Part shown: positions 1-40,565 of the stretch, in pieces | Position numbering within the stretch: position 1 is the stretch's first letter | Layout of the letters: each line of letters starts with the position of its first letter | Virus record (IMG/VR): IMGVR_UViG_2687453529_000006 | Origin: a virus | Lineage: Duplodnaviria > Heunggongvirae > Uroviricota > Caudoviricetes | DNA: 40,565 nucleotides | Strand: one strand, 5' to 3' | The notes under the pieces: generated by a model | The model's input: only the letters and a program-made list of their open reading frames with translations | Databases searched by the model: none | What the model was told of the DNA's origin: nothing | Translations under genes and position numbers: made by a program

Positions 1-4
1 AAGA

Positions 5-40
5 AATAGGGCTTCCACCTGGGAAGCCCTTTCTTTTTAT
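5..40. terminator. Intrinsic terminator-like hairpin downstream of pspG (possibly shared with an upstream convergent gene)
   Basis: GC-rich inverted repeat (agggcttcc / ggaagccct) followed by T-run on plus strand. Confidence 0.4.
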
Positions 41-165
41 AGTTCGGCTGTATGTAGGGTACAGCACGATGAATCTGTTAGAGGCGCAATAGTGACAGAT
101 TTGATTATCAATTCCTATTTTGTTCTAAGGATAAAACCTTAGGTTGTGATCATCCGCACAATCCC

Positions 166-408
166 TTAGTAACGCCAGCGGTCATAACGCTGATATTTCG
201 GCACTTTTGGTGCTTTAATCGCCTTAATAACCCACACCACCGCAACCGCCAGTAGTAACCACGGCAGCAACTTAATCATCAATGCCAGCATACCGCCGAG
301 GAACATAATGGCCGTCGCCACAACCAGCGCGGCGATAATGCCCAGCAACGAAACGCCGGTGACCATCAGCATGACAAAAAAGCCAATCACAAAAAGTAGT
401 TCCAGCAT
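166..408 (-). CDS. pspG: Phage shock protein G (80 aa inner-membrane protein)
   Basis: Translation from Met71 of the track ORF (MLELLFVIGFFVML...KVPKYQRYDRWRY) matches PspG as I remember it; GGGAGAG Shine-Dalgarno upstream; conserved position next to dusA. Confidence 0.85.
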   Translation of the reverse strand: MLELLFVIGFFVMLMVTGVSLLGIIAALVVATAIMFLGGMLALMIKLLPWLLLAVAVVWVIKAIKAPKVPKYQRYDRWRY

Positions 409-439
409 GATGCTCTCCCAAATATGAAATCTCTTGCAG

Positions 440-462
440 GCATTACAAGAATCATGCCAAAA
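440..462 (-). promoter_or_regulatory. Putative sigma-54 promoter of pspG
   Basis: Minus-strand sequence TGGCATGATTCTTGTA resembles the -24/-12 (GG-N10-GC-type) sigma-54 consensus; pspG is known to be sigma-54/PspF dependent. Confidence 0.35.
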
Positions 463-541
463 ATAATCTATTGATTTAACAGCAAAACGCCCCGCGACGG
501 TGCGCAGGGCGTGGTGAATTTGACTACTTTTTGGTGAAAAG

Positions 542-1579
542 TTAACGCTTATCCGCCACCAGTTTGAGCGCGTGTTCCAGCACATTAATGTCTGCACCCG
601 CTTTATGGGCATTTTCACTTAAATAACGCCGCCACTGCCGCGCGCCAGGAATACCCTGGAACAAGCCCAACATATGCCGGGTAATATGGCCAAGATACGT
701 CCCCTGGCTGAGTTCACGCTCAATGTACGGATACATGGCGCGCACTACCGCCACCGGATCGGCATCGGTATCCGAGGAACCAAAGATCTCTCGGTCTACC
801 GCCGCCAGAATACCCGGATTTTGATACGCTTCGCGCCCGACCATCACGCCATCCATATGTTGCAAATGCGCTTTAGCCTCTTCCAGCGACTTGATACCAC
901 CGTTAATCGACATTGTCAGATGCGGAAAGTCACGCTTCAGTTGATACACACGCGGATAATCGAGCGGCGGGATTTCACGGTTTTCTTTCGGGCTTAACCC
1001 CGAAAGCCAGGCTTTACGAGCATGGATGATGAACATCTCACACTCGCCTTTGCCGGAAACGGTGTTGATGAAATCGCAGAGAAATTCATAGCTGTCCTGG
1101 TCGTCGATGCCAATACGCGTTTTCACCGTCACCGGAATCGACACCACATCGCGCATCGCTTTCACGCAGTCGGCAACCAGCTGCGCATTACCCATCAGAC
1201 ACGCCCCAAACATGCCGTTCTGCACCCGGTCAGACGGGCAGCCGACATTCAGGTTGATCTCATCATATCCGCGCGCTTCTGCCAGCTTTGCACACTGCGC
1301 CAGCGCCGCCGGATCGCTACCGCCCAGTTGCAATGCTACCGGATGTTCTTCTTCACTGTACGCCAGATAATCACCTTTACCGTGAATAATCGCCCCTGTG
1401 GTCACCATTTCGGTATACAGCAACGTATTGCGGGAAAGCAGACGCAAGAAATAGCGGCAATGTCTGTCCGTCCAGTCGAGCATAGGAGCAATGCTAAACC
1501 GAGAATTCCAGTAAACACCATTTTTTTCAGGCATCACGCTGGTTTGATTAATTTTTTGTGTTTCATGATTATCGTGCAT
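542..1579 (-). CDS. dusA: tRNA-dihydrouridine synthase A
   Basis: 345-aa translation with the Dus TIM-barrel signature and near-identity to E. coli DusA over most of its length as remembered; the N-terminal ~30 aa appear divergent. Confidence 0.93.
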
Positions 1580-1582
1580 TTT

Positions 1583-1660
1583 TGAACATTTCAGGCTATT
1601 TTTCTCGCGTTAGGTTCCCGCACAGGTTCCCACGTTTTATGGGAACCCGAAATAACGAGG
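1583..1660. other. dusA/integrase junction with GGTTCCC direct and GGGAACC inverted repeats; candidate attL flank or integrase-binding/regulatory site
   Basis: aggttcccgcacaggttcccacgttttatgggaacc lies between the dusA start and the int start. Confidence 0.35.
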
Positions 1661-1667
1661 TCGTGTA

Positions 1668-2765
1668 ATGGCGTACTATAACATAGAGAAACGACTAAAA
1701 TCCGATGGCACACCACGCTATCGCTGTAATGTGATTATCAAAGAAAAAGGGGTTATCACTTACAGGGAAAGCAAAACATTCCCTAAACATGCTCATGCCA
1801 AAACATGGGGCACACAGAAAGTGATGGAATTAGATCTACATGGCATTCCATCATCAAATGCTGTTGACGGGCTTACAGTCCGTGACTTACTACGCAAATA
1901 TTTAAATGACCCAAATGCCGGAGGTAAAGCAGGCCGTACTAAAAGATATGTGCTGGAACTACTTATGGATAGTGACATTTCTGCGATCAGACTATCTGAA
2001 TTAACAGAAAATGACGTAATAGAACATTGCAGGTTGAGAAACAACGCCGGTGCAGGTCCAGCTACTGTTAGCCACGATGTTAGTTATCTTGGCAGTGTTC
2101 TGGATGCAGCCAAACCTGTATACGGAATTAATTACACATCAAACCCAGCAAAAGCCGCTCGTCCATATCTACTTAAACTTGGTTTAATTGGTAAATCAAA
2201 TCGTCGTAATCGTAGACCAGCATCTGATGAACTAGACATGCTCATTGAAGGCCTTCAACAACGATCTACTCATAAATGCTCAAAAATTCCGTTCGTTGAT
2301 ATCCTCAAATTTTCTGTGTGGTCCTGTATGCGAATCGGAGAAGTATGCCGGTTACGATGGGAAGATCTCGACCAGGAACAAAAATCTATACTAGTAAGAG
2401 ACAGGAAAGATCCACGTAAAAAGGAAGGTAACCATATGAAAGTGGCCTTGCTTGGGGAAGCCTGGGATATCGTCCAACGACAACCCAAAAAATCTGAATT
2501 CATTTTTCCATACAACAGCACTTCTGTTACCGCAGGATTTCAGAGGGTAAGAAGCAAATTAGGTATTAAAGATCTGCGATACCATGATTTGCGTAGAGAA
2601 GGGGCAAGTCGCTTATTTGAGGCTGGTTTTAGTATTGAGGAAGTCGCCCAGGTTACAGGGCATCGTTCATTAAACGTGCTATGGCAGGTATATACCGAAC
2701 TGTATCCAAAATCTTTACATAATCGTTTTGAAGAACTCCAAAGGAGCAGAAATAAGACCTCTTGA
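1668..2765 (+). CDS. int: Tyrosine-type site-specific integrase (dusA-associated integrase family)
   Basis: 365 aa; C-terminal catalytic region with R..HDLRR..Y-type motifs (RIGEV..., HDLRREGAS..., YTELY); GAGG RBS; positioned directly at the dusA 5' end. Confidence 0.9.
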   Translation: MAYYNIEKRLKSDGTPRYRCNVIIKEKGVITYRESKTFPKHAHAKTWGTQKVMELDLHGIPSSNAVDGLTVRDLLRKYLNDPNAGGKAGRTKRYVLELLMDSDISAIRLSELTENDVIEHCRLRNNAGAGPATVSHDVSYLGSVLDAAKPVYGINYTSNPAKAARPYLLKLGLIGKSNRRNRRPASDELDMLIEGLQQRSTHKCSKIPFVDILKFSVWSCMRIGEVCRLRWEDLDQEQKSILVRDRKDPRKKEGNHMKVALLGEAWDIVQRQPKKSEFIFPYNSTSVTAGFQRVRSKLGIKDLRYHDLRREGASRLFEAGFSIEEVAQVTGHRSLNVLWQVYTELYPKSLHNRFEELQRSRNKTS

Positions 2766-2813
2766 CACTGTTTATTCATACAGTTAAAAATAATACTGTA
2801 TACAAACACAGTA
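2762..2813 (+). promoter_or_regulatory. Promoter (TTGACA -35) with two LexA (SOS) boxes upstream of the dinI-like gene
   Basis: Two CTGT-N8-ACAG motifs: CTGTttattcatACAG (~2768-2783) and CTGTatacaaacACAG (~2796-2811); TTGACA at ~2762-2767. Confidence 0.6.
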
Positions 2814-2826
2814 TAGAGGGATTTTT

Positions 2827-3075
2827 ATGCGTATTGAGATCTGCATAGCCAAAGAGAAAATGACTAAAATGCCAAACGGTGCTGTGGATGCGTTAAAGGA
2901 AGAATTAACTCGACGCATCAGTAAGCGTTATGACGATGTAGAGGTGATCGTAAAAGCCACCAGCAACGATGGCCTTTCTGTTACGCGCACCGCCGATAAA
3001 GATTCAGCTAAAACTTTTGTTCAGGAAACTCTGAAAGATACCTGGGAGTCTGCTGACGAGTGGTTTGTTCATTAA
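2827..3075 (+). CDS. dinI: DinI-like DNA damage-inducible protein
   Basis: 82 aa; MRIEICIAK...[15 protein letters not shown] resembles DinI family end to end; GAGGG RBS; LexA boxes upstream. Confidence 0.85.
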
Positions 3076-3137
3076 TTAATACGTAAAATCGATAACGGCT
3101 GGAAATCATTCAATACTCGCACTATCGGAAGTTCACC

Positions 3138-3180
3138 AGCCAGCCGCAGTATTCTGCCATGACAAGTTGCTGCGGCTTTT
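3138..3180 (+). terminator. Putative terminator after dinI-like gene
   Basis: Inverted repeat cagccgcag ... ctgcggct followed by TTTTTAT. Confidence 0.35.
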
Positions 3181-3185
3181 TATGT

Positions 3186-3473
3186 TTAACGGATAAACAG
3201 CCAGACCAGCAGACACGCCATCACCGGCACAGCAAAATCCATCAGGCTTGCTACATCCCACACGCGCGGATCAAAACCGCCCCACCACGGCATATTCATA
3301 CGCTTGCCATGTCCGAACATTTCAATCCAGCGATATTCTGCCTGGGTGTGTTCACGCGCAATGAAGAACGTACAACCGGCTATCGCCCCGTAAGCCCAGT
3401 TTCCGGTAAAAAGGCCAATCAGTACCTGTGCAGCCACAGCACAAAGTGCATGAAGGAAAGGTGTTATATCCAT
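3186..3473 (-). CDS. Hypothetical small inner-membrane protein
   Basis: 95-aa ORF with two hydrophobic segments; convergent with dinI; no family recognised. Confidence 0.5.
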   Translation of the reverse strand: MDITPFLHALCAVAAQVLIGLFTGNWAYGAIAGCTFFIAREHTQAEYRWIEMFGHGKRMNMPWWGGFDPRVWDVASLMDFAVPVMACLLVWLFIR

Positions 3474-3483
3474 TACTCCTCCT

Positions 3484-4188
3484 TTATCCGATATCGCTTC
3501 GGGAAGTTGATAACAACTTTAATTCTGACTCAAGTTCATCAACTCTTTCAGTCAGTTTCTGGATATGGTGAATCAGTGGAACAACCAGACGTTCGTACAT
3601 TACACCTTCGGCAACAAGGCCATTGCTGGAAATAGCTTCAGGAGCATCATTCTCGTTAGCTGGTCGCCAGTGAACAAACTGAGGGGCAATTTCTCCTACT
3701 TCCTCGGCAATCAATCCATAGAATCCCCAATCGCGCCTGTCATTTTCGCATTGCGACCTGTACCACACAGGGCGCATCTTGAAAATGAGATCGGCGTGCT
3801 CCGAATCTATCGTCTCTACTGAATGTTTATAGCGGATAGACGATGTGGACCGCAGTACAGACGAAATTGCGGGGTCAGGATTAAGATAAAGGTTTGCCGC
3901 CGCTGTAGTCGTGCCCAATCCCCACAAATAAAACGCTTCACGACCAGTCAGCGGGTAAAAATCTCCACCATAACGACCACTTTCCAGATCGTTCACTTCC
4001 ACTTTGTTTTTCAGCTTATTATCAACTTCAGTTTTTGTGTATCTGGTGCTGATATCCTGCTTTGCACTGGTCATATCAGTCTGAAGCGTTGATACTTTTC
4101 CGTTAATTGAGGAAATATCTTCCTTGGCTTTACTGACATCTCCCTTTAACGTGGTGATGTCTCCTGGAATTACTGTCGATGTAGCCAT
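3484..4188 (-). CDS. Tail fibre-like protein with C-terminal intramolecular chaperone (peptidase S74-like) domain
   Basis: 234 aa; coiled-coil-like N-terminus; C-terminal DWGFYGLIAEEVGEIAPQFV...ELESELKLL resembles the endosialidase-chaperone auto-processing domain. Confidence 0.65.
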   Translation of the reverse strand: MATSTVIPGDITTLKGDVSKAKEDISSINGKVSTLQTDMTSAKQDISTRYTKTEVDNKLKNKVEVNDLESGRYGGDFYPLTGREAFYLWGLGTTTAAANLYLNPDPAISSVLRSTSSIRYKHSVETIDSEHADLIFKMRPVWYRSQCENDRRDWGFYGLIAEEVGEIAPQFVHWRPANENDAPEAISSNGLVAEGVMYERLVVPLIHHIQKLTERVDELESELKLLSTSRSDIG

Positions 4189-4197
4189 TTGTCTCCC

Positions 4198-4479
4198 TCA
4201 CATCCAGCCACGAAGTTGATGCTCAACAACAATCGCGTATTTATCGAATATTGACGATTTTTTTGCATCATTAATGATGCGCACGTTTACAAAATATCCG
4301 TCTTCCTTAACACATACCGGTTCGCCATCTTCAGTCAGTTCTCCGCTTTCTTTGTACACGTTACCTATCACGTCAATAAGAATATCATCCTGCATCGACT
4401 CGTCATCATAATAGCCAATACTCTCCATAAAGGCCGAAAAGTCGGCCCTGTCTGCAAATTTGAGTGTTAAATCTTTCAT
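4198..4479 (-). CDS. Hypothetical protein between the two fibre genes
   Basis: 93-aa acidic ORF; 4-nt overlap with stf stop region; no family recognised (does not resemble lambda Tfa). Confidence 0.45.
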   Translation of the reverse strand: MKDLTLKFADRADFSAFMESIGYYDDESMQDDILIDVIGNVYKESGELTEDGEPVCVKEDGYFVNVRIINDAKKSSIFDKYAIVVEHQLRGWM

Positions 4480-6824
4480 TTAATACTCTCCCCCATTTGC
4501 GCATCAGTTAATTCTTTATGCCAGATACGCAGATTACGGATATGACCAAAAAGATGATACTCCCCATTAGTGCCCTGCCCTCCAATTCGCAATACTGCCC
4601 GTGGAACAATTGAAGTCCATGTTGTTTTTGCCGCAACAGATAATTCACCATTACATACGGCCTGAACATCTCCATCAGCGCCACAACGTAAGCCTGAAAT
4701 GATTTTCCTCTGGGTTGTTGCCACATATTTATTACACCCTCCCATAGAAATAAAAGGAGAACCGGCATCAGAGAAATTATTACCACGGAATCCATGCGTG
4801 AACAGACCATTTTCCTGATAATCTTTAACATTAAAGATTAATGGTGATTTGCTGGGAGGGATATCCCAGTTTTTATTAACTTCAACAAGAGCACTGAATG
4901 GTAATCGGTGAATATTGTTTCTTACAGGTATTGTCACCATGTCGCTGGAGCGAGTGCCAGGAGCCCCTTCAGTAATGATAAATGACGTCCTGTACGACCC
5001 AATCTCCGCCTGAGGCATCGCAATATCTAACGTAGAGCCATTGGGGATAATACTGATTCCAGGCATCGCCAGGATTTCAAATCTTGAGCTGATTATCATT
5101 TCCTCATCTGCAAAAAGAGTGGCGGTAAACAACCACCATTCACCGACTCTTTCTGCCGTCACCGTCACATTATTTCCATGAACAACATTTCCCGTAACAG
5201 GATCCAGAGCTGCATCTGAATGAAAAACAAACGCACCATTATCAGACATTTTTCCGAACCTTGCACGACACCGGGAATTATCACTTTTCGTCAGACACGA
5301 TATCGTCGTATAAGAACCTGCCGGGCAGGTGTAAGCATCATTCGTGTTTACAGCAATTGCCTGATATCCTTGTGCTGTCGGATTTTCATTAATAACAGTT
5401 ATCCTTCCATAGTTAAACCCATTATCACTGTCGAACGACTCAACAGACACACTACCCGTGTTATTCCATGCTTCTGGTGTATTTGAATTTCTGAAATAGT
5501 TTGTTCTCTGTCCTTCAATCAGCAAACCTTCTCGTTCAAATCGCGGTTCGTCAACTTCAGCAACGGTTAATACACCTGATTTATTAATGTATGTTGCACC
5601 TGATGCGCGTTTGAAGCTAACAACCTTATCGGATGGCATTTTAATAACATCATCACCTACAGTTATTTGCTTATAACCAGGCGAAAAGCCAGCAAGCATA
5701 TCCAGTGAATCGTTAAACGGTATCCACACATCAGGCAGTGGCTGTAAGACATATTTATACGGCTCTGCTGCCTGGCTTGCATACTCTCTCGCTGCGTCTT
5801 CACTTGCTTTTGCAGCCATCTGGCTTGCAGCGGATGCTTTTGCCGAGTTAGTCGCCGCAGTCTCGCTCGCCTTTGCGTTGGTTTCACTGGTTTTTGCAGC
5901 TTTTTGACTGTTGGCTGATGCAGTGGCAGAAGAAGCCGCCGCACTTGCAGAACCAGCTGCAGCACTCTCGCTTTGGGCCGCCGCATCCTGACTGTTTTTC
6001 GCCGCAGTTTCGCTGGCTTTGGCATTCGTTTCGCTGGTCTTCGCTGCCGTCTGGCTGGACTTTGCGTTAGTTTCACTCGTCTTCGCTGCTTTCTGACTGT
6101 TAGCCGCAGCAGTTGCTGATCCAGCTGCTGAAGTCGCAGAATCGGCTGCCGCGCTCTCGCTTTCGGCTGCTGCAACCTGGCTGTTTTTTGCCGCAGTTTC
6201 ACTGGCTTTAGCATTCGTTTCGCTGGTTATCGCTGCCGTCTGGCTGGACTTTGCGTTGGTTTCGCTCGTCTTTGCGGCTGTCTCGCTATTTTTCGCGTTG
6301 GTTTCTGATTTTTTGGCTGCTGTCGCGGAGTTTGCCGATGCAGTCTTTGAGGTCGCTGCCGCCTGTGCACTATTAGCTGCATTCGTTTCTGACGTTTTCG
6401 CCGCGTTCTTCGATGATGCCGCTGCAGTTTCGGATTTCTTTGCCGCCGCTGCGCTCTGAGAGGCGGCTTCGGCGTTGCGTGCCGCTTCTTCCACCATTGC
6501 CTCAAAACGGCGCAATGCCTCCGGCATGACATCATCTTCCGTCATGGCACCGAGAAAATCATTCAGCGTACCTGGTCTGGAGCCTTCATAGACGGTAATG
6601 GTCCCGGCATGTGAAGGCGGAAAACCTTCAACCAGCAGGGTGACGCTGTACTGGCCATACTCAACATCCATGCTGTAACGCCCGGCTTCATCAGGATTTT
6701 CAGAGGCCACCGTGTTCACCAGTACCGTGGTGCTGTTACGCTTTGCCTTCAGTTGAATAGTGCAGTTCTGTATTGGTTTTCCCGCACCATCTTTCAGCAC
6801 ACCTGAGATTTTTACTGCTGCCAT
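4476..6824 (-). CDS. stf: Side tail fibre protein (lambda Stf-like N-terminus, repeat-rich shaft, divergent C-terminal domain)
   Basis: N-terminus from Met3 (MAAVKISGVLKDGAGKPIQNCTIQLKAKRNSTTV...) matches lambda Stf; track ORF begins at an upstream GTG; GGAG RBS before the ATG at 6824. Confidence 0.85.
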   Translation of the reverse strand: MAAVKISGVLKDGAGKPIQNCTIQLKAKRNSTTVLVNTVASENPDEAGRYSMDVEYGQYSVTLLVEGFPPSHAGTITVYEGSRPGTLNDFLGAMTEDDVMPEALRRFEAMVEEAARNAEAASQSAAAAKKSETAAASSKNAAKTSETNAANSAQAAATSKTASANSATAAKKSETNAKNSETAAKTSETNAKSSQTAAITSETNAKASETAAKNSQVAAAESESAAADSATSAAGSATAAANSQKAAKTSETNAKSSQTAAKTSETNAKASETAAKNSQDAAAQSESAAAGSASAAASSATASANSQKAAKTSETNAKASETAATNSAKASAASQMAAKASEDAAREYASQAAEPYKYVLQPLPDVWIPFNDSLDMLAGFSPGYKQITVGDDVIKMPSDKVVSFKRASGATYINKSGVLTVAEVDEPRFEREGLLIEGQRTNYFRNSNTPEAWNNTGSVSVESFDSDNGFNYGRITVINENPTAQGYQAIAVNTNDAYTCPAGSYTTISCLTKSDNSRCRARFGKMSDNGAFVFHSDAALDPVTGNVVHGNNVTVTAERVGEWWLFTATLFADEEMIISSRFEILAMPGISIIPNGSTLDIAMPQAEIGSYRTSFIITEGAPGTRSSDMVTIPVRNNIHRLPFSALVEVNKNWDIPPSKSPLIFNVKDYQENGLFTHGFRGNNFSDAGSPFISMGGCNKYVATTQRKIISGLRCGADGDVQAVCNGELSVAAKTTWTSIVPRAVLRIGGQGTNGEYHLFGHIRNLRIWHKELTDAQMGESIK
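5830..6440. repeat. Imperfect tandem DNA repeats inside stf encoding (S/T)ETNAK(A/S)S-type repeats
   Basis: Repeated units visible at about 21-nt and about 190-nt periodicity (e.g. gccgcagtttcgctggctttggcattcgtttcgctgg... recurs). Confidence 0.7.
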
Positions 6825-6834
6825 ATCCACTCCA

Positions 6835-6861
6835 CAAAAAAGCCCGCCTGAACCGGCGGGC
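6835..6861 (-). terminator. Intrinsic terminator between lom and stf
   Basis: Minus-strand hairpin gcccgcc-ggttca-ggcgggc followed by TTTTTTG. Confidence 0.6.
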
Positions 6862-6888
6862 TGTCATAACACTGTGTTACCTGGCTAA

Positions 6889-7488
6889 TCAGAATTTATA
6901 ACCGACACCCACGATGAAACCGTCAGTGCGCCAGTCGCCACTGCCGGAGCCTTCATAAGCAATATCAATGGCCACGGATTCGGTCGGGTTAAACTGCACG
7001 CCAGCTCCCCACGCCAGAGATGTGTTGCTGTGGCGATCGTCATCACTTCCGGTCAGCACATCGTGCGTTTTCCCCTTGTTGTCAGTTACGCGGAGATAAT
7101 CCCCGGAGAAGGTCGACACACGGCTGTAAGCCACACCTGCCATCGCATAAGCACTGAACCATTCATTCACGCGTACAGATGGCCCCGCCATCATGCTGAA
7201 CCAGCGGTTACGCACTGAATCTTCATGCCAGCGGGTATCGCTGTAATGCGTTTTTTGCTCATCTTTGGCATTGGCATAACTGAATGACGTCACCAGCCCC
7301 AGCGTGTCCGTAAATTCATAACGGTATTTCACGTTAATGCCCTTCAGGTCATCACTGCCTGGCATATCAGTATGGGTCTGAAGATACCCGGCGCTTAGTG
7401 TGGACTGATGCTCTGCTGCGCTCGCTGGCGTACCAGCGGCAACCAGCCAGACTACTGCGGACAGAATAACAGCACATAATTTACGCAT
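6889..7488 (-). CDS. lom: Lom/Ail-family outer-membrane protein
   Basis: 199 aa with signal peptide and beta-barrel pattern ending ...GVGYKF; lambda-like position after J. Confidence 0.85.
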   Translation of the reverse strand: MRKLCAVILSAVVWLVAAGTPASAAEHQSTLSAGYLQTHTDMPGSDDLKGINVKYRYEFTDTLGLVTSFSYANAKDEQKTHYSDTRWHEDSVRNRWFSMMAGPSVRVNEWFSAYAMAGVAYSRVSTFSGDYLRVTDNKGKTHDVLTGSDDDRHSNTSLAWGAGVQFNPTESVAIDIAYEGSGSGDWRTDGFIVGVGYKF

Positions 7489-7511
7489 AATTACCTCTCG
7501 CTTTTCTGCAA

Positions 7512-7537
7512 TAAAAAAGGCGTCATTTCTGACGCCC
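7512..7537 (-). terminator. Intrinsic terminator between J and lom
   Basis: Minus-strand hairpin ggcgtca-gaaa-tgacgcc followed by TTTTTTATT. Confidence 0.6.
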
Positions 7538-7555
7538 GTATTGGGGTTATAAAAT

Positions 7556-10500
7556 TCAGCTGATACTGATGCCTGCGGTGGCTTTCTTCATCACCACAAC
7601 CAGCAAATCGCTGATACTTGCTGTGGGATACCAGCCATTTACCAGCCATGCCGATACAGAAAATTCCAGTGTCATGACACCACTGCCTGCAGGCATATCA
7701 ATAACACCCGTATATATCAGCGTATTATCCAGAGCCGTTCGGTTATAAATTTCAGCACCGTTTTTTCGTACTATCAGACGGCATGAGGAGTAGATATCAG
7801 TATGATCTTGCTCATGTTTAGCGCCACTGAATGCCACCGCCGGGATAACAATTTGCCGGTCAAACGGCTGATCGTCATAAACCCTGACGGTAATGGTTCC
7901 TGATGGCCACCGCTCCGGTGCACGGGAGTCCCGGGGGAAAGCTTTGCCCACCGTTTTAACAATATCGCCTTCAATCTGGTTGGCTGACAGTTTTCCCAGA
8001 ATCCGGCAGTTCTGATTAATCGTGACATTGTTGAGCGTCCCGGAGTTCGCATTCACGTTACCGCTGATATCGGCATTTTTCGCCGTCAGCCGCCCGTCCG
8101 GTGTCAGGGAAAATGCCGGAGGATTACCGCCGCTGGTAATGGTGGGAGCCGTCAGGTATTTCAGGAACACTTCGTTCATGAATATCTGATCGCCCTGACC
8201 AACAAACATCGGCTTTGTGTTGCCATTCGCAGGATTAATCATCGCAATCCTGTCTGCCGCCAGCAGCACCTGACTCTGCATGCCGTCAGGGGTGTTTTCA
8301 ATACCGGCACCAATACCCGCGATATAAAGGCGTCCGTCCTGCATCTGCTGCAGCTTCACAGCCCACATGCTGTTCAGGTTATTATTTGTATCAACCTGAA
8401 CCTTCTGTATCTGCTGGATCGCTGCACTCTGGTCTTCCAGTTTCTTATTGACGGTCTGCGTGATTTCATTACTGACATCCGTGATGGACGTTCTGATTTC
8501 CGCCAGGTCAGGCGCAAGCTGACCGTTATCAATCTGCGTCCACAACTCCTGAGCCAGATGGGTTTTCCCTATCTCTCCTTTGAAAAAATCCAGATAGCCG
8601 GATGCATCATCACTCGGCTGGCCAACAGCCCCCACGAATGCCGATTTGCCAACGGTGTTCACACTGCGGATGTAAAAATAATAATCATGGCCCGGCCTGA
8701 TATTGATACTGGCAGCTATCCAGTACAGCGCCGTGCCAAGATAGCGCGCTGTGGTTTCAACCTGTCTGATATCCGCAATCCGCTTTTCCGAGAACCAGAA
8801 TTCAAACTGTACCGTCGGGTCATAAACGGCAAGATGCGGCGTGGCGGTTATCTGAAAATACCCCGGTGTCAGCTCAATCCGCGACGGTGCTGCCGGTGCG
8901 GCAATCCGGAACGATACCGACGCCGGATCGCCCTGCTGCCCCCAGGCATTTGCCGCCCGGACTGTCAGCCTGTAGTTTCCCAACGCCAGTTGCGTGAAGC
9001 GGTATGTGGTTTCCGTCGTCCGGGCCGTGCTGACCAGCCGCTCACTGCCGTCATCCGCTGCCACGGTCAGGCGAAGCATAAAGCTCACGCCCTTCACCAC
9101 CTTCGGCGTGTCCCAGCGCGCCAGTACCTGATATTCCCCGCTGTCTGCGGTGACTTCGGCAGTCAGGTGCTGCACCGCTGGCGGCGTGACACCATTCACC
9201 GTGCCACTCTGGTCGCCGTCAAAGTGCGCCCCGTTATCCACGATGGCCTCTTTTTCCGGCACATGCTGCACGGCGGTGATGGCATACGTGCCGTCGTCGT
9301 TCTCACGGATACTCACACAGCGGAACAGGCGCTGACGCAGCATCGGCAGCTTCAGCCCCCACACGCTGTATTCGGCAACGCCGTCAGGAACACGGCTCAC
9401 TTTTACCTTCACGCCGTCGGTGACGGACTGGACCTCCACGCTCACCGGATTACCCTGCCCGTCAACCAGGCTTATCAGCGTGGTGCCGGAGGATGGCAGC
9501 GTGATTTCACGGTCGAGCGTCAGCGTCCGGGTCTGGCTGTTCACCGCCAGCACGCGCCCGCCAATGCTGATCCCCGCATAGTCATCATCGCAGATTTCAA
9601 TAACATCACCCGGTACATGGCGCAGCCCTTCTGCACCCACGCTGAAGTCCACGGTCTGCGTTTCCAGCAGTTCCGTTTTAATCAGCCACAGCCCGGCGCG
9701 GTGCGCCTGCCCCCGGCTGGTACAGCCAAAGGCATCCATTTTCGTGACGTTACGACCGTAACGGAGAATGGCCTGCGTATCTTCAACAAGCTCTGTCGCC
9801 GTCTCCCAGCCGTTATTCGGGTCAATCCAGTTCACCTCAACGGCATTATGGCGGTCCTTCAGGGCGCTGAAGCTGTAGCGGAACGGCGCGCCATCATCCG
9901 GCATCACCACATTACTGCGGTTATAGGTCCACACCTTATCTGATGGTCGGTCCTGCACGAACGTCAGCGTCTGCCCGTTCCATACCGGCATACAGCGCAT
10001 CGCCGAGCAGAAATCACTGAGCACATCCCACGCCTTACGCTGCGTGGTCAGCCAGGCATTACAGGTGATGCGCGGCTCCGTGCCGCCAAAACCGTCCGGC
10101 ACTGACTGGTCGCAGTACTGGCCGATGACATACAGCGCCCATTTATCCACATCCGCCGCACCAAGACGTTTCCCCATGCCGTAGCGCGGGTGGGTCAGCA
10201 TATCCCACAGACACCAGGCCATGTTGTTGCTGTATGCCGGTTTAAACGTTCCGTCCCAGATACCGCTGTATTGCCGCGTCTGCGGGTTATAATTCGACGG
10301 CACCTGCAGAATACGCCCGCGCAGATGATAATTACGGCTCACCTGCTGGCTGCCGAACTGCTCCGAGTCCACCTGCACGCCGACCAGTGCCGTGTTCGGG
10401 TAGCACTGTTTCACATCGATAATTTCGGTGTATGACGACCAGAGCGTTTTGTTCTGCAGCTGGTCTGTGGTGCTGTCCGGTGTCATCCTGCGCATCCGGA

Positions 10501-11035
10501 TATTGAACGGGCGCGGCGGCAGGTTATCCACCACCACCGAGGCCAGATACTGCGACGTGGTTTTGCCCTTAATGGTGATGTCTTTTTCTGTCACCCAGCC
10601 ACCGTTACGCTGTATCTGAACCAGCAGTCGGACCTCCGACGGATTCCTGTCACCCTTTGAGGTGGTTTCCACCAGTGCCTGCACACCGAAGGTAAAGCGC
10701 AGACGGTCGATGTTTGCAGACGTGATGGTCCGGGTGATCGGCGTGTCGTATTTCACTTCCGTACCCAGTACCGTCTCAGAACCTGATGATTCAAATCCCT
10801 CTGGCGGTGTCTGTTCTTGCTCACCTGCCCGGAACACCACCGTGACACCGGAGATGTTGGTATTCCCCTCACTGTCCAGCACCGGTGTACTGTTCAGCAG
10901 CACGATTTTTAATCCATCCACCGGACCTTCAATCGGCCCTTCGCTGATGGCATCGATCACACTCAGCAACTGCGTGGATTTCAGGTTGTCCTTCGCTTCG
11001 CGCGGGGTATGCCCCTTACTGCTGCCTTTACCCAT
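7556..11035 (-). CDS. J: Tail tip host-specificity protein J
   Basis: 1159 aa; long stretches ([24 protein letters not shown]...) match lambda J as remembered. Confidence 0.95.
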
Positions 11036-11095
11036 TCGTCATGCTCCATAAACGACAAAACCGCCCGCAGGCGGTTTCACATAAAACATTTTGCA

Positions 11096-11743
11096 TCAGC
11101 GACCAATCACCACAACCTGACCACCATCCCCTTCGTCTGCCGTGCTGATCTCCTGAGAAACCACCCGCGACCCCACACGCATTTCACCGTACAGAACAGG
11201 CAAAACATTGCCCTGAGCAACCATGTTATCCAGTGAGGAAAAATAGGTGTTCTGTTTGCCGTTATCTGTACTGGCTGCCGTGGACGTCCTGGCTTTCGGT
11301 GCCAGCATCTGCGCCACACCGCCCAGGATCATACTGGCCCCTGCCGCATACATGCCCGATACAGCCGCGGCACCCAGCCAGCCCACAGGGTTCCACCATG
11401 CCACCGCAATCAACGCCGCCCCCAGCACCACCTGAAATACACCGCCACTTTTAGCTCCCGCCAGACGCGGCACGATATGGATCACGGCACCATTTGCCAG
11501 CGGCTCATTAAGACGGGCAGATAATTCGGTTTCACCTGCATCACGCCCGGCAATGCGCACCTGATACCAGCCGTCATTCAGTTTCTGACGAAACGCCGGG
11601 AGCTGTGTGGCCAGCGCCCGGATGGCTTCGGCCCCCGTTTTCACACGAAGGTCGATGCGGCGGCCAAATCGTTGCAAATCCCCGTAAAGGCAGATGCGTG
11701 CCATGCCCGGTGACGCCAGAGGGAGTGTGTGCGTCGCTGCCAT
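11096..11743 (-). CDS. I: Tail assembly protein I
   Basis: 215 aa; MAATHTLPLASPGMARICLYGDLQRFGRRIDLRV... matches lambda I. Confidence 0.9.
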   Translation of the reverse strand: MAATHTLPLASPGMARICLYGDLQRFGRRIDLRVKTGAEAIRALATQLPAFRQKLNDGWYQVRIAGRDAGETELSARLNEPLANGAVIHIVPRLAGAKSGGVFQVVLGAALIAVAWWNPVGWLGAAAVSGMYAAGASMILGGVAQMLAPKARTSTAASTDNGKQNTYFSSLDNMVAQGNVLPVLYGEMRVGSRVVSQEISTADEGDGGQVVVIGR

Positions 11744-12384
11744 TTGTCGGTATACCTCTCTCGTTTGCTCAGTTGTTCAGGAATATGGTGCAGCAGCTCG
11801 CCGTCACCACAGTAAATGGCGGCATGATTCGGCACCGATGAACCAAAACAGCACAGCAGCACATCGCCCGGCTGCGCCGCTGACAACGGCACCTGATACA
11901 GCCCTGTGGCCTCCAGATTATCCAGATAGAGATTCTGACCGTGACGCCACCAGTCATCCCCGCGATGAAAATCCGGCATCTCAATCCCCGCCAGATGATA
12001 AGCATCCCGGAACAGCGTGTAACAGTCCGTCACCCCGTGCTCAAAGCGCCGCCCGGTAAGATGCGGCACACAGCGGAATTTATGAATCTCACCCCGGCAG
12101 ACCAGCCACCAAGGCAAATCGCTCTGCACCTGCAGCCGCCTGTCAGCCTCACTCAGCCAGGGCAGACCACCGGGGTGGCTGTGGACCAGCGCCACAATCT
12201 CACCCTGCATCTCTGCCCGCAGCCAGTCCTCCGGCGACATCCGGAAATACGCCTCCGGCTCACCGGAGATATTCACGCAGGGAAAATATCTTTCCCCCTC
12301 CGGCGTTCTCACCACGAAGCCGCACGACTCCGCTGGCGCACATCGCCGGGCGTGCGCCAGAATCGCTGATTCTGTCTGTGTCAT
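11641..12384 (-). CDS. K: Tail assembly protein K (MPN/JAB plus NlpC/P60 domains)
   Basis: From Met26 of the track ORF, MTQTESAILAHARRCAPAESCGFVV...HSHPGG... matches lambda K; overlaps I as in lambda. Confidence 0.9.
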   Translation of the reverse strand: MTQTESAILAHARRCAPAESCGFVVRTPEGERYFPCVNISGEPEAYFRMSPEDWLRAEMQGEIVALVHSHPGGLPWLSEADRRLQVQSDLPWWLVCRGEIHKFRCVPHLTGRRFEHGVTDCYTLFRDAYHLAGIEMPDFHRGDDWWRHGQNLYLDNLEATGLYQVPLSAAQPGDVLLCCFGSSVPNHAAIYCGDGELLHHIPEQLSKRERYTDKWQRRTHSLWRHRAWHASAFTGICNDLAAASTFV

Positions 12385-12388
12385 GGGA

Positions 12389-13087
12389 TTACTGCGAAAG
12401 TTTGTTAATGGAAAGGAAGCCGCCAAAGTTGCCGACGTTATTGCGAAACTTACAACCACTCAGGCATTTGCTGCATTTATCCTTCGTGATATCGGACGTC
12501 GGCTGGTCATATTCATCAGCGACAGCCGGACCGTGATAACCGCACTCATCACCGCGATAGGTCCAGGTGCAGGTATTAGCCAGCATGATGCGCCCCGGAA
12601 AAACAGCACCGTCCGTTTCCGTCGGCGTGGACAGTACAAAAGAGGCACTGACCGCGCTCAGTTCGCTGCACTGCTCGATGCGCCAGCGGCTGATCACCTC
12701 CTGCTCCGGATCGGCGTCACTGTTTCCGTTGACGAAGTTCACCGCATCCAGAAAACGGGCGTAAACCTTACGCCTGACCACCGTTCCGCCGACCAGACTT
12801 TGCAGGTCTTCCGCCATCCCGGTGACCATGCCGTGCAGGTTAGAGACTTTCAGCGTTGGTCTTGCACTGGCTCCTTTGCCGTTCATCTCAAAGCCGCTTC
12901 CCTGAATAGGGTACGCCTGATACTGTCGCCCCTGCCAGGTGACTGACTCACCTTTTTCGTTCTGCTCATTACAGAAAAAATAACGCTCGCCACCGACTTC
13001 TGTCAGATCGACTTCCCAGAGCACGACCAGTGCGGATTGCTCCGCTTTTGTACACTCATTCAGTGTTTCCTGTTGTATATCCTGCAT
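12389..13087 (-). CDS. L: Tail tip protein L
   Basis: 232 aa; MQDIQQETLNECTKAEQSALVVLWEVDL... matches lambda L. Confidence 0.9.
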   Translation of the reverse strand: MQDIQQETLNECTKAEQSALVVLWEVDLTEVGGERYFFCNEQNEKGESVTWQGRQYQAYPIQGSGFEMNGKGASARPTLKVSNLHGMVTGMAEDLQSLVGGTVVRRKVYARFLDAVNFVNGNSDADPEQEVISRWRIEQCSELSAVSASFVLSTPTETDGAVFPGRIMLANTCTWTYRGDECGYHGPAVADEYDQPTSDITKDKCSKCLSGCKFRNNVGNFGGFLSINKLSQ

Positions 13088-13428
13088 CAGTGAGTGACCT
13101 CTTCAAAGGTACAGTTAAAATCGGTATACATGGCATTATCCGAAGTACTCCACTCCCTGCAGACAACCCTGACAGTCCTGTTGTGTTTTGGCGGGCGCCA
13201 CAAAAAAGCACGCATCCCGGCATGACGGGATAAAAAACTGTCCAGCACGGCGCGGGAATATTCATCTGTGACACGAAATACCGGTTTAAAGGTTTTCAGA
13301 TCCGCATTCAGACCACCAGCCCGTCGCTGTTCATATCCGTCACCGAACTTTACTGTAATAACAGATGGCTTTCGTGTCGTCTCCATTCCCTCGCGGGGGA
13401 TCCAGTTAAAAACTTCAGGTTCAGGCAC
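13087..13428 (-). CDS. M: Minor tail protein M
   Basis: VKFGDGYEQR... phage minor tail M signature; start placed at an in-frame GTG with GGAGG RBS overlapping the tape-measure stop (start uncertain; track ORF extends to 13473). Confidence 0.75.
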   Translation of the reverse strand: MPEPEVFNWIPREGMETTRKPSVITVKFGDGYEQRRAGGLNADLKTFKPVFRVTDEYSRAVLDSFLSRHAGMRAFLWRPPKHNRTVRVVCREWSTSDNAMYTDFNCTFEEVTH

Positions 13429-16400
13429 TGCATAATCCTCCGTCCCGACGTGATGACTGCATAATTGACACAACCCTGCTGTCGATCAGATCCACCAGCC
13501 CCCTGGCTGACTGCGTATCTATCTCGCCATTGCTCCCTTTATTCTGAATACTGATGTGATACACGGGAGAATAGACAAATCCCCCGCCACCACTCACATT
13601 CCCAATGGCTCTGACCCCTAGGGAGCCGTCCGCTGCCCGAGTCAGTGGCATGATAGCTTCAGGCCCGGCCTCGCCCATCAGCCCGGCACCTTTCGCAAAA
13701 GCAAAATACGTCGGTGTATCCACAATGGTGTTACTGTAAGCACTCAGATTTGCCGATGTGTAAACACCGCCTTTTGCGTTCGCTACTGCACCGGAAAGCC
13801 AGTCGCCAACACTACCAATCCATCCCCCCACTCCCGACATTGTCCCGGAGAGTGATTTCAGCCCGTTAACAATGGCCGCGTTCATCAGGATTTTTGAAAC
13901 TTCCTGAAGGATCGAACTCCCCCAGTTTCTCCAGTCCACAACGTTTCCGGCCAGTGCCTCAGAAATATTTGAAACCAGACCATCCATAGTGGAAACGACC
14001 GCATCTGCCGCTTGTGAAGCATAATCAGTGGCACTGTCTGCCCAGTTCGTCAGCCCCTCTTTGAGCCCAGCATTCCAGTTACTGCGTAAAGCATCGGCCT
14101 TTGCATAATAATCCTGCTGATCGTTGAGACGCTCCTCCAGATATTTTTCATTCAGCGTTTTTTCCTGTTTCCACAGGGCTTCTTCGATTTCTCCGGTCTG
14201 GTACTGTCTCAGCAACTCATTATTTTTCTGCTCAAACTCCTGTCGGATGTTCCACATTTCCTGAAGCCGCTCACGTATTCGTGTTCCGTCTCCATACCCT
14301 AACAACTGAGCCTCATTTGATGCCCTGACACTGGCGTTACTGTCCGCCAGGCTGCTTTCATAAGCAGCAATTTGCTCACGAATTTTTTTCTGGTCGATGA
14401 GTGCTGCATTCTGTAAAAGGGTTTGTTTCTGCGCTTCTGATAAGGTTGATAATTCGCCCTGGCTGACCTGGTATTTCATCTTAGCCAGTTCAGTATTCTG
14501 TCCTGCCAGTGCTATTTGTTCTTTTTGTTGTTTAATCAGTCTGTTATAAGCATCTTCCGTTTTTTCTGCTTCCGATTTTCCACCACGTACCTTTGGCTTA
14601 TTCGCCTGGTTGTTACGCCATGCTTCCAGCGCGTTGTTGATATAAGTTTGCCTTGCCGTCTGATAGGCATCCCCCACAAAACCGAGATCATCCGCTACAT
14701 AGCCCAGACGAGTACGCTCACGCGCTTCCCCCTTCATACGGGATAAGGTCAGCTCTCGCTCAGTGTTATTCAGCGCGTTCTGCTGTTTATCATCCAGAGC
14801 AGCCTGTGGCAGCCGTAACGGTACATTCACCAGCCCCTGTCGCTGCTGAAGTAATTCATTACCAAGCCCAAGAAGACGATTAAACTCGGTATGTTGGCCA
14901 TTCATGATCAGTAATGACTGATATGCTTTGTTTTGTTCCGCTGCCTGTTGGCGGATCAGCACCACTCGTCGTTCTTCCAGCCCGGCAAGCACATCCTGGA
15001 TTGACTGGGCTTTTTCCTGCATTCCGGAAAGTCGGGACTGCTCAACAGCCAGCTGACTTGTTGCTTCTGCAAGCCCTTCTGTGACAGTTTTCACCGACGT
15101 CATGTGGTTAATCATAAAACCGTTATCGGTTGTCCAGCCCGGGTTTGCCAGGACATACTGATAGCCAGCAATTTTTTCCTGTAAGGATTTAATCTTACTT
15201 TTCTGCTCGTCAATTAACCTGTTCTGCTCCTCCAGAGCCTGCCGCGTCTTTTCTTCATTATCTGCCGCTTCAGGAAGTGACATTGCAGACGTTTTCTGGC
15301 GAATTTCGTCGATTGTTGCGGCATACTGACGCGCTGATTCTCTGGCCTGCTCCTGGTTCTGATACATTGTGTACCAGGCCGCCGCCCCCAGCATGACAAG
15401 TCCAGGCACACCACCAACCAGCCCCAGAGCACCGCTTAACAACCGACTACTAACTGACGTAACGTTATTCAGCGTTGCCTGTGCCGCTGTTCTGGCAGCA
15501 ATATTACGGGTAAGTGAAGCCTGTGCGGTTGCCAGTTTCGCTTCTGCTGCAGCCTGTTTTTCTGTACCACGGGCAGCCATAACCGCCTGCTGCGCACGAT
15601 ACAATGCCGCCCGCGCTCTGGCTGTTGCTATCTGTGTCCCTCTGAGCTGTGCCTCAGCAAGAGCCACTTCGTTTCTGGCAGCAGTGATTAACCCGGCAGT
15701 TGCAGAGCCCGCAGAAGACGCCATATTGCCAAAATATCGGGCTACACCAATTGCAACCAGAGCTCCCGCCGCCGTGGCAACCGTATCAATATTATTCGCA
15801 ACACCATTCATTATTCCGGTAAGCGTTTTTGTTGCACCGCTGGCATCATTCGCACCACCAACCCAGGCCATAAAGGCGTTTTCAACTTTGGTTGCAGAGG
15901 ATGATACGGTATCAGGCATGGCTGCATATTCATCCCGCAGCGTACCAAGCTGACTAATCAGTGCAGGAACAACCTTATCGGCGGTCAGCTTTCCATCATC
16001 CGCCATTGCCTTCAGATCTTTACGGGCAACCCCCATTCCTGCAGCCAGAGCACGAATAACACGATCACCGCTTTCATTTACTGAATTAAACTCTTCACCG
16101 CGCAGAACCCCTTGCGCCAGTGCCTGGCTGAACTGAGTGATCACCGAGCTGGCTTCCGCAGAACTGGCTCCGGACAATTTCAATCCTGTAGAAATGGCCT
16201 CGGTAACTTTCAGTACTTCCTCAGACCTGTAACCATATTCCCGCATGGAAGAAGCCGAACGTGCAAAAAGACTGGCGTTATCAGCAAAAGCAGTACCCGT
16301 TCTCTGGCTGATCGCCATTAATTCGCGCTGTGATGCCTGGAAATCATCGCTGGACTGCGTGGCCTGCTTCAAACGGGCATTTACTGAGCTCCATTCATCC

Positions 16401-16663
16401 GCAAGAGATATAAGATGTCCAGTGGCAAAAGCACCGGCAAATGCGCCAGCCATATTCATTGCCGAAGACTTCGCCGTATTTATCTGCTCGGTCACTTCTG
16501 CCAGTGCTCGCCGCATATCACGGGATGCAGCTGCAGACTGTCGACCTCCGTTCTGCATGGTACGGTAGTACTCCTGTCCCATACGTGAAGCTCGCGCAAT
16601 TTCTGACTGGAATGACTGCGAATTTGCCGAGATTTTTATAATCAGTTCGCGTAGTGACGCCAT
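13421..16663 (-). CDS. H: Tail tape measure protein
   Basis: 1080 aa, coiled-coil-rich and Ala/Gln-rich, in the position between G-T and M. Confidence 0.9.
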   Translation of the reverse strand: MASLRELIIKISANSQSFQSEIARASRMGQEYYRTMQNGGRQSAAASRDMRRALAEVTEQINTAKSSAMNMAGAFAGAFATGHLISLADEWSSVNARLKQATQSSDDFQASQRELMAISQRTGTAFADNASLFARSASSMREYGYRSEEVLKVTEAISTGLKLSGASSAEASSVITQFSQALAQGVLRGEEFNSVNESGDRVIRALAAGMGVARKDLKAMADDGKLTADKVVPALISQLGTLRDEYAAMPDTVSSSATKVENAFMAWVGGANDASGATKTLTGIMNGVANNIDTVATAAGALVAIGVARYFGNMASSAGSATAGLITAARNEVALAEAQLRGTQIATARARAALYRAQQAVMAARGTEKQAAAEAKLATAQASLTRNIAARTAAQATLNNVTSVSSRLLSGALGLVGGVPGLVMLGAAAWYTMYQNQEQARESARQYAATIDEIRQKTSAMSLPEAADNEEKTRQALEEQNRLIDEQKSKIKSLQEKIAGYQYVLANPGWTTDNGFMINHMTSVKTVTEGLAEATSQLAVEQSRLSGMQEKAQSIQDVLAGLEERRVVLIRQQAAEQNKAYQSLLIMNGQHTEFNRLLGLGNELLQQRQGLVNVPLRLPQAALDDKQQNALNNTERELTLSRMKGEARERTRLGYVADDLGFVGDAYQTARQTYINNALEAWRNNQANKPKVRGGKSEAEKTEDAYNRLIKQQKEQIALAGQNTELAKMKYQVSQGELSTLSEAQKQTLLQNAALIDQKKIREQIAAYESSLADSNASVRASNEAQLLGYGDGTRIRERLQEMWNIRQEFEQKNNELLRQYQTGEIEEALWKQEKTLNEKYLEERLNDQQDYYAKADALRSNWNAGLKEGLTNWADSATDYASQAADAVVSTMDGLVSNISEALAGNVVDWRNWGSSILQEVSKILMNAAIVNGLKSLSGTMSGVGGWIGSVGDWLSGAVANAKGGVYTSANLSAYSNTIVDTPTYFAFAKGAGLMGEAGPEAIMPLTRAADGSLGVRAIGNVSGGGGFVYSPVYHISIQNKGSNGEIDTQSARGLVDLIDSRVVSIMQSSRRDGGLCSA

Positions 16664-16678
16664 TCTCGTTCTCCAGGC

Positions 16679-16705
16679 AAAAAAAACCGCCGAAGCGGTT
16701 TTTGC
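16679..16705 (-). terminator. Intrinsic terminator between the zinc-ribbon gene and the tape measure gene
   Basis: Hairpin aaccgc-ttcg-gcggtt flanked by A-run and T-run (bidirectional form). Confidence 0.55.
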
Positions 16706-16707
16706 TT

Positions 16708-17049
16708 TTAAAGAAGCCCAGCCTTACGCCTTGCTTCTTCAAGATATTCATCATCCGTTTTTTGCGAAACGGTACTATCAGGGTTATGTGTTAAATCACT
16801 ACCGCAATGCTTACACTTAATGGCTTCTTCTTTGATCAACTCCGCACAGTAAGGGCATTTTTTCATGCCATTGCTCACCATTTGTTGCTCATGCGTTTTT
16901 TCATCTTTTTGGATTACAAGTGAATGAACCAGGGCAACGATAAAGAGTAAGGCTCCGTATATCCACCATCCCCAAAATGAACGCCCTTTACTTTGCGCGA
17001 TAATAGCCGGAATTAACCCCAGGACTAGCGCAATAAGAATAACTTCCAT
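16708..17049 (-). CDS. Small membrane protein with C-terminal zinc-ribbon (moron candidate)
   Basis: 113 aa; two hydrophobic helices then CPYC...CKHC; AAGGAG RBS; inserted between T and H where lambda has no gene. Confidence 0.6.
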   Translation of the reverse strand: MEVILIALVLGLIPAIIAQSKGRSFWGWWIYGALLFIVALVHSLVIQKDEKTHEQQMVSNGMKKCPYCAELIKEEAIKCKHCGSDLTHNPDSTVSQKTDDEYLEEARRKAGLL

Positions 17050-17107
17050 CAATATCTCCTTATTTACTTAATAAAAATCGGAATCATAATCCAGTAAAGT
17101 AAGAAGA

Positions 17108-17781
17108 TCATTGTGTCGCTGCAAATAATGCATTTTCAAACGCTGTGAACGGATCTTTAATATTATTTGCAGGAACGACCTCCCACTGAAGAATCGCTTC
17201 ATTCAGTGGAACTTTGACACCCTGCGCCCCGTAAACTGCAGAAACTATCTGGGCAGCCCGGATATCAGCCCGCTCGTCACCCAGCGGGCTGATCCTGTCA
17301 AATTCTGCCCACATCATGATTTCCGATGCAGACATTTCCCGGCGTAACTCTGACAATGTGCGCCCCATCCTGAGCGCCAGCATCATCAGAAAACGAATAC
17401 CCGGAAGTGCTACTTTTTTTTAATAACTTCAGCATCAGTGATCAGTTCCAGTGACTGACGAAGCAGTCGCGCATGTACAGGACCATATACTGCAAGTACC
17501 TGCTCCCGATCATCCGCTGAAAACACGGGTTGCATCCCGGTATCACACAGAACATCGATGAACAGTTCAACATCCGCTTCCAGATTTCGGCGGGCACGCT
17601 CCGCAACTGATAACGGTGTATCATCATCTCCGGTTTTAACGATCTCCTGCCAACGTAACCAGGCTTCTGCAGAGGGTTCCCGTAATACAACCGTTGTACC
17701 TTCCCACTCAGGAACATCAACTGTTTTGTGGCGAAAACCAGACATCGTCGCCAGTGCCAGATTGCGGATATTTTTAGACAT
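17108..17781 (-). CDS. Tail assembly chaperone G-T fusion produced by -1 programmed frameshift
   Basis: T-frame ORF (MMLALRMGRTL...) is open back to the slippery site at the end of G. Confidence 0.6.
17410..17781 (-). CDS. G: Tail assembly chaperone G
   Basis: 124-126 aa ORF directly after the major tail gene; AAGGAGG RBS favours the second Met; ends ...EVIKKK. Confidence 0.8.
   Translation of the reverse strand: MSKNIRNLALATMSGFRHKTVDVPEWEGTTVVLREPSAEAWLRWQEIVKTGDDDTPLSVAERARRNLEADVELFIDVLCDTGMQPVFSADDREQVLAVYGPVHARLLRQSLELITDAEVIKKK
17413..17424 (-). promoter_or_regulatory. Programmed -1 ribosomal frameshift site (A-AAA-AAG heptamer)
   Basis: mRNA reads GUU AUU AAA AAA AAG UAG; the -1 frame continues into the T extension. 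Confidence 0.6.
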
Positions 17782-17795
17782 AGATTTCATCCTCC

Positions 17796-18500
17796 TTAAC
17801 TGACAGTTACGGTGCAGGAAGTGGAGGTCACCTTATTAATCGGGCTTGCTGAATCAGAAACCTCACAGGTATACGCACCGGCATCTCCGGATGTCACGGA
17901 GGCCTTGTTGAAAGTTGCCGATGTCTGCCCGGAAACTGGAGAGCTGCCTTTCTTCCAGACATATGAATAAGGAGGCACACCACCTGATGCCTCAACAGAC
18001 ATATTCAGCGTTTCACTGGCAGAAACCTGTAGTGTACTTTTCAAATCAGAGAGGAGTTTCAAAGGTTCAGTGGTCAGAGAGGGCTTTCCTTTCAGGCGCA
18101 GGGAAAATGTGGCAGCAACAACACCGTTGGTTCCCACAGACCAGGTATGCTGGCGAACTTCTGCCATAAAGGTAAATCCATTTCCTGACGGGAAAATAAC
18201 TTTGAAACCGTATGTGGTGTCGTTGTCATAAGCACTACGCAACGCGTTCTGGGCAGCGTTGAGATAAAAGTTTCCTGACATGGAAATCTCTGAAGCAGCC
18301 CCAAGACCGTTGATATTCTCCTGCTCGGTAGAACACAGCGTAGTGACATCAATATCCTGTTTCTGCCCGGCGGTAAACTGAACCTCTTTAATCGTACAGC
18401 TCAGTTCAAGAAAACTGGCAGAACTCAGCGTTTCTGCCGTTACCGGTGCAGACGAGATCATGACTTTGGTCTGCTGAGAACGTTCAAAATTAGAGGACAT
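17796..18500 (-). CDS. V: Major tail protein V with C-terminal Ig-like domain
   Basis: From Met18 of track ORF with GGAG RBS; C-terminus (…GGVPPYSYVWKKGSS...AYTCEVSDS) looks like a bacterial Ig-like domain as on lambda V. Confidence 0.85.
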   Translation of the reverse strand: MSSNFERSQQTKVMISSAPVTAETLSSASFLELSCTIKEVQFTAGQKQDIDVTTLCSTEQENINGLGAASEISMSGNFYLNAAQNALRSAYDNDTTYGFKVIFPSGNGFTFMAEVRQHTWSVGTNGVVAATFSLRLKGKPSLTTEPLKLLSDLKSTLQVSASETLNMSVEASGGVPPYSYVWKKGSSPVSGQTSATFNKASVTSGDAGAYTCEVSDSASPINKVTSTSCTVTVS

Positions 18501-18516
18501 ACTCGTCTCCTGAAAA

Positions 18517-18542
18517 TAAAAAACCCGCCAGCGGCGGGTGGG
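18517..18542 (-). terminator. Hairpin plus U-run immediately upstream of the major tail gene
   Basis: Minus strand: cccgcc-gct-ggcggg followed by TTTTTATTTTCAGG. Confidence 0.4.
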
Positions 18543-18559
18543 TAAAATCATTAACGACC

Positions 18560-18904
18560 TCAGGCAATTACCTGAAATTCAAGCGTAGCTCTGCTCAGAC
18601 GGGAATCAGGATCATAACCCTGAGTTTTAGAAATAACGGATGGTGCCAGTTCCCTTACCGCATCAAGCGCCTGCTCACGGATATCATCTGCGTCATCAGG
18701 AGCCGTTGCCCAGATATCAATCTGCACTGTGATTCTGGATTCAGCCTGACCATCAAGCACATCAGACGCGATGTCAGACACCACTGAAAACACCAGCCAT
18801 GGTGGAGATACCGCAGGCTTTCCCTCCGTCAGCGGGACCACGTAAGGATAAACCTGCCCTCCGGCCAGTTGGGACAGAAGAGCATACAGCGTGGCTTCTC
18901 TCAT
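18560..18904 (-). CDS. Putative tail completion/terminator protein
   Basis: 114-aa ORF in the position immediately upstream of the major tail gene; assignment is positional only. Confidence 0.5.
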   Translation of the reverse strand: MREATLYALLSQLAGGQVYPYVVPLTEGKPAVSPPWLVFSVVSDIASDVLDGQAESRITVQIDIWATAPDDADDIREQALDAVRELAPSVISKTQGYDPDSRLSRATLEFQVIA

Positions 18905-19350
18905 TTACTCAGCACCCCATCAATAGCCTGATTCATATGCTTCATGGCAACCTGTGCTGCCAGCTCCTCTGTCGTATCAAAGGCCGGGCGAATGAACGGA
19001 TGGGCAGGCATATTGATAGTCCCCAGCTCCACGAAACGCCAGTAAAACGCGTTTCGCGGATCGCTGGCTTTCATGCTGTTATCACTGTTTCCGGTTCGCA
19101 GATTCCGCCCACGAATGTGGACACCAGAGATAATTTCACCACGACGCCGTGAACGCTGAGTCAGAATAACCACGTTTTTCTTCAGTTTTCCGGTTCGCTC
19201 TGGCGCATGGTCAATAACCGCCTCCCGGATAACCTCTGCTCCGGCACGGGAGGCATCGCGAAGCACCTTATTACTCTCTGCTCTGCTGAGAAGTTCCAGA
19301 TCTCTTGCAATATCCGCCAGGCCAGAAAAATCCAGACTAAAATCCGTCAC
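18901..19350 (-). CDS. HK97 gp10-family phage protein
   Basis: ...FYWRFVELGTINMPAHPFIRPAFD... typical of the family; start placed at GTG with GAGAGG RBS overlapping upstream stop. Confidence 0.7.
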   Translation of the reverse strand: MTDFSLDFSGLADIARDLELLSRAESNKVLRDASRAGAEVIREAVIDHAPERTGKLKKNVVILTQRSRRRGEIISGVHIRGRNLRTGNSDNSMKASDPRNAFYWRFVELGTINMPAHPFIRPAFDTTEELAAQVAMKHMNQAIDGVLSK

Positions 19351-19685
19351 ATTCCACCTCTCTGGCTGCAAAGTATTTCAAGCCTGGAGGATCGTGCGTC
19401 CGGGATCGGCGGCCCGTCGATATTCAGAATGGCTCCCTTGAATGCCCCTGTCAGCACTTTCAGACGTGAGGCGGCCGTCACATCGCGCCGAAATCGCATC
19501 CAGACTCTTACTGTTGTCTGCGCGGTTTCCGCACCGCCCGATATACGTTCCCGCCCACTGATCCCCTTAACCTCTGCCCATACCGTAGCCCCCTCTTTCA
19601 GGGTTTCCTCCGGGTGACCGGAAGGGGTACGGGAGGTCGTAATATTCAGAATAACCACGCGATCACGTAATCTTCCTGCCTGCAT
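19347..19685 (-). CDS. Head closure / head-tail adaptor protein
   Basis: 112 aa; ...VWAEVKGISGRERISGGAETAQTTVRVWMRFR... resembles phage head-tail joining family; GGAGG RBS. Confidence 0.75.
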   Translation of the reverse strand: MQAGRLRDRVVILNITTSRTPSGHPEETLKEGATVWAEVKGISGRERISGGAETAQTTVRVWMRFRRDVTAASRLKVLTGAFKGAILNIDGPPIPDARSSRLEILCSQRGGM

Positions 19686-19694
19686 GAAATCCTC

Positions 19695-20000
19695 CTATGT
19701 TCCGGGATGAAACCGATACATTCGGAGTCCGGTATAGAAAAAATCAGGTACAGCATCCTGCATTTCCCTGTTCTCGTACCAGTAGCCAACCAGTTGCATA
19801 AGACGCAGCTTTATCAGCGGTGTTATTACAAGCCCGGTCGTATCCTGATCAGGAACAGTTTCATCGTGAAGTGTCCGGTTTAAAAACTTTTCAGCCTCTT
19901 CTCTGGCTGCTGCCAGATACATCATAAGAAGTGCATTCTCCTGTTCATTGTCATCATCAATCCGGCACTGAACACGAAGCTCTTCCAGAGTAGGCATCAT
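19695..20000 (-). CDS. gp6-like head-tail connector protein
   Basis: 101 aa; MMPTLEELRVQCRIDDD...ALLMMYLAAAREEAE... typical of the family. Confidence 0.75.
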   Translation of the reverse strand: MMPTLEELRVQCRIDDDNEQENALLMMYLAAAREEAEKFLNRTLHDETVPDQDTTGLVITPLIKLRLMQLVGYWYENREMQDAVPDFFYTGLRMYRFHPGT

Positions 20001-20011
20001 TTGGGCTACCT

Positions 20012-20200
20012 CTATGAATGCTGTTTTTTAGCCTTATCAGATACCCGTGCAACAGGTGTTCTCTTATCAGAAACAATCCCTGTTGCAGTGGCAATTTCAC
20101 GTACCCGTTCGGGTAATTCTTTATCTTCATACTCACCAGCACGAATGATCTCAACGCGCATACCGTCCGGTGACCATTTCAGATCTTGTTTCAGGATCAT
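20012..20200 (-). CDS. Hypothetical small protein between capsid and connector genes
   Basis: 62 aa from internal Met with AGGTG RBS; no family recognised. Confidence 0.4.
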   Translation of the reverse strand: MILKQDLKWSPDGMRVEIIRAGEYEDKELPERVREIATATGIVSDKRTPVARVSDKAKKQHS

Positions 20201-20249
20201 GATTCTTTCACCTGTCAGAACAGGGGCGCAATTCAGCGCCCCTGAGTGA

Positions 20250-21455
20250 TTACGCCGCTGCAATCTTCAGCAGTTTGATGGCCTGCGAATCGACCAGCAT
20301 GCCGCCGGTGCGCTTGGTGGTATAAAAACCGACAAACGGTTTATTGGTGTACGGATCACGCAGAATGCGGGTACCGATACGGTCAACGATGGTGTAACCC
20401 CGCTTGAAGTTACCAAATGCAATAGCTTTCGCATCAGCGGCGATATCCGGCATCTGTTCGTTTTCAGCGATACCGTAACCCGCCAGAGAGGACGGTTGCC
20501 CCAGCTCCAGCCCCGGACGCCACAGATAGTTACCCTCGGTGTCTTTCAACAGACGGATGGCAAACAGGCTGTTGTTGTTCATCATGAACTTCGCGCCAGT
20601 GCGGTGTGCCTTACGCAGCGTGTAAATCAGTTTGATAATGGCGTCTGCGGTCACCGTCGTCGCTTCACCGGATACAATATGCTGAAGTTTACCGAACGCA
20701 CGAACCTTATCGGTTTCATCGGTGGATTCATACGCCAGGAACCCTTTTGGCTTCTTGGTGCCATCACCGGTGGTAAAGGCAATTTCTTCCTGTTCGGCAA
20801 ATTCGGTCGCCAGCTCGCTGTTGATCCAGGCCTCCACGTTGAAGAAGGCATCATCCAGCATTTTCTGAGTGGCCTGCGGGTTACCGTAGATTTCCCCCAT
20901 GAAAGGTTCAATCAGTCCCAGTTTTGAGGTGGCAGTCAGGGAGCGCGCGTCAGTCTCGCCCACCCATCCGGAAGCCGTGCCGCCCAGATTCACCAGTTTT
21001 TTGTAGTCGGAACCGCCAACAGTGATCACCGTGGCTTCCTGGCGCATCACCACTTCATCTTTCAGCAGGGTGAGAATGTTGCGATCCAGTGCTTCCGGCA
21101 CGGCATAGCCACCGTCTTCATCGGTGCCCACCTGTAATGCCTTGCGCTCCAGATCGCGCAGACCGTCTTCACGGCCTTTACGCAGAAAGCCCACAAACGC
21201 TTCTTTATGCTCGGTGGCCAGTTTATTTTGCGCACCACCTGCCGGACGTTTCAGCTCAAGCAGCTCTTTTTCAAGGTCGCTTTTGAGATTTTCCAGCTCG
21301 CTGAGTTTTCCGTTCAGGGTTTCCACCTGCCCGGCAAGTTTGCCTTTTTCCTGCTCAATCGCCTCAACGCGCTTGTCGTTCTTTGCTTTGAAGTCGTCAA
21401 ACTTCTGCTGCAGCTCCTGCGCGACCTGTTCGACATCTTTAATATCAACCGCCAT
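20250..21455 (-). CDS. Major capsid protein, HK97 family
   Basis: 401 aa with coiled-coil N-terminal delta domain followed by HK97-fold region. Confidence 0.93.
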   Translation of the reverse strand: MAVDIKDVEQVAQELQQKFDDFKAKNDKRVEAIEQEKGKLAGQVETLNGKLSELENLKSDLEKELLELKRPAGGAQNKLATEHKEAFVGFLRKGREDGLRDLERKALQVGTDEDGGYAVPEALDRNILTLLKDEVVMRQEATVITVGGSDYKKLVNLGGTASGWVGETDARSLTATSKLGLIEPFMGEIYGNPQATQKMLDDAFFNVEAWINSELATEFAEQEEIAFTTGDGTKKPKGFLAYESTDETDKVRAFGKLQHIVSGEATTVTADAIIKLIYTLRKAHRTGAKFMMNNNSLFAIRLLKDTEGNYLWRPGLELGQPSSLAGYGIAENEQMPDIAADAKAIAFGNFKRGYTIVDRIGTRILRDPYTNKPFVGFYTTKRTGGMLVDSQAIKLLKIAAA

Positions 21456-21469
21456 CGTATTTCTCCTGA

Positions 21470-22156
21470 TTAGAAGTTCAGATTTTTCAGTGCATTCAGT
21501 GCAGAGCCCACATCCTCAGCGTCGCGCAGGGACAGTGCGCCATAGCCCCCGGCCATGAATGCTTTGGCCTGGGTACGGGAGAGTCCGACATCACGCAGGA
21601 CTCTTTCGATTTTTTTCTGTTCGGGGATTTCCCCGCGGGCCAGTGCGTTCTTGACGTCGCTGATCCGCGCCTCGTCGTTAGACGGGAATGTCACCAGACT
21701 GACTTCCCAGAGGTCGATTTCTTTCAGCAGAAAGGCTTCTTTCGTCCGGTCGTATTCCCAGTCCTTCAGGACGTACCCAATAGAAAGGCCGGTTAACGAA
21801 CCGGCCTTCATGTGTGCATGTGCGCGTTTTGCCAGGGGATCATCATCAATGAGCAACCGCCCCCTGACGTAAAGCCCGACATCGTCTTCCTTCATTTCGG
21901 TGTAAACACCGATGGGCTCATCCATGCGGTGCTGCCAGAGCAGCGCAGGTAACGCTTTTCTGTCACTCCACGCCCGCAGGGAAGCAGCAAATGCCCCGGA
22001 CATCACCACATCATCGTGGCTGTCCTTTACACCAAAGACGGAGCCATACCCTTCAAACTCACCGGAGTCACTGACAGATTTCAGACTCAGCGGTACATCA
22101 AGACGTTGTTTCGTCTGCATTGGCGTTATCCTTCTGCTTACCGGCTTTACTGCCAT
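21470..22156 (-). CDS. Prohead protease, HK97 family
   Basis: 228 aa between portal and capsid; ...VSLVTFPSNDEARI... ; true start may be Met13. Confidence 0.85.
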   Translation of the reverse strand: MAVKPVSRRITPMQTKQRLDVPLSLKSVSDSGEFEGYGSVFGVKDSHDDVVMSGAFAASLRAWSDRKALPALLWQHRMDEPIGVYTEMKEDDVGLYVRGRLLIDDDPLAKRAHAHMKAGSLTGLSIGYVLKDWEYDRTKEAFLLKEIDLWEVSLVTFPSNDEARISDVKNALARGEIPEQKKIERVLRDVGLSRTQAKAFMAGGYGALSLRDAEDVGSALNALKNLNF

Positions 22157-23339
22157 CGGAGGGTTTCGTGGTCATGTTCATCGGTGTGAGATAGACATCC
22201 CCACCGGGACGCGGATTCATATCTTCCAGGTCGCGGCAGTCATTGGGAGAGTAAATTCCCCAGTTAATCCCGGTGGCGTAGGCTTCAAAACGGGACTTCA
22301 TATCCCCGCGCAGTAACGCCCCGGCGTTAAATTTGGCGTAATAAACGCCCTGCTTACTTTTTCGTACCAGTCCGGTGTTGATCCGCTGTTCGATGCGGGT
22401 CAGATACGGCACCAGTGAATAGTTGATAAATCCGAGCCCCAGTTCTTCGATATTGTTGAAGGTGGCGCGATCGGTGTTCTGTACCATGTGCAACGGTACC
22501 CGGAACAGACGACAGATTTCTTCAAGCTGAAACTTGCGGGTTTCCAGGAACTGGCTGTCCTCGGCGTTCAGCGCCATCGACTTCCAGTCCAGCCCCATCT
22601 CAAGGATCATCGGGCGGTGAGCATTGCCAAGCCCGGTGTGACGCTCCTCAAAATCTTTCTTCAGGCGCTCGTAAGCCTGATCTGACAGCGTCTGCTCTGT
22701 ACGCAACACACCCGACGTCACCGCACCATTGCTGAACAGTCTGGCCCCATGCTCTTCGGTCGCTGCCGCCAGCGATATTGCCTCGCGGGCATAGGCGACG
22801 GGATTCAGCCCCACCAGTCCGTCCAGCGTCAGCGTGCGCACATGCCAGATATCCTCCTGGGTCAGCACATCCGTGGAGCCGTCCGGGAATGTGACCTGGT
22901 AAACCGGCTCCCAGCTACTGTTAAGCTTCGGTACCACACAGCCGGGATCGACGGGCAGCAGTTCAGCCACTTCGCCAAATGCTTTCACTTTGTAGGCGTA
23001 AAAGTTTCCCCTCAGGCACAGACAGGTGACCACCAGCTCCCAGAACTCCTGCGGCGTCATATAGCCATTGGGATGCGTGGAGATCAGCTTATGCAGACGT
23101 TCGCCGGTGGCTCTCTGTTTCAGGCTGCCGTTCAGGTGATACAGATTGCAGGGCAACATCCCGACCGACTCTGCCAGCACCCTGACGCAGGAAAAAACCG
23201 CCGTCAGTCGCATGGCCCGCTGGCTGCTGATCTGCTTTCCGGTATAGGTGTCATATGACAGCCCGATAGCCTCCGCCAGCTCTGCTGGCGTGGTCACCGG
23301 TGCGTCACTTTTTCGTTGAAATAATCCCGAAAAGAACAC
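22098..23339 (-). CDS. Portal protein, HK97 family
   Basis: 413 aa downstream of terminase; portal-family pattern. Confidence 0.9.
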   Translation of the reverse strand: MFFSGLFQRKSDAPVTTPAELAEAIGLSYDTYTGKQISSQRAMRLTAVFSCVRVLAESVGMLPCNLYHLNGSLKQRATGERLHKLISTHPNGYMTPQEFWELVVTCLCLRGNFYAYKVKAFGEVAELLPVDPGCVVPKLNSSWEPVYQVTFPDGSTDVLTQEDIWHVRTLTLDGLVGLNPVAYAREAISLAAATEEHGARLFSNGAVTSGVLRTEQTLSDQAYERLKKDFEERHTGLGNAHRPMILEMGLDWKSMALNAEDSQFLETRKFQLEEICRLFRVPLHMVQNTDRATFNNIEELGLGFINYSLVPYLTRIEQRINTGLVRKSKQGVYYAKFNAGALLRGDMKSRFEAYATGINWGIYSPNDCRDLEDMNPRPGGDVYLTPMNMTTKPSDGSKAGKQKDNANADETTS

Positions 23340-23521
23340 TATTTACCTCCGCCGACAGATGGCTGTGTACGGTCGAGATATCGCGCCACCAGCCACGACC
23401 AGAACAGGCACAGCGCCCCGGCAACAACAAACCCCGCCGGGGGATAAATCAGCCAGGCACCATATGCCAGCAAAAGCGCACCCAGCACGCCTACCAGAGG
23501 CGCGAGAATCAGCATGATCAT
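23339..23521 (-). CDS. Possible small membrane protein between terminase and portal
   Basis: 60-aa ORF with two hydrophobic segments; may be spurious. Confidence 0.35.
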
Positions 23522-23532
23522 AATTACCTCAG

Positions 23533-25266
23533 TTAAAGCGAGCGGATCCCATAGGACTCAATGTGGTCAGACAGCGTGTCTTCTTTCTCGTACAACATGG
23601 CTCTGCCAACCGCCATAATCAGCGCAACTGCACCATCGATTTTGTTTTCCGCCTGCTCTTTGACGGGCTTCACCACATCATCGTTACCCGGGATGGTTTT
23701 GCCGACCACGTTGCCGATACACCAGGTCATGATGGGATTGCCATCATGATGAAAGCGCCCCGATTCAATCGCCGCTTCCAGCTCTTTCATCGGATCGGAC
23801 ATGTTGGTGTAGTTCTGAATGATGGTGATGGGGTTCAGGTCTTCATCAGCAAGGTCATGTGACAGCCCGGTCGCCCCGAAGGGGTCGATGGGTGACTCGC
23901 TGACCGGGCTGATTTTGTTCGCCGCTTTGGCCTCTTCGAGGATGTAGCGATAATCCACCTCTGCACCATCGGTAACTGTCAGGACGCCCATTTCCACCCA
24001 TTTCTGAAAGCGTTCGGCTGTCCGGCGATCTTCATTTTTCTCGACGCTGTACACCGTGTCATACGGTACCCAGAAACGAGGGGCCACACTGTAGTAATGC
24101 GTTTTACCGTCAATCTCGCGGGTATAAAGTCGCGCCATGCTGTTCATATCCAGTTTACGCGCCAGGTCAAAGGCCAGAATGCACGGCTGCCCCTCGAATT
24201 GCTCAAGAGTCAGTGATTTATCCTCACAGCTCTGCCAGCTCACCAGGTTGAAATACGCCGAACGCGCCGACACCCAGATATTGAGGTGTTTTGTTTTAAA
24301 GACGTTTGCCAGACGGGCGTTATTTTTCGCACGCTGCTGCTGACTTAACAAAAATTCGCGATAAACCGACACGCCAATATTTGGATTGGCTTTTTCCAGC
24401 ACCTGCGGGTCGGTCCAGTCGTCACCTTCATCAACGGTATAGATGATCCCGAACAGTTCATCGTTGGGCACCGAGCCGTTGAGCATCTCGATGACTTCCC
24501 GCCGCTTGTCGTAGCACGGCCCCTCAATGTTGTACCCGGCAGTGGTGATGGCCCACATCAGTGGCTGACGTCGCGCCCCCATCCCGGTAAGCATCGTGGT
24601 GTAAAGCGCATCGGTGGCGTGCTCGTGATATTCATCCACCACCGCACAGTGGGGTGATGAACCATCACCGGGGTTACCGATCAGCGGTTCAAACCGCGCG
24701 CCATCCTCCGGACGGTTCATGTTTGAGGCGTTAACCTCAATCCCGAACGCTTCCGTCAGCATTGGTGTGCGTTTACACATCAGTCGCGCCGGACGAAAGA
24801 CTTCCCACGCCTGTTTCTCTGTCGTGGCACCGGAATACACTTCCGCGCCAAACTCGTTATCACAGGCAAAACAATACAGGGCAACACCGGCAGAGATTGC
24901 CGATTTACCGTTCTTACGGGGAATTTCGGTATACACCTCCCGGAAGCGGCGCAACCGGGTGCCTTTATTGACCCAGCCAAACGCACAGCAGATCACAAAT
25001 AGCTGCCACGGCTCCAGCGTGATGGGCATCCGTTTAAATGCCCACTCACCCTTGGTGTGCGGCAACAGCTGAATAAATTTGGCGGCCCGTTCAGCCAGGT
25101 CCTTGTCGAAGCGGTAACGAAACGACTTACTTTTTTCCGCCATCAGGTCATCAAGATGGCGCTGGCAGGCCTGAATCACAAACTGGCAGGCAACAATCTT
25201 TCCGCGCACGACATCCCGGGCATACTGATTTGCAGCATTTACGTTGGGGTAAGATTTCCGGCTCAT
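23533..25266 (-). CDS. Terminase large subunit
   Basis: 577 aa; ATPase region (…[16 protein letters not shown]...; ...[10 protein letters not shown]...) and nuclease-like C-terminus. Confidence 0.95.
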
Positions 25267-25766
25267 GATTCGATAATTTTCAGAAACGGGTTAGTGGCTT
25301 TCTTCTGCCCCGCCAGGCCAATCAGACGCTGGCGGCTGCTGGGGTCGAGTCCGAGCATTGCCCCCGTACTGCTCATCTCGGACTCCTGTTCTTTTTTGGC
25401 GGTCAGCTCCGGATTTTTGACCATGCCGCCCATTGCACCGGTGATGGTGTTGCCCTGTCTGGCAATATTTTTCACGGCACGTCGCCAGAACTCATAGGCT
25501 ACGCACCACCGCTCAAGCACTGCGAGGTCAGTCACGCACAGCAGGCCCTGACCGCAGAGTTCTTTGGTTGTCAGTTGCCACATGATCGTGGCGAGAGGGA
25601 GCTCTTCTTCAGCGAACCACTCCGGTGGCTCAACACCTTTGATGGGCGTAAAAACGGGTTCATCTTTGTTCAGGGCTCGCTTGCCGGGGTTTCCGGCCAG
25701 CGCCTTGCGCGCCGTTGGCTTGGGGCGACGCCCGGAACGCCCCGCCGTTCCAGCCATATGCGGCAC
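25263..25766 (-). CDS. Terminase small subunit (P27 family)
   Basis: 167 aa; basic N-terminus [17 protein letters not shown]... typical of P27-family small subunits. Confidence 0.85.
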
Positions 25767-25794
25767 TCCTGGTTAAATTTCATTTTTCGCGGGT

Positions 25795-25860
25795 ATAAAA
25801 AAACGATGGGGCGGGCAGTCCGGAAGACGTCAGGTCACAGAGATTTGACCCGCCCCTCCC
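25795..25860. other. Candidate packaging (cos) region between HNH and terminase small subunit
   Basis: Inverted repeat ggggcggg ... cccgcccc in the intergenic region, in the position cos sites occupy in HNH/terminase phages. Confidence 0.25.
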
Positions 25861-25883
25861 CCGCAGATAGTTGAGAGTTATTA

Positions 25884-26234
25884 TCACTTCAGTCGTTCAC
25901 GGGCCGTCTTCGCCTTATGACACGGCCAGCACAGGCTCTGCAGATTGCAGTCTGCATCAGTGCCGCCATGCGCTTTAGGGATGATGTGGTCAACGGTTTT
26001 CGCCTCACGCACCACACCGACACGCAGGCACAACTGACACAGGCCTTTGTCACGCTTCAGCACGCGCGCGCGGATAACATCCCACTTCGAACCGTAGCCG
26101 CGCTGGTGACGGGATTGTCCTGGCTTGTATTGTTTCCAGCCTTCGCTTTTGTGGCTTTCGCAGTAGCCTGACGGGTCAGTGGTGGTTTGGCGGCAGCCGC
26201 GAACGCGGCAGGCTTTTGGGGTTCGTGGTGGCAT
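25884..26234 (-). CDS. HNH endonuclease (terminase-associated)
   Basis: 116 aa from Met24; Cys-rich N-terminus and ...DHIIPKAHGGTDADCNLQSLCWPCH... HNH motif. Confidence 0.85.
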   Translation of the reverse strand: MPPRTPKACRVRGCRQTTTDPSGYCESHKSEGWKQYKPGQSRHQRGYGSKWDVIRARVLKRDKGLCQLCLRVGVVREAKTVDHIIPKAHGGTDADCNLQSLCWPCHKAKTARERLK

Positions 26235-26299
26235 GCTGGCTCCAATAAAAAGCCCCGCGACGCGAGGCTTAGACAGAAAAAACACCGGATAAGATCTGG

Positions 26300-26503
26300 T
26301 CATTCTTCCTTTTTAATAATGACTTCTCGAGGGCGCAATTGTTGGATAGCACGACAAATACAATATGGAATAACTGCCCATGCTACTCCCATTGCTGCAC
26401 CTGCAGCCTGTTGTGGAGCACTCTGAGCACCGAAAACCCCGAGGATTCCTTCAATAAATCCAATAGCACTACACAAAAGACTGATGACCCAGAGAATTTT
26501 CAT
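26300..26503 (-). CDS. Small membrane protein
   Basis: 67 aa, two hydrophobic helices, AAGGAG RBS; AT-rich upstream region. Confidence 0.5.
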   Translation of the reverse strand: MKILWVISLLCSAIGFIEGILGVFGAQSAPQQAAGAAMGVAWAVIPYCICRAIQQLRPREVIIKKEE

Positions 26504-26620
26504 AAACCCAAACTCCTTTTAAATAAACACTTTACTAGGATAATTCTCATAAAATGTTAGTAAAGTATTTTCAGGAAAATAGCGTATCACTGCCTATTTT
26601 TGACACTGATGCTGGGATAA

Positions 26621-26995
26621 TTATTCCGGTCGCTGGAGTTGCTCATGATGATACAGAGCGAGAATCAGGTCATAAGACCCTTGCCTGTCTTTGTAACCAG
26701 TTTTATCAACCAATTCAGCTTTACTGATTCCGGGTAAATCAAGAATCAGATTCGCAACTTCAATTGCCCTTTGGTACAACTTACCGCCCTTTTTCTCCCC
26801 ATGCAGTGGTTTTACATTCTTGAGGTAACCGCTATCCGCCAGGGCGAGAAATGTTGCCCTTGGGCATATCTTCTTTCTTGACGATTCGCTTTCTGTAACC
26901 TCTGCGACAGCTGCATCCCATGCATCACGAGGAGGCATTGAGCTATCAGCAACCAAATGATAAGCGATTAAAGCGGCGCGCGCGTATTGAGACAT
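26621..26995 (-). CDS. Hypothetical protein downstream of Rz
   Basis: 124-141 aa ORF; no family recognised. Confidence 0.5.
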   Translation of the reverse strand: MSQYARAALIAYHLVADSSMPPRDAWDAAVAEVTESESSRKKICPRATFLALADSGYLKNVKPLHGEKKGGKLYQRAIEVANLILDLPGISKAELVDKTGYKDRQGSYDLILALYHHEQLQRPE

Positions 26996-27033
26996 AATGC
27001 ATCCATATACAAAAATCTCATGATAAGACTTTT

Positions 27034-27477
27034 CTAATATGAACACTGTGATCTCACATACTCTTGCAGGCCATGCAATTGGTTAGTTATGGTTTCGATG
27101 CGCTCTCTGAGAACGAAATAATCCCGTTGAGCGGTGTCAGTAAGTCTGGGGCTGGAAGCATCATCCACGCCGGAGGCGGCGGTGGTTTTATGCATGTCCG
27201 GACAGACTGCTTTGACGTGCAGCCACTTACGACCAGCAGAAACATCAGCACGAAGACTTTCGATAGTCGCGTTAGCATCAGCAAGCTCCTTTGTATATCT
27301 GGCATCGAGTTCAGCTACATTACTTTGACGTTTCTGCATGTCAGCGATAATGGATGCGGCCTTATCGCGCTGCTTTTTGTAGGTGATGGCGTTATCACGG
27401 TAATGATTAACCGCCCATGACAGGCAGACGATGATGCAGATAACCAGAACGGAGATAATCGCGGTGACTCTGCTCAT
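27034..27477 (-). CDS. Rz: i-spanin Rz
   Basis: 147 aa, N-terminal TM helix and coiled-coil; follows endolysin. Confidence 0.85.
27087..27278 (-). CDS. Rz1: o-spanin Rz1 (lipoprotein embedded in +1 frame of Rz)
   Basis: Signal peptide with lipobox ...LLVVSGC followed by proline-rich KPPPPPAW as in lambda Rz1; start codon uncertain. Confidence 0.7.
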
Positions 27478-27950
27478 ACCTCAATCTCTCTGACCGTTCC
27501 GCCCGCTTCTTTGAATTTTGCAATCAGGCTGTCAGTCTTATGCTCGAACTGACCATAACCAGCGCCAGGCAATGAGGCCCAGATATTGCTGCAACGGTCG
27601 ATTGCCTGACGGATGTCACCGCGATCAATCATTAGTAAAGCGCCACGCTCCTTAATCTGCTGCAATGCAACAGCATCCTGGCTTTTAGGAGAGAAGTCTG
27701 TCAGCCCTAACTGCTTGCGGTAAGCATCCCACCAGCGTGAAAGAAGTTGATAACGGCCTGCGGCTGTTGATTTGAGTTTCGGGTTTAGCGTGACAAGTTT
27801 TCGAGGGTGATCGGAGTAATCAGTGAAGAGTTCGCCACCGACAATAACGTCATAACCGTGGTTACGTGTCGGTTGTCGCCCGTTATCCGTTCCTTCTGAC
27901 CAGGCCACCATATCAAGGAAAGCTTTACGCTGGGGATTTAGTACCTGCAT
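27474..27950 (-). CDS. R: Endolysin (lambda R-type lytic transglycosylase)
   Basis: 158 aa; ...[48 protein letters not shown]... matches lambda R. Confidence 0.95.
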
Positions 27951-27953
27951 AAA

Positions 27954-28289
27954 TTACTCCTTCGAGCTACCAAATTTGTTACCGATTACTCGCATTGCAG
28001 CCCCACGAATAGCATCGACACCGATCAGCCCAACGCCGCCACCAATGGCAACAGAAAGCGATTTGGGCCATCCGACATACTCAAGAGCGGATGCAAAAGT
28101 CAGCGTCAGAGCACCACAGAGCAAAATCTCGAGCGTTTTTCGCTTCCAGCCACCACCACCGCCAAAATAGGCAATGCGCAAGCCAGCCATAACGATCGAC
28201 ATAATCACTGCGCCCAGCGGTGTGTCTCCACGCCACCAGCTCTGTAACAGTTCAAGTAAATCAGGCCAGGAATGAGGATCGTTGTGCAT
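27954..28289 (-). CDS. S: Holin (lambda S-like)
   Basis: 111 aa from Met30 with GGAGGTG RBS; three hydrophobic segments and charged C-terminus; track ORF extends upstream to 28376. Confidence 0.75.
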   Translation of the reverse strand: MHNDPHSWPDLLELLQSWWRGDTPLGAVIMSIVMAGLRIAYFGGGGGWKRKTLEILLCGALTLTFASALEYVGWPKSLSVAIGGGVGLIGVDAIRGAAMRVIGNKFGSSKE

Positions 28290-28376
28290 TTCATAATTCC
28301 CACCTCCGATTACCGGAAGTGCCACAAGTAAAAGGGAAAGAAGCTGGTTATAACGCTGATTTGCAGAAGTGCGCAT

Positions 28377-28400
28377 AAAAAAGGCCGCCCGTAGGCGGCC
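28377..28400 (-). terminator. Intrinsic terminator upstream of the lysis cassette (tR'-like)
   Basis: Minus strand ggccgcc-tacg-ggcggcc followed by TTTTTT. Confidence 0.6.
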
Positions 28401-28418
28401 TCAAAAATCTTATTTTCA

Positions 28419-28622
28419 TCATCGCGAAGGATGGAGGGTTTTATGACGAGGTTTAATGTAAACCTCATAGGAATGAGACAGCTTGTCTACTTCTCTAATT
28501 GGTAATTCCCAACCAGTATTCAGCAGAATACTTTTCTGAGTAGCAGACACTAATACTGAGCCAATCTCAATATTATTTGCAATTGCCACGACCTTCTTGG
28601 TCGTGTGTTTACTATTTTGCAT
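28419..28622 (-). CDS. Small hypothetical protein between Q and the lysis cassette (moron candidate)
   Basis: 67 aa, AT-rich, AAGGAG RBS 7 nt upstream of ATG; flanked by hairpins. Confidence 0.5.
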   Translation of the reverse strand: MQNSKHTTKKVVAIANNIEIGSVLVSATQKSILLNTGWELPIREVDKLSHSYEVYIKPRHKTLHPSR

Positions 28623-28697
28623 GGTGATCTCCTTTCAACCAGTATCACAAATGTGATGAAGATCACAATATCAGCTGTTCAAAAAACATGCAACATA

Positions 28698-28716
28698 AAA
28701 CCCGCCTGAGCGGGTT
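28698..28716 (-). terminator. Hairpin downstream of Q (terminator or qut-associated structure)
   Basis: acccgc-ctga-gcgggt with TTTTATGTT on the minus strand. Confidence 0.3.
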
Positions 28717-28814
28717 TATAAAAGTTAGACATTCAATGCCCATCTTTATGTTAAGGCTAACCATATTTTTTGAAAATTGCAAGCATTGTGCGGAGAAAAT
28801 CATTAAAAATGTAG

Positions 28815-29567
28815 CTATCGTGTCACTTTTTGCAACTGTAACTCTGCGAATGCTTCTTCCTGCCAGCACTTTGTTACCAGTTTATCAATGACGTCTGCAT
28901 ATCCTTTGTACCACTGATAATCCGTCAGGTCTGGTACCAGCTTCTGGACATGACGTCGTGCCAGTGTGGTCGGTAAACGACTAAACCGATTTCCATTGCA
29001 ACGCCCACAAATCTTATAAACAGGCGCGCCATGAAGCCGGGTTCTTTTTTCATCCAGGACAATGCCTTTACCCTTACACCCTCTGCAAGCCGTGCTGACT
29101 TCTCCCTTACCATGGCAATGCTGACATAATTCCTTCACCCACTCTTCCTTGATAACAGACTCACCGCTTCTGGAGTGTTTCACCACTTCGCGCAATACAT
29201 TATGAAATCCAGTACCAGCACAATGCTCACAGCGAGCCTTACTTGCCGCAGACCTGGAATAATCAGCAAAGGCAAAATTCACAAGGTAAGTGATGATCTG
29301 TAACCGGGTTTCTTCACTCAATTTGTTCAATGTCGGGTTATCCAGTGCCATCGCGTAATTGAGCAGACCTTCAATCGCAAACTGAGGATCCTGAACACCA
29401 ACTTTTGCCAGGAATAAGGCAAACCCAAGCGGTGCTTTCGACTGCACCATCCCCTGCGCAGCCATCACATCCGTAATCGTTAAACCACCCGAGCCTGTCG
29501 CCGGTGCCTCATCGCTCAATTTGGGAGATTTTGGGGAGTAATATTTTGGTAAGGCTTCAAGGTTCAT
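28815..29567 (-). CDS. Q: Late-gene antitermination protein Q (QuuQ-like, CxxC zinc-finger)
   Basis: 250 aa with multiple CxxC pairs; resembles E. coli Qin QuuQ as remembered; directly upstream of lysis genes. Confidence 0.8.
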   Translation of the reverse strand: MNLEALPKYYSPKSPKLSDEAPATGSGGLTITDVMAAQGMVQSKAPLGFALFLAKVGVQDPQFAIEGLLNYAMALDNPTLNKLSEETRLQIITYLVNFAFADYSRSAASKARCEHCAGTGFHNVLREVVKHSRSGESVIKEEWVKELCQHCHGKGEVSTACRGCKGKGIVLDEKRTRLHGAPVYKICGRCNGNRFSRLPTTLARRHVQKLVPDLTDYQWYKGYADVIDKLVTKCWQEEAFAELQLQKVTR

Positions 29568-29580
29568 GCTCGTTCTCCAC

Positions 29581-30577
29581 TTACGCCAGTACGCCTATTG
29601 CCAGCGCACGATCGATAAAACGAAATATCAGCTCCAACTGGGAGCCATACTTCTCTTCAAATGCCACGGTATCCGCATGCAGCTCGTCGTGATGCTTTCT
29701 GCACAAAGGCAACACAAAGAGGTCATGCGCTTTTGTACCCATTCCCCCCCTGACCGTGGCCTATCAGGTGGTGGGGATCATCAGCAGACTTTCCACAACA
29801 TGCACACGGCTGTGTCTTAACCCAGCGCGTGTACTTTTCGTTAACCCAGCGGCGACGTTTGGGGCGTAACATAAAAGACTCCGGCGACTCCGGATCCACT
29901 TTCAGCGCCAGCACCTTTTTCGCTTTATCCTGGATGATGCTGGTGGCAGGAACCGAAGGCACAAGGTCACTTTCCCGGGTGACAGATGGCACAACAGGCT
30001 TCGGTAATCTCAGTGCCTTACGGGCTGCGCTTTCCGGTAAGACATCCGCCAGATCATTACGAACCAGCCACCAGCACAGTTCCGGCATTGTCACAACGTG
30101 ACTGTCATCAAAACCGAGATCCCGACGCACAACAGACAACACCCAGCGGGCACAGTTATCCGTTGCCATTGATTCCAGCCGTTCCGTGAACTGATCGCGC
30201 AGCTGGTTATCGCAGTGCCAGCACAGACGGATTGCGCCCGGCGCGTGTCGCATTGTGGTCATGTTCTCGCTGTGCCAGTCGGAATGAGGCCACTGGCAGC
30301 CTTTTTCACGAAGTAACCAGCTTTCAAGACATTCCACGCCACCAGCACGACGGATCACTGCCTCATTGCGGAACACGGCCCGAACGGCAGGATCATCCGC
30401 CAGCGGTTGTGATGCCGCCGGAACGGCACCACTGGCGAAAGATGAATAACGTTCCGGCTCAGGCTCCAGCAGGACACGCCCCTGCATAAACAGGGGCATC
30501 AGCTCTGAACCTGGTCTGAACAATACGATCCCCATACGCGGGGCAATTTCAGGGGTCAGTAGTGCTCTCACGTTCAC
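29581..30577 (-). pseudogene. DUF968-like (YdfU-like) gene interrupted by a +1 frameshift in a homopolymer run
   Basis: 284-aa ORF stops at ...HLIGHGQGGNGYKSA; the next frame continues MGTKAHDLFVLPLCRKHHDELH...; join lies in a 7-nt C run (plus strand, about 29744-29750). Confidence 0.6.
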
Positions 30578-30578
30578 C

Positions 30579-31388
30579 TCAATGAACGGTATCGAGCAGC
30601 TTTAACAGCTCAGGGAATCGGGATTCGAAGAAATGCGGCTGCGTCTCGCGCGGATTTGCGGGACTGGTGATGTTCTTGCCGAACATGCAACCTTTCGCTG
30701 TCAGCGACCAGAATTTTTTGATGTTGTTAATCGCGGTACGGCTGTATCGTTCGCGCTGCTCGACGATCCCCAGTTTCACCATCTGGTGATATGCCTGATT
30801 AGCCGTCAGGCGTATACCATACTGTTTCAGCAGTGCACTCAGTGACAGTGTCGGGCGACTTGAGCCATCGTGTGCATCAGCAGGAGCATCAATGGCATAG
30901 CGCGGTGCCAGATTCGGTAAGCCAACAGCCTCCTGGAGTTTCTGACAGGCACCAAGCACTGAAGAGTTAGACAGGTTTAATTCCCGGCGCATAAAGTCCA
31001 GCAGAATCACACCAGCCTGCATCTTGTCAGCAGCCTGTCCGGATAATTTTTCCGGTGCGCTGGTTACCATGTCGAAAGTACGGATCACCTTCAGATGGAA
31101 TGACGGGCTGATCCACATTGCATAGGCATACACCAGTTCCTTGCAGACATACGTTCCCCGTTCATTTCCCCCATGAATCACACTCACCGGGTCAACACCC
31201 AAATTCTGGGTGTTGGTCAATTCATGAATAAGCTCAACAGTTTGTTGGCTGGAAAGAAACTTTCCTGGCTCCTTGGTTCTGGCATTTGCACCAGATGCTA
31301 CTGCTGCGCGATGCAGATCGTTCAGGCTGTAACGCCCATAAGCATCACGACGAACTTCAATACCATCAATGACCATCAGATTATTCAT
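30579..31388 (-). CDS. KilA-N domain protein (antirepressor-like)
   Basis: 269 aa; N-terminal region resembles the KilA-N domain. Confidence 0.7.
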   Translation of the reverse strand: MNNLMVIDGIEVRRDAYGRYSLNDLHRAAVASGANARTKEPGKFLSSQQTVELIHELTNTQNLGVDPVSVIHGGNERGTYVCKELVYAYAMWISPSFHLKVIRTFDMVTSAPEKLSGQAADKMQAGVILLDFMRRELNLSNSSVLGACQKLQEAVGLPNLAPRYAIDAPADAHDGSSRPTLSLSALLKQYGIRLTANQAYHQMVKLGIVEQRERYSRTAINNIKKFWSLTAKGCMFGKNITSPANPRETQPHFFESRFPELLKLLDTVH

Positions 31389-31407
31389 ACTTCGTTTCTC
31401 CTCTTAA

Positions 31408-31797
31408 TCAGGCGGCTGCACCCGCCGGTTTCTCATACTTACTGATAGTGATCTCGACCTTCCCTTTCGGGATAACCGGTCCCCACTCCACCAGCATTCT
31501 TTTCACCTGTCTGTCGTCTTCCCACACACCCGCGTGGGTCAGGGCGTCAAACAGAGCCTTGTTATAGTTGTCCAGATCGCGGATCCGGTTATCCGGAGGA
31601 AACAACACGATCTCCACTGAAGCAGGTGCCGACGTTGGTTTCGGCAGACGACGTAACTGCTCAACTATTGCTGCGCACGCCGCGCTCTGAAATTTTCGCC
31701 CCGCCTCGCTTATCAGGCTCTTACCAGCAAATGCCCCTTTGTTGGGGTGTCGCCAGTACGTGTTCACACTGGGCGGGAAAGGAAGGATCAACTTCAT
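31408..31797 (-). CDS. rusA: Holliday junction resolvase RusA
   Basis: 129 aa; ...RDLDNYNKALFDALTHAGVWEDDRQV... matches the RusA family signature. Confidence 0.85.
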   Translation of the reverse strand: MKLILPFPPSVNTYWRHPNKGAFAGKSLISEAGRKFQSAACAAIVEQLRRLPKPTSAPASVEIVLFPPDNRIRDLDNYNKALFDALTHAGVWEDDRQVKRMLVEWGPVIPKGKVEITISKYEKPAGAAA

Positions 31798-32120
31798 ACT
31801 TTCAGGCCCCTCTCATGTAACCAGTGGGCTGCACGCAACCTAGCGTTCTCCTCACCGGCAAGCAGTGCGCGGATGATACCGACCGCTTCGCTGTCGTCGT
31901 CCTTCACTGCGGTATGAAGCGTGATCCCCCGGGCCACGCCACGCTTTATCGTGATGACGCCTTTTTTCTCCAGTGCGCGAAGATGCTCCACCGCTGCATT
32001 CACTGAACGGTATCCCAGCATGGTTGCCACCTCCTGATTGGTTGGCGGGAAGCCACGTTCTTTCTGGTAAGAAATCAGCATATCCAGCACCTGCTGCTGG
32101 CATTGAGTTAACGTCGTCAT
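31794..32120 (-). CDS. LexA DNA-binding-domain-like protein (no peptidase domain)
   Basis: 108 aa; MTTLTQCQQQVLDMLISYQKERGFPPTNQEVATMLGYRSVNAAVEHLRALEKKGVI... resembles the LexA N-terminal winged helix. Confidence 0.6.
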   Translation of the reverse strand: MTTLTQCQQQVLDMLISYQKERGFPPTNQEVATMLGYRSVNAAVEHLRALEKKGVITIKRGVARGITLHTAVKDDDSEAVGIIRALLAGEENARLRAAHWLHERGLKV

Positions 32121-32770
32121 GCCGCCATCTCCCTGACCAGTTTTTCCGCCTGCTGGCGAACCTGCGCCAGAAAGGCCTCACCACATGCCTCAAGTTCATC
32201 GCGCCCGATGTAGCTGATTGCCGGTCCCTTCCAGGTCTTGTCGAAAACAGCAATAGCACCAGCGAAGAACGCTCCTGTCGGCACCTGCTTCTCATCCTTC
32301 GGGATAAACCAGGCAGGCAGTTCAAAACCAATACGCCCGCGAATAAAAGCAATATGGTCTGCATCTTCCGGCCACCAAACTTCGCTGGTGGCAGCTTTGA
32401 TCAGGAAAACATAGCGCCCGCCCTTATCACGCATGGCACTGGCATGCTTCATGATGTAACGCATGCCGGTGATGTATTGCCCCTCATGCTGACTGGCGCG
32501 GCTGTATGGGGGATTACCAAAGGCAGCACCTTTAAGCTCCGCAAGACGTTCTGACCAGTCATGCGCCAGCGCGTTGTCTTCCGCCGTGTAATACGCAGCA
32601 CATTTGGCGTTATCACCGTCAGTGAACAGATCCAGAACAAACGGGCCAAACAGGGTGTTAATTCCCCAGAAAATGTTGTCCGGCGTGCGCCACTGATCGC
32701 CCACGTCCTTCAGTTCATGGGCTGGTTTGTTCCGCAGTTCCACCAGCGCCTGGCAATATTTATTACTCAT
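32117..32770 (-). CDS. Phage N6-adenine DNA methyltransferase (orphan)
   Basis: NPPY motif (...FGNPPYSRA...) characteristic of N6-adenine methyltransferases; start at Met12 of track ORF; no restriction partner seen. Confidence 0.8.
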   Translation of the reverse strand: MSNKYCQALVELRNKPAHELKDVGDQWRTPDNIFWGINTLFGPFVLDLFTDGDNAKCAAYYTAEDNALAHDWSERLAELKGAAFGNPPYSRASQHEGQYITGMRYIMKHASAMRDKGGRYVFLIKAATSEVWWPEDADHIAFIRGRIGFELPAWFIPKDEKQVPTGAFFAGAIAVFDKTWKGPAISYIGRDELEACGEAFLAQVRQQAEKLVREMAA

Positions 32771-33258
32771 TAAGCCCCCACGTAATTCCCTGACAGATAC
32801 CACTCTTCACCCGATGCAGCGCGCTTGCTGCTTTTCCGTAAGCACCGCTCACGATGCGCCAGAAAATTGTTTCGTTCTGGCTGGGAGTGGCTTTCACGGA
32901 ATGCCTCCATCCACACCGTTGCAGCTCGACGGAATAAGCCCCTGGACTCCAGTTCTTCAGCCTGGCGGGTCAGGCACAAAATCACCCGGGGGTCGTTAGT
33001 GCCGACATAGAAATTGCGCACAGGTCTGGTTTCACAAACTGGTTCCGGCTCCTGCAATATCTCAGCCTGGCGCGGGAAATGTCTGCGTGTATCCCCTTCA
33101 CAACGGTGAGCCACACGCCCACTCTGACGTAACTTGCTTGCTGACTGCAGAACGCGCTGCCGTGAGTAACCTGCAAAAGCATCCGCAATGTCTCCGGAAG
33201 TACACCCCGGATGGGCTTCAATGAATTTCTGAACGTCATTCAAAAGGCTCATTATCAC
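32770..33258 (-). CDS. Hypothetical protein with PerC-like C-terminal region
   Basis: 162 aa; ...ESRGLFRRAATVWMEAF... resembles the PerC/Pch motif as remembered. Confidence 0.45.
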   Translation of the reverse strand: MIMSLLNDVQKFIEAHPGCTSGDIADAFAGYSRQRVLQSASKLRQSGRVAHRCEGDTRRHFPRQAEILQEPEPVCETRPVRNFYVGTNDPRVILCLTRQAEELESRGLFRRAATVWMEAFRESHSQPERNNFLAHRERCLRKSSKRAASGEEWYLSGNYVGA

Positions 33259-34196
33259 CCCCTGAATCCTGCCGGGATCTGGCTGTAGTCCACATTGTCG
33301 TAACTGGCTTTGAAGTACGGGTCTTCGCGTTTTTCTGTGTACGTGCTGACGGACGGCGATAAGCGCAGGGAAAGTTCATCCCATTTTTCCCGCAGCTTCG
33401 ACGGGCTGAGCACGTTACGGCACCAGAACGGGTCGCGGCTGACACGGTTGTACATCTCGCAGATTTGTTTATGAGTACGACCATCCTGCACACACATCAG
33501 GCGAATTTCGTTTGCCCAGGCTGTCCAGTTCGGTTCTTTGGGACGAACCACCTCGCCGTCACATTCGGCGGCATGCTCGTACAGGGCGATGATTTTTTTC
33601 CAGAGCCACTGTGCACAGGTCAAATCATCCTGCGTCCCCCACTGGCGCTTTTTAGGGCTGAATACAACCGCATCAGGATGGCGAGTTAAAAAATCCTGTT
33701 CAGCCGTCTGCGTGTCCGGTTGCGAAGCGTCCGGACGAGAAGGTTTTTTATCTGACGGATCATGTTTTGATTTTACTGACGGATCCCCGCCAGATTCTGA
33801 CGGGTGAAAACCCGCTTTTTTGCCAGATTTCGACGCATCAAATTTTGACGGGTCAGATTTTGATGCGTCAGATTTTGACGGGTCAGAATCTGACAGTTGA
33901 GAAAGTGCCGCAGCCTGAAGCTTTGCAACGTTAAGCTGATAGACGTTCGACGCATTGCGGTTACCCTGGCGACGCGCCTTACGCGTTAACCAGCCTTCTG
34001 CTTCCAGCCGTGCGATAGCCGTTCTTACAGTACTCACCCCTGCGCCAATCTGGCGGGCAATGGTTTCAATTGATGGCCAGCACACACCTTCGTCATTACT
34101 GAAATCAGCCAGGCGGGCCATAATTGCCACACTGGATAATTTCATGCCTGACGCTGCGCAACCATCCCATACATAGCCGGTTAATTTAGTGCTCAT
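33255..34196 (-). CDS. Replication initiator (lambda O-like N-terminal HTH) with internal repeat linker
   Basis: 313 aa; N-terminus (…VAIMARLADFSNDEGVCWPSIETIARQIGAGVSTVRTAIARLEAEGWL) resembles phage O-type initiators; Ser/Asp/Lys repeat linker. Confidence 0.8.
   Translation of the reverse strand: MSTKLTGYVWDGCAASGMKLSSVAIMARLADFSNDEGVCWPSIETIARQIGAGVSTVRTAIARLEAEGWLTRKARRQGNRNASNVYQLNVAKLQAAALSQLSDSDPSKSDASKSDPSKFDASKSGKKAGFHPSESGGDPSVKSKHDPSDKKPSRPDASQPDTQTAEQDFLTRHPDAVVFSPKKRQWGTQDDLTCAQWLWKKIIALYEHAAECDGEVVRPKEPNWTAWANEIRLMCVQDGRTHKQICEMYNRVSRDPFWCRNVLSPSKLREKWDELSLRLSPSVSTYTEKREDPYFKASYDNVDYSQIPAGFRG
33745..33900. repeat. Iteron-like direct repeats inside the replication initiator gene (candidate origin)
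   Basis: About eight copies of a TYTGACGGRTC-like 11-mer (tctgacggatc, actgacggatc, tctgacgggtg, tttgacgggtc, tttgatgcgtc, ...). Confidence 0.6.
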
Positions 34197-34205
34197 GACC
34201 GACCT

Positions 34206-34544
34206 CTATTTCCCTGAATTTACGACGAAACTGTTCGAGCGGACTGAAGCATTCATGCTCATAGCCTTCGCGGAGGTAGATAACCCGTTGTGTTTCCGGC
34301 TCCCAACGAATGACTCTGACGGGTACTCCGTAGTGATCTTTGAACCAGCGGTTAATTTGTCGCAAAGGACTGTCTCCTTCTGCCGGTTGAAATCACCCAC
34401 AGCCCACTCTGCAAAGCTGTGGGTTACAATTTCCCTGTCACCTGGTACATTCACTGCATAGCAATACTCCACCTTCGCTTTTCCACCCGGTACAGGAAGC
34501 GCAATCAGTTGCGAGCGACGGTAGGGTGTTGTTAAACTGTTCAT
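34206..34544 (-). CDS. Hypothetical protein between CII-like and replication genes
   Basis: 112-aa ORF whose start overlaps the upstream stop (ATGA-type coupling); no family recognised. Confidence 0.4.
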
Positions 34545-35110
34545 GCGTTAGTTTCTCCACAACCAGAAGCAATCGACGCCACGACGCCCGGAGCTGCACA
34601 CTCGCGGGCGTCATTACTTTCTGAAATGCAAAAGATTTTGTAGACCAGTGCTGCATGCTCCTGCAGCTTCGAAATTGACAGGTACAGTTCGTCGTTAATT
34701 GCTGCCTGCTCGTGTGGTTCCACCACCCCGTCTTCAATTGCTGAACGAATCTGTTTTGAATAACTGCCGATCTGTTCAATGACCTCCAGCAGGCGTTGGT
34801 TGATATCGGCGTTCTCTACTTCCTCAATTTCAGGAAGCGATACAAACACCCCACCAGCAGACTGTGCGACTGCATCCGCAATGTGGTGAGTGCCAGCAGC
34901 ACGCTGTAAAACCATTGCCCATCCCAGCGGGAAAATCTGATCGCCATCGGCACGAAGGCGGTTAAATAATGCGTTCTCTGTTACATCCAGCCAGTCAGCA
35001 GCTTCAGCGTAACCCCCCGGCAATGCCGCGATAGTTTTTCTGACAGCTTTCACGTACCACTCAGGCTGTTTTTCTACTTTCCAGTGATGCTTACCCACGG
35101 TTAGCCTCAT
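34541..35110 (-). CDS. CII-like regulatory protein (YdaT/CP76-like)
   Basis: 189 aa immediately downstream of the cro-like gene; family assignment from memory. Confidence 0.5.
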
Positions 35111-35141
35111 CGTTCTGTGGTTAAAAATTGAAGGTGTTCTG

Positions 35142-35342
35142 TTAATCTTTCGGATAGATATCCGGTCTTAAGTCAGATTTCGTAATTGCACCTGACGTGC
35201 ATTGCTCAATTTTTTTAGCCAGCACAAAACTGGCTTTTTTATAACCATTGAAAACCAGCCGTAAGTAGCCTGGTGTTGAGCCAACTTTTCCGGCCAACTC
35301 GCCCTGCTGTTCTTTGGTTAAAGAGTCCCAATACGCTTTCAT
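35142..35342 (-). CDS. Cro-like HTH regulator (YdaS-like)
   Basis: 66 aa from Met9 with GGAGG RBS; ...GKVGSTPGYLRLVFNGYKKAS... HTH-like; divergent from cI. Confidence 0.7.
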   Translation of the reverse strand: MKAYWDSLTKEQQGELAGKVGSTPGYLRLVFNGYKKASFVLAKKIEQCTSGAITKSDLRPDIYPKD

Positions 35343-35343
35343 A

Positions 35344-35417
35344 CAATATGTACCTCCGATGTACATATTACATGATTAAAATGAACCTTCAAGATACTTG
35401 TACCTTAACGGTACAAG
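35344..35417. promoter_or_regulatory. Immunity-region operators and divergent promoters
   Basis: Perfect palindromes AATATGTAC-ctccgat-GTACATATT and CTTGTACC-ttaac-GGTACAAG; minus-strand TTGAAG-16-TAATAT promoter for cro; weak -35/-10 for cI. Confidence 0.6.
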
Positions 35418-35432
35418 GGTTTTAATTTCATT

Positions 35433-36107
35433 ATGAAAACAGTCCATGACATCCGGCGGTCTAACGCCAGAAAACTGAGAGATGGTGTTGGCGGGAATTC
35501 TTCCTTTGCCACCATGATTGATCGCGAGCCGACCCAGACCAGCAGGTTTATGGGAGATGGTGCAACTAAAAATATCGGTGACAGCATGGCACGGCACATC
35601 GAAAAATGTTTCGACCTGCCTGTCGGATGGCTTGATCAAGAACACCAGACAACGAACATCACAAAAAAACCTGATGTTTCAATCACTAACAAACAAATAA
35701 CGTTAGTCCCTGTCATATCATGGGTACAGGCCGGAGCATGGAAAGAAGTTGGTTATTCTGAGGTTGATTTGAGCACAGCAGAAACTTATCCCTGCCCTGT
35801 ACCCTGTGGTGAAATGACTTATATCTTGCGGGTGATTGGTGATTCAATGATTGATGAGTACCGCCCAGGAGACATGATTTTTGTTGATCCTGAAGTCCCT
35901 GCCTGCCACGGTGACGACGTTATTGCATTGATGCACGATACAGGCGAAACCACCTTCAAGCGGTTGATAGAAGATGGAACACAGCGTTACCTCAAAGCAT
36001 TAAACCCAAACTGGCCTGAACCTTACATTAAGATCAACGGTAATTGCTCTATAATTGGTACAGTGATTTTCTCGGGAAAACCAAGAAGATACAAAATAAA
36101 GACCTAA
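35433..36107 (+). CDS. cI: CI-like repressor (HTH plus S24 LexA-like peptidase domain)
   Basis: 224 aa; C-terminal ...LRVIGDSMIDEYRPGDMIFVDPE... with Ser and Lys of S24 autocleavage domain. Confidence 0.9.
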   Translation: MKTVHDIRRSNARKLRDGVGGNSSFATMIDREPTQTSRFMGDGATKNIGDSMARHIEKCFDLPVGWLDQEHQTTNITKKPDVSITNKQITLVPVISWVQAGAWKEVGYSEVDLSTAETYPCPVPCGEMTYILRVIGDSMIDEYRPGDMIFVDPEVPACHGDDVIALMHDTGETTFKRLIEDGTQRYLKALNPNWPEPYIKINGNCSIIGTVIFSGKPRRYKIKT

Positions 36108-36117
36108 TCAATATTTA

Positions 36118-36142
36118 TGAACCTGCTTCGGCAGGTTTTTTT
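36118..36142 (+). terminator. Intrinsic terminator after cI
   Basis: cctgc-ttcg-gcagg followed by TTTTTTT. Confidence 0.65.
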
Positions 36143-36146
36143 ATAC

Positions 36147-36180
36147 TTGACAATGTACCTTTGGGATACATAATGTATCC
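36147..36180 (+). promoter_or_regulatory. Sigma-70 promoter with overlapping 17-bp palindromic operator
   Basis: TTGACA, 16-nt spacer, CATAAT; perfect palindrome GGATACAT-A-ATGTATCC covers the -10. Confidence 0.55.
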
Positions 36181-36569
36181 AAAAGAAACATGCAACAGGC
36201 AAGATTCAAACAAAGTTTGGTTGTAACACGGCGTATGGCACATGCGTCGTTAGCGGTCTGGAGACGTTAAAGGGGACAATCCACTCCTTGCTCGGGCAAA
36301 CAAACCAGGTAGCCGGAATGTGCAAGTCAATGATGATGCTGATAAGACGCCTAACCAGCGTGGCGATTCGGTTTGACGCCTGGGAAGAGACCAGGGTGCA
36401 ACGATAAGAGCATTTATGGAGCCGAGACAAAGTGTGGCGCCGAACTGGCTAAGTGCTCTCAGCGTTGTGGTAATCCGCGAAATGGCGCGGCGGTAAGTAT
36501 GGCGGGGTTACTCTTTCCCCGTTGAGGACACCGGATTGTCAGGTTGACCATACGCCTGAGTGACAACCC

Positions 36570-36638
36570 CACCACAACAGCCACTGCTTTGGCGGTACCA
36601 GTTTGTACACTTGCTTCCGGCTGGTACCGCTCTTTTTA
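36570..36638 (+). ncRNA. Candidate DicF-like small RNA / terminator at the end of a long structured leader
   Basis: ctttGGCGGTACCAGTTTgtac...CTGGTACCGCtcTTTTT: stable hairpin with U-run; the 5' arm resembles the DicF 5' region as I recall it. Confidence 0.4.
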
Positions 36639-36774
36639 CAAAACAGAGAAGAGCATCACCGGACGACGGGCTCATAACCCAATCCATCCGGGCAGCAGCC
36701 ACTGCAGGTGTTCTTCTCTGTTTTGTGGAGAAACTAACCGACCTTGCAGGGTCGATATGATGAGGAGCAGCAAA

Positions 36775-37137
36775 ATGGCTAGCGAACGCAGTACTGATGT
36801 GCAGGCATTTATCGGGGAGCTGGACGGCGGCGTATTTGAAACCAAAATCGGCGCAGTTCTCAGTGAAGTCGCTTCCGGTGTGATGAACACGAAAACCAAA
36901 GGTAAGGTCTCGCTCAACCTGGAAATCGAACCGTTTGATGAGAACCGTGTGAAAATCAAACACAAACTCTCATATGTTCGCCCAACTAACCGCGGGAAAA
37001 TTTCCGAAGAAGACACCACCGAAACGCCGATGTATGTCAATCGCGGTGGTCGCCTGACTGTTCTGCAGGAAGACCAGGGACAATTACTGACTCTTGCCGG
37101 TGAACCTGACGGAAAACTCCGCGCAGCAGGTCATTAA
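36775..37137 (+). CDS. YfdP-like prophage protein
   Basis: 120 aa from MASERSTDVQAFIGELDGGVF...; GAGGAG RBS; family name from memory. Confidence 0.6.
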   Translation: MASERSTDVQAFIGELDGGVFETKIGAVLSEVASGVMNTKTKGKVSLNLEIEPFDENRVKIKHKLSYVRPTNRGKISEEDTTETPMYVNRGGRLTVLQEDQGQLLTLAGEPDGKLRAAGH

Positions 37138-37202
37138 TATCGTTTTTAATAAACTGATTATTTCTCTCATCACTGAATATTTTTATATAGTGAGGACTTA
37201 TT

Positions 37203-38027
37203 ATGTCTCAGAACTTAGACGCAACCGCAATTAATCAAATCCATGCCCTTATTTCTGCTCAGGGTGTTAATGAAATTATCAGTAAGATTGGTGCCGATGC
37301 TGTGGCATTGCCTGAGAATTTCCGCATTCATGATCTGGAAAAATTTAATTTAAATCGCTTCCGTTTCCGTGGTGCGCTTTCCACTGCCAGCATCGATGAC
37401 TTTACCCGTTATTCTAAAGATCTTGCAGATGAAGGCACCCGCTGCTTTATCGATGCCGATAATATGCGTGCCGTCAGTGTGCTTAACCTAGGTACTATTG
37501 ATGAACCAGGTCACGCAGATAACACCGCCACTCTCAAACTGAAAAAGACAGCACCGTTCTCTGCTCTGTTGTCTGTTAACGGCGAGCGTAACTCCCAGAA
37601 GTCACTGGCAGAATGGATTGAAGACTGGGCCGACTACCTTGTGGGCTTTGATGCTAATGGTGACGCTATTCAGGCAACAAAAGCGGCTGCGGCTGTCCGT
37701 AAAATCACGATTGAAGCAAACCAGGCCGCTGATTTTGAAGATAATGACTTCAGCGGCAAACGCTCCCTGATGGAGTCTGTCGAAGCGAAGACCAAAGACA
37801 TTATGCCAGTGGCATTTGAATTTAAATGCGTTCCGTTTGAAGGCCTGAAAGAACGTCCGTTTAAATTACGCCTCAGCATTATCACTGGCGATCGTCCTGT
37901 ACTGGTTCTGCGCATTATTCAGCTGGAAGCGGTGCAGGAAGAAATGGCTAACGAATTTCGTGATCTGCTTGTTGAGAAATTCAAAGACAGCAAAGTAGAA
38001 ACCTTTATTGGTACTTTCACCGCCTGA
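37203..38027 (+). CDS. YfdQ-like prophage protein (DUF2303-like)
   Basis: 274 aa; resembles E. coli CPS-53 YfdQ as remembered; function unknown. Confidence 0.7.
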
Positions 38028-38037
38028 TTTCATTACT

Positions 38038-38064
38038 GCAAATGCCCCTGCGGGGGCATTTACG
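38038..38064 (+). terminator. Putative terminator after yfdQ-like gene
   Basis: aaatgcccc-tgcg-ggggcattt hairpin; weak T-run. Confidence 0.35.
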
Positions 38065-38148
38065 GAAGCGATAATTTTAACTATTGCCGCCCCTATAAAG
38101 AACCATTAAACAATAACGTGACGTAGCTATTGATAGTAAATGAAGCAC

Positions 38149-38181
38149 TTGCAAAATAATTGCATTGCGTATATATACGCA
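38149..38181 (+). promoter_or_regulatory. Promoter with 16-bp perfect palindrome upstream of the AT-rich membrane-protein gene
   Basis: TTGCAA, 17-nt spacer, TATATA; palindrome TGCGTATATATACGCA spans the -10. Confidence 0.5.
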
Positions 38182-38203
38182 CATGTGTTGTATTACAGCG
38201 ATA

Positions 38204-38998
38204 ATGGTAAAGCAAATGATTAACTCTGAAGCAATTGAGCAACTAATGTGGCTATGGTCCTTATTTGACATTAAATTCTTATCTATTCTTGCCGCTGCCT
38301 TCACTATATATTTTGGCGTGCAAAAAATATCAAAAAAGGTGACAGTGTCGTATTCGACAGATGTAAGTAGAATATATGACATGCATATATCAACCATAAT
38401 CCTGAATAATAAAAGAGATAATGCAATTGCTATATCTTCAATCAATATGGAGGTTGAAGGTAAAGGGATACTACAAGTTATTAAATTTGACTCCCCTCTT
38501 CTTTTAAAGAACTATGATTCTTTAAAAGTTGAACCACCAAAATTTAGCAGCCTTTATAATAATGATGGCGTAGTTAAGTTAGATATTTCTGATAAGTTTC
38601 ATTTTTATATAATCACGACATCTGGAGATGAAATTAAATGTATTTCTGAAAATAAATATGTGGCACCAAACATGGAAAACAAAATAGCTACAGACATAAG
38701 AAAATTTAATGGCATTGTCTTAACAAACAGAATGTCTTATATTTTTTTCTATGCAAATGACAACGGAGAGAAATACTGCATAATAGATGTTTCATTGTTC
38801 ATAAATGGTGACAACCCATTTCATTTTAATTTTTTAAAAGAAGATGAATTAAGAGATTTTTCTAGCATCCTTATTGGTTACGGATATCACCAACGGTTTA
38901 AAAGTTATGCATTGTTTAAAATAGACAACCATCTTGCTCCTTCTTTGGTTTTAAATAAGTCAATGATAGAAAATAATATTATTGAAATGAATAAGTAA
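38204..38998 (+). CDS. Unrecognised low-GC membrane-anchored protein (about 265 aa)
   Basis: Long ORF in a markedly AT-rich block; one N-terminal hydrophobic helix (…FLSILAAAFTIYFGV…); start codon uncertain (track ORF begins at 38165 with TTG). Confidence 0.6.
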   Translation: MVKQMINSEAIEQLMWLWSLFDIKFLSILAAAFTIYFGVQKISKKVTVSYSTDVSRIYDMHISTIILNNKRDNAIAISSINMEVEGKGILQVIKFDSPLLLKNYDSLKVEPPKFSSLYNNDGVVKLDISDKFHFYIITTSGDEIKCISENKYVAPNMENKIATDIRKFNGIVLTNRMSYIFFYANDNGEKYCIIDVSLFINGDNPFHFNFLKEDELRDFSSILIGYGYHQRFKSYALFKIDNHLAPSLVLNKSMIENNIIEMNK

Positions 38999-39034
38999 CT
39001 CACCGGGTGCAGCCGGTTATGATGGAGAAATGAT

Positions 39035-39316
39035 ATGAATACCTTGTTTTTACTGATGGCTGAATTCAATACCCCAAACATTGAACTCTCAGCAGTTAGT
39101 CAAAAATACTTTGGTATGAGTCCAGCCACAGCAGAAGCAAAAGCAAACGCTTGTAAGTTGCCCGTTCCAACATATCGCATCGGCACATCACAAAAAGCAA
39201 AACGTTGCATCAATATTCAGGATCTTGCGGAATATATAGACAAAAGACGAGAAGAAGGACGTATCGAGTGGGAACAGGTCAGAACAGGCAAACAGAAGGG
39301 CAAAGAACATCACTAA
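39035..39316 (+). CDS. PrtN-like small DNA-binding regulator (pyocin-activator/excisionase-like)
   Basis: 93 aa; MNTLFLLMAEF...KLPVPTYRIG... resembles PrtN family as remembered. Confidence 0.7.
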   Translation: MNTLFLLMAEFNTPNIELSAVSQKYFGMSPATAEAKANACKLPVPTYRIGTSQKAKRCINIQDLAEYIDKRREEGRIEWEQVRTGKQKGKEHH

Positions 39317-39317
39317 A

Positions 39318-39350
39318 GAAAAAACCCGCCTAAAGGCGGGTTTTCAAAAA
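39318..39350. terminator. Bidirectional intrinsic terminator
   Basis: acccgcc-taaa-ggcgggt flanked by A-run and T-run; sits between convergent genes. Confidence 0.6.
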
Positions 39351-39363
39351 GCACCAGCTATGA

Positions 39364-39537
39364 TCATGCTGCTTTGCGACGACGAAGCTTACCCTGCTGC
39401 TCTTTACCAGAGACAATAGCGTGAGTGAACGCATTAGGAGCAGCCTTCATCAGAACTTCAGCAGCAGCCCCCATACCTGCGAATGCTTTCATTGTGTCGA
39501 ACTTAACCTGTGGCTTGGTTGCTTTTTGATCTTCCAT
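39364..39537 (-). CDS. Small basic protein (57 aa), last gene of the minus-strand accessory operon
   Basis: Below the ORF-track cutoff: MEDQKATKPQVKFDTMKAFAGMGAAAEVLMKAAPNAFTHAIVSGKEQQGKLRRRKAA; GGAG RBS; terminator immediately downstream. Confidence 0.45.
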   Translation of the reverse strand: MEDQKATKPQVKFDTMKAFAGMGAAAEVLMKAAPNAFTHAIVSGKEQQGKLRRRKAA

Positions 39538-39576
39538 AGAAAACTCCAGAAGCTATACCGAAAAAATTCCTGTTGT

Positions 39577-39996
39577 TTACTCATCATCAATAGATGATAC
39601 GCAATATTTATTTTTAAATTTAAGGTTCTTTGGCGTAACTTCATCAGATATATCAAAACCGTCCAGAATTCTATTGAATGTAGCTTCTGGCATATCATCA
39701 TGAACAGAAATCTCACCCGATCGCTGCTTTCTAACCATGTTATCCACTCGCCAAATTATAGCTTCAGCGTAAACAACATAACTTGGATGCTTGATAAAGC
39801 GATGATCACCAGAATTCAAGACGCAAGACGGATCGTGGGGGACACCATCCTTGATACTAGAAATATTAACAACTAAAACACAATAACAATCGTTAACGGG
39901 GTAATAAACAGGATCATTACAAATCACATGAAGATGATTGCATGGCCCAGTTGGGGCAAGCACAGTTCCTTTCCTGTATGGCTGATAATCCGTCAT
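39577..39996 (-). CDS. Unrecognised 139-aa protein translationally coupled to the PanA-like gene (candidate toxin/effector)
   Basis: Start overlaps upstream stop (ATGA); low GC; contains an R-x6-H stretch (RSGEISVH). Confidence 0.6.
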   Translation of the reverse strand: MTDYQPYRKGTVLAPTGPCNHLHVICNDPVYYPVNDCYCVLVVNISSIKDGVPHDPSCVLNSGDHRFIKHPSYVVYAEAIIWRVDNMVRKQRSGEISVHDDMPEATFNRILDGFDISDEVTPKNLKFKNKYCVSSIDDE

Positions 39997-40565
39997 GATA
40001 ATTGCAAAGAAAATTCCTTAAGTTTCTGAGATTCTTCCATTTTGCCAATTATACGATTAGCCTCATCCTCGCTTTTACCCTCACTGATCAGCATTTCTTT
40101 CAGGTCTATAGGCTTACGAGAATTGCCAGAATTATGCCACTCTGGACAAACGCTTTCTAAATGCGTCATGTTTGCGAGATCAAATCGGTTCATATGCCCA
40201 TACAGAGAATAGATTTCATCTAAAATCCGGATATCTGCACGGCTCAACTCATCAAAGACCTCGTCTGCATCCATTTCCCTCGGATCTGAACGCAACAACA
40301 CATCATGCCCGTTCGTCTCTATCAAGTTGTACCAGTAGTCACCAATGCCTTCAGCCTTACCACGAATCAAGTTCAGCGTATTCGACATGACTGGACCAAA
40401 TTTCATAGAGTAAAGACTATCTTCGCCGATCATCCTGCCATGCTTCAAAATCGACTTGCGGTTAGACAGATAGAGCAGCTTCATCAATTTCAGATATGCC
40501 ATGCGCCCACCTCGCTTAAGAAGTAGGTATGCAGCCATTTGAGCTACTTTTTCTTCGCAAAACAT
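39993..40565 (-). CDS. Panacea-domain (DUF4065, PanA/GepA-like) protein, N-terminus probably beyond the window
   Basis: ...AYLKLMKLLYLSNRKSILKHGRMIGEDSLYSMKFGPVMSNT... resembles the Panacea domain core as remembered; ORF reaches the window edge. Confidence 0.6.
   Translation of the reverse strand: MFCEEKVAQMAAYLLLKRGGRMAYLKLMKLLYLSNRKSILKHGRMIGEDSLYSMKFGPVMSNTLNLIRGKAEGIGDYWYNLIETNGHDVLLRSDPREMDADEVFDELSRADIRILDEIYSLYGHMNRFDLANMTHLESVCPEWHNSGNSRKPIDLKEMLISEGKSEDEANRIIGKMEESQKLKEFSLQLS

Follow-up and report, generated by a model that had tools for sequence, protein, structure and literature searches.

What occupies the ∼590 nt between the repressor gene and the early-left gene yfdP of this prophage? 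A sequence-only reading of the DNA analysed here (the window: 40,565 nt, IMG/VR record IMGVR_UViG_2687453529_000006) had seen an operator-gated promoter and a structured leader ending in a DicF-like hairpin, and had suggested either a processed prophage sRNA or an attenuator of the yfdP/yfdQ-like genes. We conclude that the region is probably the early-left (PL-type) control region and noncoding leader of a lambdoid E. coli prophage, in which a processed DicF-type RNA is combined with attenuation. The leader is modular and consists of module A (∼200 nt), a slot closed by stem P0, a DicF-type terminator, and a 25-bp hairpin downstream. At least 80% of the region is present in 890 genomes of E. 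coli and in 20 records of phages.

The repressor gene (35433 to 36107, plus strand; RefSeq name ymfK-like) encodes a cI-like protein of the LexA/S24 family with a Peptidase_S24 domain (Pfam, E = 1.5e-26), and RefSeq labels its product “LexA family protein.” The intrinsic terminator of the cI transcript (36119 to 36145, plus strand; stem at 36119 to 36138 followed by a T run) is annotated independently in phage Ayreon as well. A near-consensus promoter had been noticed directly past this terminator and was confirmed: TTGACA (36147 to 36152), a 16-nt spacer, and CATAAT (36169 to 36174) on the plus strand match 11 of 12 consensus positions and form the top promoter-like site within 35000 to 37300, and the Ayreon record has a promoter annotated at this site. 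The promoter scan found no internal promoter inside the leader.

The promoter is also operator gated as described, in that it carries an operator motif shared with the cI-cro region. The motif TGTAYC-N5-GRTACA occurs four times in the window (0.14 expected), and all copies are in the immunity region: two in the OR region between cro (minus strand) and cI (35349 to 35365 and 35399 to 35415) and two on the PL-type promoter, OL1 (36154 to 36170) and OL2 (36174 to 36190). The 17-bp palindrome reported around the −10 hexamer exists (GGATACATAATGTATCC at 36164 to 36180, enclosing CATAAT) but is better read as the abutting inner half-sites of the tandem OL1 and OL2. Since the operator motif is confined to the cI-cro gap and this promoter, the leader promoter is the PL/OL analogue of a lambdoid prophage, an ordinary arrangement; it lies 3′ of cI on the same strand and is overlapped by operators that are also present at OR. 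The lambda PL/OL leader (nutL) and HK022 putL likewise combine a repressor-gated promoter 3′ of cI, on the same strand, with an untranslated RNA element that precedes the early-left genes. Compared with these, the leader in the window has no N gene, boxB, or sequence similarity; its length is much greater, and a strong terminator at its end is predicted to give a discrete RNA.

Transcription is expected to start at ∼36181, leaving ∼594 nt to the yfdP ATG at 36775 and ∼455 nt to the end of the leader terminator. The strong terminator hairpin described previously was found as a DicF-type Rho-independent terminator (36591 to 36637, plus strand) with a 13-bp stem (36591 to 36603 and 36619 to 36631; −22 kcal/mol, z = −2.8), a last stem pair of G-U (CCGCU), a 15-nt loop, and a C followed by five U; a simple terminator scan missed it because of the loop length. 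As in DicF, a GGCGG...CCGCC-type hairpin and U run form the 3′ end, and the element is homologous to the 3′ half of DicF and has the same sequence as the sRNA-17 3′ end. It is followed by a hairpin with a 25-bp stem (36633 to 36731, plus strand; −49.5 kcal/mol, z = −8.2). This hairpin would form solely in read-through RNA, in which it is a candidate and likely RNase III site, by analogy with the 72-nt DicF made by RNase III (PMC5069750). The yfdP-like gene (36775 to 37137), preceded at 36739 to 36774 by a small predicted hairpin (36739 to 36754) and its Shine-Dalgarno sequence (GAGGAG, 36762 to 36767), and the yfdQ-like gene (DUF2303; 37203 to 38027) follow on the plus strand as downstream early-left genes.

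The slot is preceded, at 36416 to 36463 (plus strand), by a variable linker and the conserved spacer GUGCUCUCAGCGUU (36453 to 36466). It holds module B, the 115-nt multi-hairpin “long DicF” body (36464 to 36578, plus strand), a domain closed by P0 through pairing of GUUGUGGU (36464 to 36471) with ACCACAAC (36571 to 36578). The 31 pairs of module B are 93% paired, with 8 compensatory pairs, and its loop sequences do not vary even among distant phages; taken alone, module B has a weak fold z-score (−1.3). Neither gathering nor permissive thresholds gave an Rfam match to module B in the window and five related loci.

Experiments on a homologue with the same slot boundaries indicate what this arrangement may produce. 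sRNA-17 of E. coli K1 RS218 is a 193-nt RNA defined by RACE and Northern blotting (PMC7719688). The primers and supplementary alignment of that study match window positions 36453 to 36471 and 36566 to 36636 exactly; RS218 and the window are identical in the spacer, in both P0 strands, in the terminator hairpin, and in the yfdP context downstream, and both have module A upstream. The slot interior differs, with an unrelated 135-nt body (B′) in place of the 115-nt long-DicF body found here. The Northern probe falls within B′ (cargo class c2), without similarity to module B of the window, and both it and the 5′ RACE primers are antisense to the plus strand of the window; the full-length primer starts with CGTTGTGG. 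The qRT-PCR amplicon begins at the 5′ end of module A, and module A and the slot RNA are therefore cotranscribed. In that study the module A region was taken for an ArcA-regulated promoter, not a transcribed leader, and neither the relationship to DicF nor the PL context was noted (PMC7719688). Replacement of sRNA-17 increased yfdP ∼95-fold (2^6.6) and also raised yfdR (PMC7719688); the yfdP increase may be partly an effect of the inserted cassette, as the primer design indicates that the RS218 deletion kept the terminator and introduced a cassette. The AgvB/AsxR anti-sRNAs were also considered as counterparts and were set aside, being located in the PR′ moron region and so at a different locus. 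MavR is located in a ter island.

We propose that, in the lysogen, the LexA-family cI-like repressor would bind OL1 and OL2 over the spacer, the −10 hexamer, and the start site. Upon derepression, RNA polymerase would make a leader containing module A, module B, and the DicF-type terminator, and most transcripts are predicted to stop at ∼36636, giving a primary RNA of ∼455 nt. Homology suggests that this RNA would be cut at the base of P0, yielding a stable RNA of ∼174 nt (36463 to 36636) whose 5′ end, C36463, is predicted from the homologue sRNA-17, in which the slot body is another one. The lengths are consistent: 174 nt plus the 20 nt by which the RS218 body is longer gives ∼193 nt, the size of sRNA-17. 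The ∼174-nt RNA would thus be the counterpart of the 190-nt DicF and the 193-nt sRNA-17. Transcripts that read through would carry yfdP and yfdQ, and the terminator would double as an early-left attenuator. Both suggestions of the sequence-only reading, a processed sRNA and an attenuator, fit the experiments on the homologues sRNA-17 (PMC7719688) and DicF (PMC10448788), and by analogy with these the leader most likely does both, yielding a stable ∼174-nt RNA and attenuating yfdP/yfdQ.

The strongest competitor of this dual role, possible but clearly the less probable of the two, is that the RNA has no function in trans and that the leader acts purely in cis, attenuating potentially toxic early-left genes and supplying processing sites. 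The terminator lies immediately 5′ of yfdP, yfdP is derepressed in the sRNA-17 mutant, and both K-12 DicF seeds are absent, all of which would be compatible with a cis-acting leader. A purely cis role is harder to reconcile with the invariant loops of module B, with the conservation of modules A and B where yfdP is absent (P1, epsilon15-like phages, and Qin), and with the trans phenotypes reported for the sRNA-17 mutant (PMC7719688).

Module A (36216 to 36415, plus strand) is a structured RNA of ∼200 nt that is conserved and contains four covarying helices. Its 27 pairs are 98% paired, with 9 compensatory pairs, a covariation value reached by 0 of 500 shuffles, and a pseudoknot (GCACAU/AUGUGC) is possible. 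Module A is common to P1, epsilon15-like (Uetakevirus) phages, and other lambdoid phages, and its homologues are separated by indels that are not multiples of three. It gave no Rfam match at gathering or permissive thresholds in the window and five related loci, and a full-text literature search with the hairpin and module A sequences returned no matches. The description of the leader as structured is therefore upheld by two domains with covariation support and by fold energies. The long-range complementarity proposed within the leader fared less well: the downstream partner is ACCATACGCC, not GCCATACGCC, and only 9 bp are complementary (36230 to 36238 with 36548 to 36556). This pairing is present in the minimum-energy fold of the leader, and we estimate that ∼0.4 such 9-bp pairs would arise by chance per 450-nt RNA. 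This helix between modules A and B was rejected for want of evolutionary support: among the occurrences counted in the loci compared, each partner is found unaltered without the other (∼70 and ∼100 cases), and P1 shows a mismatch instead of compensation.

Module A is always found 3′ of a strong promoter and 5′ of terminators; no N-like gene lies behind PL according to the ORF list, Pfam, and PHROG; and the leader spacer presumably resembles boxA. These features could be explained if module A and/or the boxA-like spacer (UGCUCU...) were a processive antitermination signal, like HK022 put or the rrn/nut boxA, which would make polymerase from PL insensitive to the terminator and to Rho without an N gene in the operon. 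We consider such a signal improbable. In P1, module A lies deep within an operon, after tRNA-Ile, and it has no similarity to any Rfam family; moreover, when a second copy of the leader elements was sought in the rightward operon, as in a put/nut-like pair, only one identical 16-mer was found.

The resemblance to DicF had been proposed in the sequence-only reading; alignment to the real K-12 dicF locus established it as true locus homology. Positions 36464 to 36632 of the window align with “long DicF” (190 nt) of K-12 Qin. Upstream of the core, ∼105 nt of the precursor body are >90% identical to the K-12 dicF locus, and the core matches at 17 of 18 nt (TTTGGCGGTA[C/T]CAGTTT in DNA; UUUGGCGGUA(C/U)CAGUUU, i.e., UUUGGCGGUAYCAGUUU, in RNA). 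The same homology is seen in a 15-sequence alignment. These alignments indicate that the similarity is real homology and extends to the 190-nt precursor. The leader RNA is a variant of the already known prophage sRNAs DicF and sRNA-17. K-12 Qin dicF, like the leader here, follows a repressor gene in the same orientation, has a promoter that is subject to repressor control (also PMC10448788), and ends in a GGCGG...CCGC terminator with five U, and P0 covaries between the loci (U-A in the window, C-G in K-12). The Qin locus differs in having ydfABC upstream, where the window has module A, and dicB downstream, where the window has yfdP/yfdQ. In P1 (NC_005856), the annotated “dicF-like region” behind the C1-controlled Pban is a module B homologue. 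It directly follows the repressor-gated promoter, as in the window, and contains the compensatory changes CGGGG/CCCCG to CUGGG/CCCAG and UUGUCA/UGACAA to UUGCCA/UGGCAA. P1 differs in that 2.2 kb with tRNA genes separates its modules, whose order is reversed, and in that its module B has no P0 stem and is followed by another terminator.

Homology of the locus raises the question of whether the RNA acts as DicF does. Two DicF species are made in K-12, one of 190 nt by RNase III and one of 53 nt by RNase E (PMC10448788); the 5′ end of K-12 DicF is generated by RNase E, its 5′ seed serves xylR and pykA, and its 3′ region pairs with ftsZ (PMC5069750). Relative to K-12, a 19-nt deletion has removed the RNase E region together with the 12 nt that begin mature DicF, so that the 5′ seed UUUCUGGUGACG is absent from the window, and the loop and 3′ arm differ, with the ftsZ-pairing 3′ region replaced. 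Since the RNase E-generated seed is deleted and the loop is changed, no DicF-like action on ftsZ, xylR, or pykA would be expected. The Rfam DicF model (RF00039), which had been suggested as a check, scores 76.7 bits for K-12 dicF as a positive control but gives no match in the whole window at the gathering score (48 bits) and none in 35900 to 37000 at E ≤ 10; among related loci it recognises K-12 and, weakly, BUCT554, and no others. A test on ftsZ-like targets had also been suggested, and pairing in silico was at chance level. The duplex with the ftsZ translation initiation region has the same energy as shuffled sequences give on average (−31.5 kcal/mol; P = 0.47), and the cofold gain is −6.8 kcal/mol for the window versus −13.9 kcal/mol for DicF, with the Shine-Dalgarno sequence unpaired. 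A DicF-like effect on cell division should not, on these models, be assumed. That the RNA is a functional DicF orthologue blocking division via the ftsZ ribosome-binding site is hence unlikely, slightly more so than antitermination, even though the locus homology, the shared core, and the dicF operon position would favor it.

Module B sits at the position that tRNA-Arg(UCU) has in related phages. The flanks are identical to those of the tRNA-Arg phages up to GTTGTGG and resume past the acceptor 3′ strand, and the closing stem GUGGCAU/AUGCCAC of the tRNA corresponds to GUUGUGGU/ACCACAAC in the window, which thus has an acceptor-like closing stem at a tRNA position. ARAGORN found no tRNA in the window, and RF00005 gave no match there; tRNA detection does recognise the tRNA-Arg that related phages have in the homologous slot. 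Elsewhere the slot contains tRNA-Arg(UCU), the sRNA-17 body, or other RNAs, and a tRNA-Arg unit of epsilon15-like phages has the DicF-type hairpin as its 3′ trailer and terminator. RNase E cuts tRNA 3′ trailers, and sRNAs derived from tRNA spacers or trailers, e.g., 3′ETS-leuZ, are a known kind; the window differs from these in having a non-tRNA structured domain that replaces the tRNA. The tRNA-Arg in the slot of relatives, together with tRNA T-arm and acceptor-strand fragments nearby in SPN1S, BUCT554, and L095, would suit a leader that is merely a decaying, functionless relic of a phage tRNA array. Such a relic is a shade less plausible even than a DicF orthologue, given the compensatory changes that maintain the helices of both modules, near-perfect identity over hundreds of genomes, and the expression and processing of a homologue.

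A small protein encoded by the 39- or 66-amino-acid plus-strand or 74- or 151-amino-acid minus-strand ORFs is very improbable, despite hypothetical proteins annotated here in some phage records and two ORF matches to PHROG families of unknown function (explicable as gene calls on the same conserved DNA): the leader ORFs have no Pfam matches, the indels of module A are out of frame, and substitutions by codon position among 29 homologues show no third-position excess (9/10/7 and 11/12/10, versus 6/6/19 in yfdP, where coding periodicity is present), so that the leader has no convincing ORF, as first read, and a conserved small ORF does not explain the region.

The PL-type leader with its predicted processed RNA and attenuator may belong to a wider set. 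We tentatively suggest, as a single combined proposal that is less likely to hold in full than to fail in some part, that it is one instance of an undescribed modular noncoding RNA cassette in temperate enterobacterial phages (lambdoid, P1-like, and epsilon15-like). The cassette would comprise a strong promoter, module A, a slot with a tRNA acceptor-like stem, and a DicF-type terminator with a rapidly diversifying loop, and its interchangeable cargo would include tRNA-Arg(UCU), tRNA-Ile, the “long DicF” body, the sRNA-17 body, and at least eight further unrelated structured RNAs. Under the same proposal, DicF would have its origin in the 3′ trailer of a phage tRNA unit, and tRNA-processing enzymes would mature the slot RNAs, which would serve as hypervariable effectors or decoys, e.g., against tRNA-targeting defences or host sRNAs.

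The analysis bears on two RNAs that have been studied separately: DicF, which regulates cell division and metabolism, and virulence in EHEC, and sRNA-17, with a reported effect on the blood survival of meningitis-causing E. coli. Both may be regarded as alternative fillings of one conserved, repressor-controlled phage RNA cassette. The published model of sRNA-17 is called into question, as this RNA is more likely a processed early-left product than the transcript of its own ArcA-regulated promoter. For the DicF-like hairpins in Stx2c, cdtI, and many other prophages, ftsZ targeting cannot be assumed. Module A represents an unannotated RNA motif, supported by covariation and absent from Rfam, and, if functional, its combination with a tRNA-sized slot and unrelated cargo RNAs would provide a new example of modular RNA evolution in phages.

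The leader RNA that runs from the promoter after cI to a yfdP-like gene is a real, conserved, structured element of a partly known family, and the observation made in the sequence-only reading is, as a whole, confirmed. The immunity region in the window is that of a lambdoid E. coli prophage, and in it a cI-like repressor gene (35433 to 36107, + strand; 224 amino acids, Peptidase_S24) faces cro-like and ydaT-like genes on the minus strand. A clean intrinsic terminator follows cI (36119 to 36138), and the near-consensus promoter proposed behind it (TTGACA-16-CATAAT, 36147 to 36174) was the best promoter-like site of the 2.3 kb scanned. The perfect palindrome at this promoter (36164 to 36180) is also present but is better read as the junction where the inner half-sites of two tandem operators meet. 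The 17-bp operator motif TGTAYC-N5-GRTACA occurs four times in 40.5 kb (0.14 copies expected; one mismatch allowed), and all four copies lie inside the immunity region, two between cro and cI (35349 and 35399) and two, OL1 and OL2, over the spacer, −10 hexamer, and start site of the leader promoter (36154 and 36174). The promoter follows cI on its strand and points away from it, a geometry also seen in lambda PL. The same terminator and promoter are independently annotated in phage Ayreon (97% identical here). The geometry is shared by Qin dicBp, where dicA is followed by the promoter and then by ydfABC, dicF, and dicB (PMC10448788). Judged from its sequence, the leader promoter is the PL/OL analogue, an assignment that is correct but ordinary.

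Approximately 594 nt separate the expected transcription start (∼36181) from the ATG of the yfdP-like gene (36775), which is followed by a yfdQ-like DUF2303 gene. The leader was treated as noncoding for three reasons, which uphold the earlier view that ∼590 nt contain no convincing ORF. First, no ORF in the leader matches Pfam. Second, although two of these ORFs match PHROG families, whose function is unknown, they lack codon periodicity (9/10/7 and 11/12/10; 64 variable positions, 29 full-length homologues); the same test on yfdP gave 6/6/19. Third, homologues of the 5′ part of the leader are separated by indels with lengths not divisible by three. Farther downstream, the DUF2303 gene and a PrtN-like gene (39035 to 39316) flank an AT-rich 277-amino-acid ORF (38165 to 38998) that looks like a moron inserted in the early-left operon; it matches phrog_14996, of unknown function, and nothing in Pfam.

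In a sensitive search of phage genomes, the leader fell into blocks that are distributed differently. The first, module A (about 36216 to 36415, + strand), is found at 75 to 88% identity in P1 and P7-like phages, directly 3′ of tRNA-Ile and 5′ of ban, as well as in epsilon15-like Uetakeviruses (phiV10, O157 typing phage 9, SPN1S, 65FD, and BUCT554), a Klebsiella phage, and the lambdoid phage mEp390. Its core is present in species representatives of Kosakonia, Citrobacter, Klebsiella, Enterobacter, Kluyvera, Phytobacter, Buttiauxella, Pseudescherichia, and Erwinia. Among the loci read, those outside P1 have a near-consensus promoter 60 to 110 nt 5′ of the module. A model with five helices is 98% paired across an alignment of 13 sequences, and nine pairs (31 cells) are altered on both sides, a value reached by 0 of 500 shuffles; controls with the pairing partner slid by 1 to 3 columns are only 29 to 39% paired. 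The helix GCACAU/AUGUGC is invariant and, with the first hairpin, would make a pseudoknot. Module A matched no Rfam family in any locus tested. Between module A and the spacer that follows it, SPN1S (L228, ∼1330 to 1420), BUCT554 (L230, ∼1340 to 1390), and locus L095 contain fragments resembling a tRNA T arm and acceptor 3′ strand (for example, GGTTCAATTCCAG...CCCA and GGGTTCGAATCCCTACGCA), a resemblance that suggests decayed tRNA arrays.

The region between the spacer and the terminator is a slot with alternative contents. In Uetakeviruses, module A and a conserved spacer (GTGCTCTCAGCGTT) are followed by tRNA-Arg(UCU), whose acceptor stem GUGGCAU starts exactly at the position where P0 (GUUGUGGU), the closing stem of the slot in the window, starts; flanking homology resumes right after the acceptor 3′ strand, and a DicF-type terminator (TTGGCGGTGATGG...CTATCACCGCCCTTTTT) follows. 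Among 115 occurrences of module A in viral contigs, the slot holds module B (the body of the 190-nt “long” DicF) in 33, tRNA-Arg in 26, and neither a tRNA nor module B in 30 (mostly B′, described below), while the spacer is absent in the remaining 26. Slot sequences from all fetched loci form 17 clusters, of which at least 12 are distinct cargo classes (58 to 201 nt), most of them with GUUGUGG/CCACAAC as the predicted closing stem. Across phages and prophages (loci L004 to L257), the cargoes that the stem-closed slot carries, from spacer GTGCTCT..CGTT to the DicF-type terminator, are unrelated and include tRNA-Arg(tct), tRNA-Ile, the long DicF body, and the sRNA-17 body. The window spacer (GUGCUCUCAGCGUU, 36453 to 36466), which we take to be boxA-like, is complementary to AGAGCAU both upstream (36407 to 36413, closing a variable linker) and 3′ of the terminator (36650 to 36656); Qin-type loci have GUGCGCU and AGCGCAC at those places, a G:C-to-U:A swap between types.

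Module B (36464 to 36578) is 93% paired, with eight pairs altered on both sides, including pairs in P0 (U-A to C-G) and in hairpins P2 and P3, and 0 of 500 shuffles reached its covariation score. The “dicF-like region” annotated in P1, just 3′ of the C1-controlled promoter Pban, is a module B homologue with compensatory changes. The module B loops are invariant and the P2 loop is pyrimidine rich; together with a CACAACA motif, these features are leads for trans activity rather than evidence of it. The motif lies in the P0 3′ strand (36573 to 36579), base-paired in the predicted fold, and corresponds to the consensus that the GcvB R1 seed targets (PMC4104026). The P0 5′ strand, GUUGUGG, resembles the GU-rich GcvB seed itself, and a sponge role is possible.

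An mEp460-like prophage of E. coli K1 RS218 encodes a counterpart, sRNA-17, an RNA of 193 nt that was mapped by RACE and is visible on Northern blots (PMC7719688). The sRNA-17 primers and supplementary alignment (PMC7719688) map it exactly to this locus, with its 5′ end (CGTTGTGG...) at window 36463 and its 3′ end (...GGTACCGCTCTTTT) at 36636. The Northern probe and 5′ RACE primers are antisense to the window + strand; transcription of the RNA therefore follows the PL direction and stops at the leader terminator. The interiors differ, as RS218 has the unrelated 135-nt body B′, whereas the window has the 115-nt long DicF body, and the predicted RNA is consequently ∼174 nt. The sRNA-17 quantitative reverse transcription-PCR amplicon begins at the 5′ end of module A (PMC7719688 materials), which places module A and the slot RNA on one transcript. 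This, together with a promoter scan in which the leader itself yielded no promoter-like site, makes processing the likelier origin of the 5′ end, ahead of the ArcA-regulated promoter proposed by the authors. Their ArcA box (GTTAGCGGTCTGGAGACGTTAA; PMC7719688), a GTTA...GTTA direct repeat, is at window 36241 to 36268, within the module A core that is conserved and base-paired. When sRNA-17 was replaced, yfdP rose about 95-fold and yfdR rose as well (PMC7719688). This is consistent with a cis attenuator, but the construct, which kept the terminator and carried an inserted cassette, blurs the result.

The resemblance to DicF reflects true homology. When aligned directly with the K-12 dicF locus, window 36464 to 36632 matched the region yielding the 190-nt DicF, with >90% identity over ∼105 nt 5′ of mature DicF; the core TTTGGCGGTA(C/T)CAGTTT is kept, and both regions end in a GGCGG...CCGC hairpin and a T run. 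In contrast to K-12 DicF, the window lacks 19 nt, including the first 12 nt of the 53-nt form, and its loop and 3′ arm differ. Rfam at gathering thresholds found nothing in the window, and the DicF model gave no match around the leader even at an E value of ≤10, while K-12 dicF, the positive control, scored 76.7 bits with the same model. DicF uses its 5′ end to pair with xylR and pykA and its 3′ region to pair with the ribosome-binding site of ftsZ (PMC5069750). When cofolded in silico with the ftsZ initiation region, K-12 DicF gained −13.9 kcal/mol and covered the Shine-Dalgarno sequence, whereas the window hairpin RNA gained only −6.8 kcal/mol and left it untouched; the best duplex of the window RNA with ftsZ (−31.5 kcal/mol) equaled the mean of 300 shuffles. 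The locus is thus DicF related, yet DicF-like behavior should not be expected, as the 5′ seed is deleted, the 3′ arm differs, and ftsZ pairing is at shuffle level. In K-12, the 190-nt DicF is RNase III dependent and the 53-nt form is RNase E dependent (PMC10448788), and the approximate 5′ end of the former is a few nucleotides upstream of the corresponding closing stem. By analogy, this processing and the sRNA-17 homologue support the suggestion of a processed sRNA or an attenuator. In P1 (L003, ∼2695 to 2712), a DicF-5′-seed-like sequence (ATTTTCTGGTGA) at the 3′ end of module A is 2.2 kb from the annotated dicF-like region, so that pieces of K-12 DicF are spread over different modules. The dicF-dicB spacer of K-12 Qin (L002, 4433 to 4642) has a subthreshold Rfam match to STnc100 (34 bits; gathering score, 47).

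The strong terminator hairpin is present as described (36591 to 36637; 13-bp stem, −22 kcal/mol) and belongs to a family, GGCGG-variable loop-CCGCC-U5, that varies far more widely than the Rfam DicF seed. The long-range complementarity fared less well: GGCGUAUGG (36230 to 36238) and CCAUACGCC (36548 to 36556) pair in the minimum-energy fold, but the match is only 9 bp (an estimated ∼0.4 expected by chance at this RNA length), each motif lies in a loop of its module, the two modules are found independently of each other with the motif unchanged, and in P1 the two motifs differ without compensation. We do not count this as a supported helix; a loop-loop contact is possible. Downstream, a 25-bp hairpin (36633 to 36731; −49.5 kcal/mol, z = −8.2) starts in the U tract and can thus form in read-through RNA only. 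The 72-nt DicF is made by RNase III (PMC5069750), and by analogy this hairpin is a candidate RNase III site. SfV, SfII, SfIV, and ST64B share both the hairpin block and yfdP. An identical 16-nt sequence, UUGUGGAGAAACUAAC, lies in both early transcripts (BLAST E value, 0.006), after the 25-bp hairpin of the leftward leader (36723 to 36738, +) and at the 3′ end of the ydaT-like gene in the rightward operon (34547 to 34562, −); it could be a mosaic joint or could serve both transcripts in ribosome binding or regulation.

Sequence and comparative analyses establish the promoter, operators, and terminators, the homology, the conserved structure, and the absence of coding signal. As demonstrated for homologues, an endonucleolytic cut at the P0 base would here release the ∼174-nt RNA ending in the terminator, and partial read-through would reach the downstream genes. 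cI at OL1/OL2 would repress the leader promoter, the RNA would be induced together with the prophage, RNase III may cut the 25-bp hairpin, and the leader RNA may act in trans. The earlier interpretation is supported overall, with corrections to the long-range helix and the reading of the palindrome. The locus is best placed, as a variant, in the DicF/sRNA-17 group of prophage early-operon RNAs: homology, genomic context, and the terminator agree with membership, while the Rfam model and both seed tests were negative. Within the literature consulted, three aspects appear not to have been described previously: (i) long DicF and sRNA-17 as alternative cargoes of one slot, (ii) a tRNA in the same slot in related phages, and (iii) the conserved, Rfam-absent module A alongside them in three phage lineages. 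This reading of the leader as a modular cassette is the part worth following up.

Follow-up and report, generated by a model that had tools for sequence, protein, structure and literature searches.

The 40,565-nt stretch of DNA analyzed here (the window) carries a foreign, low-GC, horizontally acquired, moron-like accessory cassette, and the cargo gene in it encodes a protein of an undescribed family whose members, judged by their sequences, are predicted to be membrane-anchored and are mobile across prophages, satellites, and plasmids. The role that we consider most likely for this gene, although only tentatively, is that of a single-gene phage exclusion determinant whose product would act at the inner membrane, and among the many uncharacterized prophage cargo genes it is a sound candidate but not an exceptional one. 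If the exclusion role is correct, the gene would be a compact system complete in one gene and unusual in combining a membrane anchor, an Ig-like domain, and an undescribed fold; it would give access to about 220 unannotated clusters missed by current defense finders and would show that early-operon cargo of lambdoid phages can be exchanged at linker hairpins that are short and conserved. Otherwise, the gene would be one more uncharacterized prophage gene. Regardless of function, the analysis corrects the gene model, delimits a family along with its conserved residues, and removes an earlier account of the gene that was built on an operator and terminators.

A foreign cassette in the early-left operon of a lambdoid prophage

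The window is identical to a stretch of the Escherichia coli Ecol_881 chromosome and comprises a complete lambdoid prophage with dusA as its integration site, the displaced 5' fragment of dusA lying just past the right window edge. The integrase gene is followed by HK97-type head genes, lambda-type tail genes, and an immunity region like that of e14/CPS-53 (Table 1). We read the near-consensus promoter that follows the repressor gene and its terminator as the early-left promoter, and the operon consists, in this order, of yfdP, yfdQ (DUF2303), the cargo gene, and a PrtN-family gene. An earlier note on this DNA, made from its letters alone, had put the cargo gene between a YfdQ-like gene and a PrtN-like regulator, which is borne out, and in an immunity-proximal slot, which is not: the gene is the third of the operon, lies 2.1 kb downstream of the repressor gene, and immediately precedes the PrtN-family gene. 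The product of the latter is probably an excisionase (Xis), as indicated by its profile matches (Table 1), and its counterpart in mEp460 is annotated as such. The bidirectional terminator that closes the operon is the sole canonical terminator that a terminator scan finds near the cargo gene. The variable cargo of this prophage end sits beyond xis, where the window has a gene for a Panacea-domain antitoxin and one for a 138-amino acid partner and other strains have a YafO toxin module or a gene for an unrelated 177-amino acid protein.

Table 1. Features of the cargo gene, its surroundings, and the immunity region (window positions)
Feature	Position	Strand	Remarks
dusA and integrase	542-2765		
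Repressor, S24 peptidase-type, YmfK-like	35433-36107		
Terminator after repressor gene	36119-36138		
Near-consensus promoter	36147-36174		11/12 positions; GTAC-type palindromes on flanks
GC-rich hairpin just 3' of yfdQ stop	38036..38065	+	-18.9 kcal/mol, z = -3.4, no U-tract
AT-rich 5' region of foreign cassette, presumed regulatory	38078..38215	+	Aligns with region upstream of Citrobacter homologue (L006)
Putative sigma-70 promoter TTGCAA-17 nt-TATATA, weak	38149..38177	+	8/12 consensus positions
Perfect 16-bp palindrome TGCGTATATATACGCA overlapping putative -10	38166..38181	.	
Cargo-gene CDS, 260 aa, WP_023908887.1, PHROG 14996 (function unknown)	38216..38998	+	ATG 38216 to stop 38998
N-terminal hydrophobic helix, predicted membrane anchor, residues 21-38	38276..38329	+	AlphaFold2 helix; hydropathy 1.7-1.9
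Ig-like beta-sandwich domain (predicted), residues about 42-141	38339..38638	+	N65-x-K/R-D68 motif family-wide, plus P94, K98, S111
C-terminal alpha/beta domain (predicted), residues about 156-260	38681..38995	+	
Linker: hairpin ACCGG-GTGCAG-CCGGT, then GGAG RBS of excisionase gene	39002..39027	+	
PrtN-family protein, probably excisionase, last early-left operon gene	39035..39316	+	Pfam PF11112 E = 3e-23; phrog_1300 excisionase E = 1e-39
Bidirectional intrinsic terminator, operon end	39320..39345	.	-16.2 kcal/mol, z = -4.7

The cargo gene is an intact plus-strand ORF ending at 38998, as the earlier note had it, but the length of 265 amino acids given there has to be corrected to 260. We place the start at the ATG at 38216 because this is the PGAP call for WP_023908887.1, because the alignment with PHROG 14996 points to it, and because the homologues that were aligned or translated start with MIN or MLN. 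The PHROG 14996 HMM matches the protein with E = 7.4e-179 over profile positions 1-260 of 260, corresponding to residues 5-264 of the longer version. An upstream ORF of 27 codons (38141-38224), read by eye and overlapping the start codon, was rejected; a 2-bp deletion found in five variants would shift its frame. Further, the gene is as AT-rich as had been noticed, with a GC content of 29.4% compared with 50.2% for the window and a trough at 38200-39000, and the GC content of the homologues lies below that of their own locus in every locus measured. The homologous ORFs are intact, at 255-270 amino acids, in E. coli, Citrobacter, Klebsiella, Raoultella, and Pantoea, and pairwise dN/dS, where it could be estimated, is 0.12-0.42, which indicates purifying selection; the exception is the near-identical pair of the window and L020, with dN of 0.011, dS of 0.013, and a ratio of 0.85. 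Because of these ratios and the intact ORFs across five genera, we conclude that the gene is functional.

Through yfdQ and the hairpin behind it, up to ~38077, the sequence is homologous to that of SfIV, mEp460, Kati, and Stx2c-type phages, and the cassette thus defined (~0.9 kb, 38078 to about 39000) takes the place of ~3.5 kb of early genes. Among 5,426 complete E. coli genomes, 99 carry the cassette, always as a single, chromosomal, intact copy with the same flanks, compared with 741 genomes that have the excisionase type, and the gene is therefore dispensable. Six other E. coli prophages with this excisionase type were inspected, one of which carries the cassette. The five noncarriers have, before xis, yfdR (encoding a 5'-deoxynucleotidase), small hypothetical genes, either a methyltransferase gene or genes of the ead/Ea22/DUF551 kind, and a gene for a 3'-5' exonuclease; since this early-left set stands where carriers have the cassette, we conclude that the cassette replaces the ~3.5 kb from yfdR through the exonuclease gene. 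We also considered the yfdQ-xis interval as a defense hotspot of E. coli and rejected this, because the noncarriers hold ordinary early genes there. Overall, the claim of a foreign, low-GC accessory gene for a protein that has a predicted membrane anchor and fits no described family is supported.

Upstream region, flanking hairpins, and linker

The cargo gene had been described as operator-controlled, with its own TTGCAA-17-TATATA promoter, a perfect 16-bp palindrome over the -10 element, and terminators on both sides. The two hexamers do exist (38149-38154 and 38172-38177), but their status as a promoter is doubtful: the match to consensus is weak, the putative -10 element lacks the conserved final T (position 6), and a consensus promoter scan does not report the site; a different site, with a 9/12 match, lies at 38130-38157. 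The upstream region has no excess of promoter-like sites (8 found compared with 11.8 expected from shuffled sequence), and such sites also occur inside the AT-rich gene.

The palindrome is likewise real and perfect, with a nominal chance of occurrence in the 138-bp upstream region of ~0.007 under a first-order Markov model; the window holds two perfect 16-bp palindromes, the other of which lies within a coding sequence at 4265. Among 15 close IMG/VR loci, in all of which the putative -35 and -10 elements are unchanged, the palindrome is perfect in seven, has a G-to-A change in three, and has a 2-bp deletion in the right arm in five, so that it is broken in 8 of the 15. The Citrobacter gene with 64% identity retains ~150 bp of upstream homology, including a TTGYAA hexamer, and in that homologous region both the palindrome and the -10 element are missing. 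There is no second copy of the palindrome within the window at up to three mismatches, nor does it resemble the GTAC-type repressor operators. We therefore rejected the palindrome as an operator, and operator control of the gene is unsupported because the palindrome is neither conserved nor repeated. An Rfam search gave no relevant match. Expression in the lysogen is unsupported as well, given the weak promoter, the unconserved palindrome, and the lack of a terminator that would shield xis.

Neither of the hairpins that flank the gene acts as the terminator it had been taken for. The upstream one (38036-38065) has no U-tract and is not listed by the terminator scan; it is the last sequence in common with SfIV, mEp460, and Kati-type phages, and the operons of SfIV, mEp460, and Kati, in which it is conserved, run on past it into yfdR. 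The downstream one (39002-39017; -8.7 kcal/mol, z = -0.5) is weak, folds no better than shuffled sequence, also lacks a U-tract, and belongs to a recurrent linker in which a short GC stem closes a G(G)TGCAG loop and is followed, after ~6-10 nt, by a GGAG ribosome-binding site and then an ATG. In mEp460 the linker precedes both xis and yfdR, in SfIV and Kati it precedes yfdR, and in the window a copy stands in front of the KilA-N gene (31422, minus strand); further copies are found 3' of the homologues in Citrobacter and in L031-L033, loci whose excisionase genes differ. The element at 39002..39027, which bounds the cassette on its right, is thus a recurrent intergenic boundary motif and not a terminator. 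Lambdoid mosaic junctions have been proposed to carry short conserved boundary sequences (Clark et al. 2001, as cited in PMC3029335), and in our view the linker resembles such sequences as that citing paper summarizes them.

The composition and makeup of the cassette invite comparison with known accessory genes of phages. Morons of HK97/lambda-type phages, a concept of Hendrix and colleagues, include lambda bor and lom and HK97 gp15. Like these, the cargo gene is an extra gene of distinct base composition, by the GC values given above, in a mosaic lambdoid genome, here that of a prophage with HK97-type head genes. Unlike them, it is not a simple insertion between genes that are adjacent in relatives, since yfdQ and xis lie apart there and ~3.5 kb have been replaced. 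Further, a private terminator is absent, the first real terminator lying after xis, and a private promoter is only putative, consisting of weak consensus matches that are not above those in shuffled sequence and of which the -35-like hexamer is kept in Citrobacter and the -10 element lost.

That there is no convincing independent promoter or terminator, and that the cargo gene stands in for other early-left genes, would suit an early lytic accessory function, for example in host takeover, counter-defense, or as an aid to replication or recombination, which would benefit the phage and not the lysogen. Expression would then come from the early promoters, upon induction or infection. Against this stand the dispensability of the gene (99 E. 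coli genomes compared with 741 having the excisionase type) and the long AT-rich 5' intergenic regions (~180-480 bp) seen in several loci of the family, which are unusual in tightly packed operons. We consider such a function unlikely and come back to it below, where the positions of the relatives bear on it.

A protein family with a predicted membrane anchor

An exhaustive profile search retrieved 221 clusters at 50% identity, mostly of 235-275 amino acids and annotated only as "hypothetical protein," from Escherichia, Citrobacter, Klebsiella, Raoultella, Pseudomonas, and Salinicola; copies in Acinetobacter and Pantoea were recovered by DNA searches. Two profile-based searches for homologues yielded 20 and 4 proteins, and a scan of genome contigs gave a single locus. 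The product had been called a member of no recognized family, and this stands: Pfam, NCBIfam, and PADLOC have no match to it, and PHROG 14996, which does match, is of unknown function. No Pfam family matched any of 70 family members, NCBIfam gave nothing significant, and neither did a comparison of the family profile with PDB sequences; the sole hit of these searches is a weak one to Ig_TMEM131L_3 (E = 0.012). A PADLOC check, which the earlier note had proposed, was run and returned no defense family: none of the 5,027 defense HMMs of PADLOC-DB v2.0.0 matches the window protein at E <= 1, and the homologues from Pseudomonas, Acinetobacter, and Pantoea have no match either. Further, tblastn against 50,697 phage records and a search of BFVD with the structural model gave no match, and a search of the literature for WP_023908887.1 or for defense linked to yfdQ found nothing.

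The AlphaFold2 model is confident (pLDDT 83.5, pTM 0.70) and has helices at residues 4-14 and 21-38, a beta-rich region, and an alpha/beta tail. In agreement with the single N-terminal transmembrane helix that had been claimed, one hydrophobic helix is predicted (residues 21-38), which is flanked by acidic residues on its N-terminal side and by basic ones (K37, K40, and K41) on its C-terminal side. The same arrangement is found in 128 family members, with one N-terminal hydrophobic segment and an average of 0.6 Lys/Arg residues on the N-terminal side compared with 2.4 on the C-terminal side. Hydropathy and the positive-inside rule together suggest that the soluble part faces the cytoplasm. In the model, the beta-sandwich is Ig-like and is most likely a protein recognition module, and the C-terminal domain (residues about 156-260) has no structural counterpart in the PDB. 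Residues K37, N65, D68, P94, K98, S111, C142, Y179, G194, and N205 are conserved family-wide. The resemblance of the N-K-R-D string to a GTPase G4 motif was dismissed as a coincidence, the protein having no P-loop and a beta-sandwich fold; neither an enzymatic nor a pore-forming signature is present in the protein.

The generic nature of an Ig-like binding fold and the lack of a defense signature are also what would be expected of mobile cargo that is host-directed or neutral and has nothing to do with phage, for example a fitness or stress factor at the membrane or a hitch-hiking passenger silenced by H-NS. The strong AT-richness with internal promoter-like sites, typical of xenogeneic DNA, and the rare and patchy distribution of the gene point the same way. 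We regard this as somewhat less probable than an early lytic function. Purifying selection has acted over deep divergence, the ORF is intact in 99 of 99 E. coli copies, polar residues (K37, N65, D68, K98, S111, C142, and Y179) are among those conserved throughout the family, and the neighbors are repeatedly defense, toxin, and integrase modules and not metabolic genes.

Contexts of the relatives and candidate roles

About a dozen contexts of relatives, not chosen at random, were sampled, and the family occurs in at least three different prophage slots. In the lambda-like prophages L031, L032, and L052, the order is a ParB-like gene, the homologue, an Exc-type xis, and int. Klebsiella, Raoultella, and L068 have the homologue in the early-right operon, where it stands after the replication genes and before a nin-like region; the Klebsiella prophage has podovirus-type head-tail connector and nozzle genes, and those of Raoultella and L068 are lambdoid. 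In two P2-like prophages of Pseudomonas, the homologue adjoins the portal gene and is divergent from the late genes. The P2 gpA-gpQ interval is a prophage defense hotspot, as is psu-int of P4 (Rousset et al. 2022, PMC9122126), and the Pseudomonas site beside the portal gene is this gpA-gpQ hotspot. A Citrobacter module, consisting of genes for a 477-amino acid protein of unknown function, a tail assembly protein fragment, the homologue, a 68-amino acid protein, and an integrase, is found in three island backbones, from one of which the tail assembly protein fragment is missing; one backbone has AlpA, ASH, and a D5-type primase, and another has antirestriction, RadC, and CbtA/CbeA genes. Outside of prophages, the Pantoea agglomerans homologue has orphan CdiA-CT/CdiI modules on one side and a type II-A retron (E = 2e-106 for the reverse transcriptase and 9e-59 for the NDT) on the other, two small Acinetobacter plasmids carry copies, one of which adjoins genes for an HNH-domain protein and MazEF, and the Salinicola homologue is beside a gene for a 2,481-amino acid polyvalent protein of the ICE type.

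Because the family is repeatedly sited as integrase-adjacent cargo, in a hotspot, by a retron, by toxin modules, and on plasmids, a conflict-related role fits. The proposal in the earlier note of a phage defense gene of the superinfection exclusion or abortive infection type fits the contexts of the relatives (the P2 hotspot, the retron, MazEF on a plasmid, and island cargo) but, with no match to a known defense family, remains a hypothesis. Speaking against defense are the lack of a match to any defense HMM, the lack of an enzymatic or pore signature, and the E. coli slot, which is not a hotspot.

The orientation of the gene bears on the early lytic function introduced above, which ranks second because the homologues are co-oriented with the surrounding early operon in all prophage contexts examined except the Pseudomonas P2-like ones. 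Embedding in early-left operons before xis (E. coli, L031-33, and L052) and in early-right operons after replication genes (Klebsiella, Raoultella, and L068) speaks for it. Conversely, the family is also found outside phage operons (on the small plasmids, in the Pantoea retron island, and next to the ICE-type polyvalent protein), and the Pseudomonas copies are in the P2 hotspot and divergent from the late genes.

For phage exclusion, the role that we favor, we propose the following course of events. The cassette was acquired horizontally and took the place of the genes from yfdR to the exonuclease gene between yfdQ and the excisionase gene. Upon induction, the cargo gene would necessarily be cotranscribed with the early-left operon, as its position predicts, and in the lysogen it may be expressed from its own weak putative promoter. 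The N-terminal helix would tether the protein to the inner membrane, with the remainder probably in the cytoplasm, where the tethered Ig-like domain might recognize a phage or host protein. As a result, infection would be blocked, or the function of the membrane would be compromised, as in abortive infection. Such an action would be like that of other membrane-anchored prophage exclusion proteins, to which the protein has no homology. As no partner gene is conserved across the contexts, the neighbors being mutually unrelated and having no relative in the window, the protein would act alone, if it acts at all.

A different reading is that the protein is one component, effector or adaptor, of a two-gene system, in which case the solo E. 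coli copy would be inactive or reliant on a partner elsewhere. The two Pseudomonas homologues follow, by 41-49 bp, a gene for a 455-amino acid AAA_16/STAND-like ATPase, which weakly matches the PADLOC candidate PDC-S59 (E = 1e-7); the 477-amino acid protein accompanies the gene in all three Citrobacter backbones, and in Acinetobacter chinensis a gene for a 427-amino acid HNH-domain protein precedes the homologue. These upstream neighbors are mutually unrelated, and the window has no relative of any of them, which rules out a conserved two-gene system; most enterobacterial contexts have no candidate partner, and the solo copies are under purifying selection. We therefore consider this reading improbable. 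A broader version of the exclusion role would make the window protein the first known of a new family of phage exclusion proteins that are membrane-tethered, encoded by single genes, and widely mobile, with an anchor, a cytoplasmic Ig-like sensor, and a domain of novel fold, spread over prophages, satellites, and plasmids of Gammaproteobacteria and coupled to a STAND-like ATPase in some lineages; we hold this to be possible but doubtful.

Exclusion genes in or beside lambdoid early and immunity operons include sieB of lambda and P22 and lambda rexAB. Like these, the cargo gene is an early-left gene located on the side of the repressor, and an exclusion role is plausible. Unlike them, it adjoins xis and not the repressor gene, encodes a protein with a single predicted anchor and a large soluble part, and has no sequence relationship with them by PHROG or PADLOC. 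Nor does its PHROG match carry an annotation as an exclusion protein such as HK97 gp15, P22 SieA/SieB, or T4 Imm. A closer likeness in predicted build is to PdpSau (ORF016 of Staphylococcus phage 53) and lactococcal AbiP, which are membrane-anchored, single-gene prophage Abi proteins (PMC10127798). The size of ~260-280 amino acids is shared, as is the status of a lone accessory gene of unrelated prophages. PdpSau and AbiP have one N-terminal transmembrane helix and a larger part predicted to be cytoplasmic, a topology that the hydrophobic helix and the charge pattern also predict for the present protein. In contrast, there is no homology to PdpSau (hhalign with the family profile gives a probability of 0.25%). 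The C terminus of PdpSau and AbiP is described as OB-fold-like, nucleic acid-binding, and positively charged, whereas the present protein is predicted to have a near-neutral Ig-like sandwich and an unplaced domain. Further, the PdpSau gene follows lysis genes, whereas the cargo gene is in an early operon. Compared with the cargo of the P2 gpA-gpQ and P4 psu-int hotspots, the E. coli copy differs in lying in an early operon of a lambdoid prophage, where the genes found in its stead are not defense systems, and in matching none of the validated hotspot systems in PADLOC, whereas the relatives in Pseudomonas, beside the P2 portal gene, and in Citrobacter, next to an integrase gene, are placed as such cargo is.

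Immunity region and neighbouring sequence

In the immunity region, we noted inverted repeats with a GTAC core (window 35343-35421 and 36119-36190), which surround the divergent repressor/cro promoters as well as a near-consensus promoter (TTGACA, 16 nt, CATAAT) located immediately past the terminator of the repressor gene. The GTAC-core repeats probably serve as operators for the early promoters on both sides, right and left. Further, the approximately 670 bp separating the repressor terminator from yfdP carry no PGAP annotation and are relatively GC-rich (about 54%); the equivalent region in SfIV contains annotated ORFs on both strands. This interval could harbor an antiterminator or nut-like elements. 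We also note that the window contains only one other perfect 16-bp palindrome, GCATCATTAATGATGC; the ORF that contains it (93 aa, minus strand) belongs to the stretch of tail-fibre genes.

Coordinates of the features described in this part (L-numbers, compared loci)
Feature	Location	Strand	Remark
GTAC-core inverted repeat	immunity region		ATATGTAC-N7-GTACATAT
GTAC-core inverted repeat	immunity region		CTTGTACC-N5-GGTACAAG
GTAC-core inverted repeat	immunity region		GGATACAT-A-ATGTATCC
Second palindrome	4265-4280		
Repressor terminator to yfdP	36107-36775		
SocA/Panacea-domain antitoxin-like gene	39993-40565	-	
138-aa gene, unknown family	39577-39996	-	overlaps antitoxin-like gene; PGAP call shorter (128 aa)
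57-aa ORF	within 39364-40565	-	
Linker copy	39002-39034	+	
Linker copy	about 31388-31430	-	
Linker copies, other loci	L003:4925; L004:4925 and 8355; L005:3308; L008:8790; L031:8790; L032:8790		
ATPase and family homologue	L014:6589-8759; L015:6584-8759		Pseudomonas P2-like prophages
Small island	L065:6500-13000		Pantoea agglomerans NBRC 102470
477-aa protein	L006-L008:6015-7448		Citrobacter

Right prophage end and linker

Three minus-strand genes lie between the excisionase gene and the prophage end (window 39364-40565) and look like a PanA-type toxin-antitoxin cargo module. At the same site, other prophages have a YafO toxin module in its place, or a hypothetical protein of 177 aa; this interval is therefore the variable cargo slot. 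We further observed a recurrent intergenic linker, in which a short GC stem encloses a G(G)TGCAG loop; GGAG and then an ATG lie downstream of this hairpin. The linker is found ahead of various accessory genes in each of the two early operons, and the low-GC cassette ends at it on the right in several unrelated phages and islands. It may be a boundary sequence for recombination, or else a signal for translation or processing.

Neighbors of family homologues at other loci

In the Pseudomonas prophages, a 455-aa AAA_16/NB-ARC/STAND-like ATPase, which weakly matches the PADLOC candidate PDC-S59, is encoded immediately upstream of the homologue of the 260-aa protein in the gpA-gpQ hotspot. The two genes are a possible candidate two-gene defence system. 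The Pantoea island carries, together with a family homologue, a type II-A retron composed of an RT and an NDT effector. It also contains two orphan toxin fragments (CdiA-CT, RNase A-type) and a gene for the immunity protein CdiI. Finally, the 477-aa Citrobacter protein, for which Pfam and PADLOC returned no matches, is encoded alongside both the homologue and an xis-int module, and this association recurs in three distinct island backbones.

Follow-up and report, generated by a model that had tools for sequence, protein, structure and literature searches.

Does the low-GC gene cluster on the minus strand at the end of prophage contig IMGVR_UViG_2687453529_000006 encode a toxin–antitoxin (TA) or defence system, and how many of its three genes belong to that system? 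The whole stretch of DNA analyzed, 40,565 nucleotides in length, is referred to here as the window. A sequence-only reading of it had proposed a three-gene operon headed by a Panacea-like gene, partial at the window edge, which was coupled to a gene for an unrecognized 139-aa protein and followed by a gene for a 57-aa basic protein. The locus as a whole is very probably a type II PanAT module of two genes, panA and panT, whose toxin is a MazF-fold PanT of the T6 family and which is carried as a cargo cassette in a prophage integrated at dusA.

Organization of the Minus-Strand Region

ORF calling returned three co-oriented minus-strand ORFs of 190, 139, and 57 aa (Table 1), in agreement with the sequence-only reading, and several further details of that reading were confirmed. 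The first two genes share the ATGA stop/start overlap that had been described (TCATGACGG), and the 57-aa product is basic, with a pI of 10.2. The terminator noted after the third gene was found as a hairpin with an 11-bp stem containing six G–C pairs, a loop of 4, and a T-run. The G + C content is indeed low, at 41.8% for the three-ORF region and 38.3% for panT, compared with 50.2% for the whole window. The gap between panT and the 57-aa ORF is 39 nt; the two lie on the same strand, have no terminator between them, and share the terminator that follows.

Table 1. Coordinates of the features discussed in the text (window positions unless a locus is named).
Feature	Position	Strand	Remarks
panA ORF	39993–40565	minus	190 aa, complete; Panacea domain plus C-terminal helical extension
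panT ORF	39577–39996	minus	139 aa; predicted MazF/Kid/CcdB fold, putative member of cluster T6
panA/panT ATGA stop/start overlap	39993–39996	minus	translational coupling
57-aa basic ORF (phrog_2741)	39364–39537	minus	phage-backbone gene adjoining the pair, not a component; possible read-through from panAT
Intrinsic terminator–like hairpin	39345–39320	minus	closes the minus-strand unit; 4 nt beyond the end of xis (opposite strand)
Cargo cassette, part within the window	39548–40565	unspecified (.)	left boundary at approximately 39548
PrtN-type excisionase (xis)	39035–39316		
345-aa ORF	542–1579		considered by length alone
365-aa ORF	1668–2765		length equals that of the integrase annotated in SKA5; considered by length alone
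Disrupted toxin (Photorhabdus)	L006 3558–3935 and L008 3558–3746		frameshifted tail in one, 62-aa stump in the other

PanA Is a Complete Panacea-Domain Protein

The product of the first gene matched the Pfam family PF13274 (SocA_Panacea; E value, 1.9e-18) over residues 27–137 with a score of 67.9 bits against a cut-off of 25.7 bits, so that its description as Panacea-like holds. In RefSeq, the protein is named “Panacea domain-containing protein” (WP_060684349.1), the domain also being known as DUF4065. Its score against the NCBIfam SocA equivalog was 13.6 bits, far under the 190-bit cut-off. An AlphaFold (AF2) model of PanA with a pLDDT of 93 showed a helical core with two beta-hairpins. Two helices, spanning residues 155–161 and 166–189, extend past the Pfam domain in this model, and this C-terminal region is conserved among the PanAs that are partnered with the same toxin family. 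Neither a sequence search of the PDB with PanA nor a Foldseek search of the PDB with its model gave a match (best E value for the latter, 2.2). As no solved structure resembles the model, the Panacea membership of PanA rests on the Pfam HMM.

The gene had been regarded as partial at the window edge, which proved to be wrong. Its ATG starts at base 40565, the last of the window, and the annotations of Escherichia phages SKA5 and Lys8385Vzw and of E. coli ST648 contain an identical 573-nt coding sequence. The start residue is also common to homologues from seven genera, which begin with M-F-x-E-x-K-V-A-Q. The gene is complete, and only the promoter region, within approximately 250 bp of upstream DNA that is absent from the window, falls outside. 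The edge is explained as an artefact of gene-boundary trimming, because dozens of IMG/VR prophage contigs (L029–L092) begin precisely at the panA ATG or the toxin ATG. Such trimming of prophage boundaries at gene edges removes the promoter, and the antitoxin gene itself is lost in about one third of the contigs.

When the DNA upstream of panA in the source genome was scanned for promoters, a single weak candidate emerged, a count no higher than that expected by chance. The region upstream of panA and outside the window (L011 4329–4352 and 4393–4421) contains an imperfect palindrome, CACCATAAGGAGCTCATGTTGGTG, and a weak promoter-like site. The palindrome is positioned between this weak TTGACC-17-TAAACT site and the panA start and could be an operator.

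panA and panT Occur Together Across Genomes

The pairing of the two genes was analyzed in 40 related loci outside this prophage type. These comprised sixteen diverged IMG/VR prophages, with the remaining loci coming from Pluralibacter, Kosakonia, six Photorhabdus species, Proteus, Pluralibacter gergoviae, two Pseudomonas, a Bdellovibrionales MAG, and a wood metagenome. The related-locus search with closer alignment returned mostly copies of the same E. coli element. A profile-based word search with PanT returned no Pseudomonas toxin, and the Pseudomonas pairs were reached via a PanA search.

A Panacea gene was located directly upstream of the toxin gene and on the same strand in every one of the 39 loci with enough upstream sequence, and the two genes overlapped by 4 nt or 1 nt or were separated by a gap of at most 13 nt. 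Of the 11 GenBank phages that had a PanA homologue, 9 carried the toxin as well. Together with the PF13274 match, this arrangement bears out the proposal that a Panacea antitoxin is coupled here to a cognate toxin. The neighbours of the pair varied from locus to locus and included phage tail genes, Abi_2, a KAP NTPase, a reverse transcriptase, a ParE/Phd pair, and housekeeping genes. The constant pairing of PanA with the toxin, the varying flanks, and the lack of a homologue of the 57-aa gene in these loci indicate a mobile two-gene TA module.

In two Photorhabdus loci, the toxin gene was disrupted beside an intact gene for a 202-aa PanA (Table 1), and the reverse pattern, an intact toxin with a disrupted PanA, was found in none of the loci examined. 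Decay confined to the toxin fits a toxic partner. An apparent truncation of the toxins in loci L027 and L028 reflects short gene calls, since ORF calling gave full-length ORFs with alternative start codons.

In loci L015, L021, L023, and L028, panAT adjoins Abi_2, a KAP NTPase, a reverse transcriptase (RVT_1), or a ParE/Phd pair. These neighbours give anecdotal evidence of a defence-island or TA-island context in other hosts.

PanT Is Predicted to Adopt a MazF/Kid Fold

The 139-aa protein matched nothing in Pfam, NCBIfam, or PADLOC, and a search of PADLOC-DB v2 at E ≤ 1 gave no match for any of the three proteins. The protein falls in PHROG 19071, a group of unknown function. A word-indexed search with it identified 62 close clusters in Enterobacterales, Vibrio, and Shewanella, and a profile search of 1.84 billion representatives identified 2,703 members of the PanT family at E ≤ 1e-3, 929 of them at E ≤ 1e-10.

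The AlphaFold model of PanT (pLDDT 90, pTM 0.84) consists of a small beta-barrel followed by helices. When this model was compared with the PDB by Foldseek, the top 50 matches were all MazF-family toxins, with probabilities of approximately 1 and TM scores of up to 0.63. PDB searches with the single sequence and with the profile yielded nothing meaningful, and Pfam analysis of 127 PanT representatives showed no consistent family, the only PemK_toxin (PF02452) match being to one representative at an E value of 0.11. On the basis of the structural model, PanT is assigned to the MazF/Kid fold, in agreement with the EndoA/PemK/MazF-like structure reported from HHpred analysis for cluster T6 (Kurata et al., 2022). 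The partner of PanA had been described as unrecognized and as a candidate new toxin; with this fold and a family already catalogued as PanT cluster T6, that view is no longer tenable.

Residue conservation was assessed in the same 127 representatives, which share 25–50% identity with the query. Positions H21, L22, D55, C58, G63, H65, F67, S72, Y76, G113, and S117 are near-invariant, S/T is conserved at positions 46–47, and the PanT of the window has every family-invariant residue. A local hhalign comparison of the PanT profile with three MazF/Kid sequences gave a probability of only 0.7%, and the residue equivalences obtained from it are therefore no more than hints. In this low-confidence alignment, H21-L22 of PanT is placed opposite H28-R29 of MazF, and I45-S46-S47 (“VNISS”) opposite C51-T52-T53 (“VPCTT”). 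The family has no Arg at the position that this alignment places opposite R29 of EcMazF, one of the two MazF catalytic residues, the other being T52. PanT thus apparently belongs to a family without the catalytic Arg, L22 standing opposite R29 in the weak alignment, and because of this apparent replacement, an RNase activity of PanT is not assured.

RefSeq/PGAP places the toxin start at a GTG at codon 12, giving a protein of 128 aa (L011 3278–3664). The N-terminus of PanT contains an invariant G10, conserved P6, K9, and T11, and a predicted strand beta1 at residues 10–16. These features speak for the ATG of the 139-aa protein, which overlaps the panA stop, and the start codon in RefSeq is probably wrong. 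Although unrelated to PanA, the toxin was assigned the same 541-member cluster in a look-up at 90% identity, probably as an artefact of clustering that arose from the overlapping genes or from a read-through entry.

The Window Pair Is Linked to PanT Cluster T6

Kurata et al. (2022; PNAS, PMC8832971) gave DUF4065 the name “Panacea,” sorted its partner toxins into 88 clusters, and validated nine pairs. The P. moraviensis pair, from cluster T6, showed toxicity that PanA relieved, and its two proteins co-purified as a complex in a pull-down assay. Its toxin (WP_083201923.1, at a locus scored “NotPhage”) specifically inhibited 35S-Met incorporation and was called EndoA/PemK/MazF-like by HHpred. In Dataset S1 of that study, the T6 loci are antitoxin-first with overlaps of −4/−1 and are found in Proteus vulgaris, Pluralibacter gergoviae, Pantoea septica, Photorhabdus laumondii, Halomonas, and Pseudomonas.

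The window pair can be connected to this cluster through a pair from P. fluorescens. P0429, the PanA of the P. fluorescens pair, has 43% identity with the window PanA, and its 90%-identity cluster includes WP_092267218.1, a PanA that Dataset S1 pairs with a T6 toxin. The N-terminus of P0429, LIFSEQKVAQ, is the same ten residues that the authors restored to the P. moraviensis PanA. The gene downstream of P0429 overlaps it by 1 nt and encodes a protein with 37% identity to the window toxin (E value, 2e-30). Both this P. fluorescens toxin and the partner toxin of Pluralibacter gergoviae matched the PanT-family profile, with E values of 1.7e-45 and 2.2e-49, respectively. The genera and overlaps of the related loci also agree with the T6 listing in Dataset S1. 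Drawn in this way via P. fluorescens, the case for placing the window PanT in cluster T6 is indirect but strong.

Kurata et al. (2022) also reported an E. coli phage pair of cluster T1, which was “not toxic” and has an overlap of −20. This pair is a different system, because of that overlap and because, in the phage collection, neither protein of the window pair had a match in Salmonella phage Emek (T1). A literature search found no paper on this E. coli cassette.

The Pair Is Swappable Cargo of dusA Prophages

The window is matched at 100% by E. coli ST648 (NZ_CP008697.1). It represents a lambdoid prophage, placed at dusA because the annotation of SKA5, ST648, and O157:H7 shows a partial CDS for tRNA-dihydrouridine synthase alongside the cassette. 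Near the opposite end of the window, the first ORF in Table 1 that was considered by its length has 345 aa, the length of E. coli DusA. In ST648, approximately 250 bp follow past panA, and then a duplicated 5′ fragment of dusA marks attR.

The whole 1.27-kb query was found in 205 of 5,426 complete E. coli genomes (approximately 4%), with both ORFs 97–100% conserved, and in approximately 360 further E. coli genomes the match was confined to the first 250 bases of the query, a segment spanning the end of xis, the terminator, and the 57-aa gene. These two classes of match delimit panA, panT, and the region upstream as a discrete cargo cassette. The cassette is approximately 1.2 kb long, and its right boundary lies approximately 193 bp beyond the end of the window, so that it includes a putative promoter. 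It is swappable cargo, and the variable slot that it occupies is bounded by the 57-aa gene, which adjoins xis, and by attR. The pair is also carried by several temperate phages.

On the other side of xis, just upstream of it, a 277-aa ORF (38165–38998, plus strand) has a G + C content of 29.7%, compared with 50.2% for the window. RefSeq calls it as a 260-aa protein (WP_023908887.1), it belongs to PHROG 14996 (unknown function), and it had no match in Pfam, NCBIfam, or PADLOC. It looks like a second foreign cargo gene of the early-left region.

Proposed Function and Alternative Explanations

In the proposed model, PanA would act as a stand-alone Panacea antitoxin with a C-terminal helical extension, and the overlapping panT gene would encode a MazF/Kid-fold toxin. 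By analogy with the P. moraviensis homologue, PanT is most likely an inhibitor of protein synthesis, probably through RNase activity, that PanA would neutralize by direct binding. Panacea proteins have been described either as neutralizing the toxin directly or as carrying a separate neutralizing extension such as Phd-C, and Panacea has been proposed as a sensor (Ernits et al., 2023; PMC10440598). The acidic C-terminal helices of PanA may be the neutralizing element, in the way that the MazE C-terminus is for MazF, and like Phd-C. The cassette would likely benefit the prophage or its host, the lysogen, through abortive-infection defence or addiction. Such a role is suggested by the prophage cargo slot together with the defence-type neighbours in other hosts; a defence role in particular is possible.

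A tripartite arrangement had been suggested. In such a system, the 57-aa protein would have a function of its own, for example as a regulator, a chaperone, or a second antitoxin. The 57-aa ORF does lie on the same strand as the pair after a short gap free of terminators, but the three genes do not form a conserved unit. Approximately 360 of the 565 matching E. coli genomes, as well as phage mEp460, have xis and the 57-aa gene without panAT; homology breaks off 10–13 nt upstream of the ATG of the 57-aa gene; a 57-aa homologue was present in 0 of the 40 panAT loci outside this prophage type; and in Pluralibacter and Kosakonia, xis follows directly after the toxin. In tripartite TA systems such as TAC and paaR-paaA-parE, the third gene is co-conserved with the pair, whereas the 57-aa gene of the window is not. 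The 57-aa gene is therefore a conserved part of the phage backbone and no component of the panAT system, and a three-part system is very improbable. As a separate observation, this gene (phrog_2741) occurs in E. coli, Klebsiella, Citrobacter, and Salmonella as the constant last gene of the minus-strand unit, whichever cargo lies upstream. Still less credit can be given to the proposal that the 139-aa protein is a HEPN-like RNase using the R-x6-H stretch. The stretch is present in the window protein as R92-x6-H99, but R92 is kept in 11 and H99 in 33 of the 127 representatives, and the protein is modelled as a beta-barrel with C-terminal helices, matching MazF/Kid, rather than as all-helical. 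A HEPN identity was ruled out on these grounds, and the chance that it is correct is negligible. The pair might instead be a non-toxic or domesticated remnant that is inactive on E. coli growth, PanA having some other phage function. Precedent exists, as 8 of 25 PanTs tested were non-toxic in E. coli (Kurata et al., 2022). However, both ORFs are intact and highly conserved in the 205 complete E. coli genomes, the family-invariant residues are all present, the tight overlap has been kept, and the two Photorhabdus loci show decay of the toxin only. We regard a remnant as improbable.

As to the chemistry, the active site of PanT could be MazF-like with His replacing Arg or could be something different. 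A MazF-fold PanT might work unlike MazF, with H21, D55, C58, and H65 forming another catalytic or metal-binding site, as in a metal-dependent nuclease, a Cys/His enzyme, or a CcdB-like protein-binding poison. These four residues are near-invariant and have no counterpart in MazF. The explanation is opposed by the specific block of translation that metabolic labelling revealed for the P. moraviensis homologue (Kurata et al., 2022), which agrees with an RNase and weighs against a gyrase poison. In the weak alignment, the S/T at positions 46–47 also stands at the place of the MazF catalytic Thr, with H21 beside the position of the Arg, and a site resembling that of MazF but with His substituted for Arg is no less possible. 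We consider a departure from the MazF mechanism somewhat unlikely. A bolder version holds that T6 PanTs have swapped the Arg and Thr of MazF for His21, Asp55, Cys58, and His65 and use an undescribed chemistry, and that the cassette is an abortive-infection module in which Panacea senses phages; this combined reading is unlikely. The chemistry that it envisages may be metal-dependent or Cys/His-based, neither of which has yet been described for the MazF fold.

Implications

The locus is read, by analogy with the validated pair, as a two-gene TA cassette of a described type, whose family has been catalogued and validated in another species and of which this member is predicted. The analysis supplies a functional label for two genes that are called “hypothetical protein” in RefSeq or phage records. 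It also delimits, at the attR end of dusA prophages, a slot whose cargo can be exchanged, and it replaces the three-gene view of the system with a two-gene one. Since Pfam, NCBIfam, and PADLOC all lack a model of the PanT family, annotation would be improved by a profile derived from the present alignment.

Comparison With Known Toxin–Antitoxin Systems

Among the systems with which the window pair can be compared, CcdAB of the F plasmid has a toxin, CcdB, that poisons gyrase. The T6 homologue blocks translation and not replication, and the antitoxin differs as well.

The antitoxin of SocAB from Caulobacter, the founding DUF4065 antitoxin, shares the Panacea/DUF4065 domain with the window PanA. 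The window protein nevertheless falls well below the NCBIfam SocA equivalog threshold (13.6 vs. 190 bits), and in that model SocA is named as a type VI antitoxin. SocB is an unrelated toxin that blocks the DnaN clamp, with SocA serving as an adaptor for ClpXP. For the PanAT pairs tested so far, the mode of action is direct binding (Kurata et al., 2022).

MazEF and Kis–Kid (PemIK) have no detectable sequence homology with the window pair. Their MazE/Kis antitoxins are of the AbrB or RHH type, whereas the gene upstream of panT encodes a Panacea protein instead of a MazE/PemI/Kis-type antitoxin. The catalytic Arg of MazF is apparently absent from the window toxin, which has its own invariant set of H21, D55, C58, and H65 and, compared with MazF, two extra C-terminal helices at residues 104–116 and 122–131.

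The PanA–PanT pair of P. moraviensis resembles the window pair in several respects. Both have a stand-alone Panacea antitoxin of approximately 183–190 aa with an N-terminus of the form M-F/I-x-E-x-KVAQ, both are antitoxin-first with an overlap of 1–4 nt, and both toxins are approximately 133–139 aa long and MazF-like by structure only. The close P. fluorescens relative of the P. moraviensis pair shares 43% identity in PanA and 37% in the toxin with the window pair. The contexts differ, one being the cargo slot of an E. coli dusA prophage and the other chromosomal and “NotPhage.” The proteins are approximately 60% diverged, and it is in the P. moraviensis pair that toxicity was assayed.
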